The notes under the pieces are model-generated. The model was not told where the DNA came from. It saw only the letters and a program-made list of their open reading frames with translations, and did no database searches. From an uncultured Planctomycetota bacterium (GTDB lineage: Bacteria > Planctomycetota > Planctomycetia > Isosphaerales > Isosphaeraceae): a stretch of DNA of 64,000 nucleotides. Position 1 is the first letter of the stretch, and the number at the start of each line of letters is the position of its first letter. Position numbers and translations under genes: made by a program. Shown here piece by piece: positions 1 through 64,000 of the stretch. The stretch covers positions 215,998 to 279,997 of the forward strand of contig CAWJTV010000047.1 in NCBI GenBank assembly GCA_963845755.1, read 5' to 3'.

Positions 1-120
1 GCTCGAACCGGCGCGGGCCAGGCTCATTCTCCATGACGCGCCGGTCGATACGATGAGATGAGGGAGCAGACCGAGGACAGACGGGAGGCAGTCGGGCGGC
101 CAGGGAGGGCTGAGGGATCG

Positions 121-990
121 ATGGCAACCACACACAAAAATCGGGCCACGACATCTACGGCGAATGCGGGCGGGACCTCGAGGCGCGCGGAGGGACTGCC
201 GAGCCTGATCCCGCAAAGCCCGGAGGCCGAGGCGATCGAATCTCTCCGGCGGCAGGTCATCGCCCTCCAGCGCATCAGCAGCCTGGGGGTCCTGGCCGGC
301 GGGGTGTTCCATGAGCTGAACAACGCGTTGACGCCCATCCTGAACTACGCCAAGCTGGGCCTGAGGAATCCCGATCCAGCCTACCGCGAGCGGGCCCTGA
401 CGCAGATCGTCGAAGCCGCGCAACGGGCGGCGACGATTACCCGTGGCATGCTGGGCCTGACCCGGCCGGGTGGCAGCCTTGACCACCGCGAGCCGACCGA
501 CCTGGTCCGGCTGGTCCAGGAAGTAATCGTCCTTGTGGATAAGGACATGATGCGTCACCGCGTCCGATTGGACGTGAAGCTGACCGGCCAGCCCCTCGCG
601 CGGGTGAACCCGGCCCAGATCCAGCAGGTCCTCCTCAACCTCTTGATCAACGCCCGACAGGCGATGCCCGAAGGCGGCATCGTGCGAGTCCGCCTCGGCC
701 TGGACGCGGCCGGCCGTCGAGCCGAGCTGAGCGTCGCCGACGCCGGTATCGGGATCGGGCCGACCGATCTCCGCCGCATCTTCGAGCCGTTCTACTCGAC
801 CAAGACCGGTCCCGACGCCGCGGGGCAGGGGGGCACAGGCCTGGGATTGGCCGTCTGCCGCGATATCGTCGAGGCCCACCACGGACGTCTCCGCGCCGAG
901 AGCCGCCTCGGGCAGGGTTCGACCTTCACCCTGATCCTCCCGGCATGCCCGCCCGCCGAGGCCGCTGCTGGGCAGCAAGGAGCGGCGTGA
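121..990 (+). CDS. Cytoplasmic sensor histidine kinase (HisKA + HATPase_c), no obvious sensor domain
   Basis: H-box FHELNNALT, N-box QVLLNLLINARQA, G1 DAGIGI, F-box IFEPFYSTK, G2 GTGLGL; ORF 58..990, likely start ATG 121. Confidence 0.9.
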   Translation: MATTHKNRATTSTANAGGTSRRAEGLPSLIPQSPEAEAIESLRRQVIALQRISSLGVLAGGVFHELNNALTPILNYAKLGLRNPDPAYRERALTQIVEAAQRAATITRGMLGLTRPGGSLDHREPTDLVRLVQEVIVLVDKDMMRHRVRLDVKLTGQPLARVNPAQIQQVLLNLLINARQAMPEGGIVRVRLGLDAAGRRAELSVADAGIGIGPTDLRRIFEPFYSTKTGPDAAGQGGTGLGLAVCRDIVEAHHGRLRAESRLGQGSTFTLILPACPPAEAAAGQQGAA

Positions 991-1464
991 TCCGCAATCG
1001 CGACAGCTCCTGGGGTGACCATGAACGACGAATTCACGCAGGGAATGATCAGGCTGAGGAGACTCGGGGACCACGCGGAGTTGCTGGCTGGCGGTGCTCC
1101 CGAAGTTGAATAAATTCATCCATCCTCGTTGCTTCCAGGTCCGCTTACTGACGTCTCAGCAAGCCGGCTGAGTCGTCGAATATTAGGTCTGCGGATCGTT
1201 CCGGCTCCTCGCCATCGCGACATGGAGACCCCCAGATCGCTGCCTCCGAGCCGACAGCTCCTGGAGCTCGGCACGTTCATCGAGGAAACCTTGCAGCCCA
1301 GGCTCGAGCCCGAATCAGGCACCGCCGCCGCCTGGATGTAAACACCAGCCCGTCCTGGACTTCGATCTTCCCCACCTGCGAGTCAAATACCAGGAGCCTT
1401 CATCGCTCCTCTCCAATTTCATGGCTCGGCAGGTTTTTTCTTCACGTCTCCCCGACGCTCCCGC

Positions 1465-1507
1465 AAAATCAGGGATAGGTTGGCTCAGCTCCAGGCATTC
1501 CTTGTAG
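1465..1507 (+). promoter_or_regulatory. Putative ECF-type promoter, copy 1
   Basis: AAAATCAGGGATAG...CTCCAGGCA...GTAG about 30-70 bp upstream of the ECF gene; near-identical motif at 3309 and a related one at 5447. Confidence 0.5.
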
Positions 1508-1537
1508 AGACCTCGATCGAGAAGAGGGGAGCCCAGG

Positions 1538-2602
1538 ATGGCCGGGGGTACATCCGTTGCGCTGTTGCGCGACATCCAGACACTGTTTGACACCGGGACG
1601 GCCGCCGGGCTGTCCGACCGGCAACTGCTCGAGCGGTTCGTCGGCTGTCGCGACGCGACGGCCGAATCGGCGTTCGAGGTCCTGGTCCTGCGCCATGGGC
1701 CGATGGTCCTGCGCGTCTGCCGCAACGTGCTGCATGATCCGAATGACGTCCAGGACGCCTTTCAGGCCACGTTCCTGGTCCTGGTTCGGCGCAGAGGGGC
1801 CGTGAGCAAACTCGAGTCGCTCGGCGGTTGGCTTTATGGCGTCGCCAACCGGGTGGCGCTGCGGGCACGAGTCGATGCGGCGCGGCGTCGGGCCATTGAG
1901 GGACGCGCGGCCTTGAGGGTCGTGGAGGCGTTCGAGCCGGACGTTTCCGCCGCGATTGATCCCCAGGAATTCGGTCCGATCATCCAGGAAGAAGTCCGGC
2001 GGCTGCCGCAGAGGTATCGCATTGTGGTGGTGCTGTGCTACTGGGAAGGACTCACGCAGGAACAGGCCGCCAGTCAACTCGGCGTCCCGCTGGGCACCGT
2101 GCGGAGCCGGCTGGCTCGGGCGCGGGAGTTACTGCGGCGACGGCTGGCCCGCCGGGGTCTGGCGCCACTGGCCGGAATGGCGGCGGCGGGCCTTGAGGGC
2201 CTTTCGGCTTCGCTGCCGCGGCTCACCGCGGTCCCGGTTGATCTGATGAAGACGACGATCCAGGCGGCGGGACACGTCGCTGCCCGACAGGCAACGAATC
2301 CCGTGGTCTCGGCGGTGGTCGCATCCCTGGTCAAACAAGTGCTCTGGAGCATGACGATGATCAAGATCAGCGGAATCGTGGCAGGCGTGGTCCTGATGGG
2401 ATTGGCCGGTTATGGAGTCAAGGTCGCCGGACAGCAGGCCAGGCCGGTCCAATCAGGGGTCGTTCAAGGGGCGGAGGATCCGACCTCGCCACAGAACCGC
2501 CCGGGACAGGTGCAACCGGGCGCGGGAAGAAGTCCGCTCCTCGGAACACCGGGCCCTTCGAGGGAATCTATTCCAACATCGAGGGCCAGACGACCATCAT
2601 GA
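1538..2602 (+). CDS. ECF sigma-70 factor with C-terminal TM extension (probably fused to the downstream RND adaptor via a frameshift near 2560)
   Basis: GLSDRQLLERF, RHGPMVLRVCR, DAFQATFLVL, WLYGVA, region 4 LCYWEGLTQEQAA..LGVPLGTVRSRLARAR, then a hydrophobic helix. Confidence 0.9.
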   Translation: MAGGTSVALLRDIQTLFDTGTAAGLSDRQLLERFVGCRDATAESAFEVLVLRHGPMVLRVCRNVLHDPNDVQDAFQATFLVLVRRRGAVSKLESLGGWLYGVANRVALRARVDAARRRAIEGRAALRVVEAFEPDVSAAIDPQEFGPIIQEEVRRLPQRYRIVVVLCYWEGLTQEQAASQLGVPLGTVRSRLARARELLRRRLARRGLAPLAGMAAAGLEGLSASLPRLTAVPVDLMKTTIQAAGHVAARQATNPVVSAVVASLVKQVLWSMTMIKISGIVAGVVLMGLAGYGVKVAGQQARPVQSGVVQGAEDPTSPQNRPGQVQPGAGRSPLLGTPGPSRESIPTSRARRPS

Positions 2603-3295
2603 AGATGCTCCCGAACGGTTCGGTGGTCAAGAAGGGTGATGTCCTCTGCGAGCTGGATGCCGCGGCCCTGCAAGATCGGTTGATCAACCAGAGGATCACC
2701 AGAGAAAGCGCCAAGGCCAACTTTCAGAACGCCAGGCTGGCCCGTGAGGAGGCCGAGATTGAAGCGTCCTGGTTTCAGGACGAGATCTACCCTCGCGAGA
2801 AACGGGAGGTCGAAGGGGAAGTCACAGTCGCGGAGTCCGAAGTGGTGGTGGGAGAGGCCGAGCTAAAGGAGGTCAAATCGATCGGCGGCAACAATGAACT
2901 GGCCCTCAAGCGGGCTGATCTGGCGATCGCTCGCTCCAGGCTCGCCTTGGTGAAGGCGAGGAATCGACTCCACATCTTGACCCATTACACCAAGGACCAT
3001 CGGACCAAGGAGCTGGTCATCGAGGTGGAGAAGACCTGGTCGAACGAGCTGGCCAAAGGAGCCACCTGGGAGCTGGAGAAGAACAAGGAGGCGAAGTTGG
3101 AACGGCAGATCGCCGCCTGCACGATCAAGGCCCCGATCGACGGTACCGTGGTCTATGCCGACTTCGTGAGTCAGGATGCGACGACGAAAAGCCAGCCCCG
3201 GCTCCTTCACATCGAGGTCGGGGCGAGCGTCGCGCGAGCGACAGCTCATCTTGCGGATTGTTCCCCCTCCCACGGCCGCCCCCGATCCGCGGTAA
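2599..3295 (+). CDS. HlyD/RND membrane-fusion (periplasmic adaptor) domain, likely the C-terminal part of the ECF protein
   Basis: Lipoyl-like half motifs IYSNIEGQTTIMKMLPNGSVVKKGDVLCELD and TIKAPIDGTVVY flank a coiled coil; this frame is open upstream of 2599; a second shift near 3235 gives RERQLILRIVP and stop at 3293-3295. Confidence 0.7.
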
Positions 3296-3308
3296 GATAC
3301 GTGGAACG

Positions 3309-3351
3309 AAAATCAGGGATAGCCGGGCCCCGCTCCGGGGACTACTGGTAG
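3309..3351 (+). promoter_or_regulatory. Putative ECF-type promoter, copy 2
   Basis: AAAATCAGGGATAG...CTCCGGGGA...GTAG at the same spacing from the ATG as copy 1. Confidence 0.5.
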
Positions 3352-3381
3352 AAACCCTGATCGAGACCACGGGAGTTCCGC

Positions 3382-5265
3382 ATGGCCGGGGGTACATCCG
3401 TCGAGCTGTTGCGCGACATCCAGATCCTCTTCGACGCGGGGACTGCGAGCGGCTTGTCCGACCGGCAATTGCTGGATCGATTCACGAACCATCGCGACCC
3501 ATCGGCGTTCGAGGTCCTGGTCTCGCGACACGGGCCGATGGTCCTGCGCGTCTGCCGGAATCTCCTCGCCGACCCAAACGACGCCCAGGATGCCTTCCAG
3601 GCGACGTTCTTGATCCTGGTTCGGCGGTCCGGTTCGATCCGGAGGCTGGATTCGGTCGGAAGCTGGCTCTACGGTGTCGCCAGCCGGGTGGCGGCGCGGG
3701 TGCGCGTCGGGGCATCGCGCCGCAGGGTCGCCGAGGAGCGAGCGGCGGCCCGGGTCCTTGAGGCGATCGATCCTTGCCAGGGCGAGCCCGACCTGGTGGA
3801 GTTCGGCCCGATCGTCCAGGAGGAAGTCCGGCGACTGCCTGAGAAATACCGCTCCGCGGTGATTCTCTGCTACTGGGAAGGCCTGACGCAGGAACAGGCC
3901 GCCGTTCAACTCGGAATCCCGCTGGGCACGGTGCGGAGCCGGATTGCCCGAGCGCGTGACTTGTTACGCCGACGGCTGACGAGGCGTGGTTCGGCGCCGG
4001 TTGCCGGTATCGTATCGGCGGGCATGGATACAGCCCCCTATTTGCTGGGACGACTCCCTCAGATCTCATCCGGGCTGGTCCATTCCACGGTCCAGGCCGC
4101 ATCTCGCTTCGCCGCCGGCCAGGCGCCGGTCCAGGTCGTTTCCGGATCGGCCGCTTCGTTGGTTCAACGCATTCTGTGGAGCATGGCGATGATCAAGTTT
4201 TGCAAACTCGCGACGGCTCTGTCAGTCCTTGTCCTGACCATCTGGGGCGTGAGCCTCTGGGCCCAGCAACCGGAGGCGCGGCGTCCAAGAACCCGCCCTC
4301 AGGCCCGACCGGAGCACACTCCACCGATCCAGGCCAAGACGGCACCGCCCCTCCAGGATGGGCCGGCCCACACCATCGAGCCCCCCGACCTCGTCCTGGT
4401 CGAGGTCCTTGAGGGTCTCCCCGGCCGGCCAATCTCCGGCGAGCGCCTCGTCCGACCTGACGGTACCATCAGCCTGGGATTCTACGGAGAAGTCCATGTT
4501 GCCGGCCTGACCCTCCTCGAGGCCAAGGAGAAGATCGTCCGACACTTGCGGAAATCCATTTCCGACGAGTTGCTGGGACTGACGGAAATCGATCCCGAGA
4601 CGGGAGAGCCTGCGATCGATCCCAAGACCAAGAAACTCAAGAGAATCGATCCCAAGGATACCGACCGGGTCTTCGTCGACGTCACCGCTTACAACAGCAA
4701 GAACTACTACGTCGAAGGTGAGGTCTGGTATCCGGGGAGATTGCCCTTCACCGGCCGGGAGTCGGTGCTCGATGTCCTCCATTTCGTTGGCGGTCCTGCT
4801 CCTGCGGCCGACCGATCCGGCATCCGTCTGATTCGCAGCTTTCCGGCGGGATCGCCCGTGCAGGTCCTGCCGATCGATTACGAAGAAATCACGATGGGGA
4901 CCGACTCGTTGACCAATTATCAGATCCTGCCCGGTGATCGACTCGTCATTCCCCGCGATCCCAATTACGTCCCACCCGAATCAGCGCCGGTCCGATCTCA
5001 ACAAAGAGCTCCGCAAGCGCCGAAATTGCCGCACGACCCGAGCAGGTATTATTTCCCGTCGAGTAGCGGCGACGCAGCCGACAAACATCTCGAAACCCTC
5101 CATTCCGTGGAGCGTCACGTGACCGAGCTCGAGCGGAAGCTCGATCAGATCATCGAGAGGATGGATCGCGCAGCAGAGAAGGCGCAAACCAAGTCCTCCG
5201 AGAAGCCGAGATCGCGCGGCGGATCTGCACCCGTTCGGCGCGAAGAGAATTCATCCGAGGAATAG
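3382..5265 (+). CDS. ECF sigma-70 factor fused to TM helix and polysaccharide export (Wza/Poly_export + SLBB) domain
   Basis: Intact 627-aa ORF; N-terminal ECF regions 2 and 4 paralogous to 1538; C-terminal IEPPDLVLVEV, VRPDGTISLGFYGEVHVAGLT, YYVEGEV..PG, NYQILPGDRLVIP. Confidence 0.88.
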   Translation: MAGGTSVELLRDIQILFDAGTASGLSDRQLLDRFTNHRDPSAFEVLVSRHGPMVLRVCRNLLADPNDAQDAFQATFLILVRRSGSIRRLDSVGSWLYGVASRVAARVRVGASRRRVAEERAAARVLEAIDPCQGEPDLVEFGPIVQEEVRRLPEKYRSAVILCYWEGLTQEQAAVQLGIPLGTVRSRIARARDLLRRRLTRRGSAPVAGIVSAGMDTAPYLLGRLPQISSGLVHSTVQAASRFAAGQAPVQVVSGSAASLVQRILWSMAMIKFCKLATALSVLVLTIWGVSLWAQQPEARRPRTRPQARPEHTPPIQAKTAPPLQDGPAHTIEPPDLVLVEVLEGLPGRPISGERLVRPDGTISLGFYGEVHVAGLTLLEAKEKIVRHLRKSISDELLGLTEIDPETGEPAIDPKTKKLKRIDPKDTDRVFVDVTAYNSKNYYVEGEVWYPGRLPFTGRESVLDVLHFVGGPAPAADRSGIRLIRSFPAGSPVQVLPIDYEEITMGTDSLTNYQILPGDRLVIPRDPNYVPPESAPVRSQQRAPQAPKLPHDPSRYYFPSSSGDAADKHLETLHSVERHVTELERKLDQIIERMDRAAEKAQTKSSEKPRSRGGSAPVRREENSSEE

Positions 5266-5446
5266 AGTGCTTGCTCCCAGTTCCGGGAGATAGGATCTGG
5301 TTCCTCGCACCGGCCTGTGCCGGGGAAAGGTGCGGGAGTGAGGTGGAGCTGAAGCTCGACGGGATCCTGGAGGCCCTCAACAAATCAAGCCAAGGGCGGC
5401 CAGATGGACGCGTCCGCCGCTGGGTGATCGCTCTGGAGATGCGCGT

Positions 5447-5480
5447 GGGATAAACTGGAGGACTCCGGGCACAATTCGAG
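5447..5480 (+). promoter_or_regulatory. Putative ECF-type promoter, copy 3 (degenerate)
   Basis: GGGATA...CTCCGGGCA upstream of the third paralog. Confidence 0.35.
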
Positions 5481-5535
5481 TTTGGTACCGGTCGCCTCGG
5501 ATACCCCTCTTCATCGCGTTCTCTGGAGCACGGCC

Positions 5536-7437
5536 ATGTTCAAGCACAACAAGACGACTGCCGTGTTGGTTATGTTCACCCTCACCGTGATGGGAACGAG
5601 TCTGTGGGCACAGCCATCGGGCCGATCTCGCCCCAGGCGGCGAGCGCGGCCTCAGCCGGAGGCGGCCGCGCCAAAGACGCCTAGAACTCCTTCAGAAGAT
5701 GCGGCCGTGACGGAATCCACTCCAGACCGTCCGGCCCAGCCCGCCCCGCCGGTCAAGTATTTGGAAGCCGGCGCGAAGCTTTTCAACACCGGTCAGTACG
5801 AGCTGGCCGCCAAATACCTGGACGCCGCCAATCGGTATCGGGACCAGCTTCAGCAGGACGAACGCGTAATGCTCGACGCGTATCTCAAGGAGCTAGCTAA
5901 GGTCCAAGAGACTGCGCAGGAGGCGCTCCCGAGGTTGCCTGCCGAAGCCTCCTCCTCCAGGGCATCCAACCGCTCAGCGAAGGAAACCAAGCGGCCGGAG
6001 TATGTTGTCGAGCCCCCAGACCTGATCCTTGTTGAGGTTCTCGAAGCCGCGCCTGGCCGTCCGATCTCCGGCGAGCGGCTGGTCCGGCCCGACGGCAGGG
6101 TATCTCTGGGTTTCTATGGCGAGGTTGAGGTTGCTGGTCTGTCGATCCCCGAGATCAAGGAAAAGATCGTCCTCCACCTGCGGACGTACCTCAGCGATCG
6201 GACACTCGGGCTGGTCGAGATCGATCCTTACACCGGCGAGCCGACGGTCGATCCCACTACCAATAAAATCAAGCAGATCGATCCCCGAGACACGGACCGT
6301 GTCTTCGTTGACGTCACGGCTTACAATAGCTCACATGTTTACGTTGAGGGAGATGTGCTCCTTCCCAGGCAGATTCCCTATACCGGCGGAGATACCGTCC
6401 TGGATTTGATTCATGACGCCGGTGGATTGTTACCCACCTGCGATCAGACCAGGATCCGCCTGATCCGGAGTTTTCCCAAGGGCTCACCCGCCCGAGTCCT
6501 CCCGGTCGATTACCAACAGATCACCATGGGGACAGACTCCTCGACCAATTACGCAGTCTTGCCCAACGATCGTCTCGTCGTTCCTCGCGACCCGTCCGTT
6601 ACCATAGACCCGGCCTCCGCTCGCAGATTGACCTCGTCTGGCGAGAAACTCCGTGCCAAGCTGATTCCCAACCGACTCGAAGGGAGTCTCTTTTACGATC
6701 GTGGGAGGGAGAGGAGTGGATATTTCGATCGCCAGTCAGCACTGATGACCGACGACGACCAGAACACCCTGGAACCCATTATCTCCGAGATCGAGGCGAA
6801 GCTGGACAGGTTGCTCGAAGCGACGGCTGCCATCGAAAAGGAGACCGCCGAGCGAGCGAGCCAAAGGCCCGCCATGACGCCCGAGGAACTCTCTCAGCTC
6901 GAGATGGACGACGAGGAACTCGAGAGAATCCTGCCCGAACTGAGACAGAGGAGGCAAACGACACCCGAGAATCCCCGGTCGTTGCCAAGGCGCCTTCGCC
7001 CCAGGTTGGTGCGACCGTTCCCTGGTAATCGGCCATCGGCGCCGTGCGCCGCGAAGAGATCCGGAACCCGCCCGACGAGTCTTCGCGGCCCGAGTCGATG
7101 CCGCGACCGCCCGAATCGTCCAGCCCGCAGATTCCGCGGGAGCAACGGTCACCGTTCGATATGCCGCCTCCGGGTGATACACCTGTCGCGCCCAAGGTCC
7201 GTTCGCCATTCGCTGATGATGAGCCAACTTCTCCCCCGGTCAAGCCGGAGCGCGCTAGGACCGGATTGTGGCCCATCCGTTCACACTCTGGGAGAACCCT
7301 TCGGTTCGGCTCGCCACTCTCGTCATCGCCCGGCGCACCCGTTACAGTGGAGCGGTCCGAGGCGATGGCGGCGGATCGTGTCGGGTCATCGTCGGACGAC
7401 CGAAACGAACCGATCCATTCCAGCCGTGGGAGGATAG
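5536..7437 (+). CDS. Polysaccharide biosynthesis/export (Wza-like, Poly_export + SLBB) protein with signal peptide; 3' end uncertain (frameshift near 7030)
   Basis: YVVEPPDLILVEV, VRPDGRVSLGFYGEVEVAGLS, NYAVLPNDRLVVP; highly similar to the C-terminal half of 3382..5265. Confidence 0.8.
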   Translation: MFKHNKTTAVLVMFTLTVMGTSLWAQPSGRSRPRRRARPQPEAAAPKTPRTPSEDAAVTESTPDRPAQPAPPVKYLEAGAKLFNTGQYELAAKYLDAANRYRDQLQQDERVMLDAYLKELAKVQETAQEALPRLPAEASSSRASNRSAKETKRPEYVVEPPDLILVEVLEAAPGRPISGERLVRPDGRVSLGFYGEVEVAGLSIPEIKEKIVLHLRTYLSDRTLGLVEIDPYTGEPTVDPTTNKIKQIDPRDTDRVFVDVTAYNSSHVYVEGDVLLPRQIPYTGGDTVLDLIHDAGGLLPTCDQTRIRLIRSFPKGSPARVLPVDYQQITMGTDSSTNYAVLPNDRLVVPRDPSVTIDPASARRLTSSGEKLRAKLIPNRLEGSLFYDRGRERSGYFDRQSALMTDDDQNTLEPIISEIEAKLDRLLEATAAIEKETAERASQRPAMTPEELSQLEMDDEELERILPELRQRRQTTPENPRSLPRRLRPRLVRPFPGNRPSAPCAAKRSGTRPTSLRGPSRCRDRPNRPARRFRGSNGHRSICRLRVIHLSRPRSVRHSLMMSQLLPRSSRSALGPDCGPSVHTLGEPFGSARHSRHRPAHPLQWSGPRRWRRIVSGHRRTTETNRSIPAVGG

Positions 7438-7443
7438 CTTACG

Positions 7444-8315
7444 ATGCGCTGGGTGACCGTGGCGACGGAGGAAGGGCCGAGGGCCTGCGGGGTGTATCAG
7501 GGTGAATATGTGGATGTCAACGCGGCCGATGCCGAGCTGCCGTTGACGGTCCGCGAGCTGCTCGAGCTGGGGCCGGAATGGGAACGCCGGGCACGGGCGG
7601 CCCTGCCGCGGGGCGTCGTCCGCCACGACCCGGCCAACGTCCGAATCCTGGCACCGGTCCCCAACGCTCGCAAGATCATCTGCATCGGGCTGAACTATCG
7701 CGATCACGCCGCCGAGAGTGGGGTCCCGGCACCCGGCGAGCCGGTGCTCTTCAGCAAGTATCCCAGCGCCTTGACCGGCCACCTCGAACCCATCGTCTTG
7801 CCCAGGGTGAGCGCCGAGGTCAACTACGAGGCGGAGCTGGTGGTGGTCATCGGCCGGGGTGGCCGGCACATCCCTCGCCAGCGCGCCCTGGAGCATGTCG
7901 GGGGTTACAGCGTTGGCCACGACGTCTCCGCCCGCGACTGGCAGCTCAACAAGCCGGGCAAGCAGTGGATGGCCGGCAAGACGTTCGACACATTCGCTCC
8001 CGTTGGGCCCGAACTCGTGACCCCGGACGAAGTCCCCGACCCTCACAAGCTGGGCATCCGGCTCCGCCTCAACGGCCAGACCATGCAAGACTCGAACACC
8101 AATCAACTCATCTTCGGCGTCGACGAGCTGGTCTCCTACATGTCGCAGGTCTTCACCCTGGAGACGGGGGACCTGATCTTCACGGGCACGCCTCCCGGCG
8201 TCGGCATGGCGCCAAGCCCCCGGTCTGGCTCAAGCCCGGCGATGTCGTCGAGGTCGAGATCGACCACCTGGGAACGCTCAAGAACTCCGTCGTCGCCGAA
8301 GCGGGCCGGCCCTGA
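7444..8315 (+). CDS. Fumarylacetoacetate hydrolase family protein (frameshift near 8210)
   Basis: KIICIGLNYRDHAAE, YEAELVVVIG, HDVSARDWQ, GKTFDTFAPVGP, GDLIFTGTPPGVG; C-terminus KPPVWLKPGDVVEVEID in the alternative frame. Confidence 0.92.
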
Positions 8316-8325
8316 CCGGCGCGAG

Positions 8326-8521
8326 AAGCGGAAAAAGGGGACATAACGAATATTGTGTGGACCCGGCTTTCTCTGTATGATGGGGCGATGCCCAGAACCG
8401 CACGAGCTTCGGTCGCTGACACCAAGCGGAAAAAGGGGACATAACGAATATTGTGTGGACCCGGCTTTCTCTGTATGATGGGGCGATGCCCAGAACCGCA
8501 CGAGCTTCGGTCGCTGACACC
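8326..8521. repeat. Perfect 98-bp tandem duplication of the RAYT 5' end
   Basis: 8326-8423 and 8424-8521 are identical (AAGCGGAAAAAGGGGACATAACG...GCTGACACC). Confidence 0.9.
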
Positions 8522-9145
8522 TGGTATCACGTGCTCAATCGCGGCAACCGTCGCGAGGAGGTCTTTCACAAACCGGCCGACTACGACGCCTTCGTCAAGG
8601 CCATCGCCGATGCCCAAGCGCGCCTCCGAGTCGACCTGCTGGGCTATTGCTTGATGCCCAATCACTTCCACCTGGTGCTCCGGACGCAGGCCGACGGCGA
8701 TCTCGGGCGGTGGATGCAGTGGCTGCTGATGGCTCACGTCCGGCGTTATCATCGGCACTATCAGACCACGGGCCACGTCTGGCAGGGGCGGTTCAAAGCT
8801 TTCTCGGTGCAAGACGACGACCATCTCATCGGCGTCGTTCGCTACGTGGAGCGCAACGCCTTGCGGGCGGAACTGGTGTCCCGAGCGGAGGACTGGAAAT
8901 GGTCGAGCCTACCGGGCTGGCTCCGCGGTGATCGGCTGTTGTGGAGTGGGGTGGTTCCGGTTCGGGATGAGCGGTGGTTGGAGCGAGTCAATGAGCCGTT
9001 ATCGGCGGGGGATCTTCAGCGGCTCAGACTGTCCGTGGAACGGGGGCGACCGTACGGTGATGAAACGTGGACCCGGGAGACGGCCGGGAGATTGGGACTG
9101 GAATTCACCCTACGGGGGCGAGGCCGTCCCAAGAAGCTGGAGTAA
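8486..9145 (+). CDS. REP-associated tyrosine transposase (RAYT, Y1_Tnp / IS200-like HUH)
   Basis: MPRTAR..WYHVLNRGN, YCLMPNHFHLVL (HUH), GHVWQGRFKAF, RYVERNALRA, WKWSS, terminal RGRGRPKK; flanked by inverted AGGGGACATAACGAAT. Confidence 0.9.
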   Translation: MPRTARASVADTWYHVLNRGNRREEVFHKPADYDAFVKAIADAQARLRVDLLGYCLMPNHFHLVLRTQADGDLGRWMQWLLMAHVRRYHRHYQTTGHVWQGRFKAFSVQDDDHLIGVVRYVERNALRAELVSRAEDWKWSSLPGWLRGDRLLWSGVVPVRDERWLERVNEPLSAGDLQRLRLSVERGRPYGDETWTRETAGRLGLEFTLRGRGRPKKLE

Positions 9146-9309
9146 TTCGTTATGTCCCCTGGTATGTGGCGAAGTGAGGTACTAAAGATTCTTGACCAGC
9201 AACAACAGGGGGGCCTGGGGGGGTCAAGAATCTTTTCTACTGAACGCCCGAGCAGACTTCCAGAATGGGAGTTGGGTCTCTTCTCAACTCGATTCGGAGG
9301 TCCTGTTCC

Positions 9310-9450
9310 ATGGCTACCAAGTCCCCGTCGAAGAACCGTCGCCCGTCGCAGCCGCATGCCCTTCATAAGCCTCGGGGGGTCATTCACCCGCGCGTCCAAG
9401 CGGTCGGACCGGAGCACTTCGGCTTGGTGTGCGTCGATTGCGCCAAGGAG
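9310..9450 (+). pseudogene. Probable N-terminal fragment of an IS110-family transposase, truncated by a REPIN
   Basis: RBS GGAGG then MATKSPSK...HPRVQAVGPEHFGLVCVDCAK; VDCAK resembles the first DEDD motif; recognised from memory only. Confidence 0.45.
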
Positions 9451-9455
9451 GATGA

Positions 9456-9527
9456 AAAGGGGACATAACTAATAAATTGAGTTCAACTGGAGTCTGAGTG
9501 AGCGGATTTATTAGTTATGTCCCCTTT
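9456..9527. repeat. REPIN-like element: perfect 22-bp inverted repeat with 28-bp spacer
   Basis: AAAGGGGACATAACTAATAAAT (9456-9477) / ATTTATTAGTTATGTCCCCTTT (9506-9527); same core as the RAYT flanks. Confidence 0.85.
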
Positions 9528-9559
9528 CCCCCCTTCTCCCCCCTTTTTCCCTTTTTTCC

Positions 9560-10242
9560 TTCGAGCAGATCATGCCCGCCCTGCGCCGGGCCGGGATTCC
9601 CGTGCGCTGGACGGACCTGGTCGTCCGGCATACGGGCTACGTCGACGTCGCCTTGCGAGCGCAAAGCTCGATCGCGGCAGCCGGATTCTTCAGGGAGAGC
9701 TGAAGCACCGTCCCGATGAGCCGTTCATCCTGTTCAACCTGGGCGCGATCGCCGTCAAGCGGCGCAACTGGCGCGGGGCGCTCGATTACCTGCTCCAGAG
9801 CCTGGCGCGGTCGGCGCCGAGCGACTCGATCACCCGAAAGCTGTTCGCCCTGATCGCCCGATCGCACCAGATGCTGGGGGAGACCGCCGAGGCGCTGCGA
9901 ACGTGTTCGGAAGGATTATCGCTCGACGATCAGGACGCCGAGCTGTTGTTCCGCAAGGCGGTGGTGCATCGGCAGCGGGGCGAGTCGTCCGAGGCCGAAG
10001 CGTGCTGGCGGCGAATCCTCGGACTGCGGCGTCCCGAACAGTTCGCCAGCCTGGACATGGGCATCTATGGCCACCTCACCCGGCGCAATCTCGCCGTGCT
10101 GGCCCAGGAACGCGGCGACGCGGTCGAGGCCGCCGAACACTGGCATGCCGTGCTCGCCGAGTGCTCCGGCGACCGCGAGGCCCGCGTCATGCTCGAACGA
10201 TTCCCGCGGATCGCCAAGAGCAACGAGCGAGCCCCCACCTGA
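9560..10242 (+). pseudogene. 5'-truncated GT2-TPR protein (end of GT domain plus TPR repeats)
   Basis: EQIMPALRRAGIPVRWTDLVVRHTGY in one frame, then DEPFILFNLG..ALDYLLQSL..EAEACWRRIL; paralogous to 52346..53455; starts right after the REPIN. Confidence 0.65.
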
Positions 10243-10257
10243 ATCTGAGAGAACCCC

Positions 10258-10974
10258 AGACACTCCTCGCTGGACACCGCCGCATCCTCAACGCAACGCT
10301 TCGAGATCTTTTCCGGGAGTTCTCGCCCGAGACGACCGGTGGCCGTGCCCGTCTCAGCGGTCGTTTTGGGCGTAGGCCTCGAGGGACCCTCAGGGCCGAT
10401 CACCGTGCCGTCCGCCCCGTTCCCACCCGACGACCCGGCGCAAACCACAGCGCTTTTTTTTTCAAAAAAAAATGGATCTCTCACTCCTGTTGAGATTTCG
10501 GACGCGAAAAATCGTCACTTCGGGCATAGGTGCATTAACGAAATTCCAAAGTTGAGGCATCCTGATAATAGAGGGCTCATCAGCGGGCTTACACGATCAG
10601 TTCCCCGCCGCGTCCGAGGCGCCATCACAACCCATGTCCGGTGATCCTGGAACTCGTCACCTTCGGCCGTCGGCCGGTCGCCGAAACCGACTGGACCGAC
10701 CCGGCAAGCGCTGGTCCCGAACGCATTTCAGGCCAACGAGATCGGGGATGGGGACATTTCCGATTTGTTACATGGCGTGCCACTTTGTGCCGCGATGCGC
10801 GCCGCCAGCCGGGGGTCCCGCGCAATCACTCCGGTCTAATACGATGGTCTTGATCGAGGAGCATCGGAAACCCCGAACATGGCCGATCCTGCAAGGGCCT
10901 GGGTGCCAGGCCGTTACCAGGAAGGACCCTCGTCAAGCCGGTGAGAATGCGGTGGTCTCCAGCGAGGAGTGTCT
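10258..10974. repeat. Imperfect 32-bp inverted repeats bounding a ~717-bp non-coding segment (MITE/REPIN-like)
   Basis: 10258-10289 versus reverse complement of 10943-10974, 29/32 identical. Confidence 0.6.
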
Positions 10975-11002
10975 CAATAATCCTAAACCTCGCAGCCGGG
11001 AT

Positions 11003-13118
11003 TCACGGCTCCGAAACCAGGATGATCATCGAGTGTTCGCGGACCGTGTAGGGTTGGCGGATCGGGACCCGGGGGCCGTGATCCTCGGCGACGATGTCCT
11101 CGGGCGAGGGCAGGGCCGTATCGACGACCCGACGCCAGGCGCGGCCCGAGGGCGCCGCGGGGATCCGGAACTCGAGTGGGTCGTGGTAGGCGTTCATGGC
11201 GACGTAGATGTCGCGGTCGACGAAGTTGGGGCGATCGGATCGGCGGCCGTCCATCGCGAAAGCCAGCGTGTGGCTCTCGTTGCGGAAATCGGGCCAGTCG
11301 GGCGCGACCCCATGCCACACGATCTCCGGCGGCAGGTCCCCACTTGCCCCGGAAAAGAACGTCCGCCGTCTCAGGACCGGATGGGCCTGCCGGAAGGCGA
11401 TGATCCTCCGCATGAACCGGAGGAAATCGGCGTTCTTCTCCCGGAAGGACCAGTCCAACCAGCTCAGCGAATTATCCTGGCACCAGGCGTTGTTATTGCC
11501 GTCGCTGGGTGCGCAGGAACTCGTCCCCGCCGAGGATCATGGGTACGCCCTGGCTGATCATCAGCGTGGTCATCAAGTTGCGCACCTGTTGGCGACGGAT
11601 CCGGAGAACCTCCGGGTCGGCGGTCGTCCCTTCGACGCCGCAGTTCCACGTCCAGTTCGTGTCGTTGCCGTCGCGGTTCCGCTCCCCGTTGGCTTCATTA
11701 TGCTTGTGGTCATAAGAAACCAGATCGTTGAGCGTGAATCCGTCGTGACAGCAGAGGAAATTGATCGAGTGGAGTGGTCCCCGGCCCTGATAGAGGTCAT
11801 CGCTGCCGCAAATGCGCGTGGCGAGCGCCGAGGTCATCCCGGGGTCGCCCCGCCAGAACCGCCGGACATCATCGCGGAACCGGCCGTTCCAGTCGGACCA
11901 GCGCCCCTCACCCGGGAACGTGCCGACCTGGTAGAGCCCGGCCGCGTCCCACGGCTCGGCGATTAACTTGGTGTCGCGGAGCAGCGAATCCTCCGAGATC
12001 CGCTTGATCACCGGCGGCTCGACGAGCACCTTGCCGTGGCGGTCGCGCCCCAGCACCGAGGCCAGATCGAATCGGAATCCGTCCACGCCGCCCTCGGCGA
12101 CCCAGTTCCGCAGGCAATCCAACAGGTAGTTGCGCACAACCGGATGGTCGCTGCTGAACGTATTACCACATCCGCTGTAATTCAAGTAATGGCCTTGCTC
12201 GTCCAGCATGTAGAACAGGGTGTTATCCACACCGCGGAAGTTATAGGTTCGGCCGTCGTCGCTCCCCTCGGCGGTGTGGTTGAAGACCACATCGAGGTAG
12301 ACCTCGATCCCGGCGGAGTGGAACGCATCCACCATCAGGCAAAACTCCTGCCAGGGTCCGCCTCGCTCGGGATGATGGGCATACGCCGCCTTCGGGGCAC
12401 AGAATGCGATCGTGTTGTATCCCCAGAGGTTTCTCAGGGATTCACCGGTAAGAGGATTGACGAACGGACAGTCGTTCTCGTCGAACTCATCGATCGGTAG
12501 GACCTCGACGGCCGTGATCCCCAGGTCTTTCAGCCACTCGATCTTCTCGATGAGGCCGAGATACGTCCCCGGGCGCCGGACAGCCGAGCTGGGGTCGATC
12601 GTGTAGCCGCGGACGTGGAGCTCGTAAATGATCGTGTCTTCGAGGGGCGTTCGGGGATTGATCGCGCGCTCGCGTTCCGTCGAGGCGTCCGTCATCAGGC
12701 TGCGACGGGGTAGCCCTTCGCCGGTCCCCCACGGGCGTCCGCATGAGAGCGCGCGAGCGTACGGGTCGAGCAAGATCTTCTCGCGGTCGTAGCGGTGACC
12801 GTTGTCCGTGGGGCCGTCGACCCGGTAGCCATAGCAGAATTCTTCCGGCAGCCCATCGACCTGGATGTGCCAGTGGTCGCCGGTCCGATTCAGGAGCGGG
12901 TCGAGCGGGATCTCGGCATGGATGGCGCCGTCACAAGGCTCAGAGAGGATCAACCAGACCGCCGTTCCGTGCCGGCAGAGCAAGACGAAATTGATCCCGG
13001 CCGGCGTCGGAGTCGCCCCCGCGGGGAGCGGACTGCCGCGCGTGACGAGCAGCATCCGATCGCGATACGTGTACTCGATCCCGGGAATCGACTGAGGTTG
13101 GATCGTCGTGATTGACAT
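11003..13118 (-). CDS. glgX: Glycogen debranching enzyme (GH13 isoamylase), frameshift near 11495
   Basis: IIYELHVRGYT, LGITAVEVLPI, WGYNTIAF, DVVFNHTAEG, VDGFRFDLAS, KLIAEPWD, HDGFTLNDLVSY, SQGVPMILGGDEF; C-terminus in ORF 11003..11458. Confidence 0.93.
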
Positions 13119-13390
13119 TAACTCGTTGTCCGGATCGTAGGAGAGGAGCGGCCCGATCGGGACGGGGTCGCGGCCGATCGAGACGATTCTCGGATGGAAC
13201 GGGATTTGAAACAACGGGAAAACCGCGATATCCTGGAACACATGGACTCGAACGGGTCCGGAAGCACCTCTCGCACCCGAGGGGCTTGGCTACCGCCCCG
13301 ATGACCCGCCACAATGGCCCCGCCCACCGGTCCTGGCCGGGGGCGGGATCCTTTCCGGCGCGGCGGCCGGACGAAACAGGAGCCGACTTG

Positions 13391-15725
13391 ATGATATTCC
13401 TTCGACTAACGGCCTGGCTCCTGGCGCCGATCGCGATCGTCCTGGCGAGTTCCGAGCATACCGCCGCCGGCCCGTCGGACGTCGATTTCAACCGCGACAT
13501 CCGGCCAATCCTGTCCGAGACCTGCTATCAGTGCCACGGTCCGGATCACAACAAGCTCAAGGCCGACTTGCGCCTGGACACGCGTGCCGGGCTGTTCCGG
13601 TCGGCGGAAGGTTCGACGGTCGTCGTCCCGGGTAAGCCCGATGAGAGCGAACTCTTGATCCGGCTCACCGCCGAAGACGACGAGACACGCATGCCGCCTC
13701 CCAAGGCGAGCAAGCGACTTACACCCGGCCAGATCGATCGGATCCGGCGATGGATTCAGCAGGGAGCAGTCTGGAAGGGGCACTGGGCCTACATCCCTCC
13801 GAGCCGTCCGTACACTTCCGACCTGCCGAGAGCCGACGATCCCATCGACCGGTTCCTCCTCGCGCGGATGAACGGGGAGGGGCTTGAGCCCTCGCCGGAG
13901 GCCGATCGCTCCACCCTGATCCGCCGCCTCAGTCTCGACCTGCTCGGCTTGCCGCCGACGCCGAAGGAGGTGGACGCGTTCGTCCACGACACTCGGCCCG
14001 ACGCCTACGAACATCTTGTCGACCGGCTCCTGGCCTCGCCGCATTATGGTGAGCGGATGGCGATCTTCTGGCTGGATCTGGTCCGTTTTGCGGACACGCA
14101 AGGCTATCATAGCGATAACCACATGGACATCTGGCCGTTCCGCGACTACGTGATCCGTTCATTCAACGCCAACAAGCCCTTCGACCAGTTGACCATCGAA
14201 CATCTTGCCGGCGACCTGATTCCGTCCCCGACCGACGAGAGCCGCATCGCCTCGGGCTATAACCGGCTGCTCCAGACCACCCAGGAGGGCGGGGCACAGG
14301 CCAAGGAGTACATCGCAAAGTACGCGGCGGACCGCGTGCGGAACGTCTCGACGGTCTGGTTGGGGGCCACGCTGGGCTGCGCCGAGTGCCACGATCACAA
14401 GTTCGACCCGTTCACGACGCGCGAGTTCTACAGTCTCGCCGCCTTCTTCGCCGATGTGAAGGAGACGATTATCGCGCGCAGGAGCCCACTCGGTTTCCAC
14501 GTCCGGGGCAGTCGGCCGACCTGCAGCCGCTGGAGGAGCGCCGGTCGGTTCTTAAGAAGATCAAGAGCCCATCACCAGACCAGAAGAAGGAACTTGCCGA
14601 CCTGGACCGCAAGATCGCCGAGCTGGTGGGCAAGATCCCGGCCTCGCTCGTCTCGACGGCGATCCCTCCCCGGGAGATGCACGTGCTCCCGCGAGGCAAC
14701 TGGATGGACGACTCGGGTCCGATCGTGCTACCCGACGTGCCGTCATCCTTGCCCCCGTTGGGGGTCAAGGACCGCCGCGCATCCCGGCTCGACCTGGCAC
14801 GCTGGCTCGTCTCGGGACGCAACCCGCTGGTCGCCCGCGTCATGGTGAATCGGCTCTGGAAGCTGGCGTTCGGCCAGGGACTCGTGGCGACGGCCGACGA
14901 CTTCGGCTCGCAGGGGACCTGGCCGACCCACCCCGAACTGCTCGACTGGCTCGCTTGCGAGTTCGTCGACAGTGGCTGGGACATCCGCGCGATGCTCAAG
15001 CGGCTGGTGATGTCCGCGGCCTACCGCCAATCCTCGCGCTCACGCCCCGCCGACCAGCAGCGCAATCCCGCCAACCGCTGGGTCTCGCGTCAGAACGCCT
15101 TCCGGCTCGACGCCGAACTTGTCCGGGACAACGCGCTGGCGATCAGCGGCCTGCTCTCGGAGCAGATCGGCGGGCCCAGCGTCAAGCCCTATCAGCCGGA
15201 GGGATACTGGGTCTTCCTCAACTTTCCCAAGCGCGAGTATCAGGCCGACCATGGGAAGAACGAGTATCGTCGGGGGCTCTATACCTACTGGCAGCGGACG
15301 TTCCTGCACCCGAGCCTGCTCGCGTTCGATGCGTTCGAACGCGCGAGGAATGCGTCGTCCAGCGCCCGCGGTCGAACACCCCGCTCCAGGCACTCGTCTT
15401 GCTGAACGACCCGACTTACGTCGAGGCGGCGCGGGTCCTGGCCGCTCGACTGATCCGAGAGGCGTCCATCGACCCGTCGGCCCGCCTCGACCTCGCGTTC
15501 CGCCTTGCACTGGCACGTCCGCCGCGTCCCGAGGAGACCACGATCCTAACCCGGCTCCTGATCAAGCACGAGCAGCAGTATCAGGACGATCCCGCCTCGG
15601 CGCACGCCCTGCTGGGCATCGGAGATGCACCCGTCCCTGACGGACTCAACGTGGCCGAGCTGGCCGCCTGGACCTCCGTCACCCGCACACTACTGAACCT
15701 CCACGAGACGATCACCCGGAACTGA
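13391..15725 (+). CDS. Planctomycete cytochrome c / PSD1 (PSCyt1 + DUF1549 + DUF1553) protein, two frameshifts (near 14480 and 15335)
   Basis: FNRDIRPILSETCYQCHGPD, LIRRLSLDLLGLPPT, GCAECHDHKFDP, NPLVARVMVNRLW, PTHPELLDWLA, NTPLQALVLLND, TLLNLHETITRN. Confidence 0.92.
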
Positions 15726-15728
15726 CTC

Positions 15729-17171
15729 ATGGATTTCCTCTCCGACAATCTGATACCCCGAATCCATCGACGGACATTCCTGAGCCGTTCGATCACGGGC
15801 ATCGGCACGATGGCGCTGGCATCGCTACTCGAGCCGAGCCTATTGACGGCGGCCGACCGGACCCCATCGCGCGATCGGTGGACTGGCGTGGTCCATCCGC
15901 TCCATCTGGTCCCCCGCGCCAAGCGGATCATTTATCTCTACATGGCCGGCGGTCCATCGCACCTGGAGACCTTCGATTCGAAGCCCGATCTGGCCCGGAT
16001 GCACGGCAAGCCCATGCCCGAGTCGTTCACCAAAGGCATGCCGATCGCCCAGCTCCAGGGCCACAAGCTCGTCTGCTTCGCGCCCCAGCACCCGTTCCGT
16101 CGCTGCGGCTCCAACGGCCAGGAGATCAGCGCGATCTTCCCCCACGTCGCCACGGTCGCCGATGAGATCTGCATCATCCGTTCGATGGTGACCGAAGCGA
16201 TCAACCACGATCCCGCGCACACCTTTATGAATACGGGGACATCCATCTCCGGTCAACCGGCGATGGGGTCCTGGATGACCTACGGGCTCGGGAGCGAGAG
16301 TGAGGATCTTCCGGGTTTCGTCGTGTTGACCTCGACGGGCAGTTTCGGCCAGGCGCAGCCGATTTCCACCCGGCAATGGCACAGCGGCTTCTTGCCCAGC
16401 CGGTTCCAGGGCGTCCGGTTCTACTCCCAGGGCGATCCGGTCCTCTACCTGGGACGGCCGAAAGGAACGACCGTGGAGCGCCAGCGCGATGTGGTCAACG
16501 CGGTCCAGCACCTCAATCAGCTCGAGAACGAGCGGATTGAAGATCCCGAGATCGCCACCCGGATCACCGCGTACGAGACCGCCTTCCGGATGCAGAGCAG
16601 CGTCCCGGAGTTGACCGACCTCTCCAACGAGCCGAGGCATGTCCTCGACCTGTACGGCACTGAGGGCGCGGATGGGTCATTTGCCGCCAACTGCTTGCTC
16701 GCTCGACGACTGGCCGAGCGCGGCGTGCGCTTCATCCAGCTCTATCACCGCGACTGGGACCATCACGGGGCAATCAAGGAACACGTCGCCGGGACGGCCC
16801 GAGAGGTCGATCAGGGTGCCGCCGCTCTCATCAAGGATCTGAAGCAGCGCGGGATGCTCGACGACACCCTCGTCGTCTGGGGAGGCGAATTCGGCCGCAC
16901 GCCCATGGCACAGGGCAACGGCCGCGATCACCACATCAAGGGCTTCTCTATCTGGATGGCTGGCGGAGGGATCAAGGGGGGGATTACCCATGGTGCGACC
17001 GACGAATTCGGTTACTCTGCCGTCCGCGACGTGGTCCCGGTCCACGACCTGCACGCGACCATTCTGGCCCTCTTCGGGATCGACCACCGCCGGTTGGTCT
17101 ATCGTTTTCAAGGGCGTGATTTCCGCCTCACCGACGTCTCCGGCCAGGTCGTGAAACCTCTGCTCGCGTGA
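15729..17171 (+). CDS. DUF1501 domain protein (Tat-exported, sulfatase-like)
   Basis: RRTFL signal, AKRIIYLYMAGGPSHLETFD, CLLARRLAERGVRF, WGGEFGRTP, GRDFRLTDV; canonical partner of the PSD1 gene. Confidence 0.92.
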   Translation: MDFLSDNLIPRIHRRTFLSRSITGIGTMALASLLEPSLLTAADRTPSRDRWTGVVHPLHLVPRAKRIIYLYMAGGPSHLETFDSKPDLARMHGKPMPESFTKGMPIAQLQGHKLVCFAPQHPFRRCGSNGQEISAIFPHVATVADEICIIRSMVTEAINHDPAHTFMNTGTSISGQPAMGSWMTYGLGSESEDLPGFVVLTSTGSFGQAQPISTRQWHSGFLPSRFQGVRFYSQGDPVLYLGRPKGTTVERQRDVVNAVQHLNQLENERIEDPEIATRITAYETAFRMQSSVPELTDLSNEPRHVLDLYGTEGADGSFAANCLLARRLAERGVRFIQLYHRDWDHHGAIKEHVAGTAREVDQGAAALIKDLKQRGMLDDTLVVWGGEFGRTPMAQGNGRDHHIKGFSIWMAGGGIKGGITHGATDEFGYSAVRDVVPVHDLHATILALFGIDHRRLVYRFQGRDFRLTDVSGQVVKPLLA

Positions 17172-18000
17172 GACCCGGCGCAGATTCGAACGAATCGAGC
17201 CGAACCTTTCCTCCCAGGATTGCTCGGGAGAACCGGTTCGGCTCTTGGGACTCTCTCGTTCCAAATCCCTTTGCCGGCGACAGATGAGTTGATTCGCGAG
17301 GCAAGCCGTCAACGCGATGGGAATGGGAGCGTTGGAAACGATCCGTCAACGCTCGCCAGCGCTGCGGTCACCAATTCGGCCACCACGGCTGGAGTTGGCA
17401 TAAGCCGCGGTGAGCATACCCAGAAGTGCGGCGCGGCGGCCTGCGCGGTTCGACCGGACGCCCCGGCGAACGCGAGCGACAGCGCCCGCCCATTCAAATC
17501 CATCATGCACAGGTGCGATCTTCTTGGACTTCGATTCGTTCATCGAACAAAACTCCCACGAGTAGAAACGCGGCCCAAACAGTAGGTCCACGCTCCACAT
17601 TCCCTTGGGCCGGGACGAACACCAATTCTTCCCGGCGGCGGCCGTCCTGGCATTAGTGAGTGAATGTCGCCACGGGTCGCCACCCGTTGCCGATCATCTC
17701 GCGATGTGCGAGGCTCTTGACGAGCCTCGAGCCGCGACTTTGCAGCGACACAGCGATCGAATCAAGAGGATGCCGACCGCTGAGAGCCATCCGAAATCGC
17801 CAGAACCAGGTCCCTATCTCATCGGTATCTTTCACCCTTGACTTTTGAGCGGTGCACTGGCTACCCAGGCTCGCCAAGTCAGATCGTCTGGCCCGCGAAT
17901 TCGTTAGCGTCCCTTTCCAGGGACATGAGCACGACCATAGAAATGTAACAGCACGCCCACCATTCGTCTAGCAAAAAGTGAATGGAATTGAGGTTTTGCC

Positions 18001-19419
18001 TCAATCGGGCCGCCGATCCACATCTTGGGCACGAAGATTGACTTTTTCCAAGGGCGCATTTCGCTCAATAGCCGGCGGGGGAACCACTTTTTTTTCGCTC
18101 GCCCCGGGTTGCCCCATCAACAGCCACCAGATCAACGCCAGGGTGCTAGTGGCATTGAATAACGCGTGCATGCAGATGGTGGCGAGCAGGCTGCCCGTTC
18201 GGTAATAAATCACTCCCAAGCCAATCGCGAGAATGAAAATGGGGATCGGCGCAGGCCACTGACCCGCATGGAGCATGGCAAAGATCAGGGATGTGAGGAC
18301 GATTCCGGCCCCCGCGGAGACAGGAGACGGTAGGCGAGGAGGGGAAGCCTTGGACGCGGGGAGGGCGGGAACTCGGTCCTCGGCCGACCAGTATTCGTAG
18401 GACCATTCACGGCTCATGGCATCGGGGACGGCCTCGCTTTCCGGCGGGCAGGCCGTACGCTCGGTGGATTCGGCTTCTTCGAGCCTCCCCGAATCGACAG
18501 GCGACGGATTGGGCTCGTCGGCGAAATAAATATCGCCATCAAGGCCCCGGGGTTCGACCGACCTGATTCCGAAGTTACCTCGAAACCGCTCCAGCAGTTC
18601 AATGAGCCAGCTCTGGAAGATCCCCCGAAACATCAACTCCTCGAAGATCGGGGCCAGGATGACCGCGGTGACGAGTGCCAGTCCCGCCACACCACCCGAG
18701 AATTGTTCCCGGAGCATTCGCTCGACCGGATGGCGGGATTGCTCATCGAACGGCCCCAGGAGTTTGAGGGCGAGATGCTGGGTTCCCATGATGATCGGCA
18801 GGAGGTAGAGGACGGCGACGAGGCCGATCATCACCTGGCGGCCCCAGTGATCGAGGCTCAACCCCAGGTCGTTGAGCCTGGCCCCTGAAGTGCCTCTGAG
18901 GACCATCGGCAGCAGCAAAAGAAGGAAGGTGTTGACCACGGCCTGGATCGACATTAACTCGAGCAGAGAGAACTCCTTGGCGTCCTTCTTGTTCTCGATC
19001 CCGGAGGTTGGATTCGCGGGTGGTAAATCGGGCTCCTCGGCTTGATCGGTTTCGGCCGATCGCAATGCAGCCTGCTTCGGCGCCGGGGAATCGGGTTTTT
19101 CCACGGTCACATGGGGAGCCGCCTTCGTTGCCGCCGGCACTTCGTCGCTAGGTGATCCGCGGGTCACCAGCGCATACCCCTTGAACAGCAGGAGATTCGC
19201 CGCAACGTAAAGAACGAAGACAATGAGAACGGTCCCGGAGCCCCAGGGCGTCCTGCCTCGAGCCACCAGCGGCCTCTCGGGGAATAGCGGCCGTCCCTTC
19301 AGGAGATTCCAGAGGATCCAGCACCAGCTTGCGCCGATCCCAAAAAGGATGGACATCATCACCAGCTCGATGATGTGCAGGAGAACCAGTCTGGGTTCGA
19401 GCATTGCCATGAGGAACAC
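18001..19419 (-). CDS. CPBP (CAAX/Abi) family intramembrane metalloprotease
   Basis: APIFEELMFRG, FAMLH, TGSLLATICMHALFNA; multiple TM helices. Confidence 0.88.
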   Translation of the reverse strand: MFLMAMLEPRLVLLHIIELVMMSILFGIGASWCWILWNLLKGRPLFPERPLVARGRTPWGSGTVLIVFVLYVAANLLLFKGYALVTRGSPSDEVPAATKAAPHVTVEKPDSPAPKQAALRSAETDQAEEPDLPPANPTSGIENKKDAKEFSLLELMSIQAVVNTFLLLLLPMVLRGTSGARLNDLGLSLDHWGRQVMIGLVAVLYLLPIIMGTQHLALKLLGPFDEQSRHPVERMLREQFSGGVAGLALVTAVILAPIFEELMFRGIFQSWLIELLERFRGNFGIRSVEPRGLDGDIYFADEPNPSPVDSGRLEEAESTERTACPPESEAVPDAMSREWSYEYWSAEDRVPALPASKASPPRLPSPVSAGAGIVLTSLIFAMLHAGQWPAPIPIFILAIGLGVIYYRTGSLLATICMHALFNATSTLALIWWLLMGQPGASEKKVVPPPAIERNAPLEKVNLRAQDVDRRPD

Positions 19420-19695
19420 CCATCTCCGATCTCGCCGGATCCCATCTCTCTCTTAGTAAGATCGTACAGTCGAACCGACGTGTGACCAGAGGTTAGCGCG
19501 CTCCGGACCTGGTGGAAACGTCCCCGTCGCCGGGTATCCGCGGGCTCTCGACGGATGGCCGCCGTGGCGCATCGGGTAGACGGTTCACCGTCCGGTCTTT
19601 ACGAGTCGTCCCTGAATTGCCACCATGAATCACGGTCACGAGGGAGATTCCGACCCGTCTTCACACGCCACGATCGAGCCAGCCTGGGAGTACCC

Positions 19696-20913
19696 ATGAG
19701 GGATGTCGCCGAACAGCTCCGGATCCTCAAACGCGGCGTAGAGCAAATCGTCCCTGACCTTGAATTCCTCAAGAAGCTGGAGCGATCCGTCCGCGAGGAT
19801 CGTCCGCTGCGCGTCAAGTACGGCATCGATCCCACCGGCATCGACGTTCATCTCGGGCACACGGTCCCTTTGCGCAAGTTACGCCAGTTCCAGGATCTGG
19901 GTCACATCGCCGTGATCATCATCGGCAATTACACCGCCCTGGTCGGCGATCCATCGGGTCGGGACGAGACCCGTGCGAAACTCAGCCCGCAGCAGGTCGA
20001 ATCCAACGCCCGAGATTACCTCACGCAGGTGGGACGGATCATCGACCTGAACCGGGCCGAAGTTCACCATAACGGCGATTGGTTTTCGAAGTGGTCGTTC
20101 CTCGATGTCCTCGACCTGACCCGACGCATGACGCTCGGCCAGATCGCCGCGCGGGAAGACTTCGCCAATCGGATCGCTGCCGAGAAACCCGTCTATCTCC
20201 ACGAGTGCCTGTATCCCCTGATGCAGGGCTGGGATTCGGTCGAGATTCGCGCGGACGTCGAGCTCGGCGGCACCGAACAACTTTTCAGCTTGCTGGTGGC
20301 ACGAGACCTCCAGGTGTCGCAAGGTCAGGAACCGCAGGTCGCCATGACCATGCCGATCCTGGTGGGGACCGACGGCGTCCGGCGGATGGGCAAGAGCCTG
20401 GGGAATTATATCGGAGTCGCTGAGCCGGCGGAGAACCAGTTTGGCAAGATCATGAGCGTCCCGGATGGGCCGATGCGGCAGTATTTTACGTTGCTCACCG
20501 AGCTGCCTATGGACGAGGTCGACCGCCTCCTCGGTGCGGGAATCAACCCGAGAGATGCCAAGGAAATGCTGGGGAAAGCCGTCGTTGCGCAGTACAACGG
20601 GGCGGAAGCCGCTGACAAGGCTGCCATGGAGTTTCGTCGCCGGTCCTCGGGTGAGGATCCCCTCGAGATTCCCGACATAACGCTTGCCGCCGGCAAGCTC
20701 GATTCCGATGGTCGAATTCCGGTCTTCGTCCTCGTCAAAGAGCTAGGTCTGGAATCCAGCACGTCAAACGCCCGCCGCGTCATCGCACAGGGGGGTGTTA
20801 ACATCGGTGCGAATCGCGAGTCGATTGAAGATCCCAAGGCCCTGATCGCGGTCACCGACGGCTTGATCGTCCGGGTCGGCAAGCGCAAGATCGTGCGAGT
20901 GAAGTTGGTGTAA
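19696..20913 (+). CDS. tyrS: Tyrosyl-tRNA synthetase
   Basis: KYGIDPTGIDVHLGH (HIGH), YPLMQGWDS, ELGGTEQ, RMGKSLGN (KMSKS), C-terminal S4 domain. Confidence 0.96.
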   Translation: MRDVAEQLRILKRGVEQIVPDLEFLKKLERSVREDRPLRVKYGIDPTGIDVHLGHTVPLRKLRQFQDLGHIAVIIIGNYTALVGDPSGRDETRAKLSPQQVESNARDYLTQVGRIIDLNRAEVHHNGDWFSKWSFLDVLDLTRRMTLGQIAAREDFANRIAAEKPVYLHECLYPLMQGWDSVEIRADVELGGTEQLFSLLVARDLQVSQGQEPQVAMTMPILVGTDGVRRMGKSLGNYIGVAEPAENQFGKIMSVPDGPMRQYFTLLTELPMDEVDRLLGAGINPRDAKEMLGKAVVAQYNGAEAADKAAMEFRRRSSGEDPLEIPDITLAAGKLDSDGRIPVFVLVKELGLESSTSNARRVIAQGGVNIGANRESIEDPKALIAVTDGLIVRVGKRKIVRVKLV

Positions 20914-21035
20914 AGCGGGCCTCTCGTATTTGGCTTCCCCAGACGATCGGTGGTGATGGGGCTCGGCATTGCGCCGGGGATCATGGGGTCCCCGCCGCGA
21001 CCAACGAGATGGCCCCAGAACAAGGCGGATTCAGC

Positions 21036-22091
21036 ATGGCACAACATGGATTCGGCATCATCGGCTGCGGGATGATCGCGGAGTTCCACACCCGGGCGAT
21101 CAACGAGATCGCGAACGCCCGCGTGGTCGCCGCCTGGAGCCGCAATCCCGCCAACGGCGAGAAGATTGCCAAGCTGGCCACGGGAGGCTGCGCGATCTAC
21201 GACGATCTGGATACCATGCTCGCGCATCCGGGCCTGGACGTGGTCTGCGTCTGCACCCCCAGCGGCGCCCACATGGAGCCGGCTGTGAAAGCGGCGCAGG
21301 CCGGGAAGCACGTCGTTGTCGAGAAGCCGCTGGAGATCACCCTGCCGCGTTGCGACGCGATCATCGCGGCCTGTAACGGCGCGGGCGTACGGCTCTGCAC
21401 GATTTTCCCCTCCCGCTTCACGGCGGCCAACCTCCGGCTCAAGGAGGCGATCGACATCGGCCGGTTCGGACGGCTGACCCTGGGCGATACGTACGTAAAA
21501 TGGTGGCGGACGCAGCAATACTACGACTCGGGCGGCTGGCGCGGCACCTGGGACCTCGACGGCGGCGGCGCCTTGATGAATCAGGCGATCCACAATGTTG
21601 ACCTGCTCTACTGGCTGATGGGCGATGTCTCGGCGATCACCGCGATGACGGCAACCCTGGCGCACGAGCGGATCGAGGTCGAGGACACCGCCGTGGCCTC
21701 GCTGCGGTTCAAGAACGGGGCGCTCGGCGTGATCGAGGCCGCGACCAGCGCATTCCCCGGGCTCTTGAAGCGCACCGAGATCCACGGCGACCGCGGTTCG
21801 GCGCGGGTCGAGCAGGACGACATTACACTCTGGGACTTTCAGGAAAAGGTCCCCAGCGATAACGAGGTCCTGGCTGCCATGGCGGGCCAGAGTGGCTTCA
21901 AGGCCGGCGCCAGCGACCCGCGCGGCATCACCCACATCGGTCATCGCGACCAGTTGGTCGATTTCCTCCAGGCGATCGATGGGGGGAGTGAGCCGCTCGT
22001 CGACGGCCGCGAGGGCCGTAAGTCAGTCGAGATCATCCGCGCCATCTACCGATCGGCCGAGACAGGCGCCCAGGTCACGCTTCCGCTGTGA
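21036..22091 (+). CDS. Gfo/Idh/MocA family oxidoreductase
   Basis: GIIGCGMIA, VCTPSGAH, GKHVVVEKPL, GGGALMNQAIHNVD. Confidence 0.93.
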   Translation: MAQHGFGIIGCGMIAEFHTRAINEIANARVVAAWSRNPANGEKIAKLATGGCAIYDDLDTMLAHPGLDVVCVCTPSGAHMEPAVKAAQAGKHVVVEKPLEITLPRCDAIIAACNGAGVRLCTIFPSRFTAANLRLKEAIDIGRFGRLTLGDTYVKWWRTQQYYDSGGWRGTWDLDGGGALMNQAIHNVDLLYWLMGDVSAITAMTATLAHERIEVEDTAVASLRFKNGALGVIEAATSAFPGLLKRTEIHGDRGSARVEQDDITLWDFQEKVPSDNEVLAAMAGQSGFKAGASDPRGITHIGHRDQLVDFLQAIDGGSEPLVDGREGRKSVEIIRAIYRSAETGAQVTLPL

Positions 22092-22193
22092 CGATTGATC
22101 CAGGCCGCCGGCATTCGCTGTCGAACGGCGAATAACGGTCATCCGCGATCGAATACCCCAGAAACCTCGACCTGCTCGAAAGGCGGAATCGCC

Positions 22194-23391
22194 GTGTCCG
22201 CGCAGTCCTCCGCCGGACACATCCGGTGCCGGGTCACTTTCGATGAACGCGACGGCTTGAGGATCACGATCCCGGCCGACGCCAACCCTGTCGGGGCTGC
22301 TGTGCTTGGCTCCATCGGAATAGTGACCGGTCTGGCCATTCTCCTGCACTGCTGCCCATTCCAGGGCCTGGGCTTCCTGGGAACTCTCGGTAAGGCCGCG
22401 TCAATACCCCCGGGTTGGTGGTTTTCGCTCAGTGTGGTTTCCTTGTTTTGCCTTATCGGGGCTGCCTCTACGGTCCTCGCACTGCGATCTCGTGAGGTTA
22501 TCCAGATCGATCGTGAGACGATCGCGATGAGGACCGAGGGTTACTACTACCACTTCGGCCGCGGATCGGCGCAAGCCTTTTCCCTCTCCCACGTCCGAAA
22601 CCTCCGATATGCGCCGGCGCGGCACCGCAGCAGGGGTCGTGGGCCCCACGGTTTCTCGATCGCCTTCGATTCCAAAGGCTCAACAGGGCGATTCGGTTTC
22701 AATCTCTCCGAGGAAGAATCCCGCCGCCTGATCAAGACTATCAAGGCTCGTTATCAGATTCCGGCCAACCGAGTCGAATCACTGCCGGTCGAGCATTTCG
22801 ATGGAAATGGGGCGCGTCGTCTAGACGAGAGGAACACGAGGAGGCGCTCATTCTCCCCTCCGATTCGCTCGCGCGTTGCCTCCGACGAGATCAACGGCTT
22901 CGTCATAACCATACCGTCCTCGTCGATCGAACTTCCAAGCTGGGTTGTCGTTGGCGCTTGCACAGTATGCGTGCCTTTCATCTCGATCATGCTGTTCGGA
23001 CTTTTCGCATGCGTCATCGGTCCCTTTCGTGGTACGCCCATCCCCCTCTCCGTCTTCTGGATCACCACCGCACTATCAGTCCCCATCGCCGCGCTCTTCG
23101 GCTTCCGCGAACCCGGTGACGGCGAGGTCATTCAGTTCGTGGACGATACCTTGATCCTGGCGAAGAAGAGCGGTGCATGGAGTCGGAGACGTGAGTTTGA
23201 CATAGCAAGAATCAGAAACCTGAGGCTCGTCACAGGGACGGACCAGAGAATCGCGTTCGACTATCAGGGGCAAGACCCATCGGTTTGGAAGCGATCTGAG
23301 CGAGACCGAAGGCCATCGCTTGATCAAAACCCTCTATGATCGCTATAAAATCCCGGAAGACGACGAACCGCTACCAGTTGACGTCCTGTGA
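22194..23391 (+). CDS. Hypothetical membrane protein made of two tandem homologous halves (frameshift near 23270)
   Basis: Each half has two TM helices, IRNLR/VRNLR, IAFD, FGxxLSExExxRLIKT..RYxIP..LPV. Confidence 0.6.
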
Positions 23392-23409
23392 ATTCCTCAC
23401 GTCAACGGA

Positions 23410-24372
23410 GTGACGAAGATGTCCCGCGAGAAGATCCGACGGCCATGGTTCGACTACCTGGTCTACCTGTTCGTCCGGCTCGTGGTCGCGCTTGCGCAGA
23501 CCCTGACCATCGAGCAGTCGTATGCTCTGGCGCGCTTCCTGGCCTGGATCCTTTATCAGGTCGATGCGCGGCATCGCAAGGTGGGGCTCGAGAACCTGGC
23601 CGTGGCCTTCGGCGACCGATACACCGAGACTGAGCGTGACCAGATCGTTCGGAACGTGTATCTCCATTTCTGCCGGATGCTCATGGAGATCCTCCACACT
23701 CCGAGAAAGCTCCATCTGTCCAACTGGCGGGACCGGGTTGTGCTGGTCGGGCACGAGCCGATCATGGACCAGCTCATCACGGGTGGCCGCTCGATGATCT
23801 TCCTGACCGGCCACTACGGTAACTGGGAGCTGGCGGGTTACATCTTCGGCCTTTTCGGGTTCCCGACGGTCTCGGTCGCTCGGGCGCTCGACAATCCTTA
23901 TCTCGACCGCTATCTTCGATCGTTCCGCGAGCGGACCGGCCAATCCCTCATTCCCAAGACGGGAGGCTTCGACCAGATGGTCGAGGTTCTCCAGAGCGGC
24001 CGGGTGCTCTCATTTTTGGCCGACCAGGACGCCGGTCAACGCGGTTTGTTTGTCAACTTCTTCGGCCGGCCCGCCTCGACCCACAAGGCCATCGCCCTGC
24101 TGGCCCTCGACCACAAGGCCCCTGTGGTCGTCGGCGTCGCGCGCCGGATCGGGCCCGGCTTCCGCTACGAGATCCGCTGCGAGGAGATCATCGACCCCTC
24201 CCAGTTGGAGGGCACCGCGGATGATGTCCGCGTCCTCACTCAGCGCTTCACATCGGCCCTCGAACGTCTCATCCTCCAGGACCCGACTCAGTACCTCTGG
24301 CTCCATCGACGCTGGAAACATCAGCCGAAGGTCAAACCCGCGGGGCCGGCGGTACCGGCTACGACCGGATGA
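23410..24372 (+). CDS. Lipid A biosynthesis acyltransferase (LpxL/HtrB family)
   Basis: TGHYGNWE, LADQD, VNFFGRPA, PTQYLWLHRRWK. Confidence 0.9.
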   Translation: MTKMSREKIRRPWFDYLVYLFVRLVVALAQTLTIEQSYALARFLAWILYQVDARHRKVGLENLAVAFGDRYTETERDQIVRNVYLHFCRMLMEILHTPRKLHLSNWRDRVVLVGHEPIMDQLITGGRSMIFLTGHYGNWELAGYIFGLFGFPTVSVARALDNPYLDRYLRSFRERTGQSLIPKTGGFDQMVEVLQSGRVLSFLADQDAGQRGLFVNFFGRPASTHKAIALLALDHKAPVVVGVARRIGPGFRYEIRCEEIIDPSQLEGTADDVRVLTQRFTSALERLILQDPTQYLWLHRRWKHQPKVKPAGPAVPATTG

Positions 24373-24399
24373 GCGCGATCCGGACCGGCAGAGCCGGCA

Positions 24400-25932
24400 C
24401 TACTTCGCGAACATCTGCTCGACCGGAACGATACGCACGGAGACATCCTTGAGCGGAAAGACGGCAATCTGCTTGTCTTCGGCCAGGACGTCTTCCGGGG
24501 TTCCCTGTGTGTCATAGTTCAGCGGCGTCGGCTTGCCGGATATCAGGGTCTCGCGGAGCCGAGCCGCCTCGGGCGCGACGATGGCGACCTTTATCCCTTC
24601 GGCCTTGAGGTGCTTGCGCACGGCGGCATTAACCTGATCGACCGTCAGCTTGGGCAACCGATCGGCCAGTTCGGTCACCAGGTCCGTCTTTCCATAGAAC
24701 TCACCGTCGATCGCGTAGCCCAGCCGTCGCGAGAGGGTCTGGACCCAGAGCTTGCTGTAGTTGAGCAGGAAGGCGCGCGTCGCCTCGAATTCCTGCGGCG
24801 ACATGCCGTGCTGCACGAGACGATCGAGCTCCCAGAAGGCCGCGCGGAGGGCGAAGGCCGCCTTGTCGTTGGGCACGGGCCGGATCCAGATCGAGAACTC
24901 CTGCTGCCTCCTGGGATTGTTCGGGACCGGGAAGGTGCTACCACCCTCCTGGATGAAATCCTCGATGTAAGAATAGTCGCCGTAATTCAGCCCGCGCTTG
25001 CCGCGAAGGTCCTGCATCAGCTTGCCATTGAACGTCCGGTGCTCGCCGAGATACGAGTTGGCGACGGCCAGGGCGTAGAAGTCGTCATCGCGGCGAGTCA
25101 CGTCGATCGGGAAGCCGATCGAGATGGCCGTGGCATCGGCCGGCTTCTCGACGATGGTCACCTCGAGACCCCGGGGATGCCGGGCGCGGGGAGCGCGGGG
25201 ACGTCGAGTCGAGCGCGCGCGAGTGGGAGCCGCTGATCCAGGGAGGAGACCGTTGACCGATCAAAACCGCCCGCGAGGCCCAGGGTCATCGCCTGTCGCG
25301 TGTAATGCGGTTCGGTGAAACTCCTTCACATCCTCGAGCGTGATCGATTTGAGACCCTGTTCCGTACCCACGTCGGGATGACCGTATGGGTGATCCTGGT
25401 AAAGCTCGACTATCAGGGTCCACTTGCCCAGCTCCTCGTCATTATTGCCGCGAAGGAACTTGGTCACGTAATCAAGCGCCTCGTTCCGGAGCCGCTCGAA
25501 GTCCTGGGGGTCGAACCGGGGCTGGGCGATCATCTCGGTCGCGAGGGAAGTGTATTTTTGGAGGTTGTCCTGGTGGACGACTCCGGAAAAGACGGTGACC
25601 TCCTTGCGGCAGGCCCCGCTCAGCGACGCGGCCATGGGGTAGAACGCCTCGAGGAGCTGGTCGTAGGTCAGTGTCTTGGTTCCCCCCTCGGCGACCATCG
25701 AGGCGGTCAGAGCGGCCAGGCCTTCCTTGCCCGGCGGGTCGCTCTGCGAGCCGGCCCGCAAGACGAACCGGAACGCCACAGCGGGCTGGATGTTGAGCTC
25801 AGGAGCGTCTGGTGGATTTGTGGCGCGGCCTTGGGCTCGTCGGCCGGCGACCCGGCGGCCGTCAGGCTCATTGCGATGATGAACGCCGTCATTCGTCCCA
25901 GCCCCCTCGCAAAGCGATCGCTCCGCGGTCAT
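24400..25932 (-). CDS. M16B peptidase, non-catalytic subunit (several frameshifts)
   Basis: AGSQSDPPGKEGLAALTA (no HxxEH), HPYGHP..G, LRGKRGLNYGDYS; start overlaps the upstream stop (ATGA). Confidence 0.8.
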
Positions 25933-27289
25933 TTCTTCGTCTCCGTCTCGAGGATGATCGCCGTCTCGTTGCCCGATCGAAAATACTTTGCCGCGACGCG
26001 CTGGAGGTCCGCCGGCGTAAGGCGGTCGTAGGCGGCGTACAGGACGTTCATCGAATCCGGGTTGCCAGTGACGGCCACGGCCGTCCCGACCGCGTCGGCC
26101 ACGTCGTCGGCGCTCTCGAGCGAACCGGCGAACGCGTAGCGCAAGTGCGACTTGATCGCGTCCAGGCGCGACGAATCGACCGGTTTCGCCGCCGCCTCGG
26201 CCAGGGCCGCCGCGATCCGGCCACGCACCACGGCCAGATCGTCCGGCTTCCTCACCCGCACCATGATCGTGAACAGGCCCGGGTCGCGCTTCGACTCGGC
26301 TTCGGCCTGCAGCATGACGACCTTCTGCTCCTTGAGGACAAGCTCCTGGTAGAGCAGGGCTGGTCTCGCCGAAGACCGCCTGCGCCAGCGCCCCGAGCGC
26401 CGCCGTGTCGGGATTCGTAGGATCCGCCTCGGGAATGTGATAGCCCAGGTAGAGGATCGGCAGAGTCGGCAACGGCCACGTCAGCCGCGCCGACTTCGAA
26501 GCTCGCCTGAGTCGGCTCGTCTGGAATCGTCACGGTCGCCGTCCCTCGCTTCCAATCGCCGTACGATCGCTCGATCAGGGCGACCAGCGCCTCGTGCTTC
26601 ACATCGCCCGTCACGATGATCGTGCAGTTCTCCGGTCGGTACCAGCGGTCGAAGAACACCTTGCTGTAGGCGTACTGGTTGGGCATGTCCCGGATGTCGG
26701 CCAGGAAACCAATCGTGGTGTGCTTGTACGTGTGCGTCGTGTAGGCGGTATCCTGCATCACCTCGTTCAGCTTGAGGAACGGCGACGACGCACTCTTGTT
26801 GTACTCGCCCAGCACCGCTCGGGCTTCCTTCTGAAATGCGGGCTCATCGTATTTGAGGTTCCGGAACCGGTCCGACTCGATCTCGACGGCCTTGGCCAGG
26901 GCCGACGCTGGGATCGTCATGTGGTAGCACGTCCAGTCGTCGTTCGTATAGGCGTTTGAATCCGCCCCCAGCGACTTGAGTACGTCGTTGTATTTCTCCT
27001 GGGAATACGCCTCGGTCCCCCGGAACATCATGTGCTCGAAGAAATGGGCGAAGCCCGAAAGCCCCTTCTCGACCTCGTTCCGCGACCCGGTGCGGACGAT
27101 GGTGTAATACGCGATGATCCCCGGCGAATCGAACGGCACCGACAGGACAGTGAGACCATTCTCCAGCACGGACTTGTGAATCGGATATGGGAAGATCGGT
27201 GCCGTCTGGCTCGCCGCGGGCTCCGCCGCCGAAACGGACGACGGGACGAGCAACACGGCCAACACGGACAGTTGCATGAATCGAGTCAT
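25929..27289 (-). CDS. M16B zinc peptidase, catalytic subunit (frameshifts)
   Basis: Signal peptide, LENGLTV, GSRNE..GFAHFFEHMMFRGT (HxxEH), SNAYT, WYRPEN. Confidence 0.9.
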
Positions 27290-27420
27290 TCCTGTTGAAA
27301 CCTCCTTGGAGAAATCGAAGACTCACATCGGAGTCGCTCCCGGTCGGTCCTGTCAATGGGAAAAGAGCGAACCAACCAACGCGAACCGCCCGCGCGTCCG
27401 CGAGATGGCAAGAATTGGGA

Positions 27421-28014
27421 TTAGACGGGGAGATACATGACTGCCGTCCTGGTCGCCGAGGCAACGATCCAGCCCCAGCCGACGGCCCGACCGAGACGAT
27501 CAATCCCGCATGGTTCCGTGCGCCAAGGCCTCAAACCGAGGACTGGCCAGAGCAGGAGCAAAGTCAGATCCTGGATGAGCCACGGCGGGAGCTCGAACTC
27601 GCCGAGCCATTCGAGGTTGAAGATCAGAATGTAGCCGATCGTAGCGGCCAGGCAACTGACGAATCCCGCCTGTCGGACCAGTTGCCCTCGTGGAGGACGA
27701 GGGCTACCCAGCCGCAGCAAGAGTTGCGCCAGTGTCAGGCCCTGGAGCACCGCGATCAAGACCTGGAGGACGAATTCATCCAGCATCTGGGCGGTGGCCA
27801 GCCTCTGCATCTTCTTCCAATCGGGACCCATGATCGTCGCAGAAGCGCCGAGGTGCGCATACGCCTGCGACCAGAAACCGGTCCGAGCTGAGATGCGAGC
27901 CCACCACTCGGTAGGTTTCAGCGAGGTCAGGGTGATGGCGATCACCCCGATCAGGATCAGCAGGTCTCCGAGGTTGAATCGTCGTGGACGGGGTTCCCCC
28001 GCGCCAGTGGCCAA
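27421..28014 (-). CDS. Hypothetical membrane protein
   Basis: 197-aa ORF with several TM helices and RRFNLGDLLILI N-terminus, co-oriented with neighbours. Confidence 0.7.
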   Translation of the reverse strand: MATGAGEPRPRRFNLGDLLILIGVIAITLTSLKPTEWWARISARTGFWSQAYAHLGASATIMGPDWKKMQRLATAQMLDEFVLQVLIAVLQGLTLAQLLLRLGSPRPPRGQLVRQAGFVSCLAATIGYILIFNLEWLGEFELPPWLIQDLTLLLLWPVLGLRPWRTEPCGIDRLGRAVGWGWIVASATRTAVMYLPV

Positions 28015-28032
28015 AGCCCACCCCCCTACGAA

Positions 28033-29115
28033 CTACCGTGTCTCAAACCGCCGTTTCGGGCCATCCTCGCCGAGCTGAACCGTGAACCTCGATCCGTCCG
28101 GATCGACCAGGACCCGGATGATCCGACCGCCCGATTGGTCCGGGTTGGCGATGAGCGACGGCTCGGTGTTCTCCTCGGCGGTCGTGGCCACGTTCCGATG
28201 GAGTTGATAGGCCGCCTCGATCGATGCAACCGACCGAAGCCGCTTGACCGTGGCTGGTGCGCCTCCCTTGCGCGGACCATTGTTCATGATGGCCACCGTG
28301 GGCGCGATCGTCTTCAACAACGTCGGATGGTTCGAGATGTCCATCCCATGATGGGTCACCTGGTAGAGGTTGACCTTGCCGACCAGGTCGATGGGACACA
28401 CCAGCTTCTTTTCCACATTCCAGGTCAGGTCGCCGGCGTCGAAGAACTGGAACTTTCCCAGCGTGAACAAGACGACCAGACTGCGGGCATTATCCGAGGG
28501 ATCAACTGGCTGGTCGGCCGGGACGTCGGCGCAAGAGGGATTCGCCGGAAGGGCGCGAAGGTTCTCATCGCGCCGGCCCGGTTCGATCACCTGGCCACCG
28601 GAGGCCAGGACGAGGCCCCTCACACTCTTGAGAGGTAGCGAGTCGCCTGCCCTGAGGGTCTTGCGCTTCCCCTGGCTTGCGTCTCGATAAGCCTTCCCCA
28701 GCGGATCGTCCGGTTTCGGTCCGTCGGGGAAATCGAGTCGGGCGTCGCCGTCCTCAGGGAGCCCTCGGTCCCAGAAATGATCGATCCGAACTCGTTTGGC
28801 CAGCCCTCCAACTCCACCGAAATGATCCCGATGCCAGTGAGTGGTGACCAGGTGGTCCAGATGGTCGCAGCCTGCCAGGTCTTTCAAGACATGTGCGATC
28901 CGCGTCGGGTCGCGATCGCCCTGGCCCGGCCAGCCCGAGTCGATCAGGATCGACTCACGCTCGGGGGTGACCACCAATGTCGCGGCACCCCCCATCACGT
29001 CGATGAAGTCAATCTCCAGGCCGGGTGGCGAGGCCGACGACTGCGCCCTTGCCAGTCCCGTCCAACCCACTCCAATCGCAACAATCAGGAGACATACACG
29101 GATTTGTGAGTCCAT
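28033..29115 (-). CDS. Secreted MBL-fold metallo-hydrolase (ComEC/Rec2-like)
   Basis: IDFIDVMGGAATL, ILIDSG, THWHRDHFGG (HxHxDH), DAGDL, THHG. Confidence 0.88.
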   Translation of the reverse strand: MDSQIRVCLLIVAIGVGWTGLARAQSSASPPGLEIDFIDVMGGAATLVVTPERESILIDSGWPGQGDRDPTRIAHVLKDLAGCDHLDHLVTTHWHRDHFGGVGGLAKRVRIDHFWDRGLPEDGDARLDFPDGPKPDDPLGKAYRDASQGKRKTLRAGDSLPLKSVRGLVLASGGQVIEPGRRDENLRALPANPSCADVPADQPVDPSDNARSLVVLFTLGKFQFFDAGDLTWNVEKKLVCPIDLVGKVNLYQVTHHGMDISNHPTLLKTIAPTVAIMNNGPRKGGAPATVKRLRSVASIEAAYQLHRNVATTAEENTEPSLIANPDQSGGRIIRVLVDPDGSRFTVQLGEDGPKRRFETR

Positions 29116-29662
29116 GGTTTTCAACCCTCCCCGTGGTAACACTCGCTAGTCAACGCTTGTCACCAAGCGTCCAAGAAAACAATCGACCCGCGGCTCAAGT
29201 CCTGTCTCTAAACATTCGTATATAAGAACTCAGTGAACCTTCGCTCACGTTCGGGTTTTCCGCGGGTGGTAAGGATTTACGGAGATGGCCGTTTGTCTCG
29301 CAATCCGAGTGGCTTCGGTGCAAAAATACAACAGCCCTTGCTTTTTTTTCAGAATTTGTAAGTCAAAGCTTCTTCGAAGGTTAACCGTGGGGATTCGCAG
29401 AATCTACTTCATACCGATGCCAAATACCGAGAAACTTTGTAGAATAAGAGGAGAGAGCAAGCGACGGGTGCACAGCGCGAGGCACGTCCCCAGTTGCTTC
29501 TCCCCTTCTCAAGGTTGATCAACGGTCCTCCATCGAGCTCGCCGAAGTATCGGTTCCGGCCCGTTGGCTTCGGGTCCATCCACCGCCACCCCGTGGTGGC
29601 CCTCTCATCGTCCCTGTAAGAATGCATGGATTTGCTCTTTCTCCACAGGGAGTCTTTCTAGC

Positions 29663-30139
29663 ATGACCGCCTGCACCATAATCACGATCACAGGTGACGA
29701 GCAACTGCTGGGGCTTCTCCAGAAAGGGCTCCACGATCAGAACGGTGGAGGAAGCCGGATGATCGTGGCGGCCACTACCGATGAAGCGTGTTCTTTGCTG
29801 CCGATGGCCGAGCCCCGGCTCATCGTCGTGCACTGGAAACACCAGGGTAGTCATTATGAGGAGCTCAATCGACTCCTCTGGCAGACCACGGTCCTGGCCC
29901 GGCGCGTCCCTGTACTGATCATCGCCGATCGATATCGCATCGACCAGGCAACCACACTGTTTCGAATGGGCGTGACCGACTACATCAGCCGCACCCATCA
30001 TCAGGATCAGTTCGGGCAGATTCTGGAGTCGTACCTCAAACGAGCTCCCAGCTCGGGGTCGCAAGCGGTGGCGGTATCCGATGAGCCCGTCAAGTCTTGG
30101 TCCGCGATGCCACCGTCGGTGACCGCACAAGTTGTCTGA
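29663..30139 (+). CDS. Atypical (pseudo-)receiver domain protein
   Basis: CheY-like pattern IITITGD...DEAC..PRLIVVH...VPVLII...GVTDYIS; phospho-Asp replaced by His. Confidence 0.65.
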   Translation: MTACTIITITGDEQLLGLLQKGLHDQNGGGSRMIVAATTDEACSLLPMAEPRLIVVHWKHQGSHYEELNRLLWQTTVLARRVPVLIIADRYRIDQATTLFRMGVTDYISRTHHQDQFGQILESYLKRAPSSGSQAVAVSDEPVKSWSAMPPSVTAQVV

Positions 30140-30348
30140 CGTTCGTTCAGAGTGCCTTCGGATCCTCGGAGCAGAGAAAGTCAAGGAGTGGCGTCACTCA
30201 TCTAATCGCCTCAGTCTCTCCCCGAGATTCGCGGTTCCTTTCGTATCAACAGGACCGCGACTCTCCGGGAGACCCCATTTCATTTCCACCCACACGCTGG
30301 GAGTTCGGTTTGGTTTGCTGTGAGGGGCGCTCAGGCTAACTCCTCGAT

Positions 30349-33300
30349 TTACCGATGGCTGACGTCGCGGCTCGATGGGGAATCGATCCCCAGCCGTGCC
30401 CGACCGGCGCGGACTTCGTCCAGGCGTCGGCGGTACTTGGCGTAGAGCTGGGTGTGACGGCTCTCGGGCCGGATTGGCTCGCCATCGATGAACAGGGCGA
30501 GAACTTTCGTCGTCGGCTGGAGCATGTGTCCGGCGGTGACCACCAGGTTGGCGCGCTTCCCGGCTTCGATCGACCCGACCTGATCCGCGATACCAAGGAT
30601 TCGAGCCGGGGCTAGAGTGACGGCTTGAACGGCCGTGTCTTCGGGGAGTCCGAAAGCGACGGCGGTCGCGGCCTCATAGGGCAGGTTGCGTAAGGCGGTC
30701 GCCGCACTGGGTCCACCACCTTGCGAGCGTATTGCGAAGGCGACGCCGGCCTCGTGGAGTCTTGCCGGTGCCGCGTAGACCGCGTCGTACGGATCCGAGT
30801 CCTTCCTGGGGAGGTGCAGGGTCCCGCTGAGAAGGACCGGGATTTTGGCTTTCTGGAGGGCCTCGACCACCTTCCACGCCTCAGCCGCACCGGAGATCAC
30901 CGCCTTGATCTTCAGCGTGCGCGCCAGATCCAGCGCGTCGAGGATCTCGACCTGGTTCTCGGCGTGGAAGATCACCGGCTTCTCGCCGCGGGCGTAGGGG
31001 ACCATGGCTTCCAGCCGGGGATCGGGCTCCGGCGGTACATCACCGTGTTGGCGGGCACCGCGGACCACGGCATCGTAGGCAAGTGCCTTGCGGAAGAACT
31101 CCGTGATGCGGTCAAGTTGCCCCTTTCGCCTGGCGTTCGGGTCGTTGGCCCCGGCGCCGGTGCCCGGCCCGACTCCCGGCCGCCCCGGGCCGAACCGGCG
31201 GCCTTCGGGATTGCGCACGGTATAAGTCGGGATTGTCACGTTCAAGGCGGTGCAATCGGCAACCACCAGCTCTCGCGGCACCCAGCCGTGCAGGTCGATG
31301 ACACAGCCTTGACCCGAGATCACGCCTCCCGAGGGGTGGACGAACGAGGTCAAGATCCCGTTGGCCCGGGTCACGGGGATGTGCTCGCTGTCCGCGCAAA
31401 GCGCCACGCTGCTGCGCAGCTCGGGCTGGAACTGCGCCCATCGGCGAAGTCCTGGGTCTCCCCCAGGCTGCCGACCTCGAAGAGGCCCAGGGTCGAGCCG
31501 GCATCGACCATTCCCGGCCAGACGTCCAGGCCGCTCAGGTCGATCGTTTGCGCCTCGGGCGGAATCGGGGTGCCGGCCGGGCCGACCGCCGCGATCTTGC
31601 CATTAGCGACGACCACGGTCCCTCCCTTGATCTCGGGTCCGGCAACCGGGTGGAGATTCGCCCCGACCAGTGCGAAGATCCCCTTCGGCTGGGCCGCGAT
31701 CTCGACGGTCCGGTTACGGAGCGGCTCGGGTGACACTGGCATGGCCAGGTGATTGCCGGGCCGGGGCGTCAGCTTGCCTCCCGACTCCCGGCGCTGGAAA
31801 TACACCTCACCGTCGATCATCGAGAGCTCGCAACGCGAGAACGCGTCGAATGGGTGGGCGTTGAACAGGACAATGTCCGCGTCCTTGCCCACCTCGATCG
31901 AGCCCAACCGATGATCGAGCCCCAGCTCGCGAGCCGGATTGATGGTGATCATCGCCAGCGCCTGGGCCTCGGTGACCCCGCCGTACTTGACCATCTTGGC
32001 CGCCTCGAGGTTCAGGTGCCTCATCAGCTCGGCATCGTCGCTCTTAATACAGACGTTGGCTCCGGCCTCGGTCAGGAGCGCAGCGTTGAACGGGATGGCG
32101 TCGAACGCCTCAACCTTGTACGCCCACCAGTCGGAAAAGGTCGAGGCGCTGGCGCCGTGGGCGGCGATCTCGGCGGCGACCTTGTAGCCTTCCAGGACGT
32201 GCTGAAGCGATTGCACCCGCACGCCGTATTTCTGGGCGATGTTCAGGAGCATCAGGATCTCGTCGCTACGGTAGCAATGGCTATGGATCCGGATCGAGCC
32301 TTCGAGGATGCCGGCGAGCGCCTCGAGCCGCAGATCCATCCGCGGCGGCGGTAGGGGGATATGACTTTTGGAGCCCTTAGCGTTCGACGATTTCTTGTAG
32401 GCGTCCCAGGTGGCGCGATACGCCAACGCCTCCTCGAAGGCCCGCTCGATGACGGCCTCGACCCCCATCCGGGTCGTGGGGAAGCGCGCGGGCCGTCGCC
32501 CGAACCGCGCCGGGCGGCCCGCGTGACGTTCTCGCCCAGGGCGAACTTCACCCCTTGCGGACCATCGCGGACGATCAGGTCTCGGCCCGCCTTCCCGTAT
32601 CGTAACTTGGCCACGGCGTCCTGGCCGCCGATCGTATTGGCCGATCCATGCAATAGACGTGCTGTGGTCGTCCCACCCGCCAGTGCCCGGTAGATCCCGA
32701 TGTCCTCGCCGGTGACCACGTCCTTGACGCGGACCTCCGGCACGACCGAGAGGCTCCCCTCGTTGACGCCCCCCTGCACGGCGATGTGCGAGTGGGTGTC
32801 GATGATTCCGGGCATCGCGACCATTCCGCCGGCGTCGATCACCCGCACGCCTGCGGGAGCGGTAACGTCCTTGCCGACGGCCTTGATCTTCCCCTTCTCG
32901 ACCAGGATCGAGCCTTTGGGGATCGTGCCCTGGGTCACGGTCAGGATCGTGGCGTCCTTGATCAGGACGTTGCCGTTGGTATGGATCGTTGGCTTGCGAT
33001 CCTCGTCGAGCTCGCTCGCGACATCCACGAACGGCGTGGGCGGAGGCTTGGACGTCTCGGGCTTCGCCGATCCCGGTTTGGCTCCGGACTTCGCCGACTC
33101 CGGCTGGGTCGCGGGCCTCTTTTCCTGGGACTTCGCCACACTTGCCTTCGATTCCGACGGCTCGGTCTTGCTTGGATTGCGTCGCGAGCTGTTTGACCTG
33201 CACTTGGAGCATCGGCTCTCTTGAGTTTCGTCTCGAGCCGCTTGAGCCGTTCTGGAGCTCGACGACGTCGAGCTCTGCGTTCTTGAGTTCGTCGACTTGC

Positions 33301-35197
33301 TGTTTGAGCTGGTCCCGCAGTCCGGCATCGGTGACCTCCGGCTGTGAATCATAGCCTGGATCTGGTCGATTCTCTTCCGCTGCTCGACCTGCTTCGACTG
33401 GACCTGCCGGTTTCCTCAAGCTGGTCACTCTGAGCCCGCAACTCCTCGGTTTGCTTCCGGATGTCCTCAGCTTGCTTGTGTAGCTCGCGCCGATCCTGGT
33501 CTCTTTGGCTTGACGGTCGAGTCGATCCGGCGAGTCCTTGCGTTGGTCGGGCGGGCGACTTCCCTTCTTCTTGGATTCAGGTGCCGGCGTTTCGCTTTCC
33601 TCATCCGGCTCGCTCTTCTCCTCTACGTCCCCACGACCGCCCTGGCGATCGCGGCCCCCGCCAGCTTTCGCCTTGGCCTGGTCGGCATCCTCGGGTTTGA
33701 TCTCGAACTTCAGGCCGTCAACGAGGACGTACTTGACCTTCGTCTTCTCGTCGGAGAACGCACCGGTCATCGCGATGACGTGCCCGACCTTGCCGGTCTC
33801 GAGGGTGCCGAGACGGCGGTCAACGCCCGCGATGATTGCGGCGTTCTTTGTCAGCGCCGTGAGGGCATCATCGGCCTTGAGACCCGCTGTGATCACCTGG
33901 CGCAGGTTGGCCGGGACGGTCTCGAGCCGGTCAACCCCGTCGGTGGCGAAGGCGAAGGAGATCCCGGCTTTGGCCAGGACCGCGGCCGTGGCCAGTTGTT
34001 CCTTCCACTGAGTCTTGCGGTGCGCCGACACGCGGATCGGTTCGTCGCGCTCCGAGGCCGCCTTCTTGCGGTATTCCGCCTCGGTGGGAACTTTTGGCTC
34101 CTCGGCCACGTTCAACCGTAGGATAACGGGGACTTTCGTCGCCTTGAGGCGGTCGACGACCTTGGCCGCCTCGCGCCCGCCGACGATCACGGCGGTCGTG
34201 CCGAACTCCTCGGCCAGGTCGAGTGCCCGGTGGATCTCGTCGCGGGTGTTGGCTTCCCACCACACGGCTAGCTTTTTCGATCGTGCGGCCTGGAGAGCCC
34301 GGAGCGCCGGGTCGAATGGCGGCAGCGCGCCGCCATATTGCTCGTGGTAGGCGTCGAGTTTCCGGAGGTGGTCGGCGTCGAGCATGGCCTGGCGAAAGTG
34401 GGCGATCGAGCCCATCAAGACGCGTGGATACGGATTCTCGACCGGACGTGGCGCCTCGCTCATGCGCCGTCGGCCTTGACCAGGTCCGGGACCGGGCTGA
34501 GGCGTCTCGGTGCGGGCTCCCGGCGCCGCCCCGGGCTCGGACGGTGGCGCGAGGTTTACGTGCAGCGCCACGGGCGCGACCACAATCGCCTCCCGGCGCG
34601 GCAGGCCGCTGAGACTCACCAGCGCACTCTGACCGGTCGCGATGGCGCCGGCCGGCGCCGAGAGCAGGTCCGTGAAACCCAGTCAACGCCGTGGTTCGAC
34701 CAGCGCGTCGTTCAGCTCGAGCGCGCCGGCAACCTCGAACTCGGGGGTGAGGCCCCGACGGTTGTCCGCCGGTGTGACGATCAGGGCGCATCAGCGATGT
34801 CGACCGGCCGACCGCGCCCGGTCGCAGACCGCTCGACCCCGGCATGCTGGCCCACTGTCGTGTACAGGTCGATGAACCCGGGATACACCACCAGGCCCTT
34901 GCCAGGGATGCTCTCGGCGTCATACGGGATCGCGACGTCCTTCTCCGGTCCGACCGCCTCGATCACACCACGGCGGACGACGATCGTCCCGGGCTCGAAC
35001 ACCTTGCCCGGTGCGGCGACCACCTTCGCCCCTTTGATCGCATACGCCACGGGGTACACCCCGGAGCCGAGTCCTCCCGGCTCGTCGGCCGCCACCAGCG
35101 ACCGCAACGCCGCCAGGCCCATCCCCACCAGGCACAACACGCCCAGTCTGATCACCAGGCTACGCCAACCAAGCCCCGCCCGTTGCGACCGACTCAT
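30349..35197 (-). CDS. Large secreted multi-domain amidohydrolase-family protein (three amidohydrolase units; several frameshifts)
   Basis: Three repeats of the beta-sandwich + PGxxD motif (PGFIDLYT, PGIIDTHSH, PGMVDAGS) and three LGxxEx GK xA C-terminal motifs; HSHCYR, QHVLEGYK in the middle unit. Confidence 0.82.
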
Positions 35198-35447
35198 GAT
35201 TTGCGTCCTCAGAGATGCCCGTTGCTCGAAACCACGGCTGTGGGAGAACGTGCCGGAGTCTGCGAACCGGCACGATCGAACTCAGATTGGGATCGGGTGC
35301 AGGGCGGCCGAGAGAGGAAGGCGACCGTCTCGCGCGACGACCGTGCCGATTTTCCAGAAGACCCGCCGATTATAATTGCGTCGCCCGACGGAATCACGGC
35401 CCCAGCGGGTTTTCCAAGAGAGAGGAAAATCGAGTCTGCGATTCTAG

Positions 35448-35535
35448 CGGAGGAGGTGGGATTCAAACCCACGGTACCGCGAAGCGGTACACCGGTTTTC
35501 GAGACCGGCCCTATCAACCACTCAGGCACCCCTCC
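35448..35535 (-). tRNA. tRNA-Ser(CGA)
   Basis: GGAGGGGTGCCTGAGTGG...CCGGT CT CGA AA ACCGG, long variable arm GTACCGCTTCGCGGTAC, GTGGGTTTGAATCCCAC, acceptor CTCCTCC-G. Confidence 0.93.
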
Positions 35536-35538
35536 GAT

Positions 35539-36930
<1,392 letters not shown>

Positions 36931-37246
36931 CTATTTTGACGGGCTTTACTGAATTAACAGACAGACCGGCAGGACGCAAGAGTCCAGTGACTCTCATCGT
37001 GAGGCTCACCGACCTGTCCTGCTTCCTTGGCTCGATTGCCCCCGACGCGACCTACAGATGCAATCAGGCACCAATTGATCGAGTCAGCGACTCTCGTCAA
37101 GAAACCTGAGAAAAAGTAGCCGGACCGTTCTTGTCCGACGCAAGAATAGTCATTACTATAAAGGCGAAGGAAGTGGACTGACTGGTCAGTCCGAAATTTC
37201 GAGAGGCGTTCAGTGGGGTGGAGAACATTTCTTGGAGCGGGCACCG

Positions 37247-37972
37247 ATGAAACGGGACTGGTCGCTGAAACCCAATTTGTTGGAATGCATGCTGGAACGG
37301 CGAATCGTGCCGGCGATCGCGAATCTGGGGGCGATCGTGCTCACGAATAATGGATACTCGCTGGTGACTCCATTTCCGGGCGCCTCGAATTCCGCCTCGG
37401 GTTCACTGGGCGCTAACAGTAGCGGCGGCTCTTCTGCAGCAGGCGTCAGTGGCGCGGCGGTCCCGACGAGCTTCTATATCACCGGGAATCGCGGGATCTC
37501 GACCTTCCTGCCGGGGAATTTCACGGGCAACCCGGCCGTCGGCCTCGGAGGGGCAACCGGTGGGTCCGGTGGTGTGGGCCTCTCGATTCAGGTCGGCTCG
37601 GGCTCCGATCAGGCAGGCACATCGGGGTCCACGACCTCGGCATCGTCGCGAACAAATCCCGCACCCGACGGCCGGAACGCACCGATCATGGCTTATATCG
37701 GCATGCCGACGACGGAAAGCGATACACCAGCGCTTTCCGCCGCCCAGACCGCGGCGAAGGCCCCAGTGCCGGCCCTACCGCCATTAGGCCAGGTGATCGC
37801 CGGCTCACCGATGGGGACTTCGACCGTCGGCATGTTTCCGAACAATCCCCTCAATCCGCAGGCAGGCGCCCCGACGTTCAAACCCGGCATGACGAGCCTG
37901 GTAAGGCCGTTGCCAGGCAGTCTCCAGATCCAGGGCGGTTTGCTCTCCCCCAGTTCGAGCCCGAGTAACTGA
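37247..37972 (+). CDS. Hypothetical Gly/Ser/Pro-rich protein with planctomycete LEPR-XLL-like N-terminal motif
   Basis: ECMLERRIVPA near the N-terminus; low-complexity remainder. Confidence 0.6.
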   Translation: MKRDWSLKPNLLECMLERRIVPAIANLGAIVLTNNGYSLVTPFPGASNSASGSLGANSSGGSSAAGVSGAAVPTSFYITGNRGISTFLPGNFTGNPAVGLGGATGGSGGVGLSIQVGSGSDQAGTSGSTTSASSRTNPAPDGRNAPIMAYIGMPTTESDTPALSAAQTAAKAPVPALPPLGQVIAGSPMGTSTVGMFPNNPLNPQAGAPTFKPGMTSLVRPLPGSLQIQGGLLSPSSSPSN

Positions 37973-38312
37973 GCGCAGGGCCCGCAACACGTGGGGCCGA
38001 CGGCTCATTTTCTCAACGAACCGTGGCGAGGGATCGTCGATCACGCCATCCCTGCGGCGGATTGTGGATCGATGCCACCCAAAAGCCCTAAAAAAGATCG
38101 TGGACGAGGCGGAAGGGCCTATCGTCAGGCGCGGGGACTTGAGTATACTATGCCACGTCGGAATACGAAGGAGCCTGCGACGTCGATCCTTCGGGACTCT
38201 ACTCTCGCCTGCCTCACTCGCCTTCCCACCGGCAGGGCCGCCCGCGTCGGCCCCGATTTGTTCAGACCCCAGTAACGCGAGAAGGGTCACCAACCTCATC
38301 TTGGAGCGGACG

Positions 38313-38672
<360 letters not shown>

Positions 38673-39118
38673 TCGTCCGTCCCTGATTTCCTCCTCGTTT
38701 TTCTTAGACGGGGCTTTCTCTTGAGGTCGGCGGCCTTCGTGCTGACGATGACCGCCGCCTTCGTTTGTCACAAGGAACGCTCACGGCGTTCGCTCCGCGC
38801 CCTGAGGTCGTCCTGCGAAATCCTTGGTGAGGCTCCCTCTGCGTGCGGGTTCACGCAGTGGGAGTAATTTTCGATCTACTTCCGTCTCACCGAAGTGGGA
38901 CCCAGTTGCAGCGTGCCGGCCTCGACGACGAGCGTCTCGATCAAGTGCATGCCATTCACGTGGTGAAGGGCCGTCTCCTGCCCATTGAGCAGGCAGACCA
39001 CATTCGCGGGATGCCGAACCTCGCACACCTTTCGGCGTTGTTCGCGCGTCGAAATCGTCGCTGCGGAAAACCAAACGGAGTTGGCAACTCCTGTCGCGTT
39101 GTGACATCTCGTCTTGCG

Positions 39119-39164
39119 AGTACACCCAATTGGATTCGAACCAGCAACCTTCGGTTCGGTAGGC
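39119..39164 (-). repeat. Degenerate copy of the tRNA-Arg(ACG) 3' half (old att scar)
   Basis: 41/46 identical to 40136-40181; contains the GGTTCGAATCC T-arm on the minus strand. Confidence 0.8.
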
Positions 39165-39339
39165 CTGTGACGATTCTGAGAAGTCTAATGGACAATAGGA
39201 TGCAATTCTTGTTCGAGTAAAGACTTCCGCACGAAACACTTCCCGGGCCTGGCTCTTGCCACTACCAGAATTTGCAGGCTTTCCGGTCGGTTACAAGGGA
39301 TTCTCGGATTAAAAATTCATATTCAGACTTATCATATCT

Positions 39340-39939
39340 TTACTTGAAGTCTTTGACGTCAATTCCGGAAAGCTTGACCATTGCTTCGCAGAGCGCTTTA
39401 TACCGCCGGTATTGGTCGTCTGGCTCAGGGTTCGTGTTGGCGTTGACCGCGTGATACCTGCCCCTCTCTACGCCCTCGACGACGTAGCCGGCACCGTCCG
39501 CGATACCGTTCGTCCATAATCTGGTTGGCATCGACCAGAACTTTGCATCATTCAAGTAACGTCTCAATTCAGCCCACTGATCTCGAGATAGCTTGATACT
39601 CTTGCGATTTACTGGCTTCCCACCCAAGTATCCGCTGCTAGCGTCGAGTAGGACCGCATAGAGAGTCGCTCCCTCGCCGGAAGCGATGACGCGAATGGCT
39701 AGCGGGCGACGGAAGCTCGGGAGCCAGGTGAAGCGATAAGCGACAGCCTTGGGATCCTTCTGGGAGAGCAACCACAGAGACGGTTCCCTCATTGCGAACA
39801 AATCCTCCGAATACCATTGGGCGAGAGAGTCATCCTCTCCGGGGTTGTCAATCACACCGTCGGGAAAGTACCTCGAGTCCCGGGGCGCAGAGAGACGTAC
39901 CCGAGAATCGATGTACCGCGATGCCGGGTGAGATGCCAC
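39340..39939 (-). CDS. Hypothetical protein between the two att scars
   Basis: 199-aa ORF with protein-like composition (YRFTWLPSF..IRV, DGAGYVVEGVERGRYH); start uncertain. Confidence 0.65.
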   Translation of the reverse strand: MASHPASRYIDSRVRLSAPRDSRYFPDGVIDNPGEDDSLAQWYSEDLFAMREPSLWLLSQKDPKAVAYRFTWLPSFRRPLAIRVIASGEGATLYAVLLDASSGYLGGKPVNRKSIKLSRDQWAELRRYLNDAKFWSMPTRLWTNGIADGAGYVVEGVERGRYHAVNANTNPEPDDQYRRYKALCEAMVKLSGIDVKDFK

Positions 39940-40135
39940 GCAGGGCCCCGAGAGCTAGGTTCGCTCATGGGGCACCTCTGATGGATGTGAATTCGAGCGC
40001 GCAATTCGGCGATCAGCTCATTCTCGGACTGACGATTGTGACGGAAACTAAGGGCAGATTTAACTTTAGGTTCCGCAACACACGAACTTCACGGACACAG
40101 GATGAGCCACGGCAGAGGAGGGATTGACTCAAGTC

Positions 40136-40181
40136 AGTACACCCGACTGGATTCGAACCAGTAACCTTCGGTTCCGTAGAC
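40136..40181 (-). repeat. tRNA-Arg(ACG) 3'-half duplication, putative att boundary of the genomic island
   Basis: Minus strand GTCT-ACG-GAACCGAAGGTTACTGGTTCGAATCCAGTCGGGTGTACT: anticodon loop, T-arm and 3' acceptor strand; no 5' half upstream. Confidence 0.85.
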
Positions 40182-40881
40182 AGCCCTGAATCATGGGGGT
40201 AAAGCCGGATAGACCCCTATGATTACAGGCATTTTAGCCGTTCAGGGACGGTTTGCAAGGCCTCTCGTACTGACCCCAGAAATTGCGTGAAAACGCGGTA
40301 TCCGGGAGCCCAATCCGGTAGGATCCGGTAGTCGATTGACGCCCACTTTTCGGGGGCTTATCTCGAGATCGATCGTCAATCGTTCGCCTTCGCGCCAGAC
40401 CCCCACGACTCAGCATGGTCCGAGACGAGCCCGAACTGAGCGAGGTCAACTCCTCTTCGAGGTGGATGCCGACGCGGGTTGTATCGCGCCCTGGATGGGC
40501 GGACCTCGTTCGAGACCGCGCTCGGAATCGCTGACGGTCCCGGTCGAACGGCAGAAGTGTCAGCAAACCGGTACACCCGGCGTGGGTGATGCGACCCGGT
40601 CGGAGGCGGAGAACTCGGGCGCGACGCAACCCCGAAGTCGCCGGGCGCGGACACGCCTCGGACATCGTGTCCGGGCCGACTGGCGAGGCCGCCGAGTATT
40701 AGGCCACCACCCTTGTCGCACGGTCCGCTCAAGCCTTGTCCGCGAACCAGACGACTGGCCGTTGGAGGCCAAGGCTGCCCCATGGCGTCGCCGGCCGCTC
40801 GGAAGTTCGACATGCGCGCCTTACGACTGACATCGTCCATCGGCAGCCGAGACGTTCGGGACGACAAGAAGGATCAGGACG

Positions 40882-42066
40882 ATGAAAACGACGCACGCGG
40901 ACCCGAAGTGCGGACCGAAGTCCGTGGCGGAGGCGGTCGAAATTGAGAACGAAGTCGGGGTCGAGCGGGGCACCGCCGGGCTCCCGACCACCTTCGTGGC
41001 CAGACAGGGGCCTGGGCGGCCGACGATCGAACGGCTGGCCGACGTCGTCGGCTCGCCGGGGCTATTGCAACAGGGCCAACCGGCCCGGCCACCTCAGTCG
41101 CTTGGCTCAAGGCTGCGGTCGCGACGTCCTCGTGGCCGACGTCTTGGGGGCCGTCGTCACACTTGAGTATGAGAGCGGTGCCGGACGCCTCAAGAATACG
41201 ATCCGTTTCTACGGCTGCCCGGCCAAGGAGACACTGGCCGGGAAGTCCTTTGTTGCCGCGGCCGGCTTGGTCCACGTCGAGGACGTCGCCCGGCTCGAGG
41301 CACCCGGCGTCCAGGCCAACGCCCATTCGCCGGACACGCGGGCGCGGATCGCGTTCGGCCTCGATTTCTAGGGCCACGCCGCCCAAGCGGCCGACAACCT
41401 CGGAGTGGACCTCAACGCCTCCGACGTCCTCGAGCTGTTCATCCAGGGGCTGAAGCTGCCGCGCGGGCAAGTCCCGCCGTCGGCGCCGATGCATCGCGTC
41501 AGCGCCGGTTGGAGCAACGTACCGGATATCGTCCTCCGATTACGCCAGGTCTGCCAGTTCGCCGAGGGTATAGGCCGAGTGGCGCCGTGGGAGGGCCGGT
41601 CGACGTGCCAGGGCGACCACGTACTCCAGTTCGGCCGGACACAATCAGCGACGACCAACTTCGTCGATACGCTCGACGCGCCGTTGTCGCGGAATGGCTG
41701 CTCCGGCCGCTTCATTCGCGTCGTGCACCCGGACATCGACGAGGCCACCGCGATCGTGGGTTTTTTTACCTGAACACCTTGGCCGGGGCACCGCGGTTGG
41801 ACGATAAGGTCGCCGTGTGTGTCCTGGATGATAGACGCGTCAGGGCCCCCCTCGATCCGCTCCACGCCCAAGAGCACACGTACCGGCGGTCCCTCTGCGG
41901 GGCCGACATCGAGGCCGCGGTCAACGAACAGTTCATCCGGAACGTTCGGGCCGCCATCCCGTTCGTGGGCTGGGTAGATGGTGGCTTCGAGGATTTCGTC
42001 CTCACCGAGTCGCATTCGCCCACCCCCCAAAGCGCTTACGGTCCCCTCAAATCTCCGGGGAGTTGA
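40882..42066 (+). pseudogene. Fragmented hypothetical gene
   Basis: Consecutive + strand ORF pieces (40882, 40943, 41405, 41509 frames) read as one protein-like sequence broken by shifts and an in-frame TAG at 41369. Confidence 0.4.
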
Positions 42067-42279
42067 CCAGGCCAGCGGGGGTATGGTATTCTTTTGTGCA
42101 TAGAACATTGATACCCAAACCGATCGTCGCGCGTTGACGGACCACTCGCCGCAATAGCCCCAACCTCATGGAACCCGGTGACGAATTCGACGCCGGCCAT
42201 GAGAATGAATGGCAGTCGAGCGATGTTAACGCCGAAGATCATGGAATGGCCACCTGAGCAGCCTCTGGACGCCCGCCGA

Positions 42280-42609
42280 GTGAATCTTGCCTTCGAAACG
42301 CTGACCATCCGGGCGCTCTGTGAGTGCCAGTCGAAGGCCGAACATGCGTTCGGGATCAAGGCCGCAGCCCGTCTTCGGGAGCGACTGGCTGATATCCGTG
42401 CCGCCGACTGCGTATATGATCTCGTCGCAGGCCGGCCGCGCGAGATTCAGGGAGGCCGGCATCGGCACTACGCGGTGGACCTGGCCAATGGCTACCGACT
42501 CGTTTTTTGCGCCAACCACGTCCGGATACCAGTCAACAAGATGGATCGAGTCGATTGGTCCAGGATAACCCGGGTCAGAATCCTCAAGATCGAGGTCGGC
42601 CATGGTTGA
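42280..42609 (+). CDS. HigB/RelE-like toxin (plasmid maintenance killer type)
   Basis: MNLAF...KAAARLRERLADIRAA...GRPREIQGGRHRHYAVDLANGYRLVF...IRILKIE pattern; overlaps the downstream antitoxin by 8 bp. Confidence 0.75.
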   Translation: MNLAFETLTIRALCECQSKAEHAFGIKAAARLRERLADIRAADCVYDLVAGRPREIQGGRHRHYAVDLANGYRLVFCANHVRIPVNKMDRVDWSRITRVRILKIEVGHG

Positions 42610-43694
42610 CGACACCCCGTTCTCGCCCGATTGGGTCTCACCGCCGGGTGCCACGATAGCCACCCTCCTGGAGGAGCGCGGCGCCACGCCCGTCGAGCTC
42701 GCTGGCTGGATAGAGCGGTGCCAGCCGACATCAAGGACCTCCTCGAAGGCCGTGCCGAGATCACCTCCGAGATGGCAAGGCGGCTCGCCCGCGCACTCGG
42801 CGCGTCTGAGGCGTTCTGGACTCGGCGCGAGTCCCAATACCGTGCGGACCTGGCCCGGCTGCACCAGGAGGCTTCGCTGCCCGAGAGCTTCAGGTGGCTG
42901 AGTGAGATCCCCGTGAAGGACATCGAGCGGTGGGGGTGGATCGAACCGCTCGCCAACCCGACGGCCGCGGTGGTGGCTTGCCTTCGGTTCTTCGGCGTGC
43001 CCAGCGTCAGGGCATGGCGAGACGTCTACAGCGACGCACTGTCCGCGGCGTACCGGACCTCACCGACCTACACGTCGGAACCGGGGGCTGTCGCCGCCTG
43101 GATTCGCCAGGGCGAGATCGCGGCAGCCTCGATTGAATGCGGCCCATGGAACCCCGAATGTCTCCGGCGCGAGCTCACTTCCCTGCGCGAATTGACCCGC
43201 GCGAAAGACCCGGAGGAATTCCTGCCCGAGCTGGTCAGCGCTGCGCAGCCTGCGGCATCGCCGTCGTCGTCCGGCGCGCGCCGAAGATGTGCCGGGCGAG
43301 CGGAGCGGTGCGCTTTCTCTCCCTGACGCGGCCGATGATTCTCCTCAGCTTCCGATACCTCTCGGACGATCAATTCTGGTTCACCTTCTTCCACGAGGCC
43401 GGTCACCTGGTGCTGCACGGTGACCGCTGCATCTTTCTGGAAGGAGACGACACACTCTCGACTGAGGAGGAAGACGAGGCCAATGCCTTCGCCGCGAATG
43501 TCCTGATCCCGCCGGAACTCCAGGCCGAGATGCTCCGACTCCCCCTCAACGGGAGGGCAGTCATGCGGTTCGTGCGCAAGGTGGGGATCTCGCCGGGCAT
43601 CGTCGTGGGCCAACTCCAGCACTACGGCTGTTTCCGGCGGAACCAGTTGAACAACCTCAAGCGGCGGTACACATGGGTGGAAGACGGACAGTGA
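42602..43694 (+). CDS. HigA-type HTH antitoxin fused to ImmA/IrrE metallopeptidase (two frameshifts)
   Basis: SPPGATIATLLEERG..HTH..ITSEMARRLARALG..FW; AWIRQGE; ASGAVRF, DDQFWFTFFHEAGHLVLH (HExxH), EDEANAFA, ISPGIVVGQLQH. Confidence 0.85.
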
Positions 43695-43698
43695 AGCG

Positions 43699-44640
43699 TT
43701 AGCCGCTGAACCGGCTGAATTTGCCTGGGCACTTCTGCCAGTTGCAGAGCGAGTCCTCCAGCACCTGCATCCCCAGGCTCAGCCGTTCCTCCAACTGCAC
43801 CAGCCATGTGTCGAGTTGCCGGGGCGTGGCGCGGCCGGAGGTCGGGCTCCCGAGTAACAAGAGGCGGGCTCCACTGAGGGGGCCGGTCGCGCCGATCATG
43901 TAGGTGGATCCCGGTTCGATGGGCGCCAGGCCGAGTTTCCCGATCATCGTCAGATAGTCAAACCGCGCCAGCCGGCCGAACGAGGCGACTGCCCTCATCG
44001 AGCGGTAGAGCGCGTCAAAGGCACGACGGCCATCGCCGGTGGACGCCACAGCGTCTCGGAAGAGGTCCGCATGGGTTCTGGGCGAGCCAACCCAGGCGAC
44101 GTAGCTCACCACCGCCTCGCCTGTGCCCTTAGGCTTGTGAGCGTCGAGACTCTGGTATTTGCGGTGATTCCCAAAGCGGCGGACGCCACAACCGTACTTC
44201 AGCACATTCTGATTGACCGCGAGCCATGCGCGGTAGCCTTCTGGATCGGCACTGGTCCGGGCCCAATCCCATCGGTTCGGGCCGCCGAGGGCGCCGTAGA
44301 CGTCGCGGATGAACCGCCATTCGGACTCCTTGCTTCAGCCGAAATGCACCCAGAGGAAGACGAGCCAGCAGGCCTCGTCATGTTGCCCTCGACGAGCGTG
44401 GAGAGCCGCCGCTTTGATCGGGTAGAACCGATCGCTCGCTGGGTCGGCCCGATTGTCGCTGATGTCGCGCTCCAAGACGCGGGCGACGTAGCGGACGCGA
44501 TGGATGCTCGCCATCACCTGCTTGATGAACGCCTCTCGGTTCGCCGGCGCCTGGATGCCGGGGAGCGGATGGACCGTCTCGTGGAACGTCCCCAGGGCCG
44601 CGTCGATCCGGCTGACTTCCGCTACGTCTCTGGGACTCAC
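43699..44640 (-). CDS. aGPT-Pplase clade 3-like (alpha-helical HhH-glycosylase fold) protein, with in-frame TGA at 44335-44337
   Basis: ORFs 44335..44640 and 43699..44205 are in the same frame; EACWLVFLWVHFG, FGNHRKY, FGRLARFDYL, ATGPLSGARLL, MQVLEDSLCNWQK; family assigned from recalled motifs. Confidence 0.7.
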
Positions 44641-45450
44641 TCGAGCACCTCACTCACCACGTGCGTGATCCAATCGCGTATCGCGTCCTTCACCTCCGAG
44701 GTGACGCCATAACTGCTCTGGAGGTTGTGGTTGAATCCGAGTACGAGCACGGGACGGCGGAGGTCTACGCCAGCCAGCCGGCATACCGTCCCGCGATACG
44801 CGAAGCCGGCGACGCCCGTCCCGGCCCGCCTCGGCAGGGTCCACCCGTCCATCGCCACGCGCTCCAAGGCTGTGCCCGCTGCCCGTTGCAGGCTCTCGAT
44901 GACCGTTCTGCCGTTGACGATGATCAGGCGGATGGGCGAGTCGCGCAGCAGCGAGCCGAGCGTGTCGCCCGCCATGTCCCGGAGTGCCGAGCGCCGATGC
45001 GGCGCCAGGTCCGTCCACTTGCGCCTGGTCGCATAGGGGATCAGGTCGAGGTGGCACGCGCCGGCGAACATGCCGTAGTACGAAGCCCTGGTCCCGGCGA
45101 TGAGCAGATCCAGGCTCCGAAACCAATCGTTGTAAGGGTTGCGGGTGAAGTATCGTCGGCAGCTATCCTCGATCAGCTCGATGTGCCCGGCATCCGCGTC
45201 GGACCATCGCGCGAGCCCCAGCGACCTCAGGGTGTGGAGACGCCGCGCCGCCCCCTGCAGTTCGTTTCCCTCCTCGTTCGACGAATTCGCGATTGCTCGG
45301 GTTCAGGCCGAGCGTCGCCACGAGTGAAGTTGACGGGTCCCCGAACGCGGGCGCCGGGCAACTCCATGGGATCATGTCGGTCGTCGCGGCGGAGGGGGAA
45401 TCCATATGTCGGATTAGTTGTGAGAGCATCTCGATCATCGTGCGGGCCAT
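44637..45450 (-). CDS. Uracil-DNA glycosylase superfamily-like protein (frameshift near 45280)
   Basis: FGDP..VATLGLNPSNREF (UDG motif A-like GxNP), YF..NPYNDWF, HLDLIPYAT, IRLIIVNG, LGFNHN (motif B-like); stop overlaps the next gene (GTGA). Confidence 0.6.
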
Positions 45451-45473
45451 GCTGTTGGACTAATTCGAGGCGG

Positions 45474-46506
45474 CTACCGGTCCTCGTCGCCGCCCTCTTC
45501 CGCCTGAACTTCGAAAAAGGGAAGGCTAGGCTGGCCCGAGCGCGGCACGGTACGCCCCGCCCTTTCCCGCTTGGTGATGTATTCCTTGTAGACGGGGTGG
45601 ACCATCGCACGCCGGATTCTCCGGATCGCGTCGCGCTCACCCCTCTTGCTGTGGGCGAAGATCTCGAGCAGGCGGACGATGTCACGCCAGTAGGGCGGCA
45701 GGGCCCTCACCGAACTGTCGAGGGCGCGCCCTTCACGGATCGCGGCCTCCGTCGCGCACCACCGTCTCGATTGGCGGGCGGGGGTCGAAGGGGGGCATTG
45801 CGGGCATCTCGACGAACTGTGTTGACTGCCACCCTTCGTCCAAGTACTGCCGCGCCGCCTTGATGTCGTCGTCGTAGAGGTGGAGGCTGCCGACGAAGTG
45901 GGTGTATACGCCCGGCTCATGCCCGAGGATTCTCGCCACGATCTCCTGGATCATGGTGAAGGAGAACACATCGTGGGGGAGGCCCTTGAAGGCATCGTTC
46001 GACCGCATGGTCGTGGCCAGCTCCACCAGGCCGTCGCGGACCATGAACTGCAAGGTGCAGGTGCAGGGTATCTCCCGGTGATGGTCGCGGATGTCCTCGG
46101 CGTCGAACAACTGGATCACCGCCCGCCTTGATCCCGGATTCCTCGTCAGCAGGTCGAGGACGTGCTCGACCTGGTTGTTGCCGTGGTGGCCGAACAGCCT
46201 GGGCCCGTAAGCGCCGTATATCGTCGCCCCGTCCTCGGATTCATCCAGGTATTGATCCAGATAATAGCTGATGAACTTCAGGTCGTTGCTCTTAGCTAGG
46301 TACCAGAGCAGCTCGCCCAACGCGCTGAAGATCTTGCCCTTCTTCTCGGTGTGGCTGAGGCGGGCCCTCGGGTTCGTGAGCTTGAGCAGGAGGCTTCTGA
46401 TCTCTCGGGTCTCGCCGCGCGACGCCCTGTTGCGCGCGCCACGCCTGACGAGCTTGTCCAGCACGCGATGCATCATGTCGTCGAGGGTCTTCGCAGTGAT
46501 GTACAT
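45474..46506 (-). CDS. Thymidylate synthase homologue, dCMP hydroxymethylase-like (frameshift near 45755)
   Basis: GELLWYL, YGAYGPR, SRRAVI, IPCTCTLQF (catalytic Cys), MRSNDAFKGLPHD, GSLHLY; extra helical C-terminal domain. Confidence 0.88.
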
Positions 46507-46800
46507 GGAGATGCCCGTCGTCGATTACCGCTGAGCGTCGGCAGCGTCCGGCCGAGAGGGCACGTCGTATCGCCCGGCCTCCGCGCGGGCACCCCGCCGA
46601 ACACGACCACGAATCAAGCGCCGCGTCACAGTATCAGTCTAACACGCTCGCCGGTTGTTTGGCCTGGGCCTTCCGGCCCGGGAAGCCGTCGCGACGATCG
46701 TCGGGTATAATGTGTAGCGGACACGCGAGTCGCGACCGAGGACGGCCGAGGAGGTGGATGCTCACCGCTGTCGGGCCGAATGGTCGGATTGGAGGCCAGC

Positions 46801-47148
46801 ATGGACCCGAAATGGCGGCGCCGATCCTGGGACATCCATCGGCGGTTCGTCGAGCTGTCCCGCGCCAAGGGAAGCCTTACTACCGAAGACGAGGTCATAA
46901 ACTTCCTTGCGCTCGCCGTCTGCGGCGAGGCGGGCGAGCTAGCCAACCTGATCAAGAAGCGGTGGCAGGGCGACAACGTGGACCGCGATCTCCTACGGGA
47001 CGAGATTGCGGATATCCGCATCTACCTCGAGCACCTCGCTCATCACCTGGAGATCGATATCGACGAGGCGTGCAACGCCAAGCTGAACGTCGTCGCTGGC
47101 CGGCTCGCGGCAAAGGAGCAGGCCGCAGCTGGCGGGAATGGGCGATAG
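46801..47148 (+). CDS. MazG-like (all-alpha) nucleotide pyrophosphohydrolase
   Basis: LAVCGEAGELANLIKK...DEIADIRIYL..LA..LEIDIDEA..AKL, i.e. the ExxE...ExxD metal motif. Confidence 0.85.
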   Translation: MDPKWRRRSWDIHRRFVELSRAKGSLTTEDEVINFLALAVCGEAGELANLIKKRWQGDNVDRDLLRDEIADIRIYLEHLAHHLEIDIDEACNAKLNVVAGRLAAKEQAAAGGNGR

Positions 47149-48031
47149 CCGGGAGCGGGCGACTCAACTCCTTACCGACTCCAGAGGTTCGCCAGCGTGG
47201 TCAGGTTCAGGCCGCGGGGGAAGGCGGACCGGCCCGAGCAGCCCTGCTGATAATTCCAGCAAGACGGCGTCTGCCGCTCGGGATCTTTCATGGGCGAGGT
47301 GACCTAGATGGTATGGATATGAAGTCCGGCCTCCCGTGGTCGGCGCGATACGCATCTGGTCCCAGTGTCTTGACAACGTCCCCAGGAAAATGCGCCGAGA
47401 AACTCCGGATCTACGTTGTCAATTAACCGCGGCCACCCGCGTAGTACCCAGTCAAATTTGTGTTTGTCGGGTTGGATCCGCCTGGCTGTCATGATTCCTC
47501 ATGGGCGTCACGCAACAGTATGCTCTGCCGAGCCGACCTGAGAATCGAATTTTGACTAGGTAGTACAGTTACAATCTCTGAAGATACGGCATTCTTGACC
47601 TGGGCCGCCACGTTGCCGTGCTAGACGGCCGCACAGCGGCGATAGAGGCCGTAGTAACGATCCGACCGACCCTGCTGATCGTTCCGGGCCGGGATGTCGC
47701 CCACCCGTCCTTGGGTAAGATTCGCGGCCAATCGCCGACGTGGCCGCCTATACGCAAGTGTGACTCGTGGGACAGAAGACCATCGAATTCTTAATGCGAC
47801 CAGGGTATGCATGAACGGCGAAGTCCGGATGGCCAGGTTCCAATTAGATTGAATCGCCGCCCTTTATCGGAAGGTCGTCTACTTCGGAAAAACCCCAGTT
47901 CTCTTCGATCAAAGAAGTTACAACTCAAGAGTATTGGTAATACTAAACTCGACGCGCCCAGTAGGATTTGTGTAACAATCAAGCGATGGGCACTTTGATT
48001 GTCGAGCATACCAAAACAAGGAGTGAGTCCG

Positions 48032-50443
48032 ATGGCGGTGTATGCTCTCTGGAACAATAAAGGTGGCGTCGGAAAGAGCTATCTGACTTTTAGATTGCTT
48101 GCGAGTATGCAAGGACCCACCCAGGACAGAAGGTACTAGTCATCGATCTGTGCCCGCAAGCAAACTCTTCGGGAATGCTGCTTGGTGGCATGATTCAAGG
48201 CGAGGCGGAATTGAACAAGTTGTCTTCCGCCGAACCTCGGCGCACGATTGCAGGATACATACGGGAGCGTCTCTCGAGTCCCTATTATAGTCCGGGTAGT
48301 GGCGCAAGCTACCTACTTCAGATCCATACACGAAACCAACTTGTCCCTGACAACCTCTTCTTGGTTCCGGGAGACGAGGAGCTCGAAGTGCTGGCCGCGC
48401 GAGTGTCCAACGCCACTACCCCAGGCCCGGACGGCGCGTGGGCGAAGGTTCATTTCTGGATTCGGGACATGATGAACGACATTCAGCAACGTTGGCACGT
48501 AGAGGAATTGACCGTCTTTGTCGATTGCAATCCCAGCTTCGGGATCTACACCGAAATGGCGCTGCTGGCATCTGACCGGCTCATCATTCCATTCTCTGCG
48601 GATGGTTCATCTCGAAGGGCGGTCCGCACCGTCTTATCGCTGGTTTTCGGTGACGTGCGACGCCCCGGAGCCGAACGTTCGGAATTCTTTCGACGATCGG
48701 AGGAATTCCGCCTGCGGGTTCCACGTATCTACTGCTACGTCGGCAATCGAATGACGCAAGCGGAATACCAGTCTGCGAATGCATTTCGTACCGTCGTGAA
48801 TGAAATCGGGGCGGAGATCTACTCTGTATGGAACGCGAATGCAAACGCCTTTCAGGTGCATCCGGCGGGTACACCCGCACCGAGAACGCAGAGAGGATTC
48901 AAGGAAATGTTTCAAGCAGAGATCGTCGATGCCAACACGGCATCAGTGGTCTCAAGCGCCATGGGAATCCCGCTCGACCAGTTGAATGCCGGGACTTATG
49001 ACTTTTTTGATAAGGCGAACGGCAGAAATTAATTTACCTGCAAGACAGGCGTTTTCGGCTTGATCGTGATGTCATACTTCGGTAACGCCGCCAAACGCTC
49101 CAGGCGCGCTTCGTACTCCTTCATCTCCTTGGCCGGAACTCGTACGCCATCGGGATACTCGCCATGGAGCCGCTTCACCGTCGGGTGCCGACCCTTCCAG
49201 ACCATCCGGAGGCGCATTGCAGCACGACCTTCAGACAGGTCAATAAGACGCCGTTCCATTTCTTCTCCAACGCCGACCAGCAGCGTTCGATCGGATTGTA
49301 TTTGCTGTGATAAGGGGGATAGTACACCAAGCGAATCTCCAACCCCGACCCGTCGGCGAATTCCACCATCCGTTTCAAGAACTGGGTCCGCCGGCCTGAG
49401 TTCTTCGGGCCGTTGTCGACGTAGATCACCAAGCGTTTGATATGTCCCAAACCCGACCGGACCTCCAGCCACCACATCCTCAAGGCATCGACCCAGGCAT
49501 CGCTGGTCTCGCGCTCGCCAAACAGAAGCATCAACGCGCCCGTTGCCATCATCAGGACGCCGAAGGGGACCAGTTTCTCCTTGGCGGGCGGATCATGGTC
49601 CCATCCCTTGGTCACTTCACCGTCGGCGTCAGTCCGGGTTTTTTCCCCCCCGAGCGTAATCGCCCAATCCCACCTTGGCTTTGGTATCCATGGAGATCTC
49701 CAGAGTTTCCGGATCGGCCCGCGCCTGTTCCCGTACGGTCTTGATGTTGGCGAAGATCGCGTCGGTCTCTTTGGTCTTCTTCAGCGGTTTGCCCTTCTGA
49801 ATCCGCTTGAGCCGATAGTTCATCCGATTGAGGATGTCCCGCATCGTGCGGCTCGCTGGGCAACTCCTCGAGGGCATAGCCCTTGGCGATCAGGGCGTCG
49901 CGCACCTCAGCCGCCGACAAGTTGGTGTACCGCCGCGGCGACTTGAGTTCCGGATCGGCGTGCGAATGGGGTCCCACGATGGCGCGGATATCGGTCGCCA
50001 ATTGGGGATCCTTGTCTTCGCTGCGCGGCCGGCCCCGTGCGGCAAAATCCTCCAGACACCGGAGGCCTTGCCGGGCCTCATGGAGTCCTTTCTCGACCGT
50101 CTCGCGCCCCCAGCCGAAACGGCGTTCGGCTTTGCGAGCGCTGCCGTTGCATAATTCGGTAGCGACCTCGGCGAGGAACAAGCGGCGCTGGTATCCGGTC
50201 AGGCGCTCGGCGCCGGAACGAAGCAAGTCATCAACGCAGGCGGCGGACGTGTCCATGAGCGTGACCCCCCTCCTGAGACAAGACAATCCTCAAGGAACAG
50301 TCTCGCATCCCGCGGGATGGCCGGAAACCTCAGTTCTTGGGTAGGATTCCACCCACCGATCGCCTAAGCAAATTCGTGTGAATCAATCCCAGCTCGATAG
50401 ACTGCAACCCAACATGCGCAAGTTGGTCGAGATGATCGAGTGA
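48032..50443 (+). pseudogene. ParA/Soj-family ATPase interrupted by an ISAzo13-family element
   Basis: WNNKGGVGKS, VIDLCPQANSS, FVDCNPS; removing 49014-50367 restores ...DFFDKQIRVNQSQLDRLQPNMRKLVEMIE* ending at 50443. Confidence 0.85.
49014..50364 (-). mobile_element. ISAzo13-family insertion sequence (transposase about 49029..50256)
   Basis: Ends GGCGAACGG / CCGATCGCC with flanking TAA duplication; ISMDTKAKV, YVDNGP, YYPPYHSKYNPIERCW; G7A6 slippery site near 49640. Confidence 0.88.
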
Positions 50444-50470
50444 GGTGGGCCCTTTGTCTAGTAACTAGCC

Positions 50471-51240
50471 TTAGGCGCACCAGTGTGATTGCCACTCGTC
50501 ATCGGCCGGCTCGACGAATGCCCGGCGGCGCTTCCAGTCCAGGTGAGTCACCTGCCAGGCCCAGCCCGACAGCAGGACAGGAGGCCCGTCGGGCCGCCGG
50601 ACCAGGAACGTGGACTGGACGACCGAGCCCAGCTCGCGGCGGCCGTAGAGGACGACGAACAACGGCGGCGCGGTGAAGACCGACACCAGGTCCAGGAAGT
50701 TCTTCCGGCCGTAGGCGTCCTGGCCCTCGCGGCCCAGCCAGAGGACCCCGGCGTCATCCCAGAGGATGCCCCTCTCGAGCATGCTGGCGACGATCCGGTC
50801 GGCGGTCGCTGCGTCCAGCTCGCGAAGGGCCGGGACCGAGCCGATCCAGTCGCGTCAGGCCGAGCGGCCCTCCTGCAACGCCAGGGCCACGACTTGCTGG
50901 GCCAGGATATGCAGCGGCGACCGCGGCGGCGTGGCCCGCTCGACGAAGCCCGACCGCCACAGCTCGATCAGGCCGGTCGCCCGGAGCAGGCCCACGTCCG
51001 AGGTCGCCAGGAAAAGCGCGTTGCGGGTTGTGCCCGGCCGCCGGCCGGTGCGACCCATCCGCTGGAGGAACGACGAGACCGTCGGCGGCGCGTCGATCTG
51101 GATCACGCGATCCAGGTCGCCGACGTCGATGCCCAGCTCCAGTGGCGCTGGTGGCCACGATCCCGCAGTCGCGGCCCGCGGCAAACGCCTGCTCGGCCTG
51201 ACGCCGCTCGTCGAGTCCCAGCGAGCTGTGCGCGACGAAC
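50471..51240 (-). pseudogene. Fragment of an Lhr-like SF2 helicase (resembles BREX type 2 BrxHI)
   Basis: HSSL..ERRQAE, IVATS.LELGIDVGDLD, SSFLQRMGRTGRR, HILAQQ, GRKNFLDLVSVFTAPP, LSGWAWQV; N-terminus replaced by an IS relic. Confidence 0.7.
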
Positions 51241-51593
51241 GACCAGGAGAACCTGATCGCGCAGCTCAAGAGCGGCGCCAACGCGTTGAGTACCCCGTAG
51301 TCGACCTGGTCAGCAACTGGGCGTACATGGTGATGGCGTCGTTGGCGTGGAGCCTCAAGTCGTGGAGCGCGTCGCTGGTCCCGGTGGCACCTCGGCACCG
51401 GGTCGAATACCAGGCGGAGCGCCGCACGCTGTTGCGGATGGAGTTTGCGACCTATCGCGAGGCGTTCCTCCGGATGCCGTGCCAACTGGTGCGGACGGGC
51501 CGCGGCTTGATCTACCGGTTTCTGTCGTGGAACCCGTGGCAAGGGGTGTTCCTCCGGCTGGTGGGGCGGCTATATGCTTGCCGGCTGTGTTGA
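51241..51593 (+). pseudogene. C-terminal remnant of an IS1380-family transposase
   Basis: DQENLIAQLKSG..PVVDLVSNWAYMVMASLAWSLKSW..PCQLVRTGRGL. Confidence 0.7.
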
Positions 51594-51812
51594 CCGGTTC
51601 GACCCTGAAGTCGGGGTCCGGATGCCCCGATCCGCATGGGCCATCGAACGAAGAAAGGGGGTGGGTGATGGGGACGAGGAATCCGAGCGGCTAAGACGGG
51701 GACATGCCGCCCCGCACCGTAGAAAGTACGTCTCGATATGACGAAAATAATTACATAACCTATACATAGTCGCTTTTTTTCTCACACTTGTTTTGGGGCT
51801 AGTTTCCGGCCC

Positions 51813-52037
51813 ATGATGGGCCAAGAGCTACGAAAGGCGCGGGAACGGGCTGGGATCACCCAGGAAGAGCTCTCATTCCGGGCCGGCCTCTCACGTCCCT
51901 ACATCAGCCAGCTCGAGCGGGACATGAAATCGCCGACCGTGGATACGCTGTTCCGGATCTGCGACGCGCTCAACGTCCGGGCGGCGGATGTGGTCCGGAA
52001 GGTCGATGCCGCGAGGAAGCGGAAAGCGGGTCCATGA
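51813..52037 (+). CDS. XRE-family HTH transcriptional regulator
   Basis: LRKARERAGITQEELSFRAGLSRPYISQLERDMKSPTVDTL. Confidence 0.92.
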   Translation: MMGQELRKARERAGITQEELSFRAGLSRPYISQLERDMKSPTVDTLFRICDALNVRAADVVRKVDAARKRKAGP

Positions 52038-52345
52038 AGGGCTGGAGTCGGGGAAAAAGAGGGGCATCGTCGAGCTTGCCTCTGATGCGGCCGTCCCTCG
52101 GCGACGATGCCATTCGGCCGCTCGATTGTCAGCGATCCAGCTTCAGGCGTTTCGTCCTCGGGGACGTCGCTGCCACCCCTTCGGGCCCGGCTCGTTCCGA
52201 TCGCCGGCATGCCCCATTTCGTCCCGAATCGTCCCCGTAGTCCCATGCTCGCCGGCCCTTATCGGCTGGCATCGAGTCCTGATTTCAAGGCATCGAGCTG
52301 CGCCCGAGCTTCGTGATCGTCGGGATTCTCCGCCAGGATCGCCGC

Positions 52346-53455
52346 CTACAGCCGCGCCGCCGCGCCGAGATCGCCGCGCCGGATCGCCAGCGAGGCCAAT
52401 GCTCTCCGCGCCCGCCCTGCCTCGAAGCTCGGGTCGTAGTCCGCCACGCGTTCGGGTTCGCCGCCTGCCAGCGTCAGTACGTGCCTCCAGCACCGCTCGG
52501 CCTCGGCCGTCTCGCCGAGGTAGTCGTGCATCTGACCCCTGGCAAACCATGCCGGCGCATCGAACGGCCTCAGGGCGAGCGATTCGGAGCAGGCCCGCAG
52601 GGCGGCCCTGTGATTGCCCAGCTCCCATTCCGCCTGGGCGAGATGGCCACGCGGGGCGTCGGCCGACAGATCGGTCGGCCATCCCGCGAGACTCCTCCGG
52701 TACAAATCCAACGCCCCGGACCACTGGCCGCGACTGGCCGCAATCCTCCCCATATGCCACAAGGCAAACGGATCGTCGGGGCATTCCGCCAGGCGGACAC
52801 GAAGGAGCCGCTCATTGCGCTGTCGTTTCCTTGAGCGGACGGCGAGATCGGCATATCCCCGATGGTCCACCGAAACGCCGCCGGGCCAGACCGCCAGTCC
52901 CGCTCGGCGAATCGCCGGCCAGATAACCTCGTGGATCGGGCTCATCCAGCGGACGTCCCGACGACGCGGGAACAGTCGGACCTGGAACAGGCCGGGCTCC
53001 GGGATCATGGCTCCCCGGAATCGCGCCGTGTAGGCGACGCCCGCCCCGGGCCGCAGGCCATCAAGGAGGTGCCGAAGCTTTTCCCACTCGACCGCCTCGA
53101 TCACCTCGTCGGCGTCGAGCCAGAACGCGTAGTCGCTGGTCGCGTGTTCCATGGCCGCATTCCTGGCCGCGGCGAAGTCATCGCACCAGGCGAACTCCAA
53201 GGTTCGAGCCCCGAACGACCGGGCGATCTCCCGCGTTCGGTCGAGCGACCCGGTATCCACGACGACGACCTCGTCGAACAGGCCCCGGACGGATTCGAGG
53301 CAGTGCGGCAGGTTCGCCTCCTCGTCGCGGACGATCATCGTCAGGCTGACCGGACAAGCCCTCAAACGGGGTGACGATGGAGCGACCGGGAATGGGAAAC
53401 TCTCGCCCCGATCCGCGACGAGCCGGTCGGACGGGTTCCGGGGATGATTGGACAT
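52346..53455 (-). CDS. GT2 glycosyltransferase with C-terminal TPR repeats
   Basis: SLTMIVRDEEANLPHCLESV, VVVDTGSLDRT, DDFAAARN, WLDADE, IHE, HRGY, then TPR-like helices. Confidence 0.9.
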   Translation of the reverse strand: MSNHPRNPSDRLVADRGESFPFPVAPSSPRLRACPVSLTMIVRDEEANLPHCLESVRGLFDEVVVVDTGSLDRTREIARSFGARTLEFAWCDDFAAARNAAMEHATSDYAFWLDADEVIEAVEWEKLRHLLDGLRPGAGVAYTARFRGAMIPEPGLFQVRLFPRRRDVRWMSPIHEVIWPAIRRAGLAVWPGGVSVDHRGYADLAVRSRKRQRNERLLRVRLAECPDDPFALWHMGRIAASRGQWSGALDLYRRSLAGWPTDLSADAPRGHLAQAEWELGNHRAALRACSESLALRPFDAPAWFARGQMHDYLGETAEAERCWRHVLTLAGGEPERVADYDPSFEAGRARRALASLAIRRGDLGAAARL

Positions 53456-53608
53456 GGCTCATCCTCCCTGCGAAGTCGGGGTGGCCTGGCCGGCGAATCC
53501 ATCGAGGCTGGACGTCGGGGCACCATCGAAGACGTGCCGTAGCGACCGCGCGGACACGGCGCGCACCCCGATCGAATCCGCACGGGGTAGGGCTGGGACG
53601 CGAGGACC

Positions 53609-53631
53609 TCGGACAGTTGACAACTGTCCGA
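53609..53631. promoter_or_regulatory. Perfect 11-1-11 palindrome, possible operator
   Basis: TCGGACAGTTG-A-CAACTGTCCGA in the divergent GT2 / DUF1257 intergenic region. Confidence 0.45.
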
Positions 53632-54020
53632 CTGAGGGAATCCTACAGGATTCGTTCTGCGATGACAACTGTAATCGTGCGATGACGAGGCCCTGGTGTC
53701 GCGGTGCGACCAAACATGAGCCCGGTCGGGGGTATGACCGTCGGCGTGCTGGTCGTCGGGGTGCTTTGCCTTTCTCGACATCAGTCTTGCGCCGCACGGG
53801 GGCTTCCTGGCCTTGCGGTCGTCCCACTCTCGCGCTTACGCACGCCCGCTGTTGCGAAGCATGGTGCGAACTGCGAGCCGCACGCCACCGTGCCGATCGG
53901 TCCCGCTCATCCCACAAGGGTTGCTTAATTCCTCCAATATTCAAGTCATATATCAATGTGGATGGCATTAGCGGTGCCATTCCACACATCGTGACTCCCT
54001 CCCCCCCGGAGGAATCACCC

Positions 54021-54390
54021 TTGAGCCACATCGTGACCGTCAAATCGGAGGTCGGCGATCATGCCGCGGTCGCGGCGGCCTGCCGCCGGCTCGCCTTGCC
54101 CAAACCGGTCCACGGCATAACCCAGCTTTACAGCGGCAATGTCAGCGGCCTGCTCGTCCATCTGCCCGCCTGGCTCTACCCGGTCGTCATCGACACGGCC
54201 ACCGGCCAGCATCCGCTACGACAACTATGAAGGCTGCTGGGGCGACGAGAAGCATCTCCATCGCTTCTTGCAAGCCTACGTCGTCGAGAGGTCTCGCATC
54301 GAGGCCCGCAAGAAGAGCTACGTGACCACCGAGCAGTCCCTGGCCGACGGATCCATCATGGTCGAGATCGAAGTGGGAGGCTCGGCATGA
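54021..54390 (+). CDS. DUF1257 (Ycf35-like) protein (frameshift near 54210)
   Basis: GGAGGA then MSHIVTVKSEV.D..AVAAAC.RL; YDNYEG.WG, FLQAY..E...EARK, DGSI. Confidence 0.75.
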
Positions 54391-54582
54391 AGAAGATCAT
54401 TCGCGTGATCGTCGGCCCCAAGGGCGAGACGAGAGATCGAGACGAAGGGCTTCACCGGAGCCGAGTGTCGCGAGGCCAGCCGGTTCATCGAGCAGGCCCT
54501 GGGCCAGCCGGTCAACGAGCAGCTCACGGCCGAGTTCTACCAGTCGCAGGCCACCGACCAGCAGATCCAGCAGTCGCAGTGA
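54387..54582 (+). CDS. DUF2997 family protein (frameshift near 54432)
   Basis: IRVIVGPKGE..IETKGFTGAECREASRFIEQALG....LTAEFYQ; ATGA overlap with the previous gene. Confidence 0.75.
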
Positions 54583-54619
54583 TGTCGGCATCCGCCATGG
54601 TCCTATTCGAGGAGACGCG

Positions 54620-55014
54620 ATGTTCGACAACTACGAGCAGACCCCCGAGTTTTCGCTGATCGAGGCCATTGCCGCGGCGCTCGCGTGACGAGCTGGGCGT
54701 CGCGATCGAGGACCAACCCGGGCTCCATGATCCGGCTGAGGCCGGACAGGTCAACCGGGCGTTCCGGGTCATGGCCCGGACCATCCTCCGGCCAATCGCT
54801 CCACCGGACGAGGACCTGCCGGCAATCCTGAGCCGGGTTCTCGGCCGGCTTGCACAACGGCGACTTGAAGCCGGGTCTGCTCGACGCCCGCGAGGTCGAG
54901 CACCTGATCGCTCTGGAGCTGGACGGCCGCGACGACTGGCTCGTCTTCCTGATCCTGACGGACTGGTCCGAGATCGAGTTTCTGCTCCAAACCCGCGGTC
55001 CCGACCAGGACTGA
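54620..55014 (+). CDS. Hypothetical acidic protein (two frameshifts)
   Basis: GAGGAG RBS, MFDNYEQTPEF...RDELGVAIED...DDWLVFLILTDWSEIEFLL. Confidence 0.5.
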
Positions 55015-55082
55015 TCCGGACCCGCTCCGCTCGACCACTTCCCCCACCAACCCGCTCCTTCACCACCAAGAGGAGGATCTCA

Positions 55083-56577
55083 ATGAGGCTCGCCGAGCGT
55101 TTGGCTGAGTTCGTGCGCGCCGCCTTCACCGGCCTGTGGGTCCAGTCGTTCGAGCACGACGACGCGATCGCCGAGATCGCCCGGCTCTGCCGCCAGCAGC
55201 GCTGGGCGTTGGCCACCTGGGATATCGACCGCGGCCTCTCCATCGCCGGACGGTCCGAAGATTCCGCCAGCGTCGTCAATGCCACCGATCCGCTGGCCGC
55301 CATCCGCTCGCTGGGGGCCATGGCCAATCCCGAGGGCACGTCGTTACTCGTCCTGCGGAACTTCAACCGGTTCCTCAACAACATCGAGGTCGTCCAGGCC
55401 CTCGACTCGGCGATCTCCGCCGGCAAGACCGGTCGGACCTTCGTCGTCGTCCTCTCGGCCGTGGTGAATATCCCCGTCGAGCTGGAGCGACAGTTCGTCG
55501 TGATCGAGCATGACCTGCCCGGCCGCGATCAGCTCGAGCGGATCGCCCGCGGGATCGCCACGGATCCCGGTGAGTTGCCCGAGGGCGACGGGCTGACGGC
55601 CGTGCTGGATGCGGCGGCGGGCCTGACCCGGGTCGAGGCCGAGAATGCGCTGAGCCTGTCCCTGGTCCGGCACAACCGGGTCACGCCGGATGTGCTCTGG
55701 GAGCTCAAGGCCCAGACGCTCAAGAAAAGCGGACTGCTGACCCTGCATCGGGGCGGCGAGACCTTCGCCGACCTGGGTGGGCTGGAGGCCCTCAAGTCGT
55801 TCTGCACGCGCGCCCTTCGGGCTGGCCGACGGGCCGATGTCCAGGCTCGTGGTGTGCTCCTGTTGGGGCCTCCAGGGTCCGGCAAATCGGCCTGTGCCAA
55901 GGCGCTGGGCAATGAGACCGGCCGGCCCACGCTCTTGATGGACGTCGGGACGCTCATGGGCTCCTTGATCGGCCAGACCGAGGAACGGACGCGACAGGCC
56001 CTGAAGATCGCCGACGCGATGGCGCCGTGCGTCATCATGATCGACGAGCTGGACAAGGCGCTCTCCGGCGTCGGCAGCACCGGCGACAGCGGCGTGTCCA
56101 CGCGGATGTTCGGGACGCTCCTGACCTACCTGAGCGACCACGACTCGGACGTGTTCATCGTCGCCTCGGCCAATGACATCTCGAAGCTGCCGCCCGAGTT
56201 CGCGAGGGCAGAACGGTTCGACGGCGTGTTCTTCCTCGACCTGCCGGGCCAGACGCGAGCGGCAGACGATCTGGCAGATGTATCTCCGCAAGTTCGGGCT
56301 CGACCCCGCCCAGCGTCTGCCCCAGGACCGCGAGTGGACGGGCGCCGAGATCCGATCGTGCTGCCGGCTGGCGGCGTTACTGGACGTCCCGCTGAGCGAG
56401 GCGGCGTCGAACATCGTCCCGGTGGCCGTGACGGCCGGCGAGGCGGTAGAGAAGCTCCGGCAGTGGGCCAGCGGGCGGTGCCTGTCGGCCGAGCGGCCGG
56501 GAATCTACTCGCGCGAGGGCAATGGCATGCCCAGCTCGGGACGGAACGTCCATCGCGGTGATCCGTCAACCAACTGA
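55083..56577 (+). CDS. Ycf46-like AAA+ ATPase (frameshift near 56255)
   Basis: GAGGAGG RBS; degenerate N-terminal AAA, LGGLEALK, GVLLLGPPGSGKS, VIMIDELDK, KLPPEFARAERFD, WTGAEI, LRQWASGR. Confidence 0.88.
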
Positions 56578-56818
56578 CAACCACTCCGGCCGGCATCGCG
56601 ATCGCCGGCCGAGATCGGGTGACGTAATCCCCTCGCCTCCTGGCTCACCGGCCCTGGAGATCGAGGGCGAGACCGGATATCGCCAAGCTCCTTGCATCTG
56701 TACCCCGGCCGGTCGCTCCCTTCGGGAGAGTCGGTCGGGCTCTCTCATTCATCCCGCTTCGAACGGTTCAACCACGGACCGTTCCCGGCGGGAGCGGTCC
56801 CCTCATCAGGAGACCGCC

Positions 56819-57437
56819 ATGTCCATCGCATCGTTGAACGACGCCCAGGGCGAGTTCACAGCCCACCTGCCGGTGGTCGAGAACGCCACCCGCTTCGCCT
56901 TCCGCCGCCTGAAGCTGAGGCGACAGGACCACGAGGACGTCCTGGCCGAGGCCATCGCCGCCTGCTGGAGCGCCTGGGTCGGTCTGATCTCCCGCGGCCG
57001 GGACCCGCTGGAGGTCGGCGTCTCCGGCATCGCCAACTACGCCGTCCGCTACGTCCGGAACGGGCCGCCGGATCGCAAACCGGTCGGGCGGCCGGGGGGC
57101 CATGGACGTCTACCATCGCAAGGCACAGAAGGCCCGGGGATTCCAGGTCATCAACTCCGGCGGAAGCGACGAGACCATCGACGCGGCCGAGGCTGGGGTC
57201 TGGAGCAACTGCTGCACCCCGGCAGACGAGGCGTGCTTCCGCGTCGACTACGCGGCCTGGTTGGAGGTCCTGGCACCGCGGCGTCGGCGGACGGCTGAAT
57301 TGCTCGCCGCGGGGCACGGGACGCTCGAGGTGGCTCAGGAAGTGGGAGTGACGCCCGCCGCGATCAGCCAGGCGCGGTCCTGGTTGCACGAGAACTGGCG
57401 AAGGTTCCAGGGCGGCGAGCCGGCGGCATGCGGCTGA
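56819..57437 (+). CDS. Sigma-70 ECF-like HTH protein (frameshift near 57065)
   Basis: Region-2-like EDVLAEAIAACWSAW, PADEACFRVDYAAWL, HTH GTLEVAQEVGVTPAAISQAR. Confidence 0.6.
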
Positions 57438-57539
57438 CGGCCCGTACTTCGGGGCGGATGGCGTCGGAGTTATCTCCAATCCTGAAGCATCTCGGGAGAT
57501 GACCACTTCCTGCGTCCTCCCTCCGGACTCTGGAAAACC

Positions 57540-57614
57540 GTCCGCGAAATCCGCAAAATTCGCGAAACTCGGTCCGAGAGGGGGATTTTCGCGAATAACG
57601 CGGATTCTGCGGAC
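57540..57614. repeat. Long imperfect hairpin, copy 1
   Basis: GTCCGCGAAATCCGCAAAATTCGCGAAA...TTTCGCGAATAACGCGGATTCTGCGGAC. Confidence 0.75.
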
Positions 57615-57716
57615 GATTCTCAATGCAGGTACGACCCGCCTGGAGCGCCATGATTGGCGTCTGCTGAGCCGTGGATGGCGCGCGAGCCGGGAGCCATGGG
57701 GGGCAAGCGAGCTGAA

Positions 57717-58187
57717 ATGGCGGAGGACGTGCCGAGCCTGATAAACTCGATCACGGGGTCGGGATCGGTGGACAGCAAGGGTTTCGATGGGGCGACGGCA
57801 ATGGACGAGGACCTGGTAGGCGATGACGTAAAGATCCTCAACTACACGATCGTCTTCACGAAACGCGACGCCGAGGCGGTCCTCCAGACCGATCGGGAGG
57901 AGATCGTAGACTATCCGACCGACGAGGCTTCGTTCGCCGGGCTCAAGGTAGCCGAGTTCCTCGAGCGCGTTGAGCGGGACGGCATCCCGTGGCCTGCGGA
58001 CTGGATGGAGCCTCCGGGCGACGGATACCCGGCCGTGGGCCAGCCGATCAGGCAGATTCCGGAGGGTGACCGAAAGTTCCTCTTGGTCAGCCTGAGTGTG
58101 AAGTCGCGGCGGCCGAAAGCGGTAGCTGAGTTCGATAGGGACCGCACCGAAGTGCTTCGCCGGATCAGAGCGGTGAACACCGAGTGA
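57717..58187 (+). CDS. Hypothetical acidic protein between the hairpin repeats
   Basis: 156-aa open frame with protein-like composition (DLVGDDVKILNYTIVFTKRDAE). Confidence 0.65.
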   Translation: MAEDVPSLINSITGSGSVDSKGFDGATAMDEDLVGDDVKILNYTIVFTKRDAEAVLQTDREEIVDYPTDEASFAGLKVAEFLERVERDGIPWPADWMEPPGDGYPAVGQPIRQIPEGDRKFLLVSLSVKSRRPKAVAEFDRDRTEVLRRIRAVNTE

Positions 58188-58426
58188 CTGTCGTCGTGGG
58201 CGAGGAGTGCGTGGACCAGAACGCAATCACACTCTGGAGTTGACCTGGGAAGTCGGGATGTCACTCCTTCCCGCGGCTGGTATCAATCGGCTCTGAATAT
58301 GGTGCGTTCCTCTTCCTTGGAGACATCGTCCAAGAGCACGCCCCACGTGAGACTCCCGAGGAGGGAGAGCCAGTGTTCGTTCGGGTCAGTCCGCTCACAG
58401 TAACCTCAATTCAGACTCTGGAACCT

Positions 58427-58499
58427 GTCCGCAAGATTCGCAATATTCGCGAAATTCAGTCCGAAGGGCATTTTCGCGAATTACGCGGATTTTGCGGAC
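58427..58499. repeat. Long imperfect hairpin, copy 2 (direct repeat of 57540-57614)
   Basis: GTCCGCAAGATTCGCAATATTCGCGAAA...TTTCGCGAATTACGCGGATTTTGCGGAC; both copies preceded by GACTCTGGAA. Confidence 0.75.
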
Positions 58500-58794
58500 A
58501 CATCCTTATGATACCGATCGGCAACTCAGTGCCAATGCCGATCGTCAGGCGAGCGCCCACAACAGAGTCTCCTTGGTTTCTTCCAACCCAAGGCGAACGA
58601 AACCGTCTTCTTCCTTGCCGCGTTCTCCCAAGGAGCGACGCAGTCCGGAATCTTGTTCCTCGTTGCGATCGAGCGAGGAACCTCGCGCAGGGTTTACCAC
58701 CCTCGAACTCGGCTGTCTGACATGAGCCAGCTTTGAGGTGCTACCTGTCGGTTCGTTGGCGCTCCTTGGCTGTGGCCCGCCTCGGTGTCGTCGG

Positions 58795-59027
58795 ACGAAT
58801 GGCACTAGCTTAAGCGTAACTCGTTTTCAGAAAACGAGTTGTGTCGCGACGGTTTGCCCATTAATAGTATTCAGGAGGATATGAGGTTGGGTCCATGTGG
58901 CTTGATTTGAGGCTAAACTCTCTATCAATATTACAAGCGAATATCTACAATCGTTGAAAACATGTCTGGAGATCCGCACTTAAGCTCAAATGGCATAAAG
59001 TGTTACGCTTAAGCTAGTGCCATTCGT
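58795..59027. mobile_element. 233-bp MITE sharing ends with the IS4 element
   Basis: Perfect 26-bp TIR ACGAATGGCACTAGCTTAAGCGTAAC; flanked by direct GTCGTCGG; AT-rich non-coding interior. Confidence 0.85.
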
Positions 59028-59297
59028 GTCGTCGGACCGAAGCGCGCAAGAGGAGAGAAAGGCGACTCCCCGCCGGTTGGAGCCCACAGACCTTGCACGA
59101 CCTGCCTATTGTGCGCTTCCCGATAACCCTGCGGCCGTCGGGCCGGCATCGCTTGCATCGAATTCTCGAGAAGATTTTAAAAAGATAGATACAAGAACCA
59201 ATTCCATTGGTAATATTAAAGGTGGTTCCTCCTTCACATCCCACTTCAATTCGCAGCCCGGAGTCAATCGCCATGAACGAAGTGTCGACAAGAACCG

Positions 59298-59937
59298 ATG
59301 GCGCAGGCTACGGAAGAGGTCGCGGACATTGCCGAAAGTGTTGAGTCTTTCGATGTTCCGCCCGTAACAGACCTCGTGGAGCCGGTCCAGGACCAGCTCA
59401 CTCCGACCGAGCCCGTCGAACAGGTCGCGCCGATCCAGGATGAAGTCATTCCGACTGAGCCCATCGCGGAGGTCGCGCTGATCCAAGACGAGCTCACCAC
59501 GGCCGCCGCCGCCGAGCAGCTCGCGCCGATCCAGGACGAAGTCATCCCGGCCGCGGCCGTCGACCAGGCCACACCGCTCCAAGACGAAGTCGTTCCGGCC
59601 GCGGCCATCGAGCAGATCTCGCCTGTCGCCGACGAGGCCGTTCCGACTGAGACCGCGGAGGAGGTGGCGCCGGTTGTGGCCGACGCCATTCAGTCTGAGG
59701 TGCTGGAGAAGGCCGCACCGGTAGCGGACGAGGTCGTTCCGACCGAAACGGTAGAGCAGGTCACGCCGGTCATGGACGAAGTCATCCCGACCGCGGCTGT
59801 CGAACAGGTCACGCCGGTTATGGACGAAGTCAATCCGAACGAGGCCATCGAGCACATCCGCCGGCCCAGGAGGAAGTCGTTCCGGCTGAGGCGGTCGAGG
59901 AGGTCACGCCGGAACACGCAGAGGTTGTCTCGGTGTA
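59298..59937 (+). CDS. Acidic protein of about 11 tandem 16-aa repeats; ends uncertain (frameshifts)
   Basis: Units such as EQVAPIQDEVIPTEPI / EQVTPVMDEVIPTAAV (48-bp period). Confidence 0.6.
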
Positions 59938-60274
59938 GGAGAGTATTGCGACCATCGACGAGTGGCTGCTACGCAATCGAAACGCATCGTCGGCACAGCG
60001 GGCAGCTACTCGGGAGGGCGCACGGGAGTGGGCTAAACCTATAGGATGACTTGAGGCGAGGGTGCAGCAACTCCCGCCCCACCGCCGCACTTCGGCGGTG
60101 GATCGCATTGTCCATCACCGTCCGCGGTTCGAGCGCAGGACACGCTAATGTCGTCCGCGTCCCTCAAGCGAGGTCCGGCACCGAGCCACGAAGCGTTACG
60201 ACGTTTCGACTTGGCACGCGCTTCGGTCGGATCGACTGAATGAACCTCGGCTCTCTCTGCTTCGGTGTCGTCGG

Positions 60275-62108
60275 ACGAATGGCACTAGCTTTAAATCGCA
60301 AAGTGGACATTGGTGGATAAACGTCGTAATCGAAGGTACGATCACTCGTCGCCGGCGCAGGGCCCTGCAACCCTGGGCGACGATCCGGTGGGTCACGTCC
60401 CACCAGGAAGGCCAAGCGGGTCGCCGGGGAGGGACGGGGGGCGGTGCCGACGCCCAGCGAGTTCTCTAGGCGCCGGAGCTACTTGACCTGCGCCCGCCGG
60501 CACCGCCGGAGGGGGCGAAGACGGTGCTGTTATGACTCACAGGACATGCGCCCTTCGCGCCGCAAGGACTGACAACGACCCACCCTCAACAGGGGCTCAC
60601 TCAGAACCATTTCGAGCGATCCTTCGCCTGTTTGGTCGCGGCTCGCGGTTCGTGCAGGTGGGCCCCCGGCTTCCGCCGGCGCTTCCGTGCCCGCGGCTCC
60701 CACCGCCCCGGACGGTCGCCGACCCGATGGTAGGCGACCACCGCCAGCAGCGCCGTCGATCAGCGCCGGACGATCCTCGGGCCGCGCCGCCTCGATCTTC
60801 GGCGCGAACGCCGTCACCGCCTGCTTGGCCCCCTTGAAGCTCACCTCCCGAGGCTCGATCCCGACCTCGGCGGCGGCGACAGCCATCACCGTCCGCAGCA
60901 GGTTATACGCCAGCAGGTGCGCCCAGATCTCCTTCTGGACCATCTCCGGCGTCTTGCATCGCAGGACGTCCATCTGCATCACCGACTTGATCGAGCGGAT
61001 GTCAACTTCCCCGGACCACCTCCGCTCGAACAGGTCGCCGATCTGCTTGCCGTCGATCGCCGCGTCCAGCAGCGTGGTGGCGACCTGGAACTGTTCGGCG
61101 CGGTTGTCCTTGTCGCGGGCATCGACGCTCACCTGGCGCATCAGCAGGCTCTTCGGGTAGCGGCGGTACTGCTCCCCGGTCATCCGCGCGGCTTGTTGGG
61201 CCGCTGCCAGGTGATGACGTCGCCATCGGGCCGGGCCTCCACCGTCTCGGCTCCCCACCCGCTCCGCCTGCACGCGGGCGACCAACTCGACGCCGAGGTC
61301 GCGCAATTCGCAGGCGAGGAAGTAGTTGTCGAACAGGGCGTCGGCCAGGACCACGTCGCCGGGCGACAGCGCCGCGTACATCCGCCGCAGCAGCGTGGTC
61401 TCGCCGGTCCCCTTGCCGGCATACGCGGCGATGGCCAGGTCGTGGCAGGCGCCGGTCGCCAGCGAGAGCAAGACGGTGACCCGGGCCAGCGGGAAGCCGA
61501 CTCCGGGCTGCTGTGTCGGCGGCTGCGGGTAGGCCGCCTGGTTCTCCGGCGTGTCGGGCATGGAGACGTGCGACCCGTCGACGATGAACACGCTCCGCCG
61601 GTTCCACTTCCACTCGGCGGCGGCCGCGGCCTGCAACTCCGCGGCGGTCCGCCGCGCCAGCGTGCTCAGGACGGCGGTGGGGAGGCGGCCGCGGGCGTTG
61701 CAGTAGCTGGCCGTGTTGGGCGAGCAGGTATCCAGGCCGCTGGCCGCCCGATGGGCGATGATCCGCGCCACGGCGTCGCGGCAGGAGTGGTCGTCGCTGA
61801 GGACCTGCGAGAGGAAGCCCCAGGTGGTCGTGACGGGGTTGAACAGCCGGTCGCGGTAGCGGACGCCGTGCTCGTCGAGGGCGTCGCGGATGCGGGATTC
61901 GGTCAGGACGTCGGCGAACGGCAGGCCCTCGTTGCGCACGAAGCGGGCGCGGAGCTGATCGAGGCTCATCCTGGGCTCGGCCTCGGCGATCCGGGGCGGG
62001 ACGATCGCGAGGAATTCAGTAGGGTCGATTCGCAGAGTGATCATACCCTATATTACGATGCCTTATGGTTCGATGTTCACTTTACAATTTAAAGCTAGTG
62101 CCATTCGT
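60275..62108 (-). mobile_element. IS4-family insertion sequence (transposase about 60600..62044, frameshifted)
   Basis: 36-bp TIRs (33/36) starting ACGAATGGCACTAGCTTTAAAT; flanking GTCGTCGG; IVDGSHVSMPDTPENQ, LADALF, RWSGEVDIRSIK, RCKTPEMVQKEIWAHLLAYNL. Confidence 0.9.
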
Positions 62109-62276
62109 GTCGTCGGACCGACGCACGCAACGCGGTCTCGGCCCCTGGGGGTGAAGACCCCGACACAGAAGGAATTCTGTCTGCTCGTTCAGCGGCCCGG
62201 ATTTCGACGGGCCCACCAGCGCGCTGGGACGCGGCGAAGGGACGATGAGCGGAGCGTCCGAGGTCATGAGTCGCGG

Positions 62277-63263
62277 TCAAGCGGACACTTTCGCCAGAAT
62301 CCGCTGCTTCAGTTCCTCGTCCGTCACGTCCTTGGCCAGAGCGTAGAAGCTGTACGGGTACTTGACCGTGTGGCTGCTGACGATCTCGCCGATGCGGTGC
62401 TTCGCCTGAGCGGCCCAGTACTCACGGGTGAGCGGGGTCGGCGCCCGACGCGGCGCAGGCAGACGTTGGCCCCTCCCCCGTCATCACCCGCGCATGCCTC
62501 CCGGACCCGCTGCCAGTAGGCCGGAACTCCCTTGCGGGCCAGATCCTTGCGCCCTATGCGGGACAACTCGACCAGGGCGTGGCCGATCGTCACCACGTGC
62601 CCGTCGAACCCGTCGCCCTTCGCCCTCAGGAACTCCTCGAAAATGAAGTGGACGAACTTCTGCTCGTCATCGAGGCCCACCAGTAGGTAGGAATCCTGCA
62701 CAGCCCCGCCCCTCGTCTTGCCGAAGCTGCGGACCATCTTCCGCAATCCGTCAATCCGCTCGGGCGTCGCGGCCTCGGGCGCTCCGCGGAGGGCCTTGAG
62801 GCAGATGACCGCGAAGATGATGTTGTGGCCTTTCCACCGCGACGTTGGCGATGCCGCCGTCGAGGTCCTCGAGCAGACCCTCGACGAGCCTCGGGTCGGC
62901 CACCTCCCGCGGCCGGGCCACCGCGTAGATGGGGTTCTTGAACAGACGGGCATCAAGGTAGGCCAGGATCTCTTTCTGCGTGTCGGCGTCGAGCTTCTGT
63001 TCGCGGCAGAAGATAGCAAGGAGATGACGGCGGCCGCGTTGTGCCCGCCGAGGCGAACGTGTTCCGCTTGTCGGCGACCCAGCTCATGCAGTCGAGCCCC
63101 CTGATGATCTAGCGAGGCCCGATCGGGGTGTCTTGACCGGCTTCTCGTCGTCCGCGGCGGCGAGGCTGTTCGAACAGTGCTTCGGGGCAGAAGGGCATCC
63201 CCGCAACTGGGTCGGCCCGGCCTTCAGGAGTTGCCGCCTGACGATCGCGTCTGAACGTGTCAT
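62277..63263 (-). CDS. Hypothetical putatively Tat-exported protein with repeated GH motifs (multiple frameshifts)
   Basis: RRQLLK N-terminus; GHNAAAVIS, GHNIIFAVICLKAL, GHVVTIGHALVEL, HTVKYPYSFY. Confidence 0.5.
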
Positions 63264-63829
63264 GGAACCAACCTCCTTTGGAAAGTGCGGTCCACGGTTC
63301 GGCGAGCGGGCATGGCAGCGGAACGCGCCGTCGAGCACGAACAGCCGAGGTGCAGCTTCCAGTCCAGGCCGCGACCGGTCAAGTCTTCGAGCAGCGCCCC
63401 TGGCCACGGCTTCTTCACTCCGCTGTTTGCACGGCCCCCAGTGCCGCTAACGGTTGTGCAGGAGGTCGGAAAAGTGACGGGCCCAAATAGTAAGGTTGAT
63501 TCCAGTAATTGCCCAGGAAAACGCCCCGAAAACGCCAGACAAACATTCCCGCAAAATCCGGGTACGCGGCGTAAATCTCCGTCACCGCACCGGCTGGCGG
63601 TTTGCAATTCACGTTGATTGAACGCCAGGTCGGTTTCTGAGAGCGGAAAACCTGCGGCGACCATCTTTCGCCGGCAAGTTATTTATGAAGAGCAAGTCCC
63701 TATAGGTGGCGAACACGCCCGGTTCGGGGGAGGGGTTCCCGTTTCTGGTAGGTGTGGACTGGAGGGTGATCCAGGAGAGGTCATCATCCCGACACCCGGC
63801 ATTTCGGATATGCTCTAACTGATTCTTGA

Positions 63830-64000
63830 CATGACCTTATCTGGTTGTCAGTGGTGAAGAGGCCGTTCCAGGTCTTGTTGAGGCGGCCACCACCAACTTC
63901 GCGAAGTCGTCAAGTGTATCATCATCATCTTGATAATCACATTCGAATTTGAAGTCGATGCCATCGAAACCCTTGGCTCGGGCAAATTCCACGATTTGCC
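63830..64000 (-). pseudogene. Window-edge fragment resembling a GH18 core
   Basis: Minus frame QIVEFARAKGFDGIDFKFE resembles FDGIDxDxE. Confidence 0.35.

Follow-up and report, generated by a model that had tools for sequence, protein, structure and literature searches.

The window, a stretch of 64,000 nucleotides from an uncultured Planctomycetota bacterium, carries three adjoining genes on the minus strand, encoding a TS homologue, a UDG-like protein and a clade 3 aGPT-Pplase (aGPT-Pplase3) (Table 1). Open reading frames and Pfam matches verified what had been described for this trio from the sequence, including the gene order, the 23-bp gap between the TS and UDG-like genes and the GTGA overlap at the UDG-like/aGPT-Pplase3 junction. 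The convergent toxin-antitoxin (TA)-like pair reported downstream is present, and the tRNA att boundary is real, with the full length of the left copy identical to the 3′ end of a tRNA-Arg(ACG) on contig C7, where an integrase lies downstream of the tRNA. The genes sit 2 to 7 kb inside this copy, and the intact tRNA lies outside the window. The MazG-like gene is divergent, as originally placed, but its Pfam match is weak and it is absent from the conserved unit described below. Four frameshifts and one in-frame stop, distributed across the TS, UDG-like, aGPT-Pplase3 and XRE-peptidase genes, interrupt the window copy, which may be a pseudogene.

Table 1. Genes and boundary features of the locus, in window coordinates.
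Feature	Position	Strand	Remarks
TS homologue, MilA-like, predicted dCMP 5-hydroxymethylase	45474..46506	-	Pfam PF00303, E 2e-29; frameshift near 45770
UDG-fold DNA glycosylase, Brig3 homologue, optional member	44637..45450	-	frameshift near 45280
aGPT-Pplase clade 3 (PF18746/PF18724), HhH fold	43699..44640	-	in-frame TGA 44337-44335
HigA-like XRE HTH fused to IrrE/ImmA zinc peptidase (HEAGH)	42602..43694	+	PF06114; frameshifts near 42710, 43220
HigB/RelE-like small protein, XRE-peptidase partner	42280..42609	+	51% to intact homologue
MazG-like NTP pyrophosphatase, accessory	46801..47148	+	Pfam MazG below cut-off; longest ORF from 46780
att remnant, tRNA-Arg(ACG) 3′ end, left island boundary	40138..40181	-	44/44 identity to contig C7 tRNA
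Degenerate second att copy	39121-39165		40/45 identity to contig C7 tRNA-Arg(ACG)

The conserved unit consists of the TS gene, an optional UDG-like gene and aGPT-Pplase3, facing the XRE-IrrE peptidase/HigB-like pair. Among 67 GTDB loci anchored on aGPT-Pplase3 (denominators differ by gene), TS is present in 60/63, the UDG-like gene in 46/63, XRE-IrrE in 62/64 and the HigB-like gene in 55/61. Co-occurrence is two-way and spans at least 11 phyla, so the genes do recur together elsewhere, as the original prediction required, with a changed membership: the TA pair, first left outside the system, belongs to it, and MazG does not. MazG was found in just 1/58 GTDB loci and in 2/34 of a further set of related loci, which rules it out as the T4-gp56-like core component that had been proposed and makes it accessory. 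Both metagenome MazG cases (L123 and L124) look like a single sequence. Accessory MazG/Nudix (NudG-like) genes lie beside some loci, and Mrr-like nucleases adjoin some. No nucleotide kinase was detected among 150 of the 194 nearby ORFs or among recurrent neighbors in flank clustering, extending to related loci the absence first noted in the window. Nor was a shared operator found upstream of the TS and HigB-like genes (mean best 14-mer match, 10.88 versus 10.84; 76 loci).

The unit is patchy and mobile in its distribution. Related loci occur on 10 plasmids and 19 were recovered from IMG/VR; only one other genome among 400 of the phylum passed the PF18746 cut-off, with a different architecture, and aGPT-Pplase3 had zero matches in 50,697 cultured-phage records. 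Megablast of a Pseudomonas copy against E. coli genomes gave no match at that sensitivity. TS is fused to a Brig3-like glycosylase in 16/17 long homologues, and one TS-Pplase3 fusion was found. The glycosylase is missing from 17/63 GTDB loci and 16/19 IMG/VR loci, and the clearest effector of the unit is therefore optional; the flanks of glycosylase-less loci hold no conserved replacement nuclease.

Residue patterns identify the TS homologue as a predicted dCMP 5-hydroxymethylase, in line with its earlier dCMP-type reading. MilA is the best solved relative of an intact homologue (E = 1e-47). The catalytic Cys, an Asp at the ThyA Asn177 position and Asp169 are present in 31/31 aligned rows (29 family and 2 MilA-like rows, window included), and the Leu143 position is acidic (D/E) in 25/29 family rows and S or N in 4. 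The window copy itself has Cys146, Asp at Asn177, Asp169, Ser167, Arg126′ and Glu at Leu143. Published work gives the meanings of these residues for cytosine-type recognition (Asp), deoxy preference and product type (PMC5175136, PMC13326640), an acidic residue at Leu143 denoting a hydroxymethyl rather than a methyl product (PMC13326640). With MilA and T4 gp42 the family shares the TS fold, the cytosine-type Asp and the acidic Leu143 position, along with the MilA C-terminal helical domain. In contrast to MilA, and to the Ala/Lys of the 2 MilA-like rows, all 29/29 family rows have Ser at MilA Ala176 and Arg at MilA Lys133, the state of the dCMP-only double mutant of MilA. The surroundings differ from those of both relatives, as the unit lacks a gp1 kinase, a core dCTPase, a glucosyltransferase and mildiomycin genes; with a related TS, only traces of the modified base were seen when the phage kinase was missing, against a clear signal when it was present (PMC13326640). 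Two other assignments were rejected: a 5-hydroxy-dCMP synthase of the RB69 gp48 type needs Asp169Asn, and housekeeping ThyA is excluded by the missing Asn177 and a score under all NCBIfam cut-offs, the genome's own thyA being separate, on contig C32.

Homology places the UDG-like protein with Brig3, and its predicted activity is 5hmC excision. Its AlphaFold model has a pLDDT of 95.9, and an intact homologue matches T. maritima UDG (Z = 13.9, rmsd 3.2 Å, 180 aligned), upholding the UDG-like fold first suggested; PDB sequence searches with UDG-like profiles gave nothing credible. Brig3 (GenBank PX942695) is a 5hmC-excising anti-phage glycosylase whose partner BapA unmasks 5hmC in T-even phage DNA (bioRxiv 10.64898/2026.02.25.707755). 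When the family was compared by eye with the Brig3 sequence as published, 11 of the 13 pocket and DNA-contact positions are invariant in 41/41 rows, namely the essential N50, E55, W100 and D127, the aromatic pocket F31, Y97, F101 and H125, and P51, S52 and G229; R197 is kept in 40/41 rows, and the wedge Asn225 position is Gln in 41/41. Because these motifs are widespread (1,215 clusters at E ≤ 1e-10), Asn225 is replaced and the comparison was by eye, 5hmC specificity rests on one characterized relative. The likeness to Brig3-BapA extends from the catalytic and 5hmC-reading residues of a UDG-fold glycosylase to its pairing with a partner enzyme that would create more substrate, but BapA unmasks existing phage 5hmC, whereas the partner here would make the base from dCMP. 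The main text of the Brig3-BapA preprint has zero occurrences of "thymidylate" and "hydroxymethylase" (bioRxiv 10.64898/2026.02.25.707755), and flank clustering, done without a BapA model, gave no recurrent unknown neighbor as a bapA-type partner.

For aGPT-Pplase3, the two halves of the gene match PF18746 (E = 1e-19 and 3e-73; 71.5 and 246.9 bits, cut-off 25), and the HhH fold originally assigned to it is borne out by structural comparison (Z = 10.8, rmsd 4.3 Å, 220 aligned), with PUGT as the top match and the nucleotide hydrolase Qng1 among the top (Z = 9.7). Foldseek alone gave no significant match, and PDB sequence searches with the Pplase3 profiles gave nothing credible. A Glu-x3-Cys pair (E in 59/59, C in 58/59) aligns to PUGT E243/C247 over 15 columns only, with a profile probability of 3.7%, and the profile match is weak beyond this motif. 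The pair is essential in M6 gp51 and ViI gp247, and PUGT is a base-flipping DNA enzyme whose reaction displaces a leaving group carried by the C5 methylene. Since this transferase pair is kept, aGPT-Pplase3 probably performs C5-methylene chemistry rather than base excision, contrary to the suggestion of a second glycosylase. It shares the HhH fold and Glu-x3-Cys with the amino-acid:DNA transferases PaMx11 gp46/PUGT and M6 gp51 but belongs to bacterial clade 3, adjoins a cytosine enzyme and has no 5-hmU DNA kinase in its unit for the phosphate leaving group. A full amino-acid:DNA transferase pathway was rejected because the TS is cytosine-type, not dUMP-type, and no kinase occurs among the ORFs surveyed. 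A TS-Pplase3 complex prediction scored 0.00, informative in neither direction.

The XRE-peptidase matches PADLOC PD-Lambda-2_B (E = 1e-19 in the window, 5e-23 to 2e-28 for intact homologues), HigA and, weakly, CapP, and its HExxH is invariant. The HigB-like protein has no Pfam, NCBIfam or PDB sequence match; its ESM Atlas neighbors are named killer/HigB-like, with PF05015 on 36% of one cluster. PD-lambda-2 likewise has a HigB-like gene followed by an XRE-IrrE peptidase; toxicity there lies with the peptidase and is neutralized by the HigB-like protein (PMC9519451). Unlike that system, the pair here faces a base-modification operon and no third, P4-antitoxin-like gene was seen: in a search for the PD-lambda-2 A and C components, the HigB-like gene had no PADLOC match and flank clustering gave no third recurrent gene.

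TS, UDG-like protein and aGPT-Pplase3 (window pieces and intact L012 proteins) had no match in PADLOC 2.0 (2023 library) at E ≤ 0.1, consistent with the original impression that this is not a named system. Defense-island enrichment, proposed as a check, was not found: PADLOC matched 27/150 ORFs near the unit and 24/118 in random stretches of this genome, in a crude test with heuristic gene calls, one large defense-rich genome as control and generic domains inflating both counts. The DefensePredictor study (PMC13092281) flags TS-domain and aGPT-Pplase/UDG-domain proteins as defensive, and its table S4 includes a 327-aa TS with the motifs of this family, compared by eye. In the validated DS-4 of that study, the TS is of another type and is accompanied by kinases, TIR and NMAD genes; Fig. 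6F of the study presents a predicted aGPT-Pplase system, stated to be unvalidated, which may be the same unit as here.

We consider it an even question whether the unit is a mobile anti-phage tag-and-destroy system, in which host-made hm-dCMP would enter replicating phage DNA and then be excised or trapped. The Brig3 5hmC pocket and the natural TS-glycosylase fusions favor this idea, already raised in the original prediction, and the lack of island enrichment does not. More tentatively, and with belief leaning against it, we propose an inverted restriction-modification in which the bacterium would place a recognition mark of its own on unmodified phage DNA: the host hydroxymethylase would feed hm-dCMP to the phage kinase and polymerase, the Brig3-type glycosylase would excise the mark and the cysteine-dependent HhH enzyme would cross-link; as part of that same tentative reading, phage nucleotide-salvage machinery would be the self/non-self switch. 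As predicted from its residues, TS would convert dCMP to 5-hydroxymethyl-dCMP, with dCMP presumably abundant when phages degrade host DNA or hydrolyze dCTP and possibly supplemented by MazG/NudG-like accessories. Because the unit has no kinase, hm-dCMP would reach DNA mainly once it had been raised to the triphosphate by a dNMP kinase of the phage or by weak kinase activity of the host (the weakest step), and the mark would land mostly on fast-replicating phage DNA. The glycosylase, again judging by its residues, would remove 5hmC and leave abasic sites, hitting bare-5hmC phages too. The aGPT-Pplase3 cysteine may attack C6 of 5hmC and so trap or alter marked DNA, which would account for the retention of this enzyme in loci that have lost the glycosylase. 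The XRE-peptidase/HigB-like pair could retain the unit in the cell or add a suicide back-up.

Abortive infection or addiction is an unlikely alternative, in which TS would poison all DNA with 5hmC, aGPT-Pplase3 would act as antidote by erasing or masking this base through a cysteine chemistry like that of a C5-methyltransferase, and infection would lead the peptidase to remove the antidote, causing death by glycosylase or host type IV nucleases. TS, Pplase3 and the peptidase are almost always together, the PD-lambda-2 peptidase is toxic and neutralized by its HigB-like partner (PMC9519451), and the Mrr-like nucleases fit such an ending, but the XRE-peptidase pair stands alone, with no adjoining Pplase3, in 25/44 close relatives, and glycosylase-less loci have no conserved nuclease to take over. 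Nucleotide depletion seems less probable again; hm-dCMP would be a dead end or be cleaved at the nucleotide level, starving the phage of dCTP and folate carbon. MilB cleaves hmCMP. The absent kinase, the fusions (which fit channeling), the Qng1 match and the MazG/Nudix accessories agree with depletion, whereas the retained DNA-contacting Brig3 R197 and G229 and polar wedge, and the base flipping of PUGT, speak against it. We give slightly less credence still to self-modification, in which TS and Pplase3 would put a hypermodified cytosine in host DNA (restriction-modification-like or protective) and the glycosylase would clear unfinished intermediates and bare phage 5hmC. The kept transferase Glu/Cys pair and the TS-Pplase3 fusion suit it; however, neither a kinase nor a dCTPase is present to bring about real substitution levels, there is no conserved restriction partner, and a mark-removing enzyme is fused to the mark-making one. 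The restriction-modification-like self-marking originally offered is likewise unsupported because the pocket found in the glycosylase is of the mark-removing kind. Most improbable is defense against cytosine-modifying phages alone, with Pplase3 stripping or trapping C5 decorations (BapA-like), the glycosylase excising 5hmC and TS competing for phage dCMP or serving as a decoy: Brig3-BapA acts so on T-even phages (bioRxiv 10.64898/2026.02.25.707755) and leaving-group displacement of the PUGT kind would suit it, but glycosylase-less loci are poorly explained and an active hydroxymethylase would aid, not hinder, T4-type phages.

The occurrence of a predicted maker of a phage-type modified base and its predicted excision enzyme in one mobile block, in many unrelated bacteria, suggests marking and then destroying invader DNA. 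To our knowledge, known defense glycosylases read phage-made marks. The unit can be tested directly, since it exists intact in culturable hosts (for example with the glycosylase in Pseudomonas nitroreducens and Janthinobacterium and lacking it in Paraburkholderia graminis) and as single-chain fusions. If the tag-and-destroy reading is true, it would give aGPT-Pplase clade 3 its first function and possibly provide a new cysteine-based 5hmC-reactive enzyme of use in 5hmC mapping, and a system that makes its own mark would extend to phages with unmodified DNA and be difficult to evade.

Scanning GTDB with aGPT-Pplase3 (Pplase3) as the sole anchor yielded 67 loci from 143 pattern matches; among loci with enough flank to count, the TS homologue was present in 60/63, the UDG-like glycosylase in 46/63, the XRE-IrrE peptidase in 62/64, and the HigB-like protein in 55/61. 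In metagenomes scanned with the UDG-like alignment (the best 80 of 533 loci, not dereplicated), TS was recovered in 65/67, Pplase3 in 70/71, XRE-IrrE in 54/55, and HigB-like in 37/37. The predicted co-occurrence of TS, UDG-like, and Pplase3 genes is thus repeated in both collections; MazG, by the original prediction a component of the system, was found at only 1/58 GTDB loci and 2/34 of the best 80 metagenome loci and must be dropped. Gene order is near-constant, TS-(UDG)-Pplase3 facing XRE-IrrE-HigB, and the five proteins correlate with one another in pairwise identity (Spearman 0.48-0.80; 0/300 permutations as high), as expected for genes traveling together but not proof of interaction. A quick tree puts at least four gains or losses of the glycosylase on well-supported branches. 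Carriers on the tree belong to at least 11 phyla, and there are further copies on actinobacterial plasmids. The unit sits on 10 plasmids and is rare within the source genome's own phylum, Planctomycetota, and Pplase3 had no match among 50,697 phage records. The five-gene unit is real, widespread, and uncharacterized.

The source genome comprises 14.3 Mb in 49 contigs, and the window lies at the end of contig C47. Six-frame translation reproduced the three minus-strand genes with their 23-bp gap and GTGA overlap. As proposed, the first matches PF00303 and both halves of the third match PF18746/PF18724 (Pfam); the UDG-like middle gene has no Pfam match, and Pfam MazG matches to the MazG-like gene fall under the cutoff. 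The three genes do lie within an integrated element, because a stretch of the window is identical to the 3′-terminal 44 bases of a tRNA-Arg(ACG) that lies on contig C7 and is followed there by an integrase; we infer a junction between C7 and C47. Within ∼4.5 kb, the window copy is interrupted by four frameshifts and a single in-frame TGA. The assembly is error-prone (frame changes in 7/22 control genes, 0.34 per kb), and housekeeping thyA is also split. At that control rate, P is 0.07 for four frameshifts and 0.02 for five breaks, so the breaks may reflect assembly error or gene decay. Functional inference is based on intact homologues rather than on this copy.

Coordinates of features in the window, elsewhere in the source genome (G000), and at related or control loci (L numbers)
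Feature	Location	Coordinates
tRNA-Arg(ACG) end	window	40138-40181
Frameshifted ParA-like ATPase, in island	window	48028-49032
Broken ISAzo13-type transposase, in island	window	49178-50286
DDE transposase, in island	window	60533-62044
Acidic ORF with 48-bp tandem repeat, ∼11 copies; no Pfam match	window	59376-59912
Exact 98-bp tandem duplication adjoining ORF that may be REP-type transposase; possible assembly artifact	window	8326-8521
∼36 tRNA genes arrayed on single strand	G000:C41	590256-593662
ORF resembling HhH glycosylase by eye; no Pfam match	L183	689-1432
Nucleoside 2-deoxyribosyltransferase-family gene, divergent from TS	L011	5132-5677
Control region with PADLOC matches to retron type XIII components RT, SWIM, WGR	L170 (G000:C36)	∼207-212 kb

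The closest solved relative of the TS homologue is MilA (E 1e-47, versus 1e-16 for ThyA). All 29 family rows carry the catalytic Cys, Asp at Asn177, Asp169, and Ser/Arg at MilA Ala176/Lys133; the MilA double mutant A176S/K133R reportedly no longer acts on CMP and still acts on dCMP (PMC5175136). In 25/29 rows an acidic residue stands at the Leu143 position, a described hydroxymethylase signature, and the hydroxylase signature Asp169Asn is absent from all 29 (PMC13326640). These residues predict conversion of dCMP to hm-dCMP. MilA-type (Ala/Lys, ribo-preferring) hydroxymethylases occur on two viral contigs resembling actinomycete integrative elements (loci L002 and L004).

The UDG-like protein is modeled with a UDG fold (pLDDT 95.9). 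Brig3, which is reported to excise 5hmC and block T4 bearing bare 5hmC, requires N50, E55, W100, D127, R197, and N225, with E55 reading the hydroxymethyl group (preprint 10.64898/2026.02.25.707755). Matched by eye, motif by motif, to Brig3 from the version-1 supplement (PMC13160076), the family is invariant at 11 of 13 positions (41/41 rows), keeps R197 in 40/41, and has Gln at N225 in all 41; the window copy conforms. The UDG-like protein is accordingly a predicted 5hmC glycosylase, with the caveat that its motifs are common to a wide family. Brig3-like glycosylases also form a large sister family (proteins P0104-P0165, ∼245-260 aa), several members of which are fused to domains without a Pfam match. 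Among 17 long TS homologues, 16 are single chains of 589-636 aa joining TS to a Brig3-like glycosylase (P0002-P0016, P0018), one of which, with 25 members, bears a Klebsiella variicola name, and one (P0017) joins TS to Pplase3; none of the 17 has a kinase.

For the Pplase3 model (pLDDT 94.8), the top-ranked structure is PUGT gp46 (Z 10.8), followed by Qng1 and AlkA-type glycosylases (9.7-9.4). All of these are HhH, and on their own such scores are modest for a helical protein; Pfam and ESM Atlas group Pplase3 with the transferases. The sole stretch that hhalign aligns with PUGT is the Glu/Cys motif (Glu in 59/59 rows, Cys in 58/59). PUGT Cys247, next to Glu243, is proposed to attack C6 (PMC11472151), and the pair is reported essential in M6 gp51 and ViI gp247 (PMC8989533), so Pplase3, which keeps both residues, probably reacts with a 5-hydroxymethyl pyrimidine in DNA through a covalent intermediate. 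Its action on 5hmC may be trapping, decoration, or erasure.

The XRE-peptidase matches PD-lambda-2B, HigA structures, and CapP weakly; in PD-lambda-2, the peptidase is described as the toxic component, rescued by the HigB-like protein (PMC9519451). In a survey whose genome loci had 1.5-kb flanks only, Pplase3 and TS adjoin 19/44 peptidase relatives at ≥300 bits, and Pplase3 adjoins 0/50 below that split. The link is one-way: the unit has the pair, and the pair often occurs without the unit. No shared operator was found for the pair and the facing operon. A related HigB/XRE-peptidase pair faces the glycosylase-like ORF at L183.

Flanks were scanned over 150 of 194 near ORFs at 62 loci, among which were R-M enzymes, SIR2-HerA, a GajB-like helicase, IetS, retron RT, Shedu, and numerous integrases and transposases. 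PADLOC matched 27/150 near ORFs versus 24/118 control ORFs; the raw rate is not above control, and enrichment in defense islands is therefore unsupported. A DUF4031 gene directly adjoins the unit in 11 loci (L001, L012, L043, L045, L050, L057, L074, L075, L077, L078, L101), mostly just 5′ of TS on the same strand. A NudG/MutT-like Nudix gene, matching PADLOC candidate PDC-S07, adjoins it in nine (L022, L024, L035, L037, L056, L060, L065, L087, L113); with MazG and Nudix, the unit recruits two unrelated pyrophosphatase folds. The deoxyribosyltransferase-family gene, seen at one locus, belongs to the family of MilB.

No nucleotide kinase was found among the 150 near ORFs, and low hm-dCMP flux is expected because the unit has none. 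Phage dNMP kinases probably take hm-dCMP more readily than their host counterparts do. A related TS is reported to give only traces of the modified base (5-hydroxy-C) by itself and a distinct peak when its phage kinase is present (PMC13326640), and T4 mutants are reported to show that products of host DNA breakdown are used again for phage DNA (PMC6071114). The TS would make hm-dCMP and the Brig3-like glycosylase would excise 5hmC, both predicted from residues; we infer the route into DNA and a self/non-self switch. That the unit tags phage DNA is the favored reading, at about even odds. Since its own fused enzyme removes the base, making it would pay only if the base enters foreign DNA or kills on cue. 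A killing role, with TS as poison and Pplase3 as antidote, is unlikely. Depletion of the nucleotide pool is improbable, modification of self DNA, given that removal, slightly more so, and action against T-even phages only the least credible.

A literature search that covered few subscription journals found no paper on this five-gene unit. Iyer 2013, reportedly the source of PF18746, probably noted the neighborhood. DefensePredictor lists systems with aGPT-Pplase, MazG, and UDG domains that are predicted but unvalidated, and may already picture the unit in its Fig. 6F (PMC13092281); the term "thymidylate" does not occur in the searched passages of the Dag/Brig2 preprint. The unit is likely a variant form of glycosylase-based defense, not previously characterized, whose target base is likely self-made; a self-made target base, if shown, would be a new principle in glycosylase-based defense.
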